Part shown: positions 1 to 64,000 of the stretch, in pieces
Layout of the letters: every line of letters begins with the position of its first letter
How positions within the stretch are numbered: the stretch's first letter is position 1
Assembly: GCA_038496445.1 (NCBI GenBank)
Contig: JALMLS010000287.1
Coordinates: 152,347 to 216,346, forward strand
Direction: 5' to 3'
Source of the DNA: Trichosphaerium sp. ATCC 40318
Lineage: Eukaryota > Protista > Tubulinea
DNA length: 64,000 nucleotides
Made by a program: the position numbers and the translations under genes
The notes under the pieces: generated by a model
What the model was told of the DNA's origin: nothing
Seen by the model: only the letters and a program-made list of their open reading frames with translations
The model's database searches: none

Positions 1-259
1 TCACCTGCTTCTTGTAGCATGTCACTGCCATAAGAGTTTTACAAAAGAGATTTACACGCGAACCACGTGTACGTCACGTTGTTCTACTACTTTTTTATGT
101 GACGCTACTTCGTTGGTTGTAGTAAGGTAACGTAAAATACGGAAATATAGAAACTGGAGACTTTTTTTGTTAAAGTGTTATCACCTAACAAAATTCACGT
201 GGCTGCCGTTGGACATGAGAATTAAAAAAAAAGTGTACACATGCGTTTGTAACAAGGCT

Positions 260-742
260 TTATTTAGCTGGATCTTCATATCTCATTGTAAACTCAACAT
301 CATAGGTAATATAATGGCCTAACGCGTTTTTTTCCCATACTTTCATGTCCAAAGTATTATTTACAATGGGAGTCTCTGAGGGTTCATCTAGATTTACACT
401 CTGCATGATTTTCATTCCTGCATTGTTTGGGTCATCTATCATAGACATTGAGCGTAGATTATAATAACGGTCATAGTAGTGAACTACAGAAGAAGTATGT
501 GTAGAAGTAGCGCCATCTTGTCGATGTACAAATGAACAATCTGGTTGTATTTCTCCAATCCAACGTTGTAGCGCACCGTATGGCGAGTTGTATTGCCAGC
601 TTATATGATAGTATCTCTTTACAAAACGTTGAATACCTCTGTTGTTAGGTGTTGACGATACCAAGTAGTACTCACAGTCATAAGCACACTGTGAGAGAGT
701 GAATAAGGTTATCAGAAGTAAAAAGAAAGTTGCTGCACGCAT
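260..742 (-). CDS. Intronless predicted secreted protein of unknown function (160 aa)
   Basis: Single ORF with N-terminal signal peptide (MRAATFFLLLITLFTLSQC); no recognisable domain. Confidence 0.7.
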   Translation of the reverse strand: MRAATFFLLLITLFTLSQCAYDCEYYLVSSTPNNRGIQRFVKRYYHISWQYNSPYGALQRWIGEIQPDCSFVHRQDGATSTHTSSVVHYYDRYYNLRSMSMIDDPNNAGMKIMQSVNLDEPSETPIVNNTLDMKVWEKNALGHYITYDVEFTMRYEDPAK

Positions 743-1941
743 GTTTGTTATGTATGAAGGTTACACAAATGTTTCCCAAATACAAAGACTGCTAACTTCC
801 GTAAAGGTACACAAAGTGACCTGCGCAAGTAAACAAAACATTATTCAACAAAATACCCACGTGGGTGATGCGGTGCGTTCAGGAAGATCTGTCGCGATAT
901 GAGGTGATCCCTGGCAATCTCGTCTTAATGTTTACCCAACAACTCTTTCACGCATTTACACGCACAATAGGCATCTAAATACTCTTTGAACGCCTAAAAA
1001 AACTGTGCACGTGTGCCACTTTGTATTGTTGAATAAAAGCAAAAAAGTTCGAATTTGTGCGCTTCTTTCGCAACTGTTTCCCTAGATTCTGTCATCATGC
1101 GATGAGTTAAACCCCCACCGAAATGTCCTCTCACTAAAATGGGAAGAGACACGCCTGTGTGATTTGTTTAGGGCTGTTTTGGCAAGTATTTTTTTTCAAA
1201 GCCTCGTTTCGCTAGTTCGTGGATTTAGTGGATTGTCATTCATATTATTCATACAGCTACCAGCGCAGCGGTAGTAGAGGAAATTTTTTTGTACGCAAGC
1301 GCTCTTTGTCAACACTAGCGATGTCGTACTGTTGAGTGTATACCTACAACACGTTTGCATCCGTAAGCAAGAGCAAGTCGTATTTTTTTATCACGTGATA
1401 ATTATGAGGCAAAATACCGTCATGAAAGAGACAAATAGATGCCTTGTATACAAAGCTCACCAAAGAGTTGGTAATTCTTGAACACCACAGGTTACGCGAA
1501 AATCCTCCTGTTTTGTGATAAGGTTTGCTCCTTTTTTCTTTTTACTTCTGTGTCGGACACAAACAACCGTATGACGCTATAACGTCCATTGATGATTAGT
1601 GACGTATCAATATTTCTGTCTATTTCTCAAATTGTTCTGTACGCGCTACACTGAAACATTATTCAATCGCAGTACGTCAATAGAACCATAGCCATTTTTT
1701 TTATTATTCATGAATTTAGAGTACTGTTATGAATATCCAGCAAATGTCATTTGCTTGTTTGGTTTATTTGACTATGTTTTACTTTAGTCGAGCACGCTTC
1801 GCGTTACATAATAGTACAACACAAGCCTTAGCTTGGGAAAAATCCTCTTTACAAGTTTGTTTGTGTATTCTTTGATTAGCCTCTGAGTTTACTTTTCTGG
1901 TGATTATGTATTGTTTGTATAATTCTATTTGGTGTATTAGT

Positions 1942-2060
1942 AAACGCCATGGTGAGTATAGAAGTTGGTATGAAGATGGCAAACTGCAGAACAATACGTT
2001 TATAAAGATGGACGAAGACATGGAGAGTATAAGTCTTGGCATTGTAGAGATGTTTTTCAA
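1942..2060 (+). pseudogene. Frameshifted MORN-variant repeat relic
   Basis: KRHGEYRSWYEDGKL, then a 1-nt frameshift near 1989 into EQYVYKDGRRHGEYKSWH; no start codon context, two repeats only. Confidence 0.7.
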
Positions 2061-2103
2061 AGGCAATATCTTTGCCAAAAAAAAAAATAGTGTTCATTTT
2101 ACA

Positions 2104-5100
2104 TTATGTTTTATTACGGTCTGGCTTTAACCGCTTAGAAGGAGGTGGTGCGCCATTCTCATTTACGTCATTAATATCATTTATACTTGATGAAATCTCA
2201 GTTGATTTTCGCTTTTTCATATTCACTTCACCAACGTGAACTTCCTTCTTTTCTCCGTCTGGAGTGAAATCCTCATCATCAGAATCAGAGTCACCATATG
2301 CAACAAGATTTCCTAGTATACTAGGTTTACTAGCATTATCTCTAACCTCAGGTTCAAAAGAATCAGGAGGTGTAGCATCATCATCATCGTCATCGTCTCG
2401 ATCAAAAAATTTATCATCTTCATCAATATCCCAACTTGGCTGTTTTTTACCTCCTCTATCTTTAAACGAACTAGAACAAGACGTCAGACATTTCACCACA
2501 GTATCAAGAACAGGTCTAGTACACACGTTGGCCCAAAAAAAAAAACAAGACGAGAAAAGCGTAAAAAGCCACAAGGCTGAAAAAAGAACAAAAAATTGAC
2601 AAAAAAAAAAAAGAACATCGTACGTTGAGGTTCCTTCCATTTTGTTTTTATCATACTCATTCTGTTCATAACGCGCTTTAAGTGACTTGAAAGTAGAAAC
2701 ATAATCCACATGCTCTAACTTTGATCCAAAGTTTTCAATGACATGTTTAACAAGTGGTTTGTTATTACTCTAAAAAAAAAGAACAATGAGTACATTGAAA
2801 CGAAATTACTAACAACAGATGGTCGATCTTGTGTTGGACGTCATATTGATTTTAAAGGGTTGATATTAACATGTACACATACCTTTTTAATATGCTCAAA
2901 TAACTCCAAAATAGCTGAGTTTAGAAGGTTGTATTTTGATCCGTTTGCAATAAATAAGTCCACAATAGGTGCGAACAAGTTCATTTTCATGATATGATTA
3001 CTATAATACTTATCTGTCTCATGGACTATAGCTCGGAAAAACCGAAGTGCAGCTAGAACAACAGAGTAAGTACAACCCCAACAGGTAGTTATGAATAAAA
3101 AAATTAACAAATAGGAGAACTGTGAATCGTACACAAAATAAGGAATTTCTCGCGACTACCAACAAGTACTATGACTTTGGAGGGAATGTTTTTTCCCAGT
3201 AGGTATTGCTTAACACGATAATCATGTCTACGCACAAGATGCGTGAGTAAGTCTAGTGTTAGGTTCTTAGAGAGACCTTCAGCTTCAGAATGAACACCAC
3301 CTACAAAAACAAGATTAACAAAACAAAGGTAAAACCAGGGTCTTTCGACCACAACACAAAAAAACACCGCTGTACGTACCAGGAGGGAGTGCTCGCAGTA
3401 TTGGAGCAATAACAAATTTCATGTACATCGTGTAAAACTTATCCACAAAGTCTTGGTTACCGTCATAGGCCTAAAGTAATCAATCAATAAAAATATGTCA
3501 AAAAAAAAAAAAACTTCGAACTCACCTCTTCGTTAGCATCAGCAGCGTCAATGATTAATTTAATTACATCGCTGATAAGGATCTTAACACCACTCTCTGG
3601 GTCTTTATCGAGACACTCGATCAATATATACAAGAGAGATCCCTCTACAAAGAAACAGTAAGAATCATTTATTACAATAATTTTAGGGAAAAAAAACGTA
3701 CCAGGCGTTGATTCCGCCTTGTGGTGATTAGAAATATGCGTCCTTATAAGAGTTGAATCACTTTCGATGCTATGCGACATAATCTCAATACTAAACGGAG
3801 GTAAGAACACGTTCCATCCATGTATTCAATAAACAACAAGAAAACAGAAAAACTTGTGCAGCATCTAGAAAGCGCTGCTACAAATCTCCTTTTATGAGAA
3901 CGCACCTGTTTAATCGCACAGATTTATCTGGGTTCTGTAAAGTTTTAGCCAATACGTCGTATAAACCACGATCATTCAAGGAGCTAAAAATAAATGAGTT
4001 AACAATATGTTAAGTGATACAACATACCGATAAAAGGCAGTAATATTACGGAGTTCAAGAGTCTTTACTAAATCACATAGACTCTGTAAGAGCTTCATCA
4101 AATCAATCATTTTATCCTGTGGTGTAGACGATGATTTTATACGAACAAATCTCAAAAACAGTCAAGGAACAACACCACTGGTGCGTAAAAACAAAAAAAA
4201 TATTTGGAAAAAAAAAAGTGGATACAGTTTTGTCAAAAACGCAGCGTCTGTAGATAGCTTTGCAGCAATTTGACAATTGTTGATAATCACAAGAGAACCA
4301 AGTGTGCTAAAGGTCCCTTCATCTAATACACGGGCCAAAATAACATCCTAGAAACCAGTTAATTTATGCACAAAGCAAAAAAACAAATAAATTACACACC
4401 TTAATATATTGCAAGCGAAACGTTAAGTGGATTTGATTTACAATTTCTGGATCGCCAAAGTCAAGTACTTGGTTGAATTTTGCTTTATTTTTTATAAAGT
4501 CACGATGTCTTGTAGTTTTATTCAATTCAGGGTCATCTAGACATAAATAAGAAATCATTAGAAAAAAGAATTCTGAGAATTCTAATTAGAAAAGAGGAAA
4601 AAAACTGAAACTCCTTTTTAAGGCCACTCAGTAGGTTAAAAAAATATGCAGATATCGATTCGTACATTCTAGTGCACCAAGCAAGTCAAAAATATGATCA
4701 TCATCAAAGACAAAGTCGTAAATAGCTGGATTATTTAACAACACTAAAAAAAACAAAATATAAGCATAAATGTAATTCTTCGTGAACTACAAACTTTAAA
4801 ACTTTGACATACCGACACTAGTGAATATCTTAAAAATCCTACCAAGGTCCTCTTTAGCGTCAAGATCATCCAAAATGTGAAACAAATCAAACAATTTTTT
4901 CAAGTAATTACCGTCCTAAAATACACGTTAAACCAATAACAAACATTTCCCGAAGCGTAAAAATGATCAAAGCCAACAACAAAAATCCGATTAAATAATC
5001 GAGATTAACGAAATGCGATCGACCTCTACTTACGTTATCTAGTAGTGCTTTCGCAATCTTCTCCTTACGCATAGCGTATGTACCAGAGGATATTACTGTA

Positions 5101-6284
5101 ACAATTTCATCAAGATTTTTTATATTTGCTGTAGGTAATTCTATTGCTTTTGTATTAGATAGCTCTGCATAATCTAAATTTACATTAATAACTATTTACA
5201 TACTTACGAAATTGAAAAAAGATCATTTTGTGATGTTCATAATTTCGACATAAGGTGGAACTACTACACTCACACTCTATGTGTGGTAATAGACAAGTAT
5301 TTGATGAAGAGTAAAGAGGTAAACAACACCAAAAAATAAAAATACAATACGCCTAGTAAGTATCGCATTGATCAGAACGTAATAGTTTCATTGATTTAGC
5401 GCGTGTTCCTTTTTTGATAAATTTTTTTTTGTGAATACTTATTCAATGCAAAGGCACTTACGCTCATCAATAAACCCGAAACCAGCTCCTAGATCGCTTG
5501 GTATTTGATCACTTCCCATTTGTATCTGGTGGTTACGTAGTTCTTCCCTACAAGCCTTCTGTCAATATTTCTTTGCATGTAAAAAAATAATTTTGGCGCG
5601 AAATGAGCGCCTATTTCTCTAAAGGCGTTTTGAAAATGCGACAAAAAAGAATTGACAAGTACGCGGTAACCTTTCCGTACCATATCTCATGACACCCAGA
5701 AGGTTCTTGAAAGCTAAGTGCTAAATCTTCTGTATCTTCAGCGTCAGATTCTTCATCCTTCGCTTGATTCCAAACGATGAGAGTGTCTACAATGCGTGTT
5801 GGTTTTTTATTTCGAAAAAAAAAAAATAGAAAGCTGTGAATGGGTTGAAAATATCCGTGACTAATGACATGTGAGCCATCTACGCCAAAAATGCGAAAAA
5901 AACCATCAAACTAAGTCCTTGCTTTTTCAAAGCGTCGCGGAAAACTAACGGTTACCCCAACACCATTTTCAGCCACTCCATGTTTCAAAAACGCGCACCT
6001 TGTTGCCGTTTATAGATATCTTCCTTTGAGATTCGTGATTTCAGGAGCATGACCTTTTCATCGTCCTCCGACACAACAAATATCACTGGCGATACGTTCT
6101 AGGTTTTTTGAGCGTGTACAGAGTCATTTTAAGCGTTTGGTAAATTATGAAACCATTTTTTTCAATATGTCTGATAATGCACCTCTGTTTCAACAATAGT
6201 AACATAACCGGTGCCTTGATCGGCCCATTGACCATCCTCATTTAGTTTGTACACCTTCACGCGGCGGTCGTTTGTCTTTTCCAT
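2104..6284 (-). CDS. PPP4R3: Protein phosphatase 4 regulatory subunit 3 (SMK-1/Psy2 family), multi-exon
   Basis: EVH1-like start MEKTNDRRVKVYKLNEDGQWADQGTG; LALSFQEPSGCHEIW; IHLTFRLQYIK; YNLLNSAILELFEHI; C-terminal LVAYGDSDSDDE. Confidence 0.93.
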
Positions 6285-6547
6285 GAAGGTGTCTCTCTGA
6301 AAACACTACCCAATCATATTTATCAAGAAATACATTGCAGTTGCAAAAAAAAAAGTTCCCTGAGGTCAAGGCGAAAAAAGTACGTCTGCATACGTGATAA
6401 CACTGGTACCACGCCTATTATGCGCTGTGGTGCACAACACAATACAGACTAAGCATTCACACTAAACAATTGCATTTTACTTGCTGAAAACGTTATCAGT
6501 TAATAGCTATTTGCGTGGTTTCGCGCAAGAGACCTCTTACCGACGTT

Positions 6548-9500
6548 ATGGAGAAGAATTCTCGAGGTTACTCAGCTGCGAAAAACAAGCATCCTGGCTA
6601 TTCCCAAGTGGCCCAAGAACTAAATCAACGCATTTTGCGACCACCATTGCCCAAAACACCAACTAGGACAAAAAAGCAATCTTCGCTAAACGTTACACCA
6701 GCGGAGGTATTTCTTTAGCGTTATAACCGCGTCAATTTGGATAATAACACTTGCCAGGCAATTTCAAAGTCAACATCGACGGAACTATTACATAGCTCGC
6801 TAAAGGAGCGTTATGTATCACGAAGCGTAGAAGTAAAGGACTCCACAGTTGTTGAACGTGAAAAGAATCCTTACGCGGTACGAATACTTTGTAAGCTTAT
6901 CTCACGCTACTCTATAGCTTTATCACATACTCGTGACTGTCAAGCAAACATCTTGGCTGGTATATCGTTCATTCAGTCAGTTCAACGCTCTAAACGTATC
7001 GGTACGCTTGTAACCCGAACTGATCTTATTCTGAAAATGTTTCCTGAATCTTGCAATAACCTTCTCTGTAGCTGAAAGATTATCTCCCGAAAAGCTTCAA
7101 AACGAAGCTTCCAACCAAGTGTAATTCATTGCAGCCTATAAAATTGCAAAAGCAACGCATAAAATTTCAAATTTGGCTAAAAGAATTATGTCAAGTTCAA
7201 AGCATCCAATGGGTACATACTTGGCTTGATTTTCTTGATCCAAGCAATAATGCGCCAGCTTTTATACTATCAAAAAAATCTCCAAAGAGTGGTTCGTTAC
7301 AGAAAGAAGGCCTTGCTGGTATGCTCATAGATCGTTACTTTGTGCTTATGGGCGATCAATTATTCTATTATGGAACGGAGTTGGTACGTTACAAAACAAC
7401 GAACGAAGATGGCAAAAAAACAGATTTTTTTTTTCTCAAGATGACAGTTCTCTTTCCTTTTTTGCGAATTCTCGATGCTGCTAGTTTTTGTTTTGGCGCT
7501 AACTCTTTGAATGTAGTCTGCAAAACCTCGTGGTCAAATAGATTTGACTACAGCTAGTATAGAGGTTGTATGTACTGGTGAATACGCTGGTGTTGCGTTT
7601 GAAGTTATTGGTGATAAGAAGCATGTATTTATTGCAGAATCAGAGTTTGATATGCATGAATGGGTTATAGCCATAAGGACCGAACGTATGAAAGGCACAA
7701 AAGTGAATGAAGACTACTTAAACTTCCTACAGGCAAGAATCTTTGTATTCTTATTTTTTTTTATGTTTTCAGAAAAATACTTGTTTCTCGCGTTGTGTTG
7801 TTGTAAAAACGTTCTTATTTTGTTTTTAGCAAGTAGCGAACGATGATAGACAGACGCCATCTCAAAGAGTAGATGATAACAACCAAGATCGTCGCGCTTT
7901 CACGGACTTTGTATCATTAACAGTCCGTTACAGTGAGGCTAAGAATAATCCACAACCAGGTTCTTTTAGAATGAACCGTTCTACGGGATCTGAAGTACCA
8001 GGTTTATGTGATACAAGGAGTACAGCAAGTTCTTTAGGCGGTCTAAGTGTCAGGCACGTGGTTTATTTCCACCAATTTTTTTTTCTGTTAAGTTTTCACT
8101 TTGGCTTTTGTGTTCGTCTGTAGCTATGAAGACTTTCTAAATATATTTTCTTTTTAGGTTTTCAAGTACCCTGTCACGTTCTCAGGCAGATTCTGAAAGA
8201 AATATTAAATATGGCAGTAATGGGAATATAAGAGCTGCAACACAGGATAAACTTCTTGAAAAACTTTTTGATCCTAACTTTCGAGGTTCGTTATCTATCT
8301 ATTTGAGAAATATTTTATTGGTTAATGTACACTGGTATGTGGTATTCTAAAAAATCGTATTTAGATCAATCGTTCATTGAAGAGTTTCTCGTAAATTATA
8401 GTGTTTATATGGAAGAACATTATTTGCTTGAACAACTTATTCTGAGGTTTTCAAGGGATATGCAATTATCTAAAGATATTCCACCAATACCAGGACAAAT
8501 TTTAGAGGTTGCACCACCTACAGTCACTCATTTTACAGAAGTCCAGTCAAGGTATTCTTATGTTTGAAAAATTGTTTCTTTTGGTATTGTTTTATGTTTT
8601 TCGCTGTCTTTTGGCTGTGCGAATTCAGTTGTTGAGATTACTACATAAATAATCTAGTAAACATGTTAATGTTTTTTGTTCGTAGGGTATTGCTTGTAAT
8701 AGAAGTTTGGTTGAACGATTATTTCAATGACTTTGCTAAAGATGAAGCACTGTATTGTAAACTTTTTGCTTTTATCTCGGAGACATTAGCAATTATTGAA
8801 CATGGAAAGGAAGAAGCAAGTAGACTAACTCAGCTTATACAAGACAAGGTACAAAAAAACAACATCACCTTTATTTTCATCAATTTCGTTTTTTTGTTTG
8901 CAAACTAATTTCATTGTTAGCTTTCGCCACCACCGCCTGATATGGAGGGTCTATTAGGTACGTTATAAATCATTACATATACATCAATTGGTTAACTGTA
9001 AGTAATAGTTGATGCACCTCAACCAGAGATACCGACGTTATTTGCGAAGGGTAAGCTAGCCTTTTTTTTTTGTTTTTGTTTTCATGTATCATTTCTTTCG
9101 TGTCACCGAAGTGCACAACTAATTGAAGGTCCTATTATTACCATAAAAAATGACGAAATGCCTTTTTATTGTTTGTTTTACGATCAAACCTCTCACATCC
9201 CGTGGTTTTTTATTTTCAGGAAGTCAGCAGCTTCTAAGTGTCTTTTTTAGGCACTTTTGGTCTTTTGGACGTGCCTCCAATAGAGATAGCAAGGCAGCTT
9301 ACGGTACCCTCAATAATTATCTTTCATGCATACTTATCTTTTATCTCCCTTTAGCTTATGCAACATGCTCTTTTCAAAAAAATCAAAATATCCGAATTCC
9401 TCGGCCAGAAATGGTCCAAGAGCGATAAATCTGGTGCTCGTAACATCATGAATGTTATTTACCGTAGTACAGAGGTATTTCAATAGTATTTTTCAAGCTC

Positions 9501-10352
9501 TGCTAGTGCAAGAGTCAGTTCTTCTCTAAGACCTTTTTTAGGTGTCTTTGTGGGTTTCGACTTGTATTCTACAACAACAAACACCAAAGGCTCGTGGTGC
9601 ATACATATCACAGTTTATAGATATTGCAAAGGTACTTGAATGCACGAGAATAACATGTCGTCTTAAGTTTCTTTTTTCTTTGTAAATTTCTTTTGTTTGT
9701 TGTTTTGGTTCTTCAGTTTGGTGCTTGGTTTAACTTGCTGTAGGCTTGTAAAGACCTAAGAAATTATGATATTCTTATGGCAATTTATGCAGGTGGACTA
9801 CAAACAACTGCTGTATGGCGTTTACGCAAGTCTTGGCAGTTTGTTAGTGAGAAGCGAATGAAAGTATTTAAGGAATGTGAATTTCTTTTCAATTCAGAGC
9901 CTAACTATGAATTGTATCGAAAAGAACTTATAAACGGTGGCACTCCATGTATACCATATTTAGGTATTATCCATTTTTAAACCCAAAACAATAATTTACT
10001 TCATGGCATTGATGAAAGAAAGAATTCTTTTTGATTCTGTTTTTTTTCTTACTTTTTATATTGTATGCTAAGATTCTGTTCTGTAGGTATGTACTTGAAG
10101 GATCTTACGTTTATAAATGATAGACAAGGTAATCCAGATTGTGTGACAGAACATAAACTCATAAACTATGCAAAACGAGCACTTGAAGCTAAAGTACTTA
10201 ATAGTATAATTAAGTTTCAAAATAGCCCATATTGCTTACGAGGTGTCACACAAATACAAGATTTCTTGTCAATTTTTAAACCCCTTACAACAGAAGAACT
10301 ATATACGATGTCACTTAGAACTGAAGGTGCACGTTCACGTCAACGTCGGTGA
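6548..10352 (+). CDS. Ras guanine nucleotide exchange factor (PH + REM + CDC25 domains), multi-exon
   Basis: PH-like segments (RYFVLMGDQLFYY; EFDMHEWVIAI), REM (IRAATQDKLLEKL), CDC25 motifs (PCIPYLGMYLKDLTFI, GNPD, LINYAK). Confidence 0.9.
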
Positions 10353-10591
10353 TGTATATTTTTTGTTGGGGGTGTGTAATTGTAGTACTTTAGAAGTTTT
10401 ATGTAAAAAAAAAGTGAATAAATATTTTAACGTTAAGGGTCCTTAAGGTAACGTCAGATCGTCAGAAACTTTCCAGTTTTTTGTGAGTGACATGGTATAG
10501 ATATTTACTATGGTTGGTTTTATTTACAAATTTGCCCAATGCCTGTAAAAATCTTGGGACGCTTTTTTTTCTGGTTTCTTTTTTTTTTTTG

Positions 10592-10900
10592 TTAAGTCAC
10601 TTTTAGGTTGTCTTTGACTTGATTGGTTGAAGTTTTCTTCTTGGTCTGTTCTGTATTGATTATTCTAGAGAGTGATGTGTTGTGATCAAGTAGAGATTTG
10701 TTATATTTTTGTAGAGTTGATTGCAACTCTACCCAAGCTGTATCACGCTGTTGGCGCGTTTGTTTAAGTTCTACAGTAATTTTTTTGTTTAACTTATTGC
10801 TCCTTCTCAAAGCCGCTTTTAATTGTTCTACTTGCATTTGTAGAGTAGAACACTTTGTTTTGTAGTCTGGCTTTGTGACAGTTACACAAGTTTTGATTCC
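10592..10900 (-). other. Isolated coiled-coil-like ORF, possible gene or mobile-element remnant
   Basis: Heptad-like MQVEQLKAALRRSNKLNKKITVELKQTRQQRD; no clear 5' exon. Confidence 0.25.
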
Positions 10901-12306
10901 TTTCAGGTTAAGTCAGTGAATGAAACTTATTGAAAGAAATTCGCTATCGGCCAAAAGGAGGCAAAAATTTATGGGCGAACTTTTGGGTTTTCGTTTTTTT
11001 TGTTAAACCCTCCTACGTAGTACGTACTTTTTGTTGGTACTGCTATTATCGTACTGCTTAGTTTTCTTTTGCAATGTAGCATAATGCACCTAAGTAGAAT
11101 TTCAGTTATCACGCGCCAAAACTACAATACAACCAGTTGCAACATTGTTGAGCACTATTTGGGCGATATTGTCCGAGCTGCTTTGAAAAAACAAGGAACT
11201 AAATAGGACGCGTATCGGTGTGAGATAACGCTCTTGAACGATGTTTTAGTACTGTTGTCGGACAATACCACTACCAAAAAGTGGCGTGATGCTGGAAGGC
11301 CAGAAACCTGGCTGTAATATTGCACAAGAACGCACCTTTATGAGAGACTTGTTGCAACTGTTGGTTAAACCAAAATATCTAGTTTTCGTTTTGGGCAAAC
11401 TTTCTGTCAACATAATTTTAGTCGAAATATGGGCTAAAAGTAACCTTTCTTACACGTAACCAAATGTTTGCCCAAAACTGAAATTTCAAGTCAGCCGAAA
11501 AACTGCGCCGTATACGATTTGTTTAGGGGAACGATAAATTTAACATCAGTAGCGCCATGAGTTAACGTGAGGGAGGACAAAAAACCGCGCCAAGTAACGT
11601 CTGTTCCCATTTGCAGTACAAAACGATCAAATAGCACTCTGATTGTTCTACCACAATCCGTAAATACATTTGGCGCACACTTGGCCGAATATAGCGTTTA
11701 AGCGTTGAAACTAAACGATCATTACTCGTCCTGCATTTGTGAATGCTTCCGAGCATTCATTGCACTATCTGAAACGGGCGTTAACGCTAATTTGGCTTTG
11801 TTTGCCTAAACAGACGAAAACCACTTCATACGTGAACGTTTGTGCGTCGCGAAGCTTTTTTTGAGCGTTTCACAATAATCGTGATACTAGCGAATGTAGT
11901 GTGAGCGCTAGATGCACAAAAACCAGCGTGAGAATAAGTACAGTACGTTTATAGCAAACCTGCGTACTCATATCGCCTTTATTGGAAGATATAAGTAGAT
12001 GGTACACATTTTTGTTGTTGATAGTGTCTCCCAAAAAAAGGATTAAAACTACACGTAGAGTTAGATAACAAGTAGCGGAGAAATCGGAAATGGTAACGAG
12101 ATTTGTGACAAAAATAGCGATTTTTTACCGCCCTATTTGTACGCATTATATTCCCATGGCAGTGCTGGATACCCGGGAAATACGTAAAGAAATATTGATG
12201 ACAAAAGGGTTGACAAAAAAGCAACTTTGGGATTGTTGTCAGTTTTTTTAGATTTTGCTTGTTGCTAAAAATGCGACTAACCTGTTGATTAATTTCATGA
12301 TTTTTA

Positions 12307-14338
12307 TCATGCACCCCTTTCTTTAGCAGAATACGCTTGTCTAATCAAATCATATAACTCCTTCAATAAAGATGTATCTAAAATAGAGTATTAGAGGAAA
12401 AAATAAGGAAAAGAACAACGGTTTAAAAAGAATAACCACGTGCCAACATGTGTATGCTTTAAAATCCGTTCAGCTGCATGCAAGTTTTCTAATGTGCTAT
12501 TCGTATTCTCTAAATACCAATCTAATTTTGCTAGAGTAAAGTATTGTAATCCCAATAATGGCCAGTTATCATCGTATACGCCTACATTCATTTTTTGTTA
12601 AAAAGCGTCAAACTTTTGTTTCAAAAACTCAAAAAGAATCACCGTTTCTCCGGCTGTCAAAATATGTACCACGTACGTTTATAAAAAGGTAAAGATTTAC
12701 GGCATTCTATACTTGCTTTTTCGTATTTACCCAATGAAATGTTTACTTGCATTAGTTGATCATGTACTTCTTTTCGCAAGTAATGTGATTGGCATAATGT
12801 CTTTTCAACCAGAGGTACAACTTTTTTTGATAAAATAGTTTGAGCTTCTTCGATATCTATGTGTTGTTGTTAAACATTAATTATGTTACTTACAATGTAA
12901 TATAAATATACAGGAAACATTTAACGTACTACCAAAGGTTTTTGCTTTTTTAGCTTCTTGTAAACCAGTCTTGATGTTTTTCATGTTTTCAATGACAACT
13001 GATTTTTCTAGCTTTTTAAAAGCAATAAGACTTTCATCTTCTGTAGCCTAAACGTATTTGTAAATTTGGCCACAAGACTAATAAAACCTACTGAACATTT
13101 ACTGCAGGTACAAGCGAAGAAAAAATTTGTTTGAAGCGCGAACTGGCGCTCTCCAGTGGATTGTCCAACCTAACACTAAATTAATAAGTGTAAAAACAAA
13201 GTCAAAGTTTTACTTCAACATAGTTGATTGTTATCTCCTCTCCTTTTTTAATAGTCCTGATGGCTCTCAACATAGCTTTATTACCTTCAAACATGCACAC
13301 AGTATTAGGTGAGCACCTATTGTTCTGTTGTTAAGCTTTTCGGAAAAAAAAACAAGTTGGAAATTTTAATTAACGCACGAGTGGTTGAGCATTGCCAGTG
13401 GGGGAAAAACACCAATACCTACTATACGCATTTCGGGATCAACTATATTCAAGTTGTTACAACGGAACTAATAACGTAAACACAAAGAAGCAATCAACTT
13501 TCCTTTCACTGAATAACATGACAAGTCATTTGACACATTGCACTAGAAAAAAAAACCAGTTTACCTTGCAATACAATTCAACAATATCTTGTATACGAAC
13601 TTCATCATTTGTAGGTGCAATCTTTTTCACTAGAAGAGCCATCTTTGCGAATATATCTAGCTGTTCAGAAGGGAAATCATCCTTGTCTTTTCAGCGTTAA
13701 AGAAAAAACAAGCAATTACTGAGCAATTTCAAAAAAAAACTACAAATAGTGGATTTATACGTACGAGATAACAACGTTTCTAGCTGGCTCTTTTGCTATG
13801 AAGTGTCAATATTATTTAGTTTTTACGCGCATACAGTGGCAAGGAGGCTTAGTACACGCGCCATAAGCACAATAGATGGTGTAGGCTTCTCTGGGGCTAT
13901 CTATATTTGATGAGGTGTATATTCTGCACTTATCTTACCGCTGCGATGCGTTTGCACTCTGTTTTATGGCCATCATTCCAATCTGCTTTCTAAGCTTTAC
14001 TGAGTTTATTTTATTGCACCTGGCGCGTACTTGACAAGTAACAGAGCAGTATCGAGCGTATTTACATCTGACGCAAACTTTTAGCTTAGCGAAAGGTTTG
14101 AAGCATTTTGAACAATAAGAACGTAGTTGATGCGAGCTGAGAACGGCGGCTAGAGCATTAGTTTTAAAAACGCAGCTACCTTTTAACAAATAAGTAATTA
14201 ACAGTATGAATGAGCCTTACCAGGCTTTAGATCCTTGTTTGTGACGACTGTGCGCCCTTTTATTTCATTATCGACTAAACTGAGTGAATACGCATTGAGT
14301 TCGTCTAGGATAGATTTCGAAGCGAGTTGGGATGCCAT
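12307..14338 (-). CDS. SET and MYND domain lysine methyltransferase (SMYD family), multi-exon
   Basis: KGRTVVT; MYND CSKC..CVRC..YCSVTCQ..HKTEC; SET LNHS|CSPN and EEITINY; post-SET FACTCSKC; TPR-like tail. Confidence 0.92.
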
Positions 14339-14610
14339 AATAGACTGACACTTCGAGAATGACTGTACTTAATCTGTCAGAACTAAGGCAGTACATTCCA
14401 TGTGAAATTCAACTACATTTGTACTTACAATGTTACTAGATTAAATAAAATAAGGTCAACCATCTAGCCTACAGTAACACTAAAATACTGTCAAGCAAGA
14501 CCTCTTCCTTTTATATTTTTACATAAACTTTACTGTCTTTGTTGTCAAGTATTTTATTATCAATTTCAAACGTATTACTTCTATTTTTTTTTTGCGATTG
14601 ATAGATAAGC

Positions 14611-17600
14611 TTACTTAAACCAAACGAATATATCTGGGTAATCATCAATATCTTCACCAGTCTTAACATCCTCGGCAGTAACCTCAACATTAAAGTAGCG
14701 TTGATTCTCCTTTAGTGTTATCTTAGCAATCTCAGGAACCAGCTCAGACAACCTTATTGCAATAAGCAACATAAAAAAAACAAAGAAAGAAAAAAAATAA
14801 TCAATGCTTACTTTCTTGGTAGTCTAGCTGCACCCTTCCTGCCAAAGCATGTGTAAATCAATGCAGTACCTACACCAACCATTTGGGCATCCATTTGATA
14901 TTTTTTCTAAAGCAAGTGTTAAACGTCAAACTCAATAAAAACCAAGTATTCAAAAAAATAAAAAACATACCTTGAGATAATTAAGGAACTGTTTCAAGGT
15001 TATATCACCTTGCTTGATATCAATGCGATCCCATAAGGTATAATGAGAGTCACGGAACTTGAGCTTCTCAGGAGCCAAAGGTTCAGATTGTTGGAAGACA
15101 GGTAATGCCAAATTGACAAAAGAGTTTCTGTATTGAAAGATTGTTTTATCTCCATGGAATAACTAAAAGAACCCTTCGTTAACACATCATTTCTTATACT
15201 GAGACTTACTTTATAGAACTCTAAGCATACTAAACCAGTAACCAAAGCTGTAGTAGTAATCATAGCTGGCATGATACGACCAGCAATAAGCTTGGATTGC
15301 AATTGTGTTACCTTTTTTTAACAAAACAGTTAGAAACTAACTTGAAGCTTGGGAGGTTATAAAGTGCATGATGCACGTAAAATTATACGTACAGGTTTGA
15401 TACCATAAGCAATTGCACGAAGATTAGAGGCAGCATGAATAAAATCGATGTGGAAGTTCGTGTCATCATCTTTTTCGAAATCGACTGGGTTAGTTCTGTA
15501 CGTTGTTGAAGCTGGGTCAGGGAGCTCTTTCTCAATTCTAGCGATTTGTACATCATCGTCATCTGCAGCTTCTCTATATAGAGATTAAACGACGCTATTG
15601 CAACGCAAAAATAAAGAGTGTTGTACAAACTAGCATTGTAGTACACTCAAAAAGGGTTGACTTGGTGGTTTTTGCTATCTTTCAACGTACACTACTTTTT
15701 CAGTGACACTCTCGTCAGTTTCAATCTTTACACCAACTTTTGGTTTCCATGCAGGAACAGATACAGAAGCAGCAGCCTTTGCAATACTAGCAGCTTGAGA
15801 CTCAAAGTCTGAAGGCTTAAACTCAGAGGAAATGATGTTTAGCGTGTAAGCACGCAAGAAAGCTGCTGATACAACAAACTGAGCATGTATAGGATCATTA
15901 GGATCGAATTCTATTGCCTTTGGTGGTCTCTTTGAACCAGACCAGAAAGGTGCTAAGAAATTATTAAGTAAAATGAATAAACACGTGAAAATACACGTGA
16001 CACGTGACAGGGCAAAAAAAGTCCAAATATGTTTGTGATGTACGTACCACCATGTGAGTCAACGTAATCCAATGGGAAATTATACAAGAGTTGTTTATGG
16101 TTCCAGTTGAATCTTTTTTGGAATTCGAGTCTAGCCCAAGCGATACAATCTTGGAACTCTAATTGACGCTCCATTAAGCAATCTTTGATGATTTTCAAGG
16201 TAGGTAACTTGAGATTTGGGCTCACAGTCTTTAACAAAAAGTCAAAATTTGGTTGGTTAAAAAAAAGGCAACTCACAGAAAGGTATCCAGGTTGCTCCAA
16301 GTAAGAGTTTGTGATGTCTGGATTCTTTACGAAGTGTCCTTCAAAGCAATCCTCCCTGCAAAAAAGTTAACTACTCACTCCTTTCCGTAAAGAGTGCAAA
16401 TTTTCGAGTGGAAAAAAAAGTACCTAGCCCATTGCAAGCAATGTTCAATGTTGTTTGGGAAGGAGTGTAATAAGCAAATAGGTGTCTCCTTTGCTGGTGG
16501 ATCAGTCGAAGATCCGTACGACTCTGTGAGATATGGTACAATAACTTGTACATTACCCTTGGATCCAAGTGTACCGGAATCGACAAGTGGCTTTCTACAG
16601 GGTGAATAAGTATTTTGAAACATAAAAATAGGTTTTCTACGATTATTGCGTACCTGAAGAATACACATCGCCTGTCAATATAGAGACGAGCTTGTACGTT
16701 ATCTACAGCATTGGCAACACCGTCGAGTTTCTCCCAAAACTCATCATGAAAGACATTTTCAGTCGAAGGTGCAACCTTTGTAGCAAGCGCTTCAATGTTC
16801 AATTCAGGGTTCATCTTCTTAACAGCAGCACAAGCTGTATTCGATTTCAATTTCTAGCACATGTATAAGCACACACAACCGATTAAAAAATAATCATTCT
16901 AAGCTTACTGTTACATCCCAACTGCGGTACAAGAACTGTCTGTTCAAGTTGGAAATTTCAATAGTGTCCATATCAGTAACTGTTACTTTTCCTTTCGGAC
17001 CTTGAGCCTTGTTAGTAACCACTACAACATAATACCAAGTATGATAGTGAACGCACCACAACCAATACCCATCATTGCAAAGTTCTTAAGCATCTCACAA
17101 CCAATTGCACCAGCACCAACTACAAAGTAGTTCAAGTTTAAGATTTTTTGGTTATACTCATTTCCGAAAACAGCTATTTGACCGTCGTAGCGTGTGTTAC
17201 GCTAGAAATATCAGTAACGGTAAATGCGTGTTTAAACATACTGGTTTAGCGTCTTCCTCAGTGATATCTTCAGTAGGGAGGCACTCGAGGTTTTCAGAGA
17301 ACAAAAATTGGTTGATAGGTGTAAACTTATTTGTAGTAGCTTTGAGAACTTCTTGGGCTACAATACCACCAATAGATGCGGCCATTGGGTTCAAAGAACC
17401 TGCAGCAGTTTTTGCAAGATCCATGACAACCTTTGACAAAGACCTTTTAGTCTCACCATCAGCCTAAACAATCACATTAGTAACCATGCGTTGCACCAAA
17501 AATAGTTGAAGGAAAAGAATACTGTATAAACCACGCACCACTGGAGATTCAGTAAAGTCCTTGTCAGTATAACGCTCATCTTCTGGGAGAGCTTCATTCA

Positions 17601-19174
17601 TTTTTTTTACTCTAGCTAGAATATCTTCAGCATCGCTCTACTTCTAGTTAATAAAACGCATCACTTCCATAGTATGGTACATAGTTTTGTTGTATAAAAA
17701 AAAAACTAACCTTGTTGTGTGGAGTAGGTAAGCGACCATTTTCTTGTCTGAAAGCAAGAAGACTCTGTAAAAACATAAAGTAAAGTGTGGATCTATTGAA
17801 CTTGGACCAATCTCCAATTTGAAGCTTTTCCATGGACAATTTCTTTCCCAAGAAACTAGCCAATGAATCCTAAATAAATACATCAATATACGTACTCTTG
17901 TACTACAAGTAAAACGTACGAAAGAGGCTTCAACAGGTTTCTTTACTTGCACCATATATCCACCTTTGGAATACTCGGAGAATGCGGATGTATCACCAAT
18001 AACTAATTGTGACGGTCCTTTTACAGTAACTTTAAATTCTTTGCCGTTGATTTCTTCCATTCCTTCGACTTCTGTGATACGGATGTAATCACCATCTTCA
18101 AGATCATGTCTAACACCTTCAACAATGGTAATAATAGCCTCTTTTTCCTAAAACGCATAGAGGTTAGAAGTAGATCATATTAGTGAACAAAACGTTGATT
18201 TTTCAATGAAAGAAAAGAGCCAAGACAGTGACGTGTACCTTTGTAATGTGAGACAAAAATGACGTTTTTGGTCTCTCACCATCCTTGTCTTTGATTATAT
18301 GGGCGTCTTTACCCATATCAACAAAAGTATAGGCAAATAAACCAAGTGTATCAGCAGTAATGAATTTAACATTGCTTTCACGACACATAGTGTTGTATTG
18401 AACCAAGCTGTCAAATGAGCTATTGTTAGTGAAGATAACAACCTGTAATATGTTAGTGGGGCATTTTGGAACAATTACAAGGGATAACAAGCGTTTAAAC
18501 AATTTTGTTATAAAAGCAGAGTCTTTACTAGCAATAAAACGCTGAAAATAACACTCTACGCACCGAGAATTTCTCTACAAACTCCTTATTAACCTCTCCG
18601 TCGAATATGTCGAGTTTTACGCGTTCGTTTAATTCACGCAATTTGAGTAGAACTGATTGCGCTCTGTTTTTGCCAACGTCTGCCTCAGACAAGTAAAACT
18701 AAACAAACGTTAATAAAACATTGTTTTTAATACGTTGAAATGTCATCATACGTTGGTGCTCAAGTCTGACATCTCTACAGGCTCGAGATCCTGAATTGTA
18801 AGCGATGATACGCCCATCAGTACAAGGTTCTTTGCTACGCCCCAAAGTTAATATAAATATCCTAAAACGCGTTGGCTAATATCTCCGCGTACCTATTTCC
18901 ATACCAAGGCCCCTTAAACCGACTAAGAAGATCCGTGAGCGTTCAAGCTGTTTTAGCGTCTCTACGCCATCCTCGCCAAGAGCGTGGAGTAGTCTGCTTG
19001 CTCTAGCCTCCCATGCCTTTTGACTTTCAACTTCCTGCAATGCCTGGTGTTAGTATATAAATGCTCTACGCTTATGCGTACTTCTACGGACATGTTATCT
19101 ATGTTGTCTGTCACTGTTTCAGTGGGGTGACTTATCTTTTGTCTTTTTTTTGGCGGCTCTTGAGGGCTTTGCAT
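14611..19174 (-). CDS. UBA1: Ubiquitin-activating enzyme E1, multi-exon
   Basis: [14 protein letters not shown]; [15 protein letters not shown]; [15 protein letters not shown]; [16 protein letters not shown]; catalytic PICLLHSFP; [13 protein letters not shown]; [16 protein letters not shown]. Confidence 0.93.
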
Positions 19175-19370
19175 AAAGAGGCAGTTTCAAACCACCAGTG
19201 CTCACTTGATACTAAAGCTAAGAAATTTCAAGACCGTTCTAGGACCGTTACAGTCTTTGCTGACTGTTCAGTTTTCATTGTTGGTGTCTTTTGGTGCCTA
19301 GAGACTTCAAATACGCGCGGTTTTTTAAATCGATGATTCTGTTGGCGCTACAAGTTGTAATTGTCATTGG

Positions 19371-20687
19371 ATGGCTCGTCAGTAGCGGCGCTGTGCGTAA
19401 TGAACGCGTTAGCATCGCTTACAGACTCAAATAGTTGTTATTTTATTTTGGAGCTCATTATTTTGTACGGTTTTCGTTGGGAGCGGTACTATGGTCTTTA
19501 CTTCAAGGTTTAATGTACGGTCCATTCCCGCCATCAAGTTGGTAACTGAAATAGTCCAAAATCTGAAAGTACTGTGATATCGTTTATTTGGTGGGCAGGG
19601 CTTATTCCAGTATCCGCACTTTGCGCGTATTTTTGTCCAGTACCAGTAGAACTCATTTTCTCGTGGATAATTGGCTCTATCTGGCCTGTATTGCTCATAA
19701 TACAAGGGTTTTGGGCTGTCACTGCCTCTGTTACACTGTCATCCTTTTTGAAGGCTCACTACGAGGATTCGCACCCAGGCTTAGTACAAGTACGCATACG
19801 CGCTCATCTAACCTATCCTCTTGTGAAATTCCACAAAACTCAAAGAATCCAATTCTTATCTTACCTAGACAGTACTAGTCGCCATACCAGCTGTGTGCTA
19901 CCCACTGGCAATTGTAGTATTTTATCTTTCTTATTGTCATCGCAATATGGACGTTACGCTGTCGAGGTACGTTGTGGGGTACACACGCTTCTAATAATGC
20001 ATTAGCTATGTTGCTGTTGTGTTGACAGTTCTCCTTTTAACGCCGCTTGTTGCGTTTCAAACAGGCTCTGCACTTATTTCGGATATTGCCCTAGTTACTT
20101 TGTACATGGCATATCTCTCTAGAGCAACTGTGGTGGAAGCTGGCCCTGTAGACCCAGAGGATTTGTACGCCTTTCGAAACCAGTTTTTTATTTTCTTTCA
20201 TGTCTCTGAGAGCCTCCTTTAGTACTTTCTTCTCGATACCTTTCCTGTCAGTTGACTTTGTATTATCTACGATAATGACGCTTTTATCTATCATATCCCT
20301 ACCATATTTGGTAGATTATGATGAAGACGAAGTAACATTTGGATATGTAGATAGTGAAAAGGTACAGAGTTAACACTATTTATTTTATTGTTCACTCGTT
20401 TATAACACCTTATCTAGAAAGTTTTTGGTGAAGAGAGTCGCTCACTTTGGCGTGTTCTATTTTCTGCAGGTGAGTCTAGCATTTGATAGTGTTACACTGC
20501 AGTGTTGCTGTATATTAACTTATTTTTTACAGGGAGTATCATGATTTACACACGTGCCTCATTGACTGCATCCGGCAATATGGCAACTCAGACTTTTCAC
20601 TGGAGGGCCATACAATCTATAGTAACTATGGTTGTATATGGCATGTATATTACACGTGATGCAGCAGAACATACCAAACAATACTAA
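19371..20687 (+). CDS. Multi-pass membrane protein, Ice2/SERINC-like, multi-exon (start approximate)
   Basis: Several TM segments; WPVLLIIQGFW, SALISDIALVTLYMAYL and C-terminal HWRAIQSIVTMVVY recall Ice2/SERINC motifs (from memory, not searched). Confidence 0.5.
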
Positions 20688-20850
20688 GATTAGCATTGTA
20701 CCAAGAATAAAAACATGAAAAGTGCACAAAACGCAATTATTTTGGATCCATTGAAAGGCAGCAACAAACATTCGTTGGTGTCTATACCAACAGTTAAAAC
20801 CATTACTTTATTGTGAAGATGTTACAACGTAAGCGAACACAAAGAACAGT

Positions 20851-21790
20851 TTATTTAAGTTTAACACCATCCTTAAAGATTGCCTCAGCAATCACGTTAT
20901 ATTGTTTATCCCATTCCTTGTACTCTCCATCAATTTTACCATTTGTAAATTTACAACATTTAATGAGGATTCTATTGCCTTCACTATCGCTACACCATTC
21001 TTTTAATACCCCATGGATCTTACCATTCATATATTGCTTTTGATGTATTAAACCAGCATTGTACTTGAACTTTGTGTTTTCTTGTAATATTCCGTTTTTG
21101 TAAATACCTTCCTCAGTAATCATGCTTCGTAAATTCCAGAGTTTATACGGCCCATCTAGTTTGCCATTTTTGTATGTTTTTTCATACCGCTTTACATAGG
21201 ATTCCAACAAGCGCGATTTTCCGTCCAAAAAACCATTTTTGTAATTGTCAACTTTTTGAAATTCTATCCTGCCATTTGCATAGTTCTTTCTCGTCTCCTT
21301 CGCTGTACCATCAAGAAGGCCATTGACAAACTTACATTGATATGTTATCCATCCATCTCGGTGGTAATGAACATAGTCACCATGGAGTTTACCGTCTTCA
21401 TTGTAATTACATACAATCTTGACACCATGAGTGTCTTTATTTGTGTAATACACTTTGTTTTTTCCGAACTTTTTTCCTTCTTTGTAAGACAACTGCAAGC
21501 ATAATCCCCAGTAATGAGTGGCATGGAAAATAATGTTGACATTTCCATCAAGCTTGCCATGTTTGTATTGGGCTGTAACATTGTAACCGGCAGTTGCAAT
21601 CCAATCTTTGTTTCTGCGTGTAGAACAGTAGACCTGAATTTTAAACTTACCATGCTTTTGCAGTTTATTATCAAATCTAGATGTTGTCGCTGATTTCAAA
21701 CAAAGCTCAGGCCATAGCTTTTTTACTTCAACATCTGTATCAGAAAAGAGCATATGAACCTCAACAGGGAGATCCAAGAGCGTCATTTTA
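20851..21790 (-). CDS. F-box-like + MORN-variant repeat exon; likely 3' exon of a vault-repeat fusion gene
   Basis: LLDLPVEV F-box-like start; repeated Y..GKL(H/D)G.Y..W/Y MORN-variant units; no internal introns; AG acceptor at 21791. Confidence 0.85.
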
Positions 21791-21831
21791 CTAAAAAATC
21801 CTTTAGAGAACAAAGCCTACCTGCTTACTCA

Positions 21832-22647
21832 TCACGTGTACCTAACAGGTATACAGTCTAGATCTACAACATCTTGTACTCTTACATATGGAAGTGGTAT
21901 ATAGCGTCCGGGACCTTCAAACAACCACTATCATAACGAAAAACTAATAAGTAAATCGATACAAAGGTAAAATTAAACGCATTCAATCCTCACCTCATCT
22001 CCTTCTTTTCTGGAACACGAACCAATAGTAAAATCCTTCAAACATTGTAACTTAAGAGCCTTTCCTTTTTCTACAATTTGCAAGGGTGTAACGTCCACTT
22101 TAAGAACCTCTCCTTCGGACACAGTCAACGTTAATATTACTATAAATAGTTGTCATGGTTTCAGACAGCCACGCACCTGGGTAGAGTGGAAAGGGGTCTT
22201 GTGAGTAGCGAACCTCTTCCTCACCTTTTCTTAGACAAAATGACCCAGACATTGATTTCTTTAGTTGTGTTGGTGTAGGAATACGGGGAACGCAATTCAA
22301 GTCTCGGAATAGGTTCGCGTTTTCAACATTTCTAGTTAAGTAGCACACCTTTTCAAGCGCAACTTGAAAGTCCACTCTGTTTTGCGAATGATGTACTTTT
22401 ATGATTTCTGTAACTACTGGGTTCTCAATGATGCAGTAGTGATCTTTGGGTATTTTAATCATTTGTTTAGGGCCACAAAGTAATTCGGTGTCCGCAGTTA
22501 ACGTAATAGTCTTTGGTCCTATTTCTAGGCGTGGTATACGACTTTACAAGCGTTAGAGCTGTTTTTAGTAGTTGTCACGTACTAGCGTTTGTGTGCGACG
22601 AAAGCGTACTGAAATTCGGCTAGTATAACCTCCGTAAGCCCAGACAT
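21832..22647 (-). CDS. Major vault protein-like N-terminal repeats (about R1-R3), multi-exon; truncated or fused to downstream MORN exon
   Basis: RLEIGPKT..PKQMIKIPKDHYCIIENPV; EVRYSQDPFPLYPG|EVL..VTPLQIV..ALKL; EGDE|WLFEGPGRYIP match MVP repeats; no shoulder or cap domains. Confidence 0.88.
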
Positions 22648-22896
22648 ACCTCACACAAAAACACAAAATTATGTTGGCTAACTTAAAAAGGTATTAAGTT
22701 GACAACGATTAATTGAAAGTCCAACTTTCAAAATGGAAAATATGCCACGGTTAACGCTTTTGAGGTAACACAGTGTTGACGTTGGAAAACATAGCGTAGG
22801 TAACTAACTGAGAAGCTGTAACGAAGACTTTTATTAACCAAACATTCTCAACGTAGAGTGGCTGTCTGCAGTAACCACACGTGCGCTCGCTTCTTT

Positions 22897-23924
22897 TTAC
22901 TCAACTCTTTCGCCAGAGTTGTATTGATAGTCAATAGATAAGACATGTTTACCATCAATCTTCTTCCATACTCTCCATTGACCATGCTTCTTACCTTTTA
23001 AATAATGACCGTGAACTTTTGGTTTACCATCATTAAACCAAGCACGATAAGATCCATCAAACTTACCATTGTAGTAACTACATTCTCTTACAACTTGTGA
23101 AAACTTGAACATTTTCGAAACACCACTTAACTTCCCTTTAGCATAATTATGCTCCCACAATAATGATCCATTTCTTCTATATCCACTATGAACACCTTCT
23201 TTCATACCATTCGTAAAAACTCTATGTACCATAACAACACCATCTGCATTCCATTTGAAATGCTCTCCTACTTTTTTCCCATTTTCGTAATTTCCTTGTA
23301 CTAGAACACCCCTAGTCTCTATGTGATACCTTCTCATTGTACCATGCAATTTACCATTAACAAATGTTGCTGTTAAGTTTGGACGATTATTATAGAAACG
23401 TTCTATATACTCACCATCCACGTGATCAGGAAATTTGCTTGTATTGTAGTGAATCATTGTGCGTTTAATTAGACTATCAAGCATTCCTTTTCTGTTATTT
23501 TTTCTAAAGTAGCATTGAATGGGATGCCATTTTGCTCCAACACGAACATTAAACTCACCAATAAGTGTCCATTATCAAAAGTACACTCCACTCTCTCTAT
23601 GTTATAAGCGCGTGATTTTGAGCGCCTGTAATAACTTGAATGAAGTTCGCCATTTGCATACGAACACTTTAAAAGTACGTTGCCTTGTATGTCCCACGTT
23701 GTGTATGGTCCATTCAAAATATCGTTGTCAACGTGAAAAATGGTTTTAAGTGCCTTGGGGTTGTAATACCTCTCAAATTTACCCATTCGCTTCAAGTCTG
23801 TTGTGTATCTTGTTGAAATAGCTTCTTCCTTTGAGAGTATTGGCCAAATACAACGTACGCGCGGATCGATGGCTGTTATCATATGTTTAAGCTCTCTGGG
23901 TAATGTAGCCAGCGACGCCGTCAT
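22897..23924 (-). pseudogene. F-box-like + MORN-variant repeat gene with one frameshift (or sequencing error)
   Basis: N-terminus LATLPRELKHM..WP.L..STRY..GKF is paralogous to the 21786 N-terminus; frame shifts near 23562 (DNGHL to IGEFNV) and continues into ORF 22897-23484. Confidence 0.75.
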
Positions 23925-24361
23925 AATTACAACTACAATAACGTAAATAATGGTTGAGATAACAGAAGGATAACATACTGCTTTCGGGTTTTTGGCTAAT
24001 TAAACGGGTTTATATGACCTTTCCTTGACTGCTGTCGTTGCCAACCTGCGCAGGATTTCCTCATAAAAACTGACCGACGCCACTCAATGTGATCGCTACA
24101 ACGTGGTACATTCGTAGTGCTTGTGCGATACAAGCATATTTGTACTAAGGTAATCGTGTTCGTTGTCAATGGAAACAACACGTGATTTCTTTTGAAGTTC
24201 TAGATACATTCGATTTTCAACAAAATTCTATTTTCCGTTTGATTCAAATGTAATGTTTTTGATTACAAAGGGATTGATACTATCTCATCATTTGTATATT
24301 TTTTTTCTATTTCTTATGGTACACTCTCTACACTCAAATGACAAAAAAAAAAAAAAAAAGT

Positions 24362-27300
24362 TTAAAACTCCCAAGTTATTCTTGTTTGCTTCTCTCCCTT
24401 TGCTTTTCTCTCCCTTGGTTCAGCTAAACAGAAACGTAAGTGTCAAGACGAAATATACTTTGAGCGTACGTAGAGGTTCTTCTCTGTGGTAATCAAACGG
24501 TTTTACAGGTGATGTATCTTCTTCTTGTTCTTCTTGTGGTTTTTCTTTCTTTTGTCTTTTCTTTTTCGATGGTTTTTTACGTTTCTGGCGCTTAGCAGCT
24601 TTTTTAGATAATAGAGAATCTTCTCTTTTCTTTTCTTCCCTTGTCATTAACCCAAGGTTCTTCATAAACGCAACACTTTGCTCAAAAGCATCTAGTCAAG
24701 TGAGTCAGAAATGTATTCAAAAAACAAAGGTTGGCTATGATAAACGTACCAGTGTGAGACTCTTTAGCCTTCTTTAGCGCTGGAGCAGCTTCTGATTCCA
24801 TGTTCCTTTCCGATATATGAGTGGGAGTGATGGAATGACGAAAGACGTACTGGCTAGCGTGTGCTTCAGCTTTTCGTTTTTTGTCTCTGAGAACCTGTTT
24901 TCTTGACTTCCTTTGTTGCTCAAGCATCCATACATCTCCAGTCTCATCGTAGGCATCTTGTAGTGATGGTGGTAACTTGTTCGAAGAATCTGCGTATGTT
25001 TGCTCCTTGAGGGCCATCGACTTGTCGAGATCAAGTACAAGAGTATTTGGTTTTGCAAATTTGTTCTAATTATTATTTAGCTCCATTGAATAACACCATA
25101 TCTCAAATACGTACGTCACCACCAGTACTGTCAATATCCATAAACGTTGCTGGATCAGCCTAAGAAACTTTGGTAAGCATTTTATACAATAACCAAATAC
25201 TTTACCTTCACTGGTGTTAGCACTGATACATCCATGTCAGCGACTATAGCATTAGCATTACGTATAGCTTCTTCTTGCTCATAGTCGTCGCTGTTTGTTT
25301 GCTCTTCAACATCTCTAAATAGACCACCAGATAGTGGTCGTGATGTAATCATGTCCTTGTTTTCAATAGCAACGCCAATTTTTTTCTCTGTTGAGAATTA
25401 TTAGAACTATTTGATAGAAAGTAGGGCGTACTCTTGTACTTGAGAAGGTCTCTGTTAATGTTTGTTGCTGTTAGGTGTAGAGAAGAAGGTGCTGGAAAGT
25501 ATGTTTGTTGTTCTATTTCTTCTTGCTTAACCTCAACAAGAAGTTTGGGTTTGACTTCAACTTTCTAACAACAAAAGTTAGTCTTAGAAGTTTTCACAAC
25601 AATTTACCATTTCTACACGCCCAGCCAAGGCGTCTTTGATAATGAGTACCATCTCAAGTGCATGTACTCGTACTAATGGAGGTACAGGATTACAACAACC
25701 TAGTAATTTTACAGGACCGGTTGGTTTCATCTGATGGCATTTTTAGAATGTGAATTTTGGAGGTCGTAGTACCTTGGCTACACGGTTGAGCTGGTGGTTT
25801 GGTAACACGTAACGTGTGCTTTCGTCTTCAGTACGAGCAACACTAAAATTAGTAAGTATAATACAGGTTCTTTATATCCTGTACCGATCACGCCAAGCAT
25901 ATAAAGCGGCAAAGACACGCAACTAGTAATACGATTAGAATGTGATGTAATGATGACTGTCAGAGTACTTGTTCGTCTGTTAAGTCAAGGTTGTACTTAT
26001 TGTACAAGCCTCTGTAAGCATCTAATGTGAATGCTGGCTTCTCGTATCTTTGTAAGGATACTTCAGCACTTCGCTTTATAGTTGCAGAAAGCAAGTTATT
26101 CATCTCATTACTACGACTAATCAAATCATTTCGTATCCTACACAAATCAATATGTCAATAAAATTGTTGGCGTCTGAATGTCAGTTTACCTATCATGTAT
26201 GTATAGGAGGTAATGCGTATCTTCTCTTGCATATTTTTTCATCTCCTCAGGAAGAGGCCTTCACATAATATTAGATACTTACAATACTATACATTTCAGA
26301 TTGCAAAGCACGTACCTGATGCGCCAATCAGCAAGCTGATACTTTTTATCAGGTACAATATTACAGTAGTGTTTCAAAAGGAAAGCCAATGCAAAACTAG
26401 GAAAGCCTAGCACGCGACTGGCTTGACCAGTATCAAACAAGTTTACAATATAGATACCAAAATCCCTCTAAAAACCGCAAGTTTAGACATTGCTCATACA
26501 AGTTTGACGATTAAGTTGTACCTGAAGCCATAGTATGTCCATATCTGAACCGTGCAATACCTAAGAGAGGTTTAGGATGTGTTGTTAGAAGCAACATCAG
26601 CAAGATAAGAAAGGTTACCTTCAGAATACGTGGATTTGAAAATACTTCATTTAAAATACACATTTCTTTTCTAACTTTAATAGTGTCAACAAGAAAATCT
26701 TTTTCACGCGATGAAATCTGCATTAAACACGTGAAACCCTATAGTATTATTAGCATAACGTTGAATGTACTTAAGAAGCAATAATAACGCACTTGATACG
26801 ATCTGTAAGCGTGGTGTTCCTGAAATTAAGTCAGTAAAGGTTAAACATCAAAAAACCTCAAAATGTACCAAATCGACAGCGATCTCAGTTACTGTGTTGA
26901 GGTAATCTACCATATTTTGTAGTGACTGACTATCAGCTACCATATTAAGTTCAACTTCTTCCAATGACGCATAAAGGGTTGGCGCTGTTTGTTCGGCACT
27001 TTGAACATTGTATCGTTTTATAAATGTGTCAATTTCGACAGCATAAGGATGAGAATATGCCATGACAGCTTGCTCCTTTGGTTCACGCTGTACATTCACT
27101 GTATCGTATTTTAGTTTCAGTGCTAATTGTATGGTTAATCAGGATAATAATAAAAAACTAGGCGTGTGAAAAGAGAATCTTGTAAACCATCACTATCAAA
27201 ACACAAAAAAGTGACACTCTCGGAATGTTCCGTGTCTGACGTACATTCGTCTAAGCCAACGATAGCGTTTGGTTTAGTGGTTATAATAGGGATAAACGGG

Positions 27301-28076
27301 TGGTAAGAGTTGTTAATAGTATCTCGCCATTGCTCCTGTGGTCTCTCAATATTACTTCCATGGAATAAATAAAGGTCTAGCTTGCCCTAGTGCTGTTTAG
27401 AAGAAATAAAAATAATTGTAGCACGCGCTCTACAAAAAATTTCTGGGGTTGTAAATAGCGATAAAATACGTTTGATTTACGTAGAGGTACAAGAAGAGCT
27501 GTACCTTTTTCACTTTTGTTTTTTTAATTTTTATCTTTGTCATATCGCGGTTTCCTTGTACTTCATCCGCGTACGTATCCTACGCGTGTTTTAGTATTTT
27601 TTAACGTTGTCGTTTGAAGGTTTTTCTTTCAGCGGGTTTTCCTATTACGTTAACATGTGCCAGTTTTCTTGCGTACCACTTCTTCAATAAGCTCGTCTAT
27701 TACTTCAACGACGCTATCGAAGTTATCAATTACTTCGTCAGGATCGTCAAATGCGGTTAATTTAGGCACGTTCTCTGCAGAGGTAAAGTCCAAAAACCGT
27801 TGCATTAGGTTCAAGGACTGTTTATTTATCCCCTCCATTTTTGTTTTGTACTCTTCAAATGTTGAGCAATAACGGTGGTCTTCTTCATCTGGTAGCGTAT
27901 TCGATAGTTTTGTGGTTTCTATGAGCGTTTGGAAGACAGCCTGTGCAAACTTGTCGAGTTCTTGATGTAATGGGTTGAGAATTTCATAAGGAAGCTGTTT
28001 ACGCACCTAGGTACTCATCTAGGAACGGTAAGCCTCCTTCAGACAGGAGTTGATCCAATGTTTTATCTGACGCCAT
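24362..28076 (-). CDS. RRP6: Exosome-associated 3'-5' exonuclease RRP6/EXOSC10, multi-exon
   Basis: PMC2NT-like N-terminus; HPYAVEI; EIAVDL|[21 protein letters not shown]; NLFDTGQAS; ADWRIRPLPEEM; HRDC ([13 protein letters not shown]-like). Confidence 0.93.
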
Positions 28077-28333
28077 ATTATACTAACAAAATACAACTAT
28101 TGTACTAAAAACATGTTCTGGTGTCCAGAAATTTTGTAGATTTGCAGAAAGCGATCACTTAAACTTGATATTTAAGCAGCACTTTTTCTCATTTTCTTCA
28201 ATATTTTGCAACAATTGTAAACCGCAAGAGGAATCCTGACACCGGGCAGCGTCCGTACTACGCAACGTCAAAGCACAGAAAGAGTACAGTCAGTTGCGAA
28301 GGAACTGTTTGTTTATTGTCGGACTGGTAGACA

Positions 28334-28940
28334 TTAAATGGTACATTGCTTCATAAAGCGGGTGTTTAACTGTACAAATTCGTTTTGCAATCAGCGAGCT
28401 GACACAAAGAAGCTAACTTCAGGTACGACAATACCCCGAATATGGGAATCATGACCTGGGTAGTCCTGTGATTCGATATCAAACGTAGACATCTTCTTTT
28501 GTGTAACTGTAACGTTTGGCAATGGTCTATTTGGAGACATCATCCCCTGTTTTGCTTTTTGTTAATGTATTTTCACAAACACGTGCGAATAAAATTAAAC
28601 ATTTTACAAATGGGGTTACAAAATTTTGTTCGGTTACCTCTAAAAAGCTGTACAGCCGCGTCACAGCTGATTTGGCGGTTATAATTTTCTGTTTTTGCAC
28701 AATTTTATCTATTGCTTCGTCTTGACAAAAGTAATACATCCCTGTGGCGTTGTCAGATGTGGACATACAGTTTATGTGGAACAACGTAACGTGTAGATGT
28801 TTGAGACAGCGCATCGATAGAGAAATAGTCTAAACGACAAAATACATCAACCAGGATCTCTTCCGGTAACTCTGTTGCATTTTAGCTACATAATCCAAAA
28901 TAGCGGAGTATGTCGTACCAAACAAGTGTGGAGCTGTCAT
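28334..28940 (-). CDS. Small F-box protein, multi-exon (3' end tentative)
   Basis: Spliced N-terminus MTAPHLF|ELPEEILVDVFCRLDYFSIDALSQTSTR. Confidence 0.55.
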
Positions 28941-29195
28941 TTTCGCGCTGACTTGCCGTTGCGTTGACTGTTGGTTGTTTAAAGCTCTTGGGGTTGTGAG
29001 TTTGTCAACGTAAGCACTCTTTTTTTATGAAATTTATGATTTAGAAACTGTGCTAGCCTATACAGCGCCTGTAACTCTCTTATACTAGTACAAAAACAAA
29101 AGTGGATGCTTGATTGCACACGTTGTCTAAATACCGCCCGTTCAAAGAAATAACTGCTAAGTTAAGTTTCCGATCAACTGTGCGGTTGAAAAGCA

Positions 29196-29631
29196 ATGGA
29201 AGCGGTTAAGGAATCGTTGAAGAAATTCGATGAGCTTGTTCCTGACTGTCACAGTCTACAACGTAAAGGTTTAGAGTGTTACAAAAAAAATCATGACGAT
29301 CCGAGCGTCTGTGCGCAAGATGAAGCTGCATTTCGCCAATGCCAACAAAAAGCGCACCAGGCGTCAAGTTTAATAATGGGCAGCTGCTCAAAAGAAAATT
29401 TGCGCTACTTTGAGTGCGTGGATAGTTTGTTTGTATGAATTTAATGGTGTTTAGCTGTTCTGTAGATAAAACGCGAACAAACACTCCTTGTGTGTCTGAA
29501 ATCGACGATCTGCTAGCTTGCGCCACTAATGTATGGATTGAACAACCTAATTGTTACACTTTCTGTAACTAATGCTCTACTAGGCTGTCTCTCCTGCTTA
29601 TTTTGTCGGCGATTGGTCGTACCACGTTTAA
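29196..29631 (+). CDS. Tandem twin-CX9C (CHCH) mitochondrial intermembrane-space protein, CHCHD5/Mix14-like
   Basis: Four CX9C motifs (CHSLQRKGLEC, CAQDEAAFRQC, CSKENLRYFEC, CVSEIDDLLAC). Confidence 0.75.
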
Positions 29632-29699
29632 ACAACTGTTAAACGAAATTTTCATTGACACTCTTGTACAACACTAAATTCTTTTACATGTATCAACAT

Positions 29700-31013
29700 T
29701 ACTTCCATTCTTGTCCACGTTTTCTGTCACGTAATTCCTAGTGATGTTAGCGGTGATGAGTATTGTAGCGTAGGACCACTAAACCAACGAAGGTAAAGAG
29801 CTAATATCAGAGGTTTTCAACATTTCGAGCAAATTGATAATCAGCAAATTCCGAATCAAAGCATAATTGCATGGACAACTTTCATTGAAACCACGTGAGT
29901 GTCTAGTACAAAAACTGACTAAAATATCTCTTTATTAAAAGATCTCATCCGGTATTGGTTCGTGTTTTTTCTCAGTATTTCTGAGCACAAGCTCGTAGGA
30001 ACTCATCTAACTTTCTAAAATCTCTTGCCATCCTCTCGTCTAGATTGTAGTATGTTATAGACTCCAGAGCTAATAGTACTTTAGTATGATAAAATCATGT
30101 TAGCACTCACCCTCTACTGCACGGAAAACAACGCTACGTGATTTATGCAAGTAGAATAAATCAGGAAACTTCATTGATGCTTCAAATAAGAATACTAATG
30201 AAAATTCTAGAGATTCTTGGTACGTAGTTAGTACTACTCACAAGTCTAGGTTTTTTCTCCTTACCTCTGCGTTTTAGTGTTGTCTCTACGTGTGGTAGCA
30301 AAGCTTCAAGTGAAGATCCTGTACAAGTCAGCAGTGCGTTAGGCATTCATTCACTTGTACTTTGGAGTTGGTGGAATTCGTCATCGCCAATCATCTGAAG
30401 TAGCTGTAGTAATTCAGCGTCAGCTCCCCTTTTATCTAGCTCTAATATCTTGTGGTGTAGAGATATACTTTCTAAAGCTGTGTTAAAAGTTGCTTACGAT
30501 AGTTTACATGCTATCGAAGTCAGTGGGGCGGCTAGAAGTATCCATCATTGTTGGCAGCGATTGCTCTCTGTATAATGAGACAAGTACAAGATCTTAAACG
30601 TTTGTTTACGCGTACAATTGACGTATCGTTCGGGAATCTTCAATTTCTAGATCTGGTGGTCTGCTACCAGATACCTTCTCGAGAATCCCAGCCATCTTGT
30701 TGATGGTGACAACAGCTTTTTTTAAATTATTGTGTTGCTACTAATGTTAGAGGCAATGTTAAATCGTATTGTATTGCCTGCAAACTCCATTGATAGCTAA
30801 ATGTGTTATCAAAATGTAAAGGATAAGAAAACGTACCAGTCTTCTTGATACTGGGCTAGCTGCTTATTCTGCTGTTTGATAGCTTCTATGAGTTAATGGG
30901 TATTGTTGTAGAATAGACTCACAAGTAAGCAAACTCAATATCTGCTTTATATCATCGTTATCGGTCGATTGTGTATGCGAATCTTCATGAGGGGATGTCA
31001 TGGTTTTATTCAT
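29700..31013 (-). CDS. Hypothetical multi-exon protein (3' end uncertain)
   Basis: Consecutive open exons bounded by GT-AG introns (EAIKQQNKQLAQYQEDW; LELDKRGADAELLQLLQ); no family recognised. Confidence 0.45.
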
Positions 31014-31499
31014 GTATAAATTTGAGGTTGACGCGTAAAGGTAACAAATTGGTAACATAGCACGTGAAAAACATTTTCTAGTTTAGCCGTTCTTTTCTCT
31101 ACGGCTGGTTTAGTGGTTTTCTGGGCGTAGTGCTAGCAAAGAAAAACGATAGTGCTCTGCAGACCTGCTGGCGGTTTTTTACAAGGATACATAATGTACT
31201 GGTGGCATTGTGAATGCATAAGGTCAGCATAAGTATTAATCTTGAAAACAACAAGTGTATTTAAGCGCTGTAGCATTGCTCACTCAGATATTGGATGCTA
31301 TACGCGTAGATGTGACCATTTAAGGTATGATTATGCGTTTAGGGCATGTTTGGCAGCGTTGTACCCCTTTTTTAAATTATTTTTTGCTTTTCCGAATACA
31401 TTTCTCACCAGGAGTTTTCGAAGGTTAATTCAGCGTAAAACCGATCTCGTTTACCAAGCTTAATCTACCAAAGATCTTTTAATCTGAAATTGTGCACCA

Positions 31500-34400
31500 A
31501 TGATTAAAAAACGCCACAATACGCGTAAATGCGATGATTCCCCCAGTTTTGCGACTAGGTACACTTTTTATGAAATTGCTGTTATAATGACGACCAATTA
31601 GCTTATTAATTGAGCTGCTCAAGAAGTTAAAGGACTTGGCGTCTGTTTTAGCTCAATTTAGTGCAGTGCCGGGTTCTTTACAAGGTACAAACTTAAAAGA
31701 AGTAAAAAAAACTAGTGCAGATGCGTTGAAAGTATACAGAGACTACACCGAGGTAATCACGGAATTCCCGAGCGATTGTATTGTTTTTTTTATGCCCCTT
31801 TTTAGAATGTTCGCCACTATTTTGATCAACATACCATTCTACGCGATAAAACAAACAGTCTGGGGGTAGTCCTAACAAGTGTTATTCGTTGCTTCATCAT
31901 CTCCATCAATGAGCCAAATAACTACGAGATTCTAGATAAAATTGATTTGAAACAATTGGTAGTACGTGTAAAGGATATTAATCAGTATTGGTGCGCGTCA
32001 TTTCCCTTTTATTATTTTTTTTTTTTTTTTTCAATTTTTTATTTTGTTTTTGCTTGGCTCTATTCTCATCTCATTCGCTCCGTAGGCAAACAGAAATTGC
32101 TCCAGAAATACGAGAGGCACGCAGGAAAAAGAGAATGGCAAAAGCGCCTCCTACAAAGATCAGAAGATCTTGTAGTGCTGGTGGTACGCTGTTTTTCGAA
32201 CTTACCGAAAATTTGACACATGTCAATCATTTTTTTTTACCAAACCGTTTAATCATTTCCTTTTATAGCCATGCAAAGAATGTATAAATCTTCCGGTCCA
32301 GTAATGCTCATATCGCAATCCTCCCCATTTAAAACACGTGATTTTATAGCCGCTTCTTCGCCCAGTACTTTACGGCCTGTTACCCCTAACCCGCCGTCAA
32401 CCGCTGTCCCTATTCCACGTATCACACCCCCTAAACCACCCAATACAAAGCCTCCTAGTGAAACCCCACCAATTGATACGACTCACATCACACGAATCAC
32501 TTCAATACGTGAGTGTTACTCGGTGTATTTTATTGTTCAAAAAATTTTCAAACTGAACTAAAATAACGTTTATAGGTTCTCAATCTCACTCAAGTGTATC
32601 TTCAAGCGACGATGAGGGATCTATGGATAAACGACCAACTTCACGCAGTTCTTCATATGCCTCAACCGCTTTACCACCTTTACCTGCGCGGCCTTCTCGA
32701 CCTCCTCCTCAATTACCTACACTACCCATACCAGCGTCGCCTGAACAACTTCGAAACTACGTTAGAGATATGAGAGAAATGTACGTTTACTCTGTATTTA
32801 AAGAAGAATTTTTATTTACGTTATAACAAACATCTACTCTGTATTACGCTGAATGTAAAGTGAAAACAGTAAAATGTACACTGTTTTTTTTTTTTTTTGA
32901 CATTTCTAATGCTATTTGCCAAAAGGATAACAAAGAAGGCATTTACATCAGAAGCACAACGCCGTAAGGCGATTACGCAATTACGCCAAGCCATCAAGAA
33001 AATTATTGCGCTCAACAATGAGCAAGTAGTAGCACCACAAGTACCAAAGTTAAAGCCTCAAGCTGCGGAAAAAGATGACCACACTAGATCTGCACGATCA
33101 AAGACACACGTGCGTATTATTTAAAAATATGTTTGTTTTGTGTTGACGCTTTTAAAGAGCCCACAAAATTCAGCTACAAATTTTCATCAAAGGAAAAAAT
33201 CATCAAGTTTTTCGTCTGGTCAGAGTGATTCGTTTTCGAGAGCGACTGGCGATAAAGTACATAGAAGTTTGCATGAACCAGATAAAAATGCTGTGGCAGT
33301 GCCTGTTGAGCAACTTACAGCAGAACCTTCTAAAGTAGGACCTAGTAGACGAGCTCAAATTAAATCAACAGCTTTCAGCAATTTTAAAGATTTATTGGCA
33401 CAAACAGAACTAGGTCTTGTACAACAGTCTAGCCCTGTTATGAGTCCGGTCGTTAGTCCTCGAGAAATGCCTACTCCTAGTATTGTAATGAGAGATTTCG
33501 GGAAAATAGAGACATTCTTGGACAAAGAGTTTGAAGAAAAGCCATCCCAGAGAAGGTAAAACTTACTGTTAATCAAGTATTTACTAATTCGAATGGTTCA
33601 GGTCTAAAAGATTAACACGTACTCTAAGCGCTGGTAGTAATATGCTAGATAAAACATGGGCACCAAGACGTAAATATTTTGGCGCTATAGATGATAATGA
33701 AGACTCTATAATGGAGGATTCTATGACAGAAGAAGAAATCAGGCAGCAATCGCTTTGGATGCCAATTTCTGCAAGTGTTGTAGCAAAGCCAAAGCAAATG
33801 TCCACGTATTCACTAGCTGGAAAGTCTCGCGTTACATCTAGTATGAGAGATAAAAGTGTGATGGAGCTAGTGGGTACCGAAGAAACCTACGTTGAAGGGT
33901 TGAAAGTTATTGTTGAGGTAATTTTTTGTTCAGCAGTTTTCTCTTTTCTTACTTGGTTTGTTTCCTTTAGTTTTTCTTGAAACCACTTAACAAAGAGCTC
34001 AAGAATGCCAAAGAATTTGGTGTTGAACCGCTATTACCTCAAGAAGATGTTGCAAAGATATTCTTTCTCATTGAAGAAATTTTAGCATTGCATGCTCCGT
34101 TTTTATCAAAATTAAGAAAATCTGTTGTGAAAGACTCTGTAGGTAAACCTATGCTTAAACTGGTACGTTATTAGATATATACAAACTTGTATTTGATTGC
34201 ATGAAGCCATATGCTGAAAGTTATTGATCAGATTAATCTTATTTTTGTTATAGATTCCTAAGCTTAAAAAATACGCCGAGTATGCTCAAAACTACAACGC
34301 AGCAGTAAAATGTGTTACAAAAAATCTTGAAGAGAGAACAAGGTTTAGGAATTACTATGATAGCATAATGAAACTACCACGTGTCGCAGGTGCGTAGATA

Positions 34401-35258
34401 AAAAAAAGTTAATGTTGGTCACTTTTTTTTCTTATACAAGTTTAGATATGTCTTTGGTTTCATTGCTTGTGACACCTATACAACGTATACCTAGATATAA
34501 GTTATTACTAGAAAGTATAATAAAACACACAAATACAAATCATCCGGACTACTAGTACGATAAATAACCTCTTCATGGATGTTAACTTTTTTGCTTCTTT
34601 AGTTTGGCTGTCAAAGCAAAAAAAGAAGTTGTGAAAGCTGTGGAATATGTCGAAATAACTAAAAAAGAGGCTGAGAATAGCGACATGCTTGTACAGATAA
34701 GAAATAAGCTAATACCAAACAAAAAGAAGGTAGCTAGCATTATCTCTTCAAAAGCCTTTCATGTTTTGTTTTAACTTTTTATTAGAAACCGTTCATCTTG
34801 GTTAAGCCTGGACGGACATATCTAAATCAAGGTATTCTAGATGTGTCATGTGGTAAAGATAGAGGATCTTTACACTGCTTCCTATTTTCAGACTTGCTGT
34901 TAACAACAAAAAACAAGAAATCAGGGTTTGTTGTACAAACTACCTTTAATTTACATGGTGCAAAGATGTTAGAAGGAAGCTCTAAACGAGGAGGTACGTT
35001 GTATTTGTTTCCTTCCTGTTGCAACAGTCAAAATTTTTGGGTGTAGCTACTAACGTACAATCTCATAGATCGTCCGTTATTGCAGATATTTTGCGACAGC
35101 AAGTACGTAAAAAACATCATTTTAGATTTGTTTTTACTAACGATTTTGGAAACAGAGAAATTTTGGTAACGTTTCCAAGCTTGGTTCAACGAGATAAATG
35201 GCTTCCGTTCTTCAAGCGCGTAGAAAAGGCTGACATAATCGAAGATGTGCGACAATAG
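31500..35258 (+). CDS. Rho GEF (DH-PH) with long Pro/Ser-rich N-terminus, multi-exon (start tentative)
   Basis: DH: RDKSVMELVGTEETYVEGL, SLLVTPIQRIPRYKLLL..KHT..HPDY; PH: HCFLFSDLLL, QRDKWL. Confidence 0.88.
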
Positions 35259-35489
35259 CACTGAAAGCGAAAAAAAAAAACCCCACCCACTGTACTTTAA
35301 TCAACTACTAAAAAAAAAACCACAAAAAATAAATGTAAAATACAATCCCAATGGCGTCAATTTTGTTAGTTCCGTATTAAATTCTCTGTGAGAAGAATAG
35401 ATTAATAGCAGTATTTCGGCTTCCTTGTTGACAGTAGTTTACATTCTAAAGGTAAATAGGAAGTATTTGAAAAAAATCACTTGTATTTT

Positions 35490-35781
35490 GTTACAATGTT
35501 TGTGGTCGCTGTAAGAATGTAACTATTTGGCTCAATAAAACCTCAGTAACAGATGAAAGTGTTGCACTTGCTGGAGTTCATAATATACACCTTGATAACA
35601 CTTCAGTAACTGATGAAGGTGTTAAAGCACTTGCTGGCGTTCATACTATTTACCTCAATAACACTTCAGTAACTGACGAAGGTATTAAAGCGCTTGTTGG
35701 GGCGTATGTATTTTAGCTTTTAAAACTTGCGTAACAAGAGAGTGGGCTGAAGCTTTAGAGGGGACACAGGTGATTATGTAA
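35490..35781 (+). pseudogene. Degraded LRR relic paralogous to the 39513-41174 gene
   Basis: TSVTDEGVKALAGVHTIYLNNTSVTDEGIKALVG followed by a stop and frameshift; no F-box. Confidence 0.85.
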
Positions 35782-35908
35782 CAACCTACAATGGTTGCCT
35801 ATATTAGGCACTTGTCTACTCACAAATAATAGTACAGTGAAATTGTAACAAGTACAAAGAGTAATCAAAGTCAAAGAAAGTACACAGTTGCAACAAGGTA
35901 TTAATAAT

Positions 35909-36654
35909 ATGACAACACATTTTATCGTATTTGCCCTTTTTGTAAGCGCTGTAGCTTCTCAATGCGTCAGCATGTTCCCTCCTACAATATACGCTACCCA
36001 CTTCATGATGAACTCCACCGATAACGCTCAAGGACTACATTACGGTTATATGAAGTTCTTAAAGGACATTGACGGTACTGTTTATATTGTACGACGCCTA
36101 TTTGAACATAATTTATGTTAACTGTGTGCCGTTAAGCAAAGAGAGAAGATAATACAAAGCGACGACCTTTATGCGTCAGAGTGGATACTTGAGATAGTTA
36201 CCAAAGAAAATGTACGACATTGGTGCATATTGCCGTTTTTGGCCAAATAGCAAGCTCTTCTGATATCTTTGTAGGACCACGCATACGCTATAGAGGATAA
36301 CAAAGGGTGCACATCCCTTGTCATACCGTCTAGTATGTGTTCCAGTTGTACATGGAATTACGTAAGTGTATTTTAGTAGGCACTCAGCGATTATTGAGCT
36401 TACTGTTTGCAGGAATCAACCATAGATTATTGGGTACCTAACTGTACATTGGGTCCTTTGGTACCTTCAATTCGATTATCTGAAGACGGTGAAGTTGCTG
36501 TTTTGAGATATGAAGTAGACGGTGACTATACTCACTATAAAGTTACCAAACACATGCCAGCGCCAAGAGGTGCTGCAGATTTCCCAGTACGTACTTTTGA
36601 TTGTATTGTAAGCACCCACAAACTAACTTGCCAAAGGTTCCACACTGTCCATAG
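35909..36654 (+). CDS. Secreted/lysosomal protein, possibly ependymin-related, multi-exon
   Basis: Signal peptide MTTHFIVFALFVSAVASQC; Cys spacing and C-terminal DFPVPHCP recall ependymin-related proteins. Confidence 0.6.
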
Positions 36655-36863
36655 TGACCTCTTGCTAACTCTGCTTGATTAAATAAACAGTGTTCGGTTA
36701 AACCATTTGCCTACCGTCATCTACTCGCTGGGAGCATGCGTAGAATCTGTACAAGATTGTCTTATTTTACAAGTCTGGTCTAAACATCCGTGCTAGCCTT
36801 TAACATGTAACGTTGTACAATACACAACAAGGTTTATTTAGTCATACAAAGAGAAAAGTACAG

Positions 36864-38884
36864 CTAAGGCTTTAAAAGATGAACGACCATACCTAAATAG
36901 AAATAAGAACTTTAACCTTGGTTCACACGTGCCAAACCGACTATGATGATTATTAGTGTAATGCCAGCGGTTAGCTTATTGCTTCGCAAAGAACCAGAAG
37001 TATCTGATGCTCTTGCAGAAGCTACGGCATTAAATTTCCATTGTTGGTTAGGTTCTTGATTAGCTGAACGCCACAAGTATACATTTTGAAATTGAGCTTA
37101 AGAAATGGCAATGTTAGAACTCAGTGGTGCGGTATACAACAACATGCTCACCTCCACCATTGTTACCATCAATAGAGTACCCTGGAGCATTCCTCTTTTG
37201 TAGTCTAAACTTATCACCACTAACAGACACTACAGGACCAGTCAATACCAAAGAGTATGCTGTAAATAAAATGCTACTACCTTTTTTCCAGTGTTGATTT
37301 TGGTTAGAGGTTGCACAACCCCATAGTTTGAGATTCTGAAGATTTGCACCACCATCACCTCCGTCAAGACAAAAATTAGTGTCCTTCTTTTGGAACGATA
37401 CAAAGCCGTTATCACGTTTGATCTCGATCCATTGTTGATTTACATCACCAGTATTGTGTCGTTTAAGACGCACCTATAACCTGGGTGAGCAATTTTAATT
37501 GTTTTTTTTTTTTGGGTACGTTTTGGTTGTTATCACCGCCGTTTTGGCCGTCAAGGGCATATGTCAGTGCGTTTCCCTTCTGAATGGTGTAGACAATATT
37601 CGTTGCTGCGGTGATGGTTAAGGTACGGGTTACTGTCCGTCCATGTACGTCCTTTACTGTTGCTACAATTTTAGACACAGAAGTTCTGCGTTTACCAATA
37701 GAGTTGAACGTAAACTTGTAAGCTGCTTTTGTAGCTTGACCATTAAACCGCTCTGGTTCAATAAAAATATTACCAACATTTGGATTGTCTAGTGTTGACG
37801 CAGACTCGTATTTCCGGTTTTCTTCATTGAAACTATAATGACATTATATGATGTAGATTCTAATCTCAAGAGCTATTGGTTACCTAATGTACGAGGAATA
37901 GACGACCTTATTTGAGGTATCATAAACCTGTAATCCAATATAATCAAGATCTAGTTCTGTGGGCATTTGCGAAACACTGACAGCAGCTGATTGGATTGTG
38001 GTGCTTCCTTCACATTTCGTAAGTTGTTTTCCACATTAGGCTATTGTACTATTGTTCCTACCTGTTATATCTAATAACTGAACTGCGAAAGACTCCTTAT
38101 TTGTGTAAGGTAGGTATATCCAAGGATTTACACAATTCTTTTGAGCAAGACCATCTTCCCTGATTTCTAGACGATCGATGTTAGCACAACATTGCAAAAA
38201 AAAAAGCAACAAGTCTAAAAGAATAACTTACCAAAGTGCAAGTGTGAATATGACGCCTTACTAAGATCACCGACAATAGCAACAGGGTCGCCCTTCTTAA
38301 CTATTTGATCTTCTTCTACCAAGGCTACAACGGGAAAGAATTAGACAACTGTGTTTTCTCATGTAAAACAATATAACATACAAGATAACATGTGAATGTA
38401 GGTAGCATAAATAACCTTCCCATTCGGAAGATCGTGTCTTATTTGTACAACTCCATCAGCATAGCCAGGGTGGCTTCCAGCAATACGAGCTTTCTACTAG
38501 CGCATTAGCAACAACTTCTGGCACTTCAAACTGCTTACCCCATCCGCTATTGCGTACGCTCTTGTGCCCACAGGCGCTAATTTATGTATCAGTAAATCGC
38601 TAGTAGGCCGGTTTTTTTTTCCAACTTGCTTCGAAAACCAAAAAACGTCGTTATTAAAACACGTGCCTGGAATATCTATTCCTCTGTGATAATCGTGTCT
38701 ACCGTTGAGTAATCTTAATTTCATTAGAGGTTTGTCTATTACATAATATATCTCACCTGGGGCCAAAGGGTGAGTATTGCGGGAGATCTGGGGTACAACC
38801 ACGGCTTATCGGCCACTGAAAATCGCAAGCGGCAGCAAAGTAAACCAAACACGCCATACATAGTGTAATTCGTTTTGTGGCCAT
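36864..38884 (-). CDS. Secreted M23 (lysostaphin-type) metallopeptidase + ricin-B lectin + C-terminal hydrophobic anchor, multi-exon
   Basis: HRGIDIP|APVGTRAYAIADG (HxxxD), YIHM, SHLHF|EIR (HxH); ricin QxW repeats (NQQW, NQHW, NQQW); hydrophobic tail. Confidence 0.88.
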
Positions 38885-39377
38885 ATGTGTCATTGTTTGA
38901 GTTGTATTATGGATAATGTAGTGTCACAACGTGCTACGGGTGAACAATGCCCGCAGTACACATCCGACACTGAGAACTAAAATTGAAACGCTTACCTTTT
39001 TATTAAGGACGCCCTAACCGTACCTTTGCCTATGCTCAGCATCTAGGATAAACATTGCACAAATAATGCGCTAGAAGGCTCGCTTTGATTTGCGCTAGTA
39101 GTAAAAAACAGTTTATGATATGCCCTCCCAAAACTGTATTTCCCACATCTTGGGATGTGGAAGGCTCTTACCTACGAAAACTGCGGAAACCTTGTTCCAT
39201 GAACATAATGTACACCACGATCTGAAGAGGTTTTATTTCATGCGTGGTTGTGGGTCAAGCAACCGGTGTGTTGGCTTGTATGATGCAGTATATGGTTTTT
39301 CTGCGACGCAAACTGAAGTCGGTGAAAACTACAACAAAGCGAAGAAAAAGAAAAGTCAACGCAAATTCAAACGTTAG

Positions 39378-39500
39378 TAAATACGTATCGTATCCTTCAC
39401 AGGAGAACCAACTCTGTTTACAGTGTGACTTATAGCAGTCAACGGGGTTCTCCTGGATAAATATCCTTAATTTCCTTTCCTTTCCTAAATACGTATCGTA
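39378..39500 (+). mobile_element. 93-bp non-LTR-type (SINE or truncated LINE) insertion with 15-bp target-site duplication
   Basis: TAAATACGTATCGTA at 39378-39392 and 39486-39500; internal stem CAGGAGAACC/GGTTCTCCTG; (TTTCC)3 tail. Confidence 0.65.
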
Positions 39501-39512
39501 CCACAATCAAAT

Positions 39513-41174
39513 ATGAACAAAAACACTGCATTCTTTGATGAGGTTCCAGTGGAAATCATTGTTCATATTCTCCAGTCCCTTTCACCGTTATATATGCGGT
39601 TCGTTGTACACACATCTAAATTATTAGCCACAATTGCAATACAATTCTTAGGATATAAAGACGTAAGAAATATCGTCATTAAAACTTCAGAGAGGCTCGA
39701 AAAACTATACAGCGAAGCACCACACCTAATCAAAACGAATAAGATTACTCTCATGTTCCCTTTGAAACAACAACATTTACAGTACTTAAAAAAAGCTCAA
39801 GAACTAAAACTGTATGGGCTAGTAGATGTTGATTTTACAGGCTTTCAGTATGGCGAAAGCATAGACTTTAGCTGTTGTAGTCGTATTGCTGTAACAGATA
39901 CTCATCTTAAACAACTAGCTGGGATACATAAAATCATACTACAGGGTAAAAAAGTTACAAGTGAAGGTACAAGAGCATTGGCTGGCATTCATACAATCGA
40001 TCTAAGCAAATGCGGACTTGTAACAGACGATGGCATTAAAGCATTGGCGGGCGTTCATACTATCAATCTGCATAGTACTACAGTGACAAATGATTGTGTT
40101 AAGGCTTTGTCTGGAGTTCATACAATTAATTTAACTAATTGTAGACGTGTTACAGACGATGGGTTCAAGGCGTTAGTTGGAGTGCACTCTGCTGGTTTAA
40201 GCAGTACAGAAGTGACAGATGAAGCTGTTATAGCTTTAGCAGGTGTTCATTCTATACGCCTAAACCGCACACAAGTGACAGATAATGGTATTAAAGCGTT
40301 AGCTGGAGTATACGCAATTTTTCTTGATGACACTGACATTACTAATGTTGGTATTAAAGCACTTGCTGGCGTTCATACCATTAGTATTGTTAATACAGGT
40401 GTAACTGATGAGGGTGTTAGAACGTTGGCAGGAGTTCATTCCATTGATTTAAGCTATTGTCGATATATACGAGATGGTAGTCTTAAAGCTGTAGCAGGAG
40501 TTCACACTATTAAACTAAGATCAACTCATGTTACAGATGATGGCATTAAAGCGCTGGCTGGCGTTCACACAATTGATCTTGGTACGACAGGTACAACCGA
40601 TGATGGAGTCAAAGCATTGGCTGGAGTTTACTCAATTGATTTGCAAAATTGCAAGAGTGTAACGGACAATGGTATTTCAGCTTTAGCTGGTGTTCATACA
40701 ATATATCTTGAGAATACAAATGTAACAGACGTGGGTGTCAAATCACTGGCAGGAGTACATGAAATATCTCTTTGCAGAACAACAGTTACAGACGATAGTC
40801 TAACAACATTGGCTGGTGTTCATACAATATATCTTGAGCACACAAAAGTCACAGACATGGGAATCAAAGCGCTAGCTGGAGTATACACAATTTTTCTTGA
40901 TGACACTGACATTACTAATGTTGGTATTAAAGCACTTGCTGGCGTTCATAAAATTAGTTTGCGGAACACTTCAGTAACTGATGAGGGTGTTAAAGCACTG
41001 GCAGGTGTACATGCGATTGATTTACACAAAACAAATGTTACAGATGATGGTATTACAGCATTGATAGGAGTACATATAATTAACATTGAACATACTAAAG
41101 TAACAGCTAAGGGCAAAGAAGCGCTAGGCATTGTTCAACATGTACGATGGTTGTCCTATTCTTGTCCCACATAA
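39513..41174 (+). CDS. Intronless F-box + leucine-rich-repeat protein (553 aa)
   Basis: FDEVPVEIIVHILQSL F-box; many LAGVHTIxLxxTxVTDxGIKA repeats. Confidence 0.92.
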   Translation: MNKNTAFFDEVPVEIIVHILQSLSPLYMRFVVHTSKLLATIAIQFLGYKDVRNIVIKTSERLEKLYSEAPHLIKTNKITLMFPLKQQHLQYLKKAQELKLYGLVDVDFTGFQYGESIDFSCCSRIAVTDTHLKQLAGIHKIILQGKKVTSEGTRALAGIHTIDLSKCGLVTDDGIKALAGVHTINLHSTTVTNDCVKALSGVHTINLTNCRRVTDDGFKALVGVHSAGLSSTEVTDEAVIALAGVHSIRLNRTQVTDNGIKALAGVYAIFLDDTDITNVGIKALAGVHTISIVNTGVTDEGVRTLAGVHSIDLSYCRYIRDGSLKAVAGVHTIKLRSTHVTDDGIKALAGVHTIDLGTTGTTDDGVKALAGVYSIDLQNCKSVTDNGISALAGVHTIYLENTNVTDVGVKSLAGVHEISLCRTTVTDDSLTTLAGVHTIYLEHTKVTDMGIKALAGVYTIFLDDTDITNVGIKALAGVHKISLRNTSVTDEGVKALAGVHAIDLHKTNVTDDGITALIGVHIINIEHTKVTAKGKEALGIVQHVRWLSYSCPT

Positions 41175-41317
41175 ACAATTCTTACAAAAGTAACAACAAA
41201 AGCAATGTTTACTTTGGATTAATAAAGGTAATAGAGGTAAATGGCTGTCTCAGTTCCACTAAGTTGTAAGGGTTGTACAAATCACATATTTACAATACAA
41301 TGTTTATTTGGTGACCG

Positions 41318-41800
41318 TCACAGTGGTAGGTAGTTATATGTTTTGGGGAGCTCGTGATCTACAAGCATACTAAGGACAGACTCTTTACCATTCCTAGACC
41401 TCATTATTATATCAAACTCTTTCGTGAAAGCTTGTGTAAGATTACCAAAGGCTTCGATATTGATAGACGCCTTAGCTACTGTTTTGTTTCGTCTTCTTCT
41501 CTTTAATTTGAATACAACAAATAACGGTTCATCTCCCTTGTGTATTAAGCTTATCTTATTCAAAGCTGTGTACCACCGTACAGCGTTCGCTCTTCTAAAT
41601 TTACTATATGGAGTACACTCTGTAGTTGTTTTTTTCTTCTTAGATCCTCTTACCAAAGTAACTTCAACGCAAAGTGCATAATTGTTATGCTTCAGTGTAG
41701 AAACTCTATCAATGCGTATACGTAATGTTCCCATCCTCACTTGTTCTTCTCTTGGATCTATTACCATATCCCACGCTGGTTTGTTGTTATTAGAGTACAT
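41318..41800 (-). CDS. Intronless NT-C2 (EEIG1/EHBP1-type) domain protein
   Basis: Beta-rich basic domain: LRIRIDRV..VTLVRGSKK..AVRW..VFKLK..KTVAKASINI. Confidence 0.6.
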   Translation of the reverse strand: MYSNNNKPAWDMVIDPREEQVRMGTLRIRIDRVSTLKHNNYALCVEVTLVRGSKKKKTTTECTPYSKFRRANAVRWYTALNKISLIHKGDEPLFVVFKLKRRRRNKTVAKASINIEAFGNLTQAFTKEFDIIMRSRNGKESVLSMLVDHELPKTYNYLPL

Positions 41801-42406
41801 TTTTGTTAATGAGGTGCTTCTTTGGTGTTGATTTGTTTTATGTACTCGCTGGTACATTCATAGAAACGCCCAAACGTAACGTGACAAAAACTACCATGAT
41901 GCTACAAATAGGTTCCTTGCGTGCTACAATCTTGTGTAAACGAACAAAGTCAAAGTAAACAGAGTGTCATGGCGTAACTAACTATTCACGTGATTTATTC
42001 AGGGATTGTATATTCTAAAAATCAGACTGATTCAATTTCCCTGATTGGCACGATGCTCAGTGTTATCTACTATCCAATAGAAGACTAATAGGCATCTCAC
42101 GTGCCCTGCAAAAATTCACCGGATAAATTTGCGGATTATCTTGTTTCTGGATCAAATTTACCTTAAAATTTTACCTTGTCCTAAAAAAGTGACATTTCGC
42201 ATGACACCTGACAAACTGTAAGCGACAATAAATAACTGCAGTAGCAATTTGCCTTGAGTTTGCTTCTTTCGCTTGGTAAGTGTTGGTTACGCTGTAAAAC
42301 AACGAAAACACGCACTGACAAGCAATTTAGTGAGAGTTGGGTGTTTAGTGGCGAAATGCTGAAGAATTTGGCTTTGAAAAACGCATTCTTCCAGTAGTGT
42401 ATCAAC

Positions 42407-43762
42407 ATGGCAACAGCAGGTACAATCTAACTCACATAACGCCGTTAACACGATTTGGTAGTACCTCTGATAAAAATGAGCAACGGTAGCTCCATCCCAG
42501 CTTTAGGCTTTGGTACATGGAAAGCTGAGCCTGGCGTAGTTGGTGCGTCTGTAAAAATCGCAATTGCGGAAGGTTTCCGTCACATCGACTGTGCTGAAGG
42601 CTACGGTAACGAGAAGGAGATTGGAGAGGTACACATAAGCATTATTACGACTTTCGCTATGCTGACCCATACCAAAAAGGCCCTAAAAGAAGTATTCGCT
42701 GAAGGCAAGGTCAAGCGCGAGGATCTCTTTATCACCTCTAAGATCTGGGGCTCCAACTTCGACATTGTCGAAAAACGCCTAAAAAATTCACTCACTCTCT
42801 TGCAAATTGATTATTTGGATTTGTACTTGCTTCACTGCCCGTCATCATTTGAGAGAACACCAGAAGGAGGGTACGCTACAAAAAATCCCCTTGTCATGAC
42901 GAATTCGTTATTCGAGCGTCCTGTTACACTTTTATGAAACTCATACAGTGAAGCGTTGCTAAAGACAGCGAAGACTTTCCAAAACGTGGAAAAACACCAA
43001 TTCACATGGCCTGGGCTGATATGGAGAAGATGGTAGACGCTGGACTCACTAAAGCTATTGGTATGAAAAAAAAACTTTTTGAATTACATTATTTAATTAC
43101 GCCTTTTAACATTTACCTGTAGGCGTTTCAAACTTTTCTAGCCTATTGATAAACGATATGCTCTCATATGCCCGTATTCCACCTGCTGTGAACCAAATTG
43201 AAGGTAACAAATCCGCCAATTAAAAATGGTTTTTTTTTTTTCAAAGCTTGGTATTAAAATTTTGTTAGTGTCTCCTTACTACACTAATGAAGCCCTTGCT
43301 CAATGGTGCTTGAAAGTGAACGTGCAAGTAACTGCGTACTGCCCACTAGGTACAGATCTGTGATTTCGCAAGAGATTGCTGCAGTAATTTAATCATTTGT
43401 TAATATTGAATTAGGAGTTTCTGCTGGCGTAAGCATTTGCGATGAAGCCTTGAAAACTACATCAGTACTACAAGATGAGTTAATTGTCGCTATTGCCAAA
43501 AAGCACAATGCCACCGCTGCTCAAGTAAGTCATTAAAACACATGATATAAATGTTGACATCTCTCAGGTATTGCTAAAATGGAGCATCCAAAAAGGATAC
43601 AATGTTCTCTCTAAGTCTACTAAAGAGCACAGAATCAAGGAAAATTTTAGTTCACGTAACGTTGTTCTTACTGACGAAGAGGTCAAACAAATCACTGGTC
43701 TCAACAAAAACTGGAAGGTGTGCAACCACGCCACCGAGTTTGGTGTCCCTGTATACAATTAA
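42407..43762 (+). CDS. Aldo-keto reductase, multi-exon
   Basis: IPALGFGTW; HIDCAEGYGNE; LFITSK; YLDLYLLH; KAIGVSNFS; NQIE; RIKENF. Confidence 0.95.
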
Positions 43763-44040
43763 ACCAATTTGTGATGCAAGTAAAAAAACGTGCCTTGAAA
43801 ATTTGAAAATGTTTATCTCAACATCGAACCTCAGTGCAGCAGAAATTGCCAATACCAAGCATTTGGTGTTTAAAAAAACCAATGTCTCTATGCAATGCCC
43901 AAAAAAAAACGTGATTTCAAAAAGTAGTGAAATCTGCAGACTTTACATAAGTCTTGTTTAGCCGAAACACGAAAATAGATCTTAACCATTTTCGCTGGTA
44001 CAACGCGTCTACAGGAAAATAGCCACTATTTGATTGTGAA

Positions 44041-44844
44041 ATGGCAGGCCTTGATCAAATATTAAAACAACTGGCCGAACTCCGTTCTACGACTACTGAT
44101 CTACGTTCTAAAGTAAACGAACATACTTTAGTCATTAACAGACAGAAAAATTTAATACAAACGCTACTGGGCGTAGTAGACGAACAAAGCATCATCATCA
44201 AACAGCTTTCAAAGTCTATACAGGAAAACAATACAAACAGTACTTCTCCCTCGCTTGACAAACTTAATACAGCATCTACGGCTCTTTCTGGCGTATCAAC
44301 ACAAAACCTAACGGCAACCGCCGGCCCACCTAAAAAGTTCAGCGTATCGTTGTCTTCAGGAAATGTCAAAGTACCTACGGCACCTGCTCCTCCTGGGAAT
44401 CGACTCGGATTATTTGCAAAAAAAAAAGTAGCAGCTAAGCCAGCACCTAAACCCATAGCCCGTACGACCGTTACACGGCTGTTTTTTTTTGTACAACCCA
44501 AACACGCACTCAATTTTTTTATTCTAGAGACACACTCATTTCACAATACATCCTCTACCGTTCCTCCTGTAGTTATCACAACAAAATTCTCAGCATTTTC
44601 TTTTAAAAAACCCGCCTCTCTCAAAGACGCTACGTTAAAATTTGACCCTGGAACGACTATACAAACAGCCTCACAACTTATCCAAAGCAGGCTAAATATT
44701 AATGGTATGGATAAAAGTTATGTTTGTCACTTTTTTTAATAGTTTATTATAGCGACGTGGTTTGATGATTTCAAGGAGGCCTATGGGAGCTATCCAACCA
44801 GTTGTGTTTTACAAAATGGCTTAACGTATTATTTAAGACTTTAG
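44041..44844 (+). CDS. Coiled-coil + Pro-rich linker + possible ubiquitin-like C-terminal domain
   Basis: N-terminal heptads; TLKFDPGTTIQTASQLIQSRLNI resembles a beta-grasp fold; spliced end YYLRL*. Confidence 0.55.
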
Positions 44845-45227
44845 CATCACAACGAATAATGTTGTCAAAAGAGCAGCGATTGGTAGTTCATCATAAGCAA
44901 AGCTTGCAATTTTTTATGGCAAAAACAAAGGACGGTTTTTTGCACGAGCTTTTTATAAGCTACTTGTACTCTAGTAAACCTTTGTAGCGAAGTAATCGCT
45001 AGTGGTGAAATCCCGTTCGTTTTGAGAAGTTGTTATTTGCTAGATTTGTACGTGTTTAATATCACATGCTATCAAAATGTTAAGTCAGATGATTTTCTTT
45101 TCCAACGAAAAGTTCTAAACGTGGTATGGTTTTTGCTAAAAAGCAAAGAGCAGTAACTTTCGCGGTACACGCTTGTTTGCTTTTGGAAGTGAAATTTTAT
45201 GTCAACAGACATGCTGAATTATGTAGG

Positions 45228-47583
45228 TGTGCCTTATAGGGGCCATTGGTGTGTTTTTAGTGTTGTTTGGACACCCTGCTGCTAGCCCTTTGCCAAAGGA
45301 ACAAAACAGTTCAAAACGGGGTAAGCAGTGTATAAATAAACCAATCACGTGCTTTGTAAATTTTTACCATAATTTACGTTTGTAATCGATTATGTAGAAA
45401 AGGCATGTTGCTTCACTGGAGCAATTGCAACATCTAGTAAGCCTGCGTCTGAAACAGCGGAAGCAATAATGAAGCAAGGTACAGAAAATGTTTTTTTTTA
45501 AAAAACTAAAGTGGAGAATTAGGTGGCAATGCCATTGACGCCGTTGTTGCAGCTCAAGTGGTGCTCTCGCTTACAGAACCTCAATCAAGGTACTCCAATC
45601 CATATCAATGGTAACTGATCATACAAAAGTGGTATTGGCGGAGGATTGTTTGTGATGTACTATGATAAAGTAAACGATAAAGTACACGCAATAGATGGGC
45701 GCGAGGAAGGTGGGTTTTTTTTAATTTCATTATAGACACTAATAGTCACAGCTCCGTTTAACTTACAGTCACGACCTTCAAACCGAGTAGGAGGTTGGTC
45801 TAGCGGCGTACCAGGCACCATTGCTGCCTTGGAACGAATTCATAGAGATTTTGGATCGGGTACTCTTGGTTACTCTAAATATTTCTGCTAACACTAAGGC
45901 AAGGAAAATTTACGCTTGCAGAGCTATTTGCTCCTGCTATAAAACTGGCGCGCGATGGATGGGTACTTGACTCTTATACTGCTGGATCTTTAAGATCTGC
46001 TGCTTCATGTCTAGCTCAATTTCCTGCCAGTAAAGAACTGTATTTGAATCCAGATGGAACACCACGACAAGAAGTAACTACTCTTGCCAAATACACTTTG
46101 CTTACTATTGCCATAGGGTTCCTTAATGTTGAACCCAGATTATGCGAACACTTTAGAACTCATTGCGCAAGATCCAAAGTCGTACTACAATGGTCCTATA
46201 GCTGAGGACATTGTGAATGCCGTTACACAATCACCTGTTAACCCTGGAGTCATGACACTAGATGACATGAAGACATACAGAGCTGTGGAGAGAGAACCAG
46301 TAAACTATGAATTTACGTCTTCGTCTGGAAAGACTTTTGAACTTTGGTACAACTTTCTTTCATTATAAGGGCTCATATTATTTCTCAGGGGAATGAATAT
46401 GCCTTCTTCTGGTACAGCCACAATGGCGAATGCTTTGAATATTCTGGAGGCGTATGACTTGAAAGCAAGCGGCCTACATTCTTCCGAGTCTATTCATCGT
46501 ATATGGGATGCAACAACTCTAGCATACGCTGATAGAAATGCCTACATGTAACGATTTCTACCGAAACAAATATCTTATTTTTTTCTAATTAGGGCTGATG
46601 CTGATTGGGTTGATGTACCTTTGGAAGGTCTGTTAGATAAAAAGTATGCTAGTGAGCGACGAGAACTCATGAAACCCAATGAAGCATTGAAAAGTGCTCA
46701 ACCAGGTGCACATTTCAATAAGTTATTTCCACGTGTTCTAAAGCGCAGATTGTAGGAACACCGCCTGGAATAGAAACAGCTTGGAAAATGTCTCCTCAAA
46801 TTGAGAGCCTCCATACAACTCACTACACCATTGCTGATCCGAACAATTTTGTTGCTGTTACTAGGTACATATCCATATGCCACGAGGAAACTAATACCTT
46901 TAGTACCATTGAATCATCGTGGGGAAACTGTTTGACAGTGCCTGGCAGAGGATTTCTACTTAATAACGAACTTTCGGACTTTTCAACTTCAGGTGCAAAC
47001 AAAGCTGAAGGTAAACGGTGGTTTGAAAATAACTTACTAAAAGAACACTTACACTCAATTAAACTCAGGTGGCAGACGCATGAGAAGAACTGCATTGCCT
47101 CCAGACGACAGAACAGAAGGTGGAAAGCGCCCTCGAAGTAGTATGACACCAACACTAGTATTTCAAGATGGCAAACCAGTACTCACTCTCGGTGCACCTG
47201 GTGCGGTTGTATGTTATTCTTCACAACCTCTTATGTAATCCTTTAGGTGGCGCTGGAATAATCAATACTGTACTTGATGGTGCTTTGTTTAGCCTGGAGT
47301 ACGAACTTAGCACTCTTGATACTGTGTTGGAACCTCGTTATCGTACAGATAATAATGGTTTATGGAGACTTGAAGCTGCACTTTATCAAGATAAAGAATT
47401 ACGGGACGAACTGACTGCCCTTGGGTTCAGCGTGAGGTAGGATTGTTTAATGAAGTAAGTTCTAACTGCGCACTTAGTCAATGGACATCTGGTTCTTTGC
47501 AAGCTATATCAATGGATGTAAATGGTAATTTCACTGCAGTAGCAGATCCTAGACGCTCCAATAGCCTCGCTATTGTATTTTGA
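45228..47583 (+). CDS. GGT: Gamma-glutamyltranspeptidase, multi-exon (5' end may extend to ~44917)
   Basis: GGNAIDAVVA; EPQSSGIGGG; IDGRE; GVPGT; nucleophile HTTHYTIAD; GFLLNNELSDF; KRPRSSMTP; ADPRR. Confidence 0.93.
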
Positions 47584-47822
47584 GGTCAAGAAAATAACCA
47601 CAAATAAAAGAGGTTACATTTTAGTCACATTTGTATTTTTCTTTTAAACGTGCAAGATTTAGGGACAAATCTTTCTGGTACAATCAAAGCTCTGTATCAA
47701 AGGCGTCTTCACAGATCAGGCTGAATGATCAAAATTGCATTTATTGCTTGTTTAGCAGGAAAAGGTGTTAAATCGAATACATCAAGTTGTAAACTTTACA
47801 TTAAAAAAAGGATTGCGTTTGA

Positions 47823-49737
47823 TTACTTAAGGTCAATTGCATATGGCCCATTGAAGTCTTCGTTGAATATTCTAGTGAGAGAGGACACTATCAAATCTCC
47901 TTTAACTACTGCAGTCACGCCACCCTAAAAACAAGTAAGAATAAAAAGACAAACAATATTGTTTGTACTGTATGCTGAAAATAATCTGGCGTCCTAAATA
48001 CCATATTAGAAGGCATTTCGATAAAAGTATTCCACGTACCAGTTAGATGTAGTGACATATGCCACTTGATCAGTCACAAAGTATTTGGAATGGGATACAC
48101 GTGTAAATGGAATAGAGTGTTCGAGTTCTTTGTACAGAGTTAGGGATATTATTGAATTGGTGACATGCCTGGAATTATGAAGAATTTAACTTGAATATTG
48201 TCCAATGCATCCAAGGAATACATGTATTGCTTTGTTTGCTCAATTGTATGTGGCCAAATGCTGAACAGGAGATTGACTTTTACGCCTCTAGAGTACTATG
48301 ATTAACTAACCATTTAAATGATTGATGATTAACCTACCTGAAGCTTGCATTTCTCAAAGCAGTGTCTATTGTTGGCCAATAAAATGGTGGATCTGCGTAG
48401 ACGCTGAATGGTGCATAGTCCATAATGGACAGTGAAATGTAGCTAAACAGAATTTAAATACAAAGCAGAAATAATATGATAATAGCCTTACTCTTTTGCT
48501 GTGTCAAACGATTCTATCACTACAGCCAAGTCATCAATACGTCCTGGTGCCTGAAACACTGGTGGTGAAACTGATATATACATGGATGATAGAGTGTCTA
48601 CAGCTAAGTGTTAGATTCAATCTAAACTATGCATTCTTTGTACTGTTGAGGTGAAGCTGTGCAGGCGTTTTGTCATTATAAGGTGTTTGCAACCTTCGCA
48701 CATTAATTGCAGGTGTTACAAGCTATGCGTACCAAGAAGGCCATATAGGAAGTTTTGGAAGGGCAGCGGCCATCCAGTATTGCTCAAATACTCGCCCTAT
48801 AAAACATAAGCGTGCCGCAGAGATATTGAATCCAATGTACCGAGGTCTTGAGCCATTTGTGGGCAATCTTCTATTACAACGCCAAGCTCTTTTATTTGAG
48901 CAAGAGCACGCCAATCTACACAAACTATAAGGACCTGCTTAACAAACCGCGTGTATACCCCAATTCGCACTTCCAATGTACATAGAGGTGTTGTCGCTAA
49001 CCATAAACTTGCTGAAGAAAAATTAGTATGGAGGGTTAGTACAGTTCACTTCGCACGTGCCTGTGTAGAATGCCTGCGCCTACTAAGCCTTCCCAATCAA
49101 TATTGCGAAGCTCTACAACGCCCATCTGAACGCTGTTATACACTGGTTTTTGTAACGAAGTAAGGAGTTAATACCTTAGCTAACTTGAGGGTGTCGGTAT
49201 CTGGGAATGCTTCGGTTGGTTTTGACTACCAACAAACAATGAGCGTTGTGCGAAAGGCAAGTAAACAACAATACCTGAACAATTCTGATAGATACGTTAC
49301 GCTTGCTAGCATCGATTAAAGCGTCATAGATATCTTGGCCCTTGTAGCCGTCTATAGCGGTTAGAAACAAAATGTACCGCGTAGAGTACCATAACCAGGA
49401 TACTGTGAGCCACCTACGATTTTGGTAAGTAAAAAAACGAAATGTCGCTGTAAAATGGAGAAAGTATTGACCTGTCAAAGTAAAGTAGAACCCAGCAATA
49501 GACAAGGAGTATTTGGCATTTGTTATCATTTTCATCCATCTGCTGTAAATGCTAACTGGTGTATCTGGCAAAGTAAGGTTCTGTGGAATAGATTCCGCCA
49601 GATAAATCTTGCCACTGAGACGCACAACGTGAGAAATGCGATGATACCACTAATATAAACCCAAAAACGTACTCGAGGCAAACACTGAGCGTTCCACACA
49701 CGAAGAGAATCGCAATAAGCAACAAGACACGCATTAG
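47823..49737 (-). CDS. Phospholipase D3/D4-like 5' exonuclease, multi-exon
   Basis: LAESIPQNL; HKD1 GILHS|KFMVSD..IGSANW; HKD2 RVSHSKYFVTD..TTSNW; signal peptide. Confidence 0.92.
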
Positions 49738-49872
49738 TTTTCGAAACTTAGTACTTTTAACGACCACCTGGCTTAATTTGACTAGTACATACTATTATAC
49801 TGTTCAAGCACCTTGTAAGTTGCTCTCTCCTAGCCTTACGTCACGTGCTCGCAACGGTATTGATCCAGCAAC

Positions 49873-51225
49873 ATGCAAGCAGTAGACAATCTATTGGAGC
49901 TTCCTCCTGAACTAGTAGCCTACGTACTGCGAATGATCCCGTTTCGGCGTTTAATGTTGAGTTGTACAGTTTCTCGCGCTTGGTTTAACTTGTGTGAGAC
50001 CGAACCATCGTTGAGGGTACGTTGTTTTATCAACGGAAGCTTTTTACTCATTATGTACAAATTGTCAGCGTACTGTGATGATTTGCTATTACGTTGGGTT
50101 TTTTTTAAAGTCTCACTGTCATACTCTAACACGCAGTTCAGGAATTTCAGTATTGCCGTTCTACAGTTTGCTCAGGATGGTTCGTCGTGCATAAATCAAA
50201 CAAGCCAATCGGTAAGACAGGCTGCCTCTTCAATTGTAACTTACACCAAAGAGGTTTTATGTCCAGGTTGTTGTCAAAGCGGCACTTCGTCACTGTTACC
50301 CCGAGGCAGCTGAACATTTATACCAACGATAGAAAGGCACCTACCCACTTAATTGCTTACACTCATTATTAAACAGAACTGTTTGTTACAAGTAGTTCCC
50401 CTAAACAACAGTGTCTATGTTGGCCAGGAAGCTATTTATACTAACGAACTAAGGCTGTACTTGCCCACTACAAGCTCTTACCGCCCTTCAGAATCTAAAT
50501 GGAGACACGCACTACTGTACTAGTCAGTGTAAGTTATGCCTAGCTTAATCATTACCTACAAGGGTGAAAAATCCATATAGGAAGATACTTGTGGTTGGCC
50601 ATGTGAACACAGGAAAATCTTGCCTTGTTGAGCGGTGGGCAACAGGAGAATTAACCAACGAAAAGAGAGTCTACAAACCTACTATAGGTGCTAGTTGTGT
50701 GCGTTGAAAGCTACACTGATCAATGTAACAATCTTTTTATTAGCGTACAAATATTTTTCACTTTGAAATAGATGGTGAACGTTATATGGCTAAATGGAAG
50801 ATATGGGATCTTAGTGGAGACTTTGCTTTCAAGGTGGACACCTTAAACTTGTTACTGGATTATAATGGTGTGTAGGAACCGTCTATTCTTAGTAGCTACA
50901 AGGATGGAGCTGCTGGAATAGTGCACGTATTTGATGTCTCCAACAAAGACAGTTTTGATAGCACAAAAGAGCTGCTCCAGTTATTTCATATCAACCGTCC
51001 CACCATATTGATTGGCAACAAAATAGATACCCCAAAGATAAAAAGGTGTGTACCACGTGACGAAGCCGAAGCACTCGCAACAAAGTATAATGCAACGTAT
51101 TTTGAAACGTCAACGTGGAATAATACCAATGGTACAGCTAGTTCCTTCATTCCAGTACTTACAAACAAGTAGTGAAAAAGAGCATGAAGAAGCTAGAGCA
51201 AATGATCGAGAGCACTATTAGATAG
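49873..51225 (+). CDS. F-box + PH-like + Rab-like small GTPase fusion, multi-exon
   Basis: LLELPPELVAYVL..TVSRAW F-box; G1 GHVNTGKS, G2 PTIG, G3 WDLSG, G4 GNKID, G5 ETS; no C-terminal Cys motif. Confidence 0.8.
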
Positions 51226-51428
51226 CACGTTTCAGTAAAAATCGGAACAACGTATTTGGTATCTGCCGTAATGAATAGCCATCTAGTGCATCGGAACAAG
51301 TTGTAAACTGATTGCCTTGTAAAATCACATGCTTTTTATCAGCTTGTCGCTAAGTCAGGTTATTAACTATTGTATTTTATGACTGACACATGCACATTAC
51401 GTAGCAAAAAGGCCCTCTTTGCCATATA

Positions 51429-52362
51429 ATGCGTCTGGCTTTACAATCTGTAATAGTTTACTAAACTGCGATGAATTTAATTAACAACATACTAGCGAGC
51501 CCCGCAGGAATACCGCCGACAAGCTGCTAGGCACACACTTGAGAGTATAGGCGAAAAACTCAAAATAAAGGACATGAGCGGTTGGTATCGCACAACGCAT
51601 GTAGAAATGCGTCGAAACGGCGGAGAAGCAACTTTGAAAGAGTACGTACGCCCTGTTTAATGTCATCATTTATTATGACACTTGTTGAAGGTTTGGAGGC
51701 TTTTTACCAACTTTGGCAGCTGCATTTGCTGATTTTGAATGGAACACGCGCAAATTCAAGTGAGTTTTTGGTTCGTTTATTGGCTTTTAGCAGTTTTTTA
51801 ACGCAAGAAGTATTTCTCGCAAGCGAAACTGGCACGACTTGGATACTCAGCGAGATAAGTTAACCCAAATTGCAAAAAATTGTCGTATCTTCACATTATC
51901 GGATTGGGACGCCATGAGCGCTGATAACATCCAGCGCCAAGGAGGGACAAGCGTGCTACGCATGTAAGAAATAATGTGGTTGAGTAGTAACTTTACTAAC
52001 AAACCCTTTAGATACAAAGGCTCTCTTGTTCATTGTTTGTACACCACGTTCGGTTACAGCCTGACTGTTTCAGAACCACGCCCAAAGTGGAGAGGCTACT
52101 GGATAGAAGAGGCAAATCAGCATAGATTCTTAAAGACTGTAGAAGCACAACTAGGTTTGACACATGGCAACATGTGGTAGGTGTTATTTGAACGAAGTAA
52201 TCTGTTTATGTAATGTCTCACTACAACTATAGGAACCGTGTGTCAATTGAGCAGCTACGACGAATGGGTGGCGGAGGAATGTTACGTTATTTACCATCAG
52301 CCCTACGCTCCAGGAAAATTGCTGAATTATCTCCTTCACAAAGAAAAGCAGAACAAAGGTAA
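51429..52362 (+). CDS. Helical-repeat protein of unknown function, multi-exon
   Basis: About three ~60-aa repeats with W..I..W....GG..L..Y.GSL pattern (SGWYRTT..NGG; SDWDAMS..QGG; NMWNRVS..MGG). Confidence 0.6.
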
Positions 52363-52469
52363 TTTTATAAAGATGTTTACTTTCACTTAAATATGTAAGG
52401 TGGTTGCTAGAGTGCACAAGGAAATTAACTAAATAATGTACTTGAAGATATCATTTATTCATTAGCGAT

Positions 52470-54510
52470 TTATAAAAGGAAATCTTGCGTTGTGCCTGCA
52501 GAAGTAACAGTGATTGAAATTGTTTTGGATTGGTAGCCATCTGCTCTTGCTGTAACTTGCCAAGTTCCAGTAGGAAGCCACAAGAAGTAATACCCTTTAA
52601 TTAAAGGTTAATCACATGGGAAACAAAGTAGACGCACCTGTTCTTGGGTTTGAAGGGCGGACTTCATCGTAGAAAAAGTCTAATCCTGCAGACAAAATAA
52701 GAACGTAAACAACACTTTATCTAATTTACCTGCAATGTCGAAATACGCCTGCAGTGCTGCACCTGTGCTTGCTGATCGGGCATATCCTTGGACGGGTGTA
52801 GGAAGCGTCAAATAGTACAATGTTCCAGGCCAAACCTAGTAGGATGAGTATAAAGAAATAATGAACAAGTATACCCTGACAAGTTCGGCGCGCATTGCAG
52901 AACCTGAAGGCTGAAATGCTGTGCCAGTTTCAAGTAAAGTAGCAAGGGTACCAGAATCATGATAGGCGGTATGTATATCACCTCCCATGGCGGATGATGC
53001 TATTAATTGTTATGAACTTAACATATTGTAGAAACTATCTAGTTACCACCAAGCCTGTAGCTCATGTAGTCAGCCATAGTCCTGCCGATATCTGTACAAA
53101 ATAAACTTAGAGAAATTATGAGAATGTGCTGTTTACGTGCCATTGAAAAGAGTGTTGATTGGAGGAGGCAATTGAGCGTTTCCGCCGTAGTTTGGTCGAG
53201 TGTCTGTACAGAGCGTGTTAGTTTGGGTCTTATTGCTTTCTTTGCGGAACCTCTAGCATAGCTGTGCCAGTCTATCAACTTAACAAATTTTCTATCTCGT
53301 TGGAAAGCAACCATAGTTTGGGTCTCAGGTTCGCTCATGGCGCTTGGCCCTCTGTATGTTTCCGAACTAGGATTAGTGGATCCACCTAAACCCAGTATTA
53401 AAGTATTTCTACACATAGGTTCTAATACCACACGAAAACGCCCAACCAAAGGGATAGTTTCTGTTGAGATCAACACCGTAACTACTACCTCCATTAGGAC
53501 GCCTGTTTTTTCTCCAGAAATCGTTTACAGTCCACACATAGTTCAAGCCATCTAAATGGCCGCTTAGATAAAGTTTTGTCGAAGGTTGGAAGTTTACCAG
53601 GGTTCATCGTCCACATGACATATAATTGATTGTTGTTAACAAGATTTATGAGCTCTGTGTCGCCTGTGAGGTAGCCATCTATGATTCTCTCAGCAGTATC
53701 CAAAGCAAGCTGAGGTCTATTTAAAAAAATAGTAAGAAAAAAAAGTAAAAAGTTAAATACAATTAAGCGTACGTGATGAGCTCTCTTGCATGATGGTTTC
53801 CTACCACGAGCATATTGGGTTCAGCTTCGTCCTATAATTTCGTGGGTAAAGATTTCTTTGGTCTCGTGACATGACGGGAGTACGTACCACTTGAACGTTA
53901 TCAGAAATCTTCAAAGCTTGAATGGAACGCCCCTCAAATGTGAGTGGCGTATTGTACTCATCATTCAAGTCAATAAGCATCGCAATGGCAGGTGCTTTGA
54001 CAAATGTCAGGTAAACCGAGAATAACAAGTTTCAGAGTTTGTACCTTTTTGTGTGAGTGCAACGAAGTTGTTAAACAATTGAGACGGGTTATCATAGCCA
54101 GTAGGAGGAGCTCTTTCCGAAAATGGTTTACCTTCGTTGGTATTAAGGGGGGTAATGCGTTCTACACAGAAAGGCTTCTCCAAAAAAAAAAGAAAAAAGC
54201 CAAAGCAAGATAGAAAATGTTTTTGAAAATTCACGTGACAAAGTTATTTTAACACCGAAACGTTTCGTTTGTTCTTACCTGGTTCAGAGCTTAGAATATT
54301 AAAACCGAGGCTCTTAAGGACCTTGGCATCTTCTTCGCACCCAATAACTTCGTAGGAGGGATAAGAGGTGTTGTGACTTACTCTAATGTCGAACCCTTTA
54401 CAGGCAAGATCATCTAAAGCAAGTTTGGCTTCTAGTCGGTAAGAGTTGAGTCTGCACTCTTGACAATACGCCACAGCAAACACAATTAGTAGCGTAACAA
54501 CCAGCTTCAT
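52470..54510 (-). CDS. Secreted M14 zinc carboxypeptidase (carboxypeptidase T-like), multi-exon
   Basis: Signal and propeptide; TFEGRSIQALKISDN; HHARE; MNPD; WRKNR..GVDLNRNY; YRGPSAMSEPET; DWHSY. Confidence 0.92.
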
Positions 54511-54625
54511 CCTTGACAGCTTTTTTCAAGTTGTTTAAGTGTTCAACAAAAAAAGTTGTCAGTTTAGACTGATTTTGACATTGTTAGTTTCTATTCTCAA
54601 TTAAACTACCTGTTGTTTCAAGCAA

Positions 54626-55999
54626 ATGGACGAGTTTGCCACATACGAGAGAGAATTGGATTTACAGTTCCGCAAAATACGCGAACTCCTCGTTGATTTG
54701 CGCACGAGCAGTTCGTGGATACCGTTTTATAACGTTAATTAACAGTATGTAGTCAATATGCGCGAAGTGGAGTCTAAAGTCAATAAGCTCTTTGATGACG
54801 CAAGGGAAACCGTACGTTTTCTACTCAACCGCACTGAAACGAGTCTGTTCGCTTTATCAATGTTATTTTTTTTTTTGAAGAGCTTCTTGTTTGTTTTATT
54901 TGAAAAATATTGCCTAAACTCTTCTAGTTAGGTTTCATGAGTGACATAGCACGTAAAAAAGGTGGAAATTACGATGCTCGTTTTAGAAACGCGCAAGCAG
55001 AGCGTAATAGATTGGAACAACAATATAAGTGCGCCCACCAATCAATAACGGCGTTGAAAGCTAAATCAGAAAAATTATTTTGAGACTTCTATCTACCTTT
55101 CAACCACTACACTCGCTAACGTATATGCCAGGGCTGCTTCTCAAACCGGTACACGAAAGGAACTCTTTGGTGGAGGAGATGTTGAGGCGTGGGGCGCCCA
55201 AATTGACGTGCGCACTTCAAAATGATTGTAGCGTTGTTTGCTTAGACTTAGACAATGTAGAAAAGTGAATATGATCAGCGTAATAGGCTTCTTGATGGTG
55301 GGTCACCTATTTGTTTTATCTTATTGTAACTAACTTGGATTGTGACAGGTCATGACAAACTACAACGCCAAGAACAGCGATTGCGCGAGGCTAGGAGCTT
55401 AGCCGATAATGCCGAGAATATGGGTATTTTTTTTTGCGACACTGTTTTTTTGTAAATGTCAGTGTAAAAAAGTAACTGATTTTAGGTGCCGATACGCTGC
55501 AATCCATGAAAGGCCAACATGAACAATTACAAAACACAAAGAATAGACTTGATGATGTAAATTCTGACGTCAAGCGTGCTAGAAAAGTACGTTGTTGTTG
55601 CTACCAGATAAAACATCTCAACTCAAAAGCAAAATTAGATTTTGGCTTCAATGGGTCGTCGCATAGTTACAAACAAACTCATCCTGATTTTTATCATCAT
55701 TGTGTTGCTTGGCGCTACTGGCTTTGTGATATACTGGAGATGGGTTCAGTACGTTGCCTGTGCACTCTGTGCCGTATTTAATGGGTTTTATTAGCATTGC
55801 AAAAAGCTCGTCTCCTTCACCTGCACCAACCGCGCCAATCGCACCGACAGTTGCGCCTACAGTTGCGCCAACGATCGCCCCAACTGCTCCTCCAACGTAG
55901 GTGAGATATTTTTTGGATTGGGAACCTGAAGTTAACTATTAATTTAGAGTACCAATGGGTCCTTCGCCAACTCCTCCACCTAGAACTTCTTCTTTTTAA
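54626..55999 (+). CDS. VTI1: Qb-SNARE VTI1-like with luminal Pro/Thr-rich tail, multi-exon
   Basis: DEFATYERE; DQRNRLL; SNARE motif ..QHEQL..ARKILASMGRRIVTNKLIL + TM. Confidence 0.85.
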
Positions 56000-56154
56000 A
56001 AAGCCAGTTTACACCTAGAAATAACGCAACATGTACCCTTGTAACATATATACTCATTTTTGTTGCCGAATTGAAAATTTTGTTTTTATTGTGACACCTG
56101 TCAAAATTAGGTGTAATTTTCGTTCATGAAATTTGAAATGTACAAGGTAACACC

Positions 56155-58041
56155 TCAATGGCTGTCTGTTAGGAAGTCAATTGCCTTTTGAATTGAGCCT
56201 TGATTATCTTTGAGTATCCTTTTCAACGTTGCGATGTCCCAATTCGAAAACATCTCCGCTAATTGGTCAAGCTTTTGTTGCTCAGGATCCATGCCGAGTG
56301 CATAAACTGATTTGGGTGGCTTCTTTTGCCGACTGCTTTGGCGAGTTGTAATTGGTAAATTATTACTTCCGCTAAGTTCAGAAGCAAGCTCATCTAGCCA
56401 CGATAGTATGGGCTGAGCGTTGGCGTCTGCATTTTCATCGAACGTTGGCCTATCAGAGGGATCTGTTTCCCAGCAATCCTCAATGAGTTGAGCAGCGGAT
56501 ATTGAAATGTTTTGCGGGATTCTTGGCCTTTTTCCTTGCTGGATAGCTCTAGCGATCTCATCGTCTGAAGTATTTTTCCAAGGCTCCAAGAGAGTGAATA
56601 ACTCGTAACACACTATGCCAAAGGAATATACGTCTGCTTTCTTCCAGTTGTCTCGTTCTTGGTCACGTGTCCATGTTGCATGTTGCGAGAGAAGGATTTC
56701 TGCGAATGGAAGTTATTTCTAAACATTTTTTTAGCTAGTTTATGTCGCGCACCTGGAGCCATCCAGAGTGTTGTACCGACCTTTTCTACCGTTACCAGTA
56801 ATGATTTTTTTCCAACAGTAACGCGTTGTGACCCTCCGGCCTTACGTCGTGTTGAACTTAAATTAGACGTGGTAGTTTGTGATGAATCACCAAATATTTT
56901 TGATAGTCCAAAGTCGGTAAGCTTAATTTTGTTTCTACCCCAGAGCAACACATTCGGACTTTTCAAATCTCTGAGAGGGCCAAAGTGAGAGACGATTGTA
57001 GGTGCACTTGACATACCTGTGTGCAATACCCTTTTGGTGCAGGTACCTCATTGCTCTTGCTATTTGGCGCGCAATATCGATAGCATCCGCAGTTGTAAAA
57101 ACTATCCAATGTGCTGCTGAATGAATTCCAGCGAATAGGTTTATGCCGTCAACAAGTTCCATAACAATGCATATGCGTGGCGAGAAGCAGTGCCCAACAT
57201 AGGACACAATGTTCTCATGATCCAGCTTTCTGTTCGGCGCTAACTTAGACTCTATTGTAAAACAATATGTACCTCAACACCTGAAGCTCGTTTGCCGCCA
57301 TGTCATAAACTATCTTTTGTCCAGCATCATCCACCATAGGTGCCTTGAGTACTTTTATGGCGACGCATCTATCAAAAACACATCCTTCGTAAACTGTAGC
57401 TGAAGCACCATGACCAATGACATTTGATTGCACTAAGGCGTGCTGTTTTGCACCATTAGGTGAGTTACAGAGTAGTGCTTAAAGCTAACCTTTATAGTGT
57501 CATAGCTGATAGCTCCATCAACAAACACTTCTTGAAGATCCTTAACATGTTGATGAACTGGCTAGACGTGAGCTTCATCGTTGACTAAAGAAAATAATAT
57601 CCCTGTACCTTCAGCGGCTTGTTCCTCCAGCGCATCGAGTTCCTTCTCTAGTTCCTGCTGCATTTGTTCCCGTTTTTTCCCAAGTTGTCGCGCCAAATCG
57701 GCGGCCACCTGTTAGTTAACGGGTGTTATTGAATAATTGTTGTTGTTTTTTTTTTTTTTCTTTTTGACACGAACCGCTTCGTTCACTTCCTTCTTCTGCT
57801 GGGCAAGCCATTCTTCACGTTCTTTTTGGTTTTTAGCTTCGAGTTGTTGTATTTGCTTCTGAAACTCAGCTCGTTGAGCTGCTAATTTACTATGGATATT
57901 ATTTATAAGAACGGCTTGGGTCTGTCACAAAACGTACCGTTGAATTGCTCCATGATCAATTGATGGACCTCCCCTTCGGCGTCTTCTTCTAGCGGCGGCT
58001 ACACCACCTACTATGGCGACTGCTGCTACAACACCTCCCAT
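56155..58041 (-). CDS. TKL-family protein kinase with N-terminal coiled coil and C-terminal CUE domain, multi-exon
   Basis: IGHGASATVY; VAIK; HRDLKSPN; DFG; GTTLWMAP; CUE LDQLAEMFSNWD..NQGSIQKAIDFL. Confidence 0.9.
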
Positions 58042-58355
58042 TTACAGTTGCTTAGAAAGATTGTGGTAACAAATAAGTCAAAACTTCAGTTGAAGTTCAA
58101 TGAAAAAACAAAGGTTAGTTCAAGTGGAGGAACTGGCAAAGAAACAAAAACACTCCACTGATTTACTACATTAAATACTATCCCTACACGTGCGAATTTC
58201 TAGCCAGTTTCGCCGTTTTGAATTATCTTGGCTTTAGTTTTTTTCTTGCCTCGTTCTTTTTTTTTCTTTGTTGTTTTTAGTGGTTATTTAGGAAAGCACT
58301 ACGTCCGTAAAGCCGAGTACTGTAATTCGTGAGTATTTAGTTTGTAACAGAAAAA

Positions 58356-60297
58356 ATGAAACTTGGAAAGGTATGTTGCGATTATTTTCGATGTTACGCG
58401 CATATTTGTTAATATACTGGGTACAGCCTAGAAGAAAGAAGTCAGAAAAGAATATAAGAATAAAAGAAGCTAATTTGCATCCAGAGGTACGCTAGTGGTA
58501 CTTTTACGCGCTAAGTGCTATATTAGATAAAAGACAAACATGAACGCGCACCAAAAAGTGTAATATTTACAAGAAAGGCAGGAAACAACCTCGAACGCCT
58601 AGCGAAACAACTAAAAACCGTATTTTACCCTTATACAGCCATCAAATTCAAGGTACATAAATGTTTATTGATTAATTGGCGCTAAACTAACAACCGCTTG
58701 CGTAGTTTCGCGAAAAAAACTCAATCCGCGAGATTATGAAGTTTGGCAAACCTTACGGCATTACCCACTTGTTATATTTTACATGCACTGAGCAATCCCC
58801 ATTTTTGCGCATTATACGCACCCCAGGCGGTATGGCGTTGATTGGTTTATTTTTGTAATTTCTTTTTATTCAAAACATTTTTTTTTTTTTGGTGTAAATG
58901 GCTGTTTTTGTTTCTTACTACGTTATCAGGCCCAACCCTCACATTTAAGGTGGCTTCCTACTCTTACATTAATGATGTGGAGCGTGTTTCTATTGGCCAG
59001 CGTAGGCCCCCACCTTTAGATTCTCCAATCATGACAAATCCACCAGTCGTGCGTGTCAAATTTTGTTTCTTGTCATAATTTCGTTAGAATAAGTTTCGCG
59101 TTCCTGCTGCTCAATTTTATTTCTTAATTGTTTACTCATACCCGGTAGGTTCTTGTAAATAATTTCAGTGTAAAGCAGTCACAGGTTCAATTAATGAAAG
59201 TGACATTTCAACAATTATTTCCATCAATTAATGTTCACGAGGTACGCTGTCAATGCACATAAGCGCTTTGAAGACTAACTCGTTTAACCGCCAATCGTTT
59301 TTTACACGCTTTTGCTTTTGCTTGGGTTGGCGACTCATTCATTTTTTAGACAACGTACAAGGATATCACACGTGTTGTTTTATTCCACTACGATGAACAA
59401 AAAGGTAACGGCTATTTGTGTGCGCTTTTATACTCTGACCTTGGTATTTCCTTGTTGTAGAGCAGGTTGATATGCGCCATTATCAGGTGGAGTTGAATAC
59501 TCTTGGCTTGAACAAGAGCGTCAAAAAGGTTATAAAGCCCTTTGCTATTAAAACTATGCGTGAGTTTGAGGATGCTGCTCAATTTGTACTTGGGTGCGTT
59601 TATCTTTACATTTAAATGTTAAGATTTGTTGCTTGTAATAACACAGATATTATAGCGGTACAGGCGAGAGTAAGAGTGACAAAGAAGATGACCCTACATC
59701 CGTGTAGAACTTGATGCTCCTAAAATAAAAGAGCGACCAAAAAAGCAACTGCAAAAGTCAGTGCGACTACACGAAATTGGTGCGTTGGCGTTTGTTTACT
59801 TGTGTTGTCCTTGTACCCTTACTTTTTGTTAAGGACCTCGCATGAGCTTAAAGCTTGTTAAAGTAGAAGCAGATGTAAATGCTGGACAGACGCTATACCA
59901 TCGCTATGGTATGTTCTTTGTAAACCAGTTGTGCTTGGGTTTTAACAGGTTTATTAGTTAAAAAGTCACAAGAAGAAATTGACAAGCTGGAGGAGCAAGC
60001 CAAGCGCAAAGCAAAATTGCGTAAAAAGCGCAAGCGTGAACAGGAGCAAAATGTCAAGTGTAAGGAAGAAGCTAAAAACAAACACAAAAAGGATGCTGAT
60101 GCAGAGAAAAATATGGATGAGCAAATTTGGGGAAATGATGAGGCTAATGAGGCGTATTATAAGCAAATGGTTGGTGAAGCGCCTGGAACCCTTGGTATGT
60201 TATTACTTATACCATGTAAACAAATGACTTATTGTTTGTAGATGAAAGTGTTGGCCAGGACAAACCAAGAAAAAGGCAAAAGACCAGAAAAATGTAA
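58356..60297 (+). CDS. PPAN: Brix-domain ribosome biogenesis protein Ssf1/Peter Pan, multi-exon
   Basis: VFYPYTA; GITHLL..RTPGGPTLTFKV; FQQLFPSINV; VRLHEIGPRMSLKLVKVE; basic tail. Confidence 0.92.
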
Positions 60298-60566
60298 ACA
60301 AATGTACAAAATGTAATTATTGCACTTGTACTGGTGTACTTGTTAAAGTTTATTTTTTTATTCAATAGTTATTGGAATTCTGTGATTCTATCAAAGGGGT
60401 AGTTTTGTTTTTGGAAAATGTTTTATTGTTTTTGTCAAATAACAAGCAAGCTTGCACATAATTGCATGTTACAACATAAATAGCCAATCAATATATATTC
60501 TAATATTAAATAATCATTGAAAGATACAAAATGTAAAAAGAACTGCATAAAGTAAATGGATAAACA

Positions 60567-60615
60567 CCCTAGCCCTAATGTAAATTAGGGTTTGGCTATA
60601 GGGTTAGGGTTTAGG
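60567..60615. repeat. Interstitial telomere-like hexamers in both orientations
   Basis: CCCTAG CCCTAA ... TTAGGG ... TAGGG TTAGGG TTTAGG. Confidence 0.65.
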
Positions 60616-60931
60616 AGTATGTACCAACCGTATTTTTTTGTACACTACTCTACCCTGTTGTAAAATTTTTTCGATTTTTTTGGCTTTTTTTTATGTTTTT
60701 TGCACATACAATCTCCCTGTAGGGTTACAGCAAGATAGGGTTTTTTACAAACCCAAGACCTCATCAACAATCTTGCAAACTGTCAAATTCTCATTTTTTT
60801 CTTACTTTTTTAAAACAGGCGAAATTTCCGGTGCACATTTCGAAACACGAAATTTTCCTGTCTATTTCTCAACGCAATTATTGGGGGAAAAAAAGCCTCA
60901 TTTTACTTTTTTGACTTTTCATAAATCAAGG

Positions 60932-62564
60932 ATGAGCTCAGATGAAGACCTCTCTCTCATAAACATTGAGTTTTCTGATGAGGATGAGCCCTCCAAAGAA
61001 GCTGATGGTAAGCCCAGGCTCAGGAGAAAGAGAGTACTAGGTACTAACCTCTTTTTTACTCTTTGTTTTTTTTAAAAACCCCTTTATTAGTCTTATTTTA
61101 ATTTTTAAAGACTAATAAAGGGGGTTTTTTTGCTTTTAAATGGTTTTTTCAAAACCCCTAATTTTTCAAATAAATTTCGAAAAAAAATGACGGTTTTTGT
61201 ACACGGTTTTCATGTGTACGATTTTTCCGTTTACCATGCGGTTTTTTTGCATGGTAGAACCAAACCCAAACGAGGGTTTCGTAACACGCAGAACGCGTGT
61301 GCGTTGTTTTTTCGTTTGGTTTTGGTTCACACTGTTTTATTTTGCTTCAATTTTCAACAGCGAGCTCGTCGCGGTATTAGTACACGTATATTGCGTGTTC
61401 GCATGTCGCGCTAGTTGGCGGTTGGTTTTGGTACACAATTTAATTGTGTACTTTTTTTTTTAATATTTTTTTGTTGTTTTGCTTTTTTTTACAGACTGCG
61501 AGCTCGCCGTACGATTATAAACACGCTTTTTACGTGTTCGTACATGGCCTCGAGCTCGCGGTCGGTTTTCGTACACATAAAAAGTGTGTACTTTTTTAAA
61601 AACCGTTTTTTTTGAAAGTCTTGCTTTATAACTGACTGCAAGCTTGGTATACGGTATACAACACATGTTTATTGTGTTCGTACCTGACCTCGAGCTCGCG
61701 GTCGGTTTTTGTACACATAAAAAGTGTGTACTTTTTTAAAAACCGTTTTTTTTTTTTGAAAGTCTTGCTTTATAACTGACTGCAAGCTTGCCGTTGTGTA
61801 CGTAACACGTTTTTAATGTGTTCGTTTCCGACCGCGAGCTCGAGGTCATATTTTCCACACAGAAAAAACGTGTTTGTATATTTATTTAATGTGCCATCTT
61901 CTAATACTCTTTTTAGCTCCAACAAGCCCTGGTTGGATGATTGTGAGTACCCATGGAAACCACAACACTGAAACAAAAATTGTGGGTACTCTCATTGGAG
62001 AACACAGAGATGTTATCTTTGGTTTTGAGTAAGTTGGTTGTTTTTTTTTTTTTTTACCCATTTAATTTCGCGTTCGACGCAACACGCGCGGCGCATGTTC
62101 GTAAACGTAGCTGTCATTTTATTTTTTTTTTATTTTTTGTTTTTTTTTTTAATTTTTAATTCATTTCAACTAATTTATCTATGTAGAGGTGTTATCATAG
62201 CCAACCAGTTGGTTTATGCTAAAACCATGCCCATCAAGAGGATGAAGAGATGCCTAAATGGGTTTTTTGCTGCCAGCTTTGATAATGTGTTGGAGTCTCA
62301 AATAACTCCTAACAACAAGCTGAAGGCAGCATTCAAGGTACGTTTTCCGATACATACACGCGCGGGCCGTGTTCGTTTTATTTCGTTTTTTTTTTTTTTT
62401 TTTTTTTTGTTTTTTTTTTTTTTTTGATTTTTTTTTTTTTGATTTTTTTGATTTTTTTTCCTAAAGTATTCATAACACAGTTTTCATGTGTCGAACGTGT
62501 GACCGCGAGCTCGCGGTCGTGTACGAACACTTAAATATCCTGTTGTAAAATCGTTGGCTTTTTG

Positions 62565-62597
<33 letters not shown>

Positions 62598-63964
62598 TTT
62601 GTTTCTTTAGGAGAGATTTCCATTTGTTGAAGGAGTAGACCAACTGCAGAAGTTTATCAAAGACGTCAGAAAAATCTACTCCTCGGACGAAGAAAAGTGG
62701 TGGAAGCCGATGCACTTCGAAGGCAACTACACCAGAGATTACAAGGAGCACGAACCCATGCCGAGAGAACACGGAGATGAGGAATCGGAGGTAGAGGAGA
62801 AAGAAAAAAATAGATGGATTATAAGCTGCAAGTGGAGACAGTTGTATTGGCAGGTGCTACTCTGGACTGGCATATTCTACACAGCCATGGGACTTCATGT
62901 CACAGATTCTTGGTACTACATTGCCCTTCTTTTGGTCCATTTTAGAGATTCCTTGAGCTTTGGCAATGATTCAGATTTCCATCTCTTTGTGGAGTAAGTA
63001 ACAATTTTCGCGATATTTTTAACACGCGTTCTACATGTTCGAAAACGAACGTCGTCGTTTTTTTTTTTTTGTTTTTTTTTTTTTTTTTTTTTTTTATTTT
63101 TATTTTTTTTTTTTTTAACTTTTATGTAGCTACATGAAGACAGACACCAATAAATTGAATGGCTGCATCATAAAGCCATCAATACAAAAGGGCCTGTTAA
63201 GAGGGATTGCTGCCAACTCCATCAACAAGAAGTATCTGAGAGTGAAAAGCCCTCATTTTACAAAGGCCCCTTGGACATGTCACACATAGCTTGTTTTTGA
63301 ATGTCAGAGGAGTCAACCCCAGGAACATTATACAAAAGATGCCTATTTATGAAACCTTCACCAAAAGGTTTGTGCTTTGTCCTATGCCTATTGTTTGGTG
63401 TGATGAGTACAATGCAGACCCTATTGTTGGCTTTGGAGTTGGAGATGGAGCACACTGTCTTTTGACAGAGTTGGCGTACGTTCGCGAATATTTTCGAACA
63501 CGTTTTTTACGTGTCGGTCGACCGACCGCGAGCTCGCGGTCACGTTCGAACACGAGATTTTCCTGTTGTAAAAAATAACTCGAACGACGAACCTTTTTTT
63601 TGTTTTTTGTTTTTCTGGTTTTTTGCTTTTCCTTACCTTATTGTTCAATTGTTTCTTACTTGTTTGCCTCAGACAAAATGCAGCTACAACCTGCAAATTT
63701 GCAATCAAAAATGTGGAGTGGATAAATCCTTTCGCCAAGATGCAAGCGATAGCGATCTACTGCACCAAGATCAACTTTCTGCAAAGTCTGACCACTCCAG
63801 ACTCCAAGGTGGATCGCTACCGCCACCTGTTCAAAATGTGGTGCGACGACGCGGGCCAGGTCTTCGATTACCAAGCGGAGGCGGGAGATATAGGTAAGGT
63901 GAATTTTGCGATATGGGGAGCCAGCAGAGTCAAACCTCAGCTCAGTCCTGCTCAATGGAAAGAG
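60932..63964 (+). CDS. Orphan multi-exon protein, 3' partial; exons 60932-61040, 61917-62028, 62187-62337, 62611-62993, 63130-63475, 63673-63964
   Basis: All five introns are GT-AG and phase-compatible; one +1 frameshift in the A-run near 63245; no family recognised. Confidence 0.7.
61074..61129. repeat. Inverted repeat (16-bp perfect core, ~21-bp arms, 13-nt loop)
   Basis: AAAAACCCCTTTATTAGTCTT ... AAGACTAATAAAGGGGGTTTTT. Confidence 0.85.
61357..61875. repeat. About four tandem ~140-bp units built of palindromes and ACAC-N9-GTGT dyads
   Basis: Unit starts near 61357, 61495, 61634 and 61778; 61548-61645 is nearly identical to 61688-61790. Confidence 0.85.
62474..62544. repeat. 71-bp tripartite module: dyad - GACCGCGAGCTCGCGGTC - dyad
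   Basis: Perfect 18-bp palindrome at 62501-62518; dyads start at 62474 and 62526. Confidence 0.9.
63497..63567. repeat. 71-bp tripartite module: dyad - GACCGCGAGCTCGCGGTC - dyad
   Basis: Perfect 18-bp palindrome at 63524-63541; dyads start at 63497 and 63549. Confidence 0.9.
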
Positions 63965-64000
63965 GTGAGGGTTGTTTTTTTTTTTTATTTTATCTTTTTT

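Follow-up and report, generated by a model that had tools for sequence, protein, structure and literature searches.

On the minus strand of this stretch of Trichosphaerium DNA, a short run of major vault protein (MVP) repeats stands directly ahead of a MORN-repeat exon, raising the question of whether the two are parts of one gene or belong to two. An initial annotation had proposed that a 51-nt intron fuses them. We examined the locus in the window, meaning the whole 64-kb stretch analysed, to which all coordinates refer; homology searches were run exon by exon, with each exon as its own query. On the sequence evidence set out below we lean, though not strongly, toward a single transcription unit whose product would be a chimera of ~478 residues, with vault repeats R1–R3 ahead of the MORN array.

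The shell of the rat vault is composed of 78 chains, and MVP is represented in Pfam by Vault_2, Vault, Vault_3 and Vault_4 together with MVP_shoulder. At the locus, Vault_2 matches positions 22103–22543 on the minus strand (E 4.2e-14, 53 bits, cut-off 23.6), and Vault matches 21976–22128 on the same strand at a score slightly below its cut-off (E 1.2e-4, 22.4 bits against 27). Searches by tblastn with the genome's own MVP paralogues confine the homology to 22540–21850, which corresponds to R1–R3 and ~165 codons. The Pfam matches and the tblastn span thus agree with the original description of an MVP-like module of about the first three repeats ending at 21842. No homology to R4–R9, to the C-terminal region or to other parts of MVP was found elsewhere in the 64-kb window using all paralogue exons as tblastn queries, and we consequently rejected an arrangement in which the MORN gene is nested in an MVP intron with hidden MVP exons downstream. 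The MVP shoulder (PF11978) has no match at the locus, its matches in the genome being restricted to contigs C73, C56 and C42; together with the unmatched C-terminal exons, this bears out the earlier statement that the locus has neither shoulder nor cap helix. The search for full-length MVP that the annotation had suggested recovered three full MVP genes at other loci.

The vault-repeat part, which we term mini-MVP, extends from 22647 to 21842 (minus strand) and distributes R1–R3 over five small exons. Exon 1 (22583–22647) begins with an ATG at 22647–22645 and comprises 21 codons plus 2 nt; its peptide aligns to the first exon of the paralogues on C56 and C42 (MS..VIRIKPYHYIHVLDNNK), with the terminal intron at the same position. 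This intron 1 (22542–22582, 41 nt, GTACGT...CTAAC..AAAG) has a donor at the 99.7th percentile. Exon 2 (22397–22541, with an alternative 3′ end at 22349) lies within the Vault_2 match and encodes R1 and the start of R2; its blocks EIGPKT and HYCIIENPV are 45–58% identical to the paralogues. A probable intron 2 follows (22259–22396), which is 138 nt long, or 90 nt if the donor at 22348 is used. Because its length is a multiple of 3 and it is free of stops, this interval might also be retained; the corresponding residues are missing from the paralogues in the alignment, and the genes on C42, C24 and C16 have an intron there. Exon 3 (22177–22258) holds the remainder of R2 (...RKGEEEVRYSQDPFPLYPG) and the best Vault_2 stretch, with 62–70% identity to the paralogues on C16, C47 and C73. 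Intron 3 (22113–22176, 64 nt, phase 1), placed after YPG, occupies a position common to C56, C42, C73 and C47. Exon 4 (21994–22112), the source of the Vault match, encodes the first part of R3 (...TPLQIV...GDE), and intron 4 (21928–21993, 66 nt, phase 0), after GDE, falls at the same point in C56 and C42 and is absent from C73. Exon 5 (21842–21927), assigned by paralogue homology, encodes the end of R3 and the first residues of R4 (WLFEGPG...DCIPV plus AG). It is 52–57% identical to the canonical paralogues, and MVP homology stops within it.

Mini-MVP shares with MVP the homologous R1–R3 and the blocks EIGPKT, HYCIIENPV, DPFPLYPG, PLQ(I/V)V and WLFEGPG, as well as intron positions with the Trichosphaerium MVP genes. 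Since intron positions 1, 3 and 4 are common to the paralogues, the copy arose by genomic duplication rather than by retroposition. Identity to every paralogue is only 30–60%, and the copy is therefore old. Nonetheless, it looks still constrained: mini-MVP retains 30 of the 32 columns invariant among paralogues, compared with 33 of 85 variable columns in which it matches the majority, although the alignment was anchored on mini-MVP itself and the measure is therefore somewhat circular. In contrast to MVP, with its ~850 residues, mini-MVP has ~165 and is without R4–R9, shoulder and cap helix; given established vault structure, such a product would be unable to build a vault shell.

Truncated MVP-like genes are known from the same amoeba. 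Table S2 of PMC10521059 lists TRSP19344 (scaffold 24, 435 aa) and TRSP26200 (scaffold 47, 438 aa), both annotated as ‘major vault protein alpha, putative’. Like mini-MVP, they carry vault repeats without shoulder or cap, and an intron interrupts each of them where R3 meets R4, near the position of mini-MVP's junction donor. They differ in having about eight repeats rather than three, whereas mini-MVP abuts a MORN gene, and a reading of their 8-kb loci found no extra domain attached to either.

The central feature is the interval that separates the two parts. Exon 5 ends ...AG at 21842 and is followed by GTACAC; the candidate junction intron (21791–21841, minus strand, 51 nt, phase 2) reads GTACAC...CTAAAGGATTTTTTAG and terminates in TTTTTTAG. 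If it is spliced, AG+T forms a serine codon and K-M-T-L-L-D-L-P follows in frame. If it is not, the frame continues through R-Y-T to a TGA at 21834–21832; the interval also contains a CACGTG at 21838–21833. The GT-AG interval joining vault and MORN parts in frame is thus present as first described, as is the stop after three unspliced codons, and a length of 51 nt is indeed normal here: 13 preferred first introns of MORN-family genes measure 38–55 nt, and the homology-supported introns of mini-MVP 41, 64 and 66 nt. Among all GT dinucleotides in the window the junction donor ranks at the 89th percentile, and among all AG the acceptor at the 91st. Of the seven GT-AG pairs in the interval that keep the frame and contain no stop, only 21841–21791 combines two good sites. 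A branch-like CTAA and a run of T precede the AG, and the length lies inside the local range of 38–66 nt. Joining in frame is expected by chance in one case in three, such that on sequence alone the junction stands above chance, though not by much. The unspliced 147-aa exon frame gave ESM Atlas scores of at most 0.82, all to unrelated clusters.

Each end of the interval falls on, or close to, an intron site of the family from which it would derive. On the acceptor side, the AG is 4 codons before the LLxLP motif, where the MORN family has a conserved first intron. On the donor side, a phase-1 intron occurs in the genes on C47 and C24 ~4 codons past the junction donor in one alignment (~2 in another), and the gene on C16 has an intron ~2 codons before it; in all, three diverged MVP paralogues have an intron within 2–6 codons of this point. 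The first 15 nt of the junction interval match the nearby intron of C47 at 11 of 15 positions, compared with 4–7 of 15 for 14 other introns; over the full length the similarity is modest, with a score of 10 against up to 8 for unrelated introns.

Downstream lies a single MORN-family main exon of 940 nt (20851–21790, minus strand; MORN B), with a TAA stop at 20853–20851 and an internal or own ATG at 21786–21784. An AATAAA at 20807–20812, 38 nt past the stop, is the likely poly(A) signal for the whole unit. A conserved N-terminal domain (21637–21780; LLxLPxE...WPLLSK...TTRFD...KHGKW in a 23-member alignment) is followed by an array of MORN_2-type β-hairpin repeats (20854–21651). PF07661 on this exon alone is weak (E 0.31), and most of 105 database homologues carry the domain. 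The family consensus repeats the unit Y.NGK.EGE.K.W, in β-hairpin units of ~23 residues with a G..G pattern. An AF2 model of the exon has a mean pLDDT of 86, with the repeats mostly above 90, and a Foldseek search of the PDB places MORN1 of Toxoplasma, Plasmodium and Trypanosoma and junctophilin-1/2 at the top (E 5e-7 to 4e-6). With its repeat units and a predicted fold of elongated antiparallel β-sheet, the exon qualifies as a MORN_2 / YwqK-like repeat protein. In motif, array and size (~311 aa) it is typical of the LLxLPxE + MORN_2 family of amoebae and giant viruses, exemplified by a MORN-repeat protein of Orpheovirus and by those Trichosphaerium genes that have been termed ‘F-box and MORN’ and regarded as virus-derived (PMC10521059).

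Our searches of the genome returned more than 210 matches to this family from 1675 candidates, some of them with internal stops. An ATG upstream of the motif is lacking in 17 of 25 main-exon frames collected by motif search, and 15 of 16 modelled loci (with a duplicate removed) admit a mini exon 1, consisting in the preferred models of ATG plus 0–17 codons, and then a short intron. In the preferred models the 13 first introns end 2–12 codons before the LLxLP motif, and the first intron of the family is in phase 0 in nearly all members. The junction interval is in phase 2, and the open frame across it was therefore not inherited. Within the MORN exon, a separate ATG (context AAAATG) stands two codons ahead of the motif; the tandem upstream family member MORN A (22897–23924, minus strand), which lies outside the proposed fusion and has an AATAAA 61 nt past its stop, likewise starts with its own ATG as ‘MT’ at this place. 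Because of this correspondence, the ancestral MORN gene probably began at the in-exon ATG, from which stand-alone translation could still occur. A further point against the proposed fusion is that, at the other family loci examined, no large N-terminal or folded domain precedes the motif, and none of the 105 database homologues (176–560 aa) has a Vault domain.

The N-terminal domain of the MORN exon had been labelled F-box-like, a label that Pfam does not support. P, E, L and R are invariant in the 23-member alignment. F-box models (PF00646, PF12937 and relatives) matched none of the 23 N-termini at E≤1, while more than 150 clear PF12937 matches lie elsewhere in the same genome. A profile search of the PDB with the family domain returned no F-box chain. 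Alignment of the family N-termini with 19 F-box-like domains of the same genome by hhalign yielded a probability of only 5% (P 0.0076, 42 columns, with LPxE in register), and the AF2 pLDDT of 47–63 is too low for a comparison of folds. The amoeba's Skp1 gene is located on C137. A complex prediction with the C-terminal exon of Skp1 (L065:1492-1665:-) and the family domain scored 0.02, a value that counts neither way.

The most serious competitor of a fusion, although we consider it improbable, is a pair of separate genes: a mini-MVP of 168 residues, made up of R1–R3 plus R-Y-T and ending at the TGA at 21832, and a MORN gene translated from the ATG at 21786. Transcription of the latter would start inside or just past the last mini-MVP exon, and the GT-AG interval would be unused or would serve as a MORN 5′-UTR intron. 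The MORN exon's own start in its AAAATG context, paralleled by the starts of MORN A and of several other members with in-exon ATGs, is consistent with such an arrangement, and the stand-alone truncated MVP-like genes on C24 and C47 (annotated at 435 and 438 aa) offer a precedent for its first half. The spacing argues against it: the read-through stop and the MORN ATG are 46 nt apart, compared with about 250–460 nt between three same-strand neighbour pairs, as estimated from ORF ends, and so short a gap lacks the room for a 3′ end, a promoter and a 5′ UTR, which supports a single unit. Nor is there an AATAAA within 160 nt past the mini-MVP stop, whereas this signal follows the stop by 61 nt in MORN A and by 38 nt in MORN B; this absence is weak evidence, since only 10 of 23 family genes have the motif within 100 nt of the stop (background 9.5%). 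A CACGTG lies 47 nt upstream of the MORN ATG and, by eye, 32–50 nt upstream of some family members, but we dropped it as a promoter mark of the MORN gene because the hexamer is 3.4-fold enriched in the window (37 occurrences against 10.7). Two separate genes would also leave a donor and an acceptor that both appear functional at or near ancestral intron positions. Published gene numbering provides a further hint. Gene identifiers run in order along the scaffold and seem to leave just TRSP32590 and TRSP32591 to cover three units (MORN B, mini-MVP and MORN A), an indirect sign that two of them were merged in the published model. One step in this count presumes that the ORF pieces at 19.1–20.7 kb, which gave no Pfam match, are TRSP32589. 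RNA-seq data for Trichosphaerium are deposited as PRJNA833396 (PMC10521059).

Quite unlikely, in our estimation, is that the MVP piece is the recently stranded remnant of a longer paralogue, its frame as yet undecayed, which makes no functional protein and acts at most as leader or promoter for the MORN gene. Homology does break off directly after R3, with R4 to cap nowhere in the window; the genome shows duplicate-and-decay turnover, as in family members with internal stops; and the region of exons 2 and 3 has an unusual in-frame insert or intron of 90–138 nt. Yet a copy as diverged as this one has kept ~165 codons open, all of its inferred splice sites intact and nearly every invariant position, along with the start codon and the homology to paralogue exon 1. 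A strong acceptor 4 nt upstream of an ATG and 46 nt past an upstream stop also resembles the spacing in trans-spliced operons of other eukaryotes, such that the locus might be an operon-like pair with spliced-leader trans-splicing at the TTTTTTAG acceptor and a MORN frame that starts at its own ATG. Spliced-leader trans-splicing is not known to us from Amoebozoa, and the Trichosphaerium genome gives no sign of a spliced leader. Moreover, family members without an in-exon ATG have cis mini-exons (ATG plus GT donor) before the same acceptor position. We rejected this far-fetched reading because the family uses cis mini-exons.

The chimeric gene that we favour, as initially described, thus gains support from its typical splice sites, from the position of the acceptor at, and of the donor near, ancestral introns, and from the 46-nt gap, while the MORN exon's own ATG tells against it. 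In such a gene, the 51-nt phase-2 intron would splice the five vault exons onto the single large MORN exon. It may have originated by a rearrangement at the DNA level, that is, exon shuffling with the breakpoint inside introns, the donor side tracing back to the intron at the R3/R4 boundary of diverged MVP paralogues and the acceptor side to the MORN family's conserved first intron. Chimeric genes formed through intron recombination are known, such as jingwei in Drosophila. They likewise place 5′ exons of one gene before the main exon of another with an intron as the junction, and here, as in those chimeras, the junction ends at or near intron positions of both parent families. Unlike jingwei-type cases, shuffling at the mini-MVP/MORN locus is read from gene anatomy alone.

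What the product might do is a matter of speculation. It could be a soluble adaptor in which a β-sheet module of vault repeats is tethered to the MORN β-hairpin array by a helical domain of ~45 residues, of uncertain and possibly F-box-like nature; a second start at the ATG of the MORN exon may in addition give a stand-alone MORN protein. The link to vault docking and SCF ubiquitination proposed at the outset is likewise speculative. In its fullest form, which strikes us as highly doubtful, vault repeats would serve at this locus as a portable module outside MVP: through R1–R3 the fused protein would attach at or next to the N-terminal waist of the amoeba's vaults, or would bind free MVP. It would carry there the MORN array and a cryptic, F-box-like domain that binds Skp1, and so be a dedicated adaptor by which vaults are turned over, opened or anchored.

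R1–R3 are the waist-forming repeats of the vault, a particle whose function is still unsettled, and we know of vault repeats almost only inside MVP itself. Should the locus hold two genes, the stand-alone mini-MVP of 168 residues would be unusual yet a lesser finding, since this genome already contains truncated MVP-like genes of 435–438 aa. If the fusion is true, a natural protein that reuses just R1–R3 and couples them to another interaction module would provide a handle on the binding partners of those repeats. The locus would then also illustrate exon shuffling cleanly, with a new domain combination, in an amoeba genome crowded with fast-turning families of repeat proteins.

The vault-related half of the locus, here called mini-MVP, occupies 22647-21842 on the minus strand, where matches to the MVP N-terminus fall in three reading frames behind a short exon opened by an ATG at 22647. 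Pfam places Vault_2 at 22103-22543 (minus strand, E 4.2e-14) and Vault at 21976-22128 (minus strand, E 1.2e-4). We ran the searches for both halves of the locus exon by exon, and built the mini-MVP model by alignment to Trichosphaerium's own MVP paralogues. The resulting exons, all on the minus strand, are E1 (22647-22583), E2 (22541-22397, with an alternative end at 22349), E3 (22258-22177), E4 (22112-21994) and E5 (21927-21842). They are separated by intron 1 (41 nt), a probable intron 2 (22259-22396; 138 nt or 90 nt), intron 3 (64 nt) and intron 4 (66 nt). Intron 2 is free of stops and a multiple of three in length, so that it may also be retained; retention would add 30-46 residues within R2, leaving the frame unbroken.

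Together E1-E5 encode ~165 residues, the length of R1-R3 in mammalian MVP, with domain boundaries that we take to be those of the rat vault structure. These results uphold the initial annotation of an MVP-like module of about the first three repeats. When all exon-like segments of six paralogues were compared with the 64-kb window by tblastn, homology to MVP was confined to 22540-21850; neither the region past the MORN gene nor the rest of the window gave a match. Thus, the copy really ends after R3.

A genome-wide search for full-length MVP, proposed with the initial annotation, located three canonical genes with the shoulder, on contigs C73, C56 and C42. Two MVP-like genes of ~435 aa lack the shoulder (locus L012, C24:393000-401000, and locus L014, C47:6000-14000), and the available entries of Table S2 in the published annotation include, as “major vault protein alpha”, one truncated model on scaffold 24 (435 aa) and another on scaffold 47 (438 aa; PMC10521059). 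Shortened vault-repeat proteins are therefore encoded outside the mini-MVP locus as well. Another copy (L013, C16:184000-191000) is very diverged, carries a charged coiled-coil-like tail and is not among the PF11978 shoulder matches.

Identity between mini-MVP and any paralogue is only 30-60%, and the copy must therefore be old. It nonetheless has ~165 open codons, and introns 1, 3 and 4 lie at the positions seen in the paralogues with their GT-AG ends intact. Of 32 columns showing no variation among four or more paralogues, mini-MVP keeps 30, and it agrees with the majority in 33 of 85 variable columns, a conservation figure that is somewhat circular since the alignment was seeded on mini-MVP itself. 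The pattern nonetheless favours purifying selection over most of the time that the copy has existed.

The MORN exon (21790-20851, minus strand) is one member of a very large family, for which the genome gave more than 210 matches from 1675 first-look candidates. Its homologues in the databases are MORN_2 (PF07661, “YwqK-like”) proteins from bacteria, metagenomes and giant viruses, Orpheovirus among them, and a Vault domain is absent from all 105 (176-560 aa). We built an AlphaFold model on 17 paralogues; its mean pLDDT is 86, and its repeat part resembles the solved MORN arrays of MORN1 and junctophilin (E about 5e-7). The first ~48 residues are conserved in the family as LLxLPxELxLxIIDLD..Y..WPLLSK..ATTTRFD..L.KHGKW.

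To establish the gene structure of the family, we searched 30 of its loci for the motif and obtained 25 main-exon frames, 17 of which have only 2-12 open codons ahead of LLxLP and no ATG among them. Gene models were made for 16 of these 17, one duplicate being dropped, and 15 yielded a consistent structure consisting of a mini exon 1 (in the preferred models, an ATG followed by 0-17 codons) and a short intron running up to the motif. The preferred introns (n=13) measure 38-55 nt and end 2-12 codons ahead of the motif; donors are GTAAGT, GTACGG, GTACGT, GTGCGT, GTATGT and similar, and acceptors are mostly TAG, often with CTAAC ahead. Judged from these models, most LLxLPxE/MORN_2 genes (for example L018, L020, L025 and L041) are intron-bearing, mostly in phase 0. 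The tandem upstream member, MORN A (22897-23924, minus strand), is split between the overlapping frames 23924-23469 and 23484-22897. At ~23557, ...GHLL is followed by a GTGAGT, and no acceptor was found there that restores the frame cleanly; the gene may contain an intron of ~50 nt or a frameshift. Family members with equal scores and coordinate offsets also occur on the paired contigs C194/C245, C116/C302, C68/C344 and C464/C619; these pairs are probably either haplotigs or segmental duplications that arose very recently.

The junction between the two halves is as first described. E5 ends ...CCT GTT AG at 21842. The 51-nt interval beyond it, 21841-21791, opens with GTACAC and has the 3' end CTAAAGGATTTTTTAG. 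Splicing would let the following T complete a serine codon (AGT), from which the frame continues as K-M-T-L-L-D-L-P-V-E into the 940-nt exon as far as the TAA at 20853-20851. Unspliced, it reads R-Y-T and then TGA (21834-21832). Scored with a small position matrix built from 15 introns of the MORN-family type at other loci, the donor at 21841 stands at the 89th percentile among all GT dinucleotides of the window and the acceptor at 21791 at the 91st among all AG; both scores fall within the range that the training introns themselves give in leave-one-out scoring. The interval offers seven in-frame, stop-free GT-AG pairs, and only the 21841/21791 pair combines two good sites. The acceptor lies at the conserved intron position of the family, four codons before the LLxLP motif, because the mini-exon introns of the family end just before that motif.

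The canonical MVP genes on C73, C56 and C42 read straight through the point of the donor, whereas the C47 and C24 genes have a phase-1 intron ~4 codons downstream of it in one protein alignment and ~2 in another, and the C16 copy has a short intron ~2 codons upstream. Among the first 15 nt of the interval, 11 are shared with the C47 intron, compared with 4-7 for 14 other introns; over its full length the interval scores 10 against that intron, barely above an intron-to-intron background of up to 8. This lends modest support to inheritance of the 21841 GT from the MVP family. If so, the interval would be part MVP intron and part MORN-family first intron, the trace expected of exon shuffling by recombination within introns.

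We lean towards a chimeric gene, formed by exon shuffling from R1-R3 of a diverged MVP paralogue and an LLxLPxE/MORN_2 protein; recombination inside introns would have joined an MVP-family donor to a MORN-family acceptor as one 51-nt intron. The next explanation in rank, which we consider unlikely, is that mini-MVP and the MORN exon are separate genes. Several features count against fusion. The MORN exon has an ATG of its own (AAAATG) two codons ahead of the motif; MORN A likewise begins “MT” there, 8 nt downstream of a possible acceptor, and the common ancestor of the two was probably translated from that ATG, with the intron in its 5' UTR. No other family member examined has a domain ahead of the motif. 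Intron phase is 0 in almost all members and 2 at the junction, so the open frame across it must be new, through selection or a 1-in-3 chance.

Spacing bears on the same question: the read-through stop lies 46 nt from the MORN ATG, and other same-strand neighbours, as estimated from ORF ends, are ~250-460 nt apart (n=3: MORN A/mini-MVP and tandem pairs in L020 and L041). AATAAA follows the stop by 61 nt in MORN A and 38 nt in the MORN exon, and is absent within 160 nt after the mini-MVP stop. That absence is weak evidence, since only 10 of 23 family genes have the signal within 100 nt. CACGTG, present in the interval (site 21833) and upstream of most family members looked at, was dropped as a promoter mark; with 37 sites in the window (such as 21833, 22878 and 24179) against 10.7 ± 3.5 in shuffles, it is enriched 3.4-fold throughout and decides nothing. 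The third explanation, a stranded MVP remnant ahead of an ordinary MORN gene, appears quite improbable, and would have to accommodate the conservation of mini-MVP.

The published draft genome (70.87 Mb, GC 37.7%; Tekle et al. 2023, PMC10521059) provides an indirect view of this locus. TRSP gene IDs rise along scaffold 101, and those available from its Table S2 could be placed by order: TRSP32586 (RasGEF) at 6.7-10.4 kb, TRSP32587 (SMYD) at about 12-14.3 kb, TRSP32592 (an 848-aa 3'-5' exonuclease, Rrp6-like) at 24420-28006 (minus strand), where its exons fill 24.4-28.0 kb and adjoin MORN A, and TRSP32602 (gamma-glutamyltransferase) at 45.6-47.2 kb. A ubiquitin-activating enzyme E1 gene (14900-19174, minus strand; ThiF and E1_FCCH matches) must occupy one ID. 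The E1 and Rrp6-like genes each have many short introns, and the latter a lysine-rich tail. TRSP32589, listed as a 325-aa protein with an Acanthamoeba match, is not the MORN exon, whose frame is 311 aa from its ATG with no fitting upstream ATG exon, nor, by position, MORN A; we assign it putatively to an ORF run at 19.3-20.7 kb. This leaves 32590 and 32591 for three units (the MORN exon, mini-MVP and MORN A), an indirect hint that mini-MVP and the MORN exon were merged in the authors' annotation, which was guided by transcripts and proteins; a merged model would itself be a prediction and not proof.

The “F-box-like” label given to the N-terminal domain was not confirmed. None of 23 family N-termini matches an F-box HMM at E≤1, although more than 150 clear PF12937 matches occur elsewhere in the genome, a PDB profile search with the domain returned no F-box chain, and hhalign against 19 F-box-like domains of the same genome gave a probability of 5% (P 0.0076), with LPxE in register. 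This part of the AlphaFold model is of low confidence (pLDDT 47-63). The domain could be an F-box that has diverged very far, which is no more than a lead. F-box and MORN are the commonest “giant-virus-derived” domains reported for Trichosphaerium (PMC10521059), and canonical F-boxes, distinct from this domain, form a very large repertoire in the genome (PF12937: 1809 first-look candidates, with all 150 scored exceeding the Pfam cut-off). A fusion product could not form a vault, and its docking on vaults or a link to ubiquitination, as first suggested, would be speculative. The fusion would bring known parts together in a new domain combination, in a genome with fast turnover of such families.

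Follow-up and report, generated by a model that had tools for sequence, protein, structure and literature searches.

A palindromic repeat in the introns and upstream region of a lineage-specific gene: a possible family of introner-like sister introns

Results

The dyads and palindromes found in the introns and upstream region of a lineage-specific ('orphan') protein-coding gene are, as judged from sequence similarity, not independent sites but parts of a single repeat that is present in homologous copies. The explanation that we favour, at about even confidence, is that they represent one lineage-specific palindromic repeat, the copying of which built five sister introns of introner-like type. 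The gene occupies positions 60932-64000 on the plus strand of the 64-kb stretch of DNA analysed (the window), comprises at least six exons and runs past the window end. Its model consists of open frames joined via GT..AG introns with consistent phases and includes one reading-frame change in exon 5. The in-frame codon score was positive in every exon and similar to that of control exons of neighbouring genes. Donor, T-tract and acceptor of the introns conformed to the pattern usual in this genome, and GC and CpG at the locus did not differ from those elsewhere in the window. The observed/expected ratio of CpG was about 0.9 and one neighbouring intron was about 50 nt long when read by eye, which is unlike human DNA. 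A telomere-like inverted repeat was located at 60570-60615, immediately 5′ of the dyad zone.

Scanning of the 64-kb window revealed 39 strand-matches for ACAC-N9-VTGT against 8.7 expected, a number that was reached in 0/100 shuffles. The 19 sites were restricted within the window to 60.6-63.6 kb, and for the strict form ACAC-N9-GTGT, 13 occurrences fell within 60600-63700 and one within the remaining 60.6 kb. When spacer lengths of 0-20 were scanned for the ACAC/VTGT dyad, 9 was the sole enriched length, and none of the other 4-mer dyads with a 9-nt spacer was enriched. The 18-bp palindrome was found six times with up to 3 mismatches, always inside 61494-63541 (0 expected), and five pairs of dyads at a distance of 52 bp were each centred on a palindrome copy with 0-2 mismatches. 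A profile of the module, i.e. dyad, palindrome and dyad, matched only 61199-63575 of the 64 kb in nhmmer searches, on both strands. The motif scan thus agreed with the positions that the initial annotation had given for the 19 sites, for the five pairs and for the palindrome, the dyad coordinates given here running one base later than its starts. Its statement that the motif occurs in the upstream region and in all five introns and is missing from the exons was borne out by the splice model, which places every dyad site upstream of the gene or within introns 1-5; dyad-free exons carry no weight alone, as about 0.2 chance matches are expected across the approximately 1.35 kb of exon. The confinement of the motif to the element, which the initial annotation had put forward for checking, held as far as the 64-kb window extends. 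The short palindrome CACGTG was widespread in the genome (37 against 10.7 expected).

Intron 1 (61041-61916, plus strand, 876 nt) contained a tandem array and 10 dyads, and further hairpins were scattered through it, among them nested palindromes that differ in sequence and are unrelated to each other. The array (61491-61867) consisted of about 2.4 copies with a period of 140-144 bp (TRF scores 403 and 416; top self-shifts 140 and 144), each unit being composed of a degenerate palindrome plus dyad, a palindrome plus dyad and a T-rich tail. It harboured module 1 (61520-61590; palindrome with 2 mismatches; nhmmer E = 4e-23 on the plus and 6e-17 on the minus strand) as well as module 2 (61660-61730) and module 3 (61804-61874), both with one palindrome mismatch and both detected by motif and nhmmer matches. 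Three of the five 52-bp pairs are therefore tandem copies lying 140 and 144 bp apart, and can no longer be counted as separate events. Older degenerate copies could be observed at 61199-61454, where the dyads at 61201, 61284, 61382 and 61433 were kept and the palindromes had decayed; weak nhmmer matches were obtained at 61329-61454 (E = 1e-4 to 5e-4).

The other four introns, all on the plus strand, occurred in shorter and longer forms. Intron 2 (62029-62186, 158 nt) is a short form with one unit (dyad 62082) followed by T-runs, and intron 4 (62994-63129, 136 nt) is a short form with a small CG palindrome, dyad 63022 and T-runs, showing family sequence nearly throughout. Intron 3 (62338-62610, 273 nt) began with a short-form unit (dyad 62356) and T-runs, after which came a full module and then one more T-run, its module 4 (62474-62550) having a perfect palindrome and 78% identity to module 5. 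The latter (63497-63573; motif and nhmmer matches) also has a perfect palindrome and lies in the long-form intron 5 (63476-63672, 197 nt), which is built of a small CG palindrome beginning 5 nt past the donor, the full module and a T-rich tail. Two partial copies were located upstream of the gene: a right dyad with module tail at 60642-60701 (72% identity to 62527-62586; z = 8.2) and the right third of a module at 60829-60861, which aligned with 63537-63566 (z = 7.9). The copies were of mixed age: the palindrome was perfect in introns 3 and 5 and had 1-2 mismatches in the array, whereas the copies at 61199-61454 and upstream had decayed.

The 5′ parts of the introns were similar to each other (intron 4 vs 5, z = 7.9; 2 vs 3, z = 6.8; 2 vs 4, z = 5.6), with 63007-63042 of intron 4 aligning with 63481-63521 of intron 5. 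Intron 5 also matched the module of intron 3 (z = 20.7) and the end of intron 1 (z = 15.4). Similarity likewise tied the two upstream pieces to intron copies (z = 7.9-8.2). No repeats common to the exons were found, and a duplication of exon-intron blocks is therefore excluded. An introner family is defined by at least four similar introns (PMC9860276); here five introns with dissimilar flanking coding sequence were similar at z = 5.6-20.7, by z scoring, unlike the BLAST criteria of that study. The longest common words across intron boundaries (TSD) and at intron ends (TIR) were no better than in shuffles, TSD and/or TIR, which about 59% of known families have, being supportive and not required for introners. 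Direct repeats flanking modules 4 and 5 were not seen by eye, and the distance from donor to module varied between 18 and 160 nt. No family copies were found in other genes across the 60 kb upstream.

The symmetry of the modules was nested. Within a module, the right dyad mirrors the left: the left spacers are T-rich (28/45 bases), the right ones A-rich (25/45), and the right dyad matched the reverse complement of the left at 15/17 positions in two modules. In the whole 71-bp module, 74% of cells paired about the axis, compared with 28-53% with partners slid, and local hairpins showed 88% pairing. An internal direct sub-repeat was also detected, with 27-28/52 positions identical within units at a 52-nt shift, and the 52-bp spacing is the period of this internal duplication of a palindrome-plus-dyad unit. 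The spacing had initially been taken as helical phasing; as it was inherited by the homologous copies from the duplicated unit, selection for a helical face is not needed.

Conservation within the modules was uneven, with 30/34 invariant columns in half-sites and palindrome against 5/36 in spacers and linkers (Fisher p = 3e-10). Since half-sites, palindrome and spacing are conserved above spacers and linkers, the copies are unlike uniformly decaying neutral DNA, and it may fairly be inferred from the aligned copies that half-sites and palindrome are recognized in a sequence-specific manner. The idea of conserved half-sites with free spacers was thus upheld for the half-sites and not for the T-rich or A-rich, mirrored spacers. 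Similarly, the opposition of binding sites to neutral repeat copies agreed with the uneven conservation and failed in that the sites belong to one copied repeat.

The exons tried, each searched singly, had no match in Pfam, PHROGs or PDB, and a search of exon 4 against 1.84 billion protein representatives yielded 0 matches. In the 3.4 kb of the locus within the window, no signal of a virus, recombinase or transposase was detected. The dyad-plus-palindrome pattern (23 fixed bases) occurred 0 times in JGI metagenomes and 0 times in the 2.9 million viral contigs of IMG/VR, which lack the module. The 18-mer was found at 6 loci in IMG/VR, which were regarded as chance matches in phage coding DNA of 66-71% GC without dyads, and a hairpin-plus-flank pattern was found at 2 loci in metagenomes, both representing one unrelated sequence without the module. 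Rfam 15 at gathering score and a tRNA scan yielded nothing; a permissive Rfam scan showed only sub-threshold matches, on an unrelated hairpin at 61029-61180. A 553-aa LRR protein had no exact match on record and its best relatives were MMETSP transcripts (47% identity), which marks the source as a protist-like eukaryote.

Discussion

If the introns are sister copies of one palindromic repeat, the basic unit would comprise a CG-rich palindrome and, about 26 bp away from centre to centre, the 17-bp ACAC/GTGT dyad, followed by a T-rich tail. Duplication of this unit would have produced the module of dyad, palindrome and dyad with its 52-bp spacing. T-runs aside, introns 4 and 5 would consist almost wholly of repeat copies, which would also account for a large part of introns 1-3, and the introns may have arisen as the element was copied time and again, either into the gene or from one intron to another. 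The element could be tolerated in transcribed DNA because it brings or adjoins splice signals, namely GTAYGT-type words, which recur inside the repeat too, and the repeat's own T-tract. The invariant half-sites and the central palindrome would most likely be cis sites needed for copying of the element, either as candidate binding sites of a dimeric transposase or recombinase or as formers of hairpins or cruciforms. The repeat was probably once mobile, and we infer that such copying would have created introns rather than brought the element into older ones. Several observations speak against the sister-intron reading: two copies lie upstream of the start codon; the tandem array of intron 1 resembles a minisatellite as much as an insertion; other genes of the 60 kb upstream carry no copy; TSD and terminal inverted repeats are missing from the intron ends; the distance from donor to module varies; neither IMG/VR nor the JGI metagenomes yielded a related sequence; no transposase was seen in the 3.4 kb of the locus; and covariation across the 5 modules was not above shuffles. 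It is doubtful that the module is the recognition architecture of a dimeric recombinase or transposase copying the element, and that a new introner family, its cis sites legible in the sequence itself, was building every intron of a young gene.

A function-free, palindrome-prone local minisatellite, spread by slippage, template switching and unequal exchange and persisting where it is harmless, in introns and upstream spacer, is rather unlikely. It would agree with the tandem array (period 140-144 bp, 52-bp sub-period), with the presence in intron 1 of nested palindromes unrelated to each other in sequence, and with the occurrence at one locus only within the window, with no TSD or TIR. However, uniform neutral decay does not lead to conservation as uneven as 30/34 against 5/36, and slippage alone is insufficient to place copies in five separate introns between unique exons.

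The dyads and palindrome might also be bound by dimeric host proteins, as in intronic enhancer or insulator clusters, and such sites could themselves be derived from the repeat. The invariant half-sites, the fixed 9-nt spacing of a single enriched 4-mer dyad, the copies in the promoter region and the genome's wide use of CACGTG are consistent with host regulatory sites. Nevertheless, no such site was found at other genes in 60 kb, homology and mirror symmetry extend to the spacers and flanks, which are thus not free, and duplication accounts for the spacing, so that we regard a regulatory role as improbable. The dyads bound by dimeric regulators of zinc-cluster type and the multi-subsite res sites of serine resolvases are independent sites with unrelated flanks, and res adjoins the resolvase gene. 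The present dyads resemble both in having conserved half-sites at a fixed distance and several sites in a set order, but here flanks, spacers and order were inherited by copying, and no recombinase was found in 60.3-64.0 kb.

A role in RNA is likewise not expected, although hairpins from palindromic repeats act as small-RNA precursors elsewhere. The modules would then be pre-mRNA hairpins of 70-80 nt, which might shorten unusually long introns for splicing or serve as such precursors. They gave good RNA folds (-24 to -29 kcal/mol; z = -5.6 to -1.4), and all in-gene copies lie in sense-strand introns. The minus strand of the modules, however, folded about equally well, G.T and A.C stem mismatches showed no strand bias, the stem is invariant in sequence and not in pairing alone, no Rfam family was detected at threshold, and copies occur upstream of the gene as well. 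RNA selection on the sense strand was rejected on the ground of the unbiased wobble mismatches.

The initial proposal that an integrated virus- or plasmid-like element stores its origin, enhancer, packaging or resolution sites in introns is very improbable: repeated imperfect palindromes with conserved half-sites, a gene without detectable relatives and the telomere-like inverted repeat just 5′ of the zone would suit it, but the codon usage of the exons is that of neighbouring cell genes, GC and CpG do not set the locus apart within the window, the splice signals and T-tract of the introns are of the kind usual in this genome, no viral, recombinase or transposase match was obtained in the 3.4 kb of the locus, and the module is missing from the viral contigs searched. 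The hr regions of baculoviruses are imperfect palindromes with a restriction-site core in units of about 70 bp, are bound by a dimeric protein, and are intergenic in the virus, whose transactivator they act with. The clustering of imperfect palindromes with such a core within units of about 70 bp is common to both; here, however, the gene whose spliceosomal introns contain the repeats has host codon usage, and no viral gene was detected.

The interpretation as sister introns can be compared with several known systems. MITEs and foldback elements are likewise short, non-coding and palindromic, have conserved recognition sites and variable interiors, and are often found in introns and promoters; unlike these, the present repeat has no TSD and its termini are not defined. 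Introners and introner-like elements are known from Micromonas, Aureococcus, dinoflagellates and ascomycetes, and many families are non-coding and palindromic or contain inverted repeats (PMC9860276). As in introners (PMC9860276), mutually similar introns separate exons that are unrelated, and their length exceeds that of introns usual in the genome; in contrast, all copies seen here lie within one gene of the 64-kb window, no TSD or TIR is present at the intron ends, and the symmetric module is internal, sometimes with more than one per intron.

Sister (stw)introns of Hypoxylaceae (Hypoxylon) have a short central palindrome and imperfect inverted repeats that are about 73% alike (PMC8469720). 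They lack flanking duplications, older copies lose symmetry, and short forms derive from long ones (PMC8469720). The present introns share with them a small sister family, symmetry, decay, short and long forms and the lack of flanking duplications. In Hypoxylaceae, however, the inverted repeats extend to the intron termini and copies occur in many genes (PMC8469720), whereas the symmetry observed here is internal and spans about 71 bp, with the dyads as additional sub-palindromes and with a T-rich tail. The introners of Amoebophrya are also repeated introns with hairpin-capable inverted repeats and a preference for poorly conserved genes (PMC7789003). They have inverted repeats of 8-20 nt at both ends, direct repeats of 3-5 nt at the boundaries and mostly non-canonical splicing (PMC7789003), in contrast to the canonical GT..AG introns without terminal or boundary repeats described here.

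The origin of new spliceosomal introns is still an open question, for which sister-intron families are the best handle. Should the family prove to occur throughout the source genome, the conserved half-sites and palindrome would indicate the recognition target of the copying machinery; if it is confined to a single locus, it would be a local curiosity. In either case, exact spacing that looks helical can come from plain duplication of a repeat unit.

The orphan gene and its surroundings

The gene begins at 60932 on the + strand and runs past the end of the window. Five GT..AG introns, all on the + strand, join its open frames: intron 1 (61041-61916), intron 2 (62029-62186), intron 3 (62338-62610), intron 4 (62994-63129) and intron 5 (63476-63672). 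The intron 1 donor lies inside a tandem 7-mer duplication (61034-61047), so that the 5′ splice site could fall at either of two positions separated by 7 nt. Codon scoring used a table derived from those neighbouring genes that have an open reading frame or a domain match; the in-frame score was positive in all exons and resembled that of control exons. One reading-frame change was seen in exon 5 (gene 60932-64000), which could be a sequencing or assembly error, early gene decay or an unrecognised micro-intron.

None of the exons matched Pfam or PHROGs, exons 4 and 6 had no significant match in the PDB, and exon 4 had no relatives among 1.84 billion protein representatives. The designation as an orphan therefore holds as far as such exon-by-exon searches show. 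Elsewhere the window carries ordinary cell genes, with domain matches for an LRR_6 protein, ThiF and an aldo-keto reductase; kinase-, small-GTPase- and carboxypeptidase-like exons were recognised by eye only, in six-frame translation. The LRR_6 protein (39513-41174), 553 aa long, is encoded by a single exon whose coding sequence contains 63-nt repeats; repeats related to these occur 4 kb upstream (35528-35755). Its closest relatives, at 47% identity, come from marine protist transcripts.

Dyads, palindromes and the module

A pattern scan of the window for the 17-bp dyad ACAC-N9-VTGT, two half-sites around a 9-nt spacer, gave 39 strand-hits against 8.7 expected. The 19 sites within 60642-63566 are those of the initial annotation, whose coordinates begin one base earlier than ours. 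The strict form ACAC-N9-GTGT had 13 occurrences in 60600-63700, against one in the remaining 60.6 kb. Among spacer lengths of 0-20 the ACAC dyad was enriched only at 9, and no other 4-mer dyad scanned was enriched. Six copies of the 18-bp palindrome were found at up to three mismatches, all inside 61494-63541, and five dyad pairs spaced exactly 52 bp stood around palindrome copies with 0-2 mismatches; the pattern first described was thus recovered in full. A lone dyad at 54-70 overlapped a CACGTG. This hexamer, probably a general promoter palindrome of the Trichosphaerium genome, occurred 37 times in the window against 10.7 expected (e.g. 64, 196, 858, 1008, 1392, 15982-16006), often clustered, and was absent inside 60.6-63.7 kb.

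The five modules (dyad, palindrome, dyad) showed a mean column identity of 76% when aligned, and within the window their profile matched, on both strands, only at 61199-63575. The module is an imperfect palindrome of about 71 bp, with 74% of cells paired about its axis against 28-53% with partners slid, and with 88% pairing in its three local hairpins. In two modules the right dyad mirrored the left at 15/17 positions, and spacers were T-rich on the left and A-rich on the right; the spacers are therefore related, and not free as had been proposed.

The intron 1 modules form a tandem array with a period of 140-144 bp, and a 52-nt shift inside each array unit left 27-28 of 52 bases identical. 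This makes a CG-rich palindrome with its dyad the basic unit, and 52 bp the period of its duplication. The helical code earlier read into this spacing was not borne out; the apparent phasing is passed down from the duplicated unit. The same arrangement is present in shorter form in introns 2, 4 and 5: by eye, a small CG palindrome lies about 20 bp ahead of the first dyad, centre to centre, in introns 4 and 5, and a CG-rich stretch occupies the matching position in intron 2. Degenerate palindromes of the array (61629-61646, 61773-61790) differed by eye from the intact one mainly by C-to-T and G-to-A at CpG, a hint that CpG has decayed in the older copies.

Intron 1 and the upstream spacer also contain strong hairpins that bear no relation to the ACAC dyad (61074-61128, 61232-61256, 60738-60754, 61262-61279), one with 21-nt arms of 95% complementarity. 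The dyad at 61284 is enclosed by a palindrome with 17-nt arms. Just 5′ of this hairpin-rich zone, a hairpin is formed by a telomere-like inverted pair (60570-60615), in which CCCTAA is opposed to TTAGGG and variants of the TTTAGGG type occur; it could mark the boundary of a former chromosome end or of an insertion, or be a promoter element.

Relatedness of the introns

Local alignments of the 5′ parts of the introns, scored against shuffles, related intron 4 to intron 5 (z = 7.9), intron 2 to intron 3 (z = 6.8) and intron 2 to intron 4 (z = 5.6). Intron 5 also aligned with the intron 3 module (z = 20.7) and with the end of intron 1 (z = 15.4), and two upstream pieces (60642-60701, 60829-60861) with the right part of the module (z = 7.9-8.2). 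Homology between introns 4 and 5 extended from 5-13 nt past the donor as far as the T-tract, so that both are almost entirely family sequence. No repeats common to the exons were found. Introns of this gene measure 136-876 nt, against about 50 nt, by eye, for one neighbouring intron near 60.2 kb. T-runs before the acceptor were also present in introns of other window genes (appearing as A on the + strand where the gene is on the minus strand); runs of 12-17 T lie about 25 nt ahead of their likely acceptors at 2601-2612, 3500-3513, 24343-24359 and 32015-32031. Introns in this genome generally carry long T-tracts; those of the orphan gene are only longer.

Origin of the repeat family

We give an even chance to the reading that these are sister introns, an introner-like family derived from a palindromic, probably once-mobile repeat, in which copying would rely on the conserved half-sites and palindrome as cis sites. 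Hypoxylaceae offer a close precedent: their symmetrical sister introns have a palindrome at the centre, inverted repeats that are about 73% alike, and no duplications at the flanks (PMC8469720). Amoebophrya, with its hairpin introners (PMC7789003), is another, as are introner families, which are recognised by a minimum of four similar introns (PMC9860276). Target-site duplications and inverted repeats were looked for at the intron ends and were absent. The main weakness of the introner-like reading is that all copies visible in the 64-kb window lie at one gene.

That confinement, like the tandem array, would also suit a local minisatellite without function, which we consider unlikely. Invariant module columns made up 15/16 of the half-sites and 15/18 of the palindrome, against 4/18 of the spacers and 1/18 of the linkers (Fisher p = 3e-10), and older degenerate copies at 61199-61454 kept good dyads while their palindromes had decayed, which argues against uniform neutral decay. 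The half-site constraint of the initial annotation was thereby upheld, its helical and viral parts excepted. The four core pairs were the same throughout, a sign that a specific sequence is recognised and that pairing alone is not the point. At the next pair inward, nine cases of G-C and five of A-T were counted, along with three one-sided states; this is weak evidence for pairing, because CpG decay on both arms could yield it.

Host regulatory sites bound by putative dimers are doubtful. Pre-mRNA hairpins or small-RNA precursors are just as doubtful: G.T and A.C stem mismatches had no strand bias and the minus strand folded about as well as the plus, so there is no sign of sense-RNA selection, and no Rfam family matched above threshold. 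A virus-like cis element, the analogy first offered, is very improbable, since the locus shares its GC, CpG and codon usage with the host and its visible 3.4 kb gave no signal of a virus or recombinase. IMG/VR and JGI metagenomes contained no module copies; the few matches there to shorter patterns were dismissed as chance.
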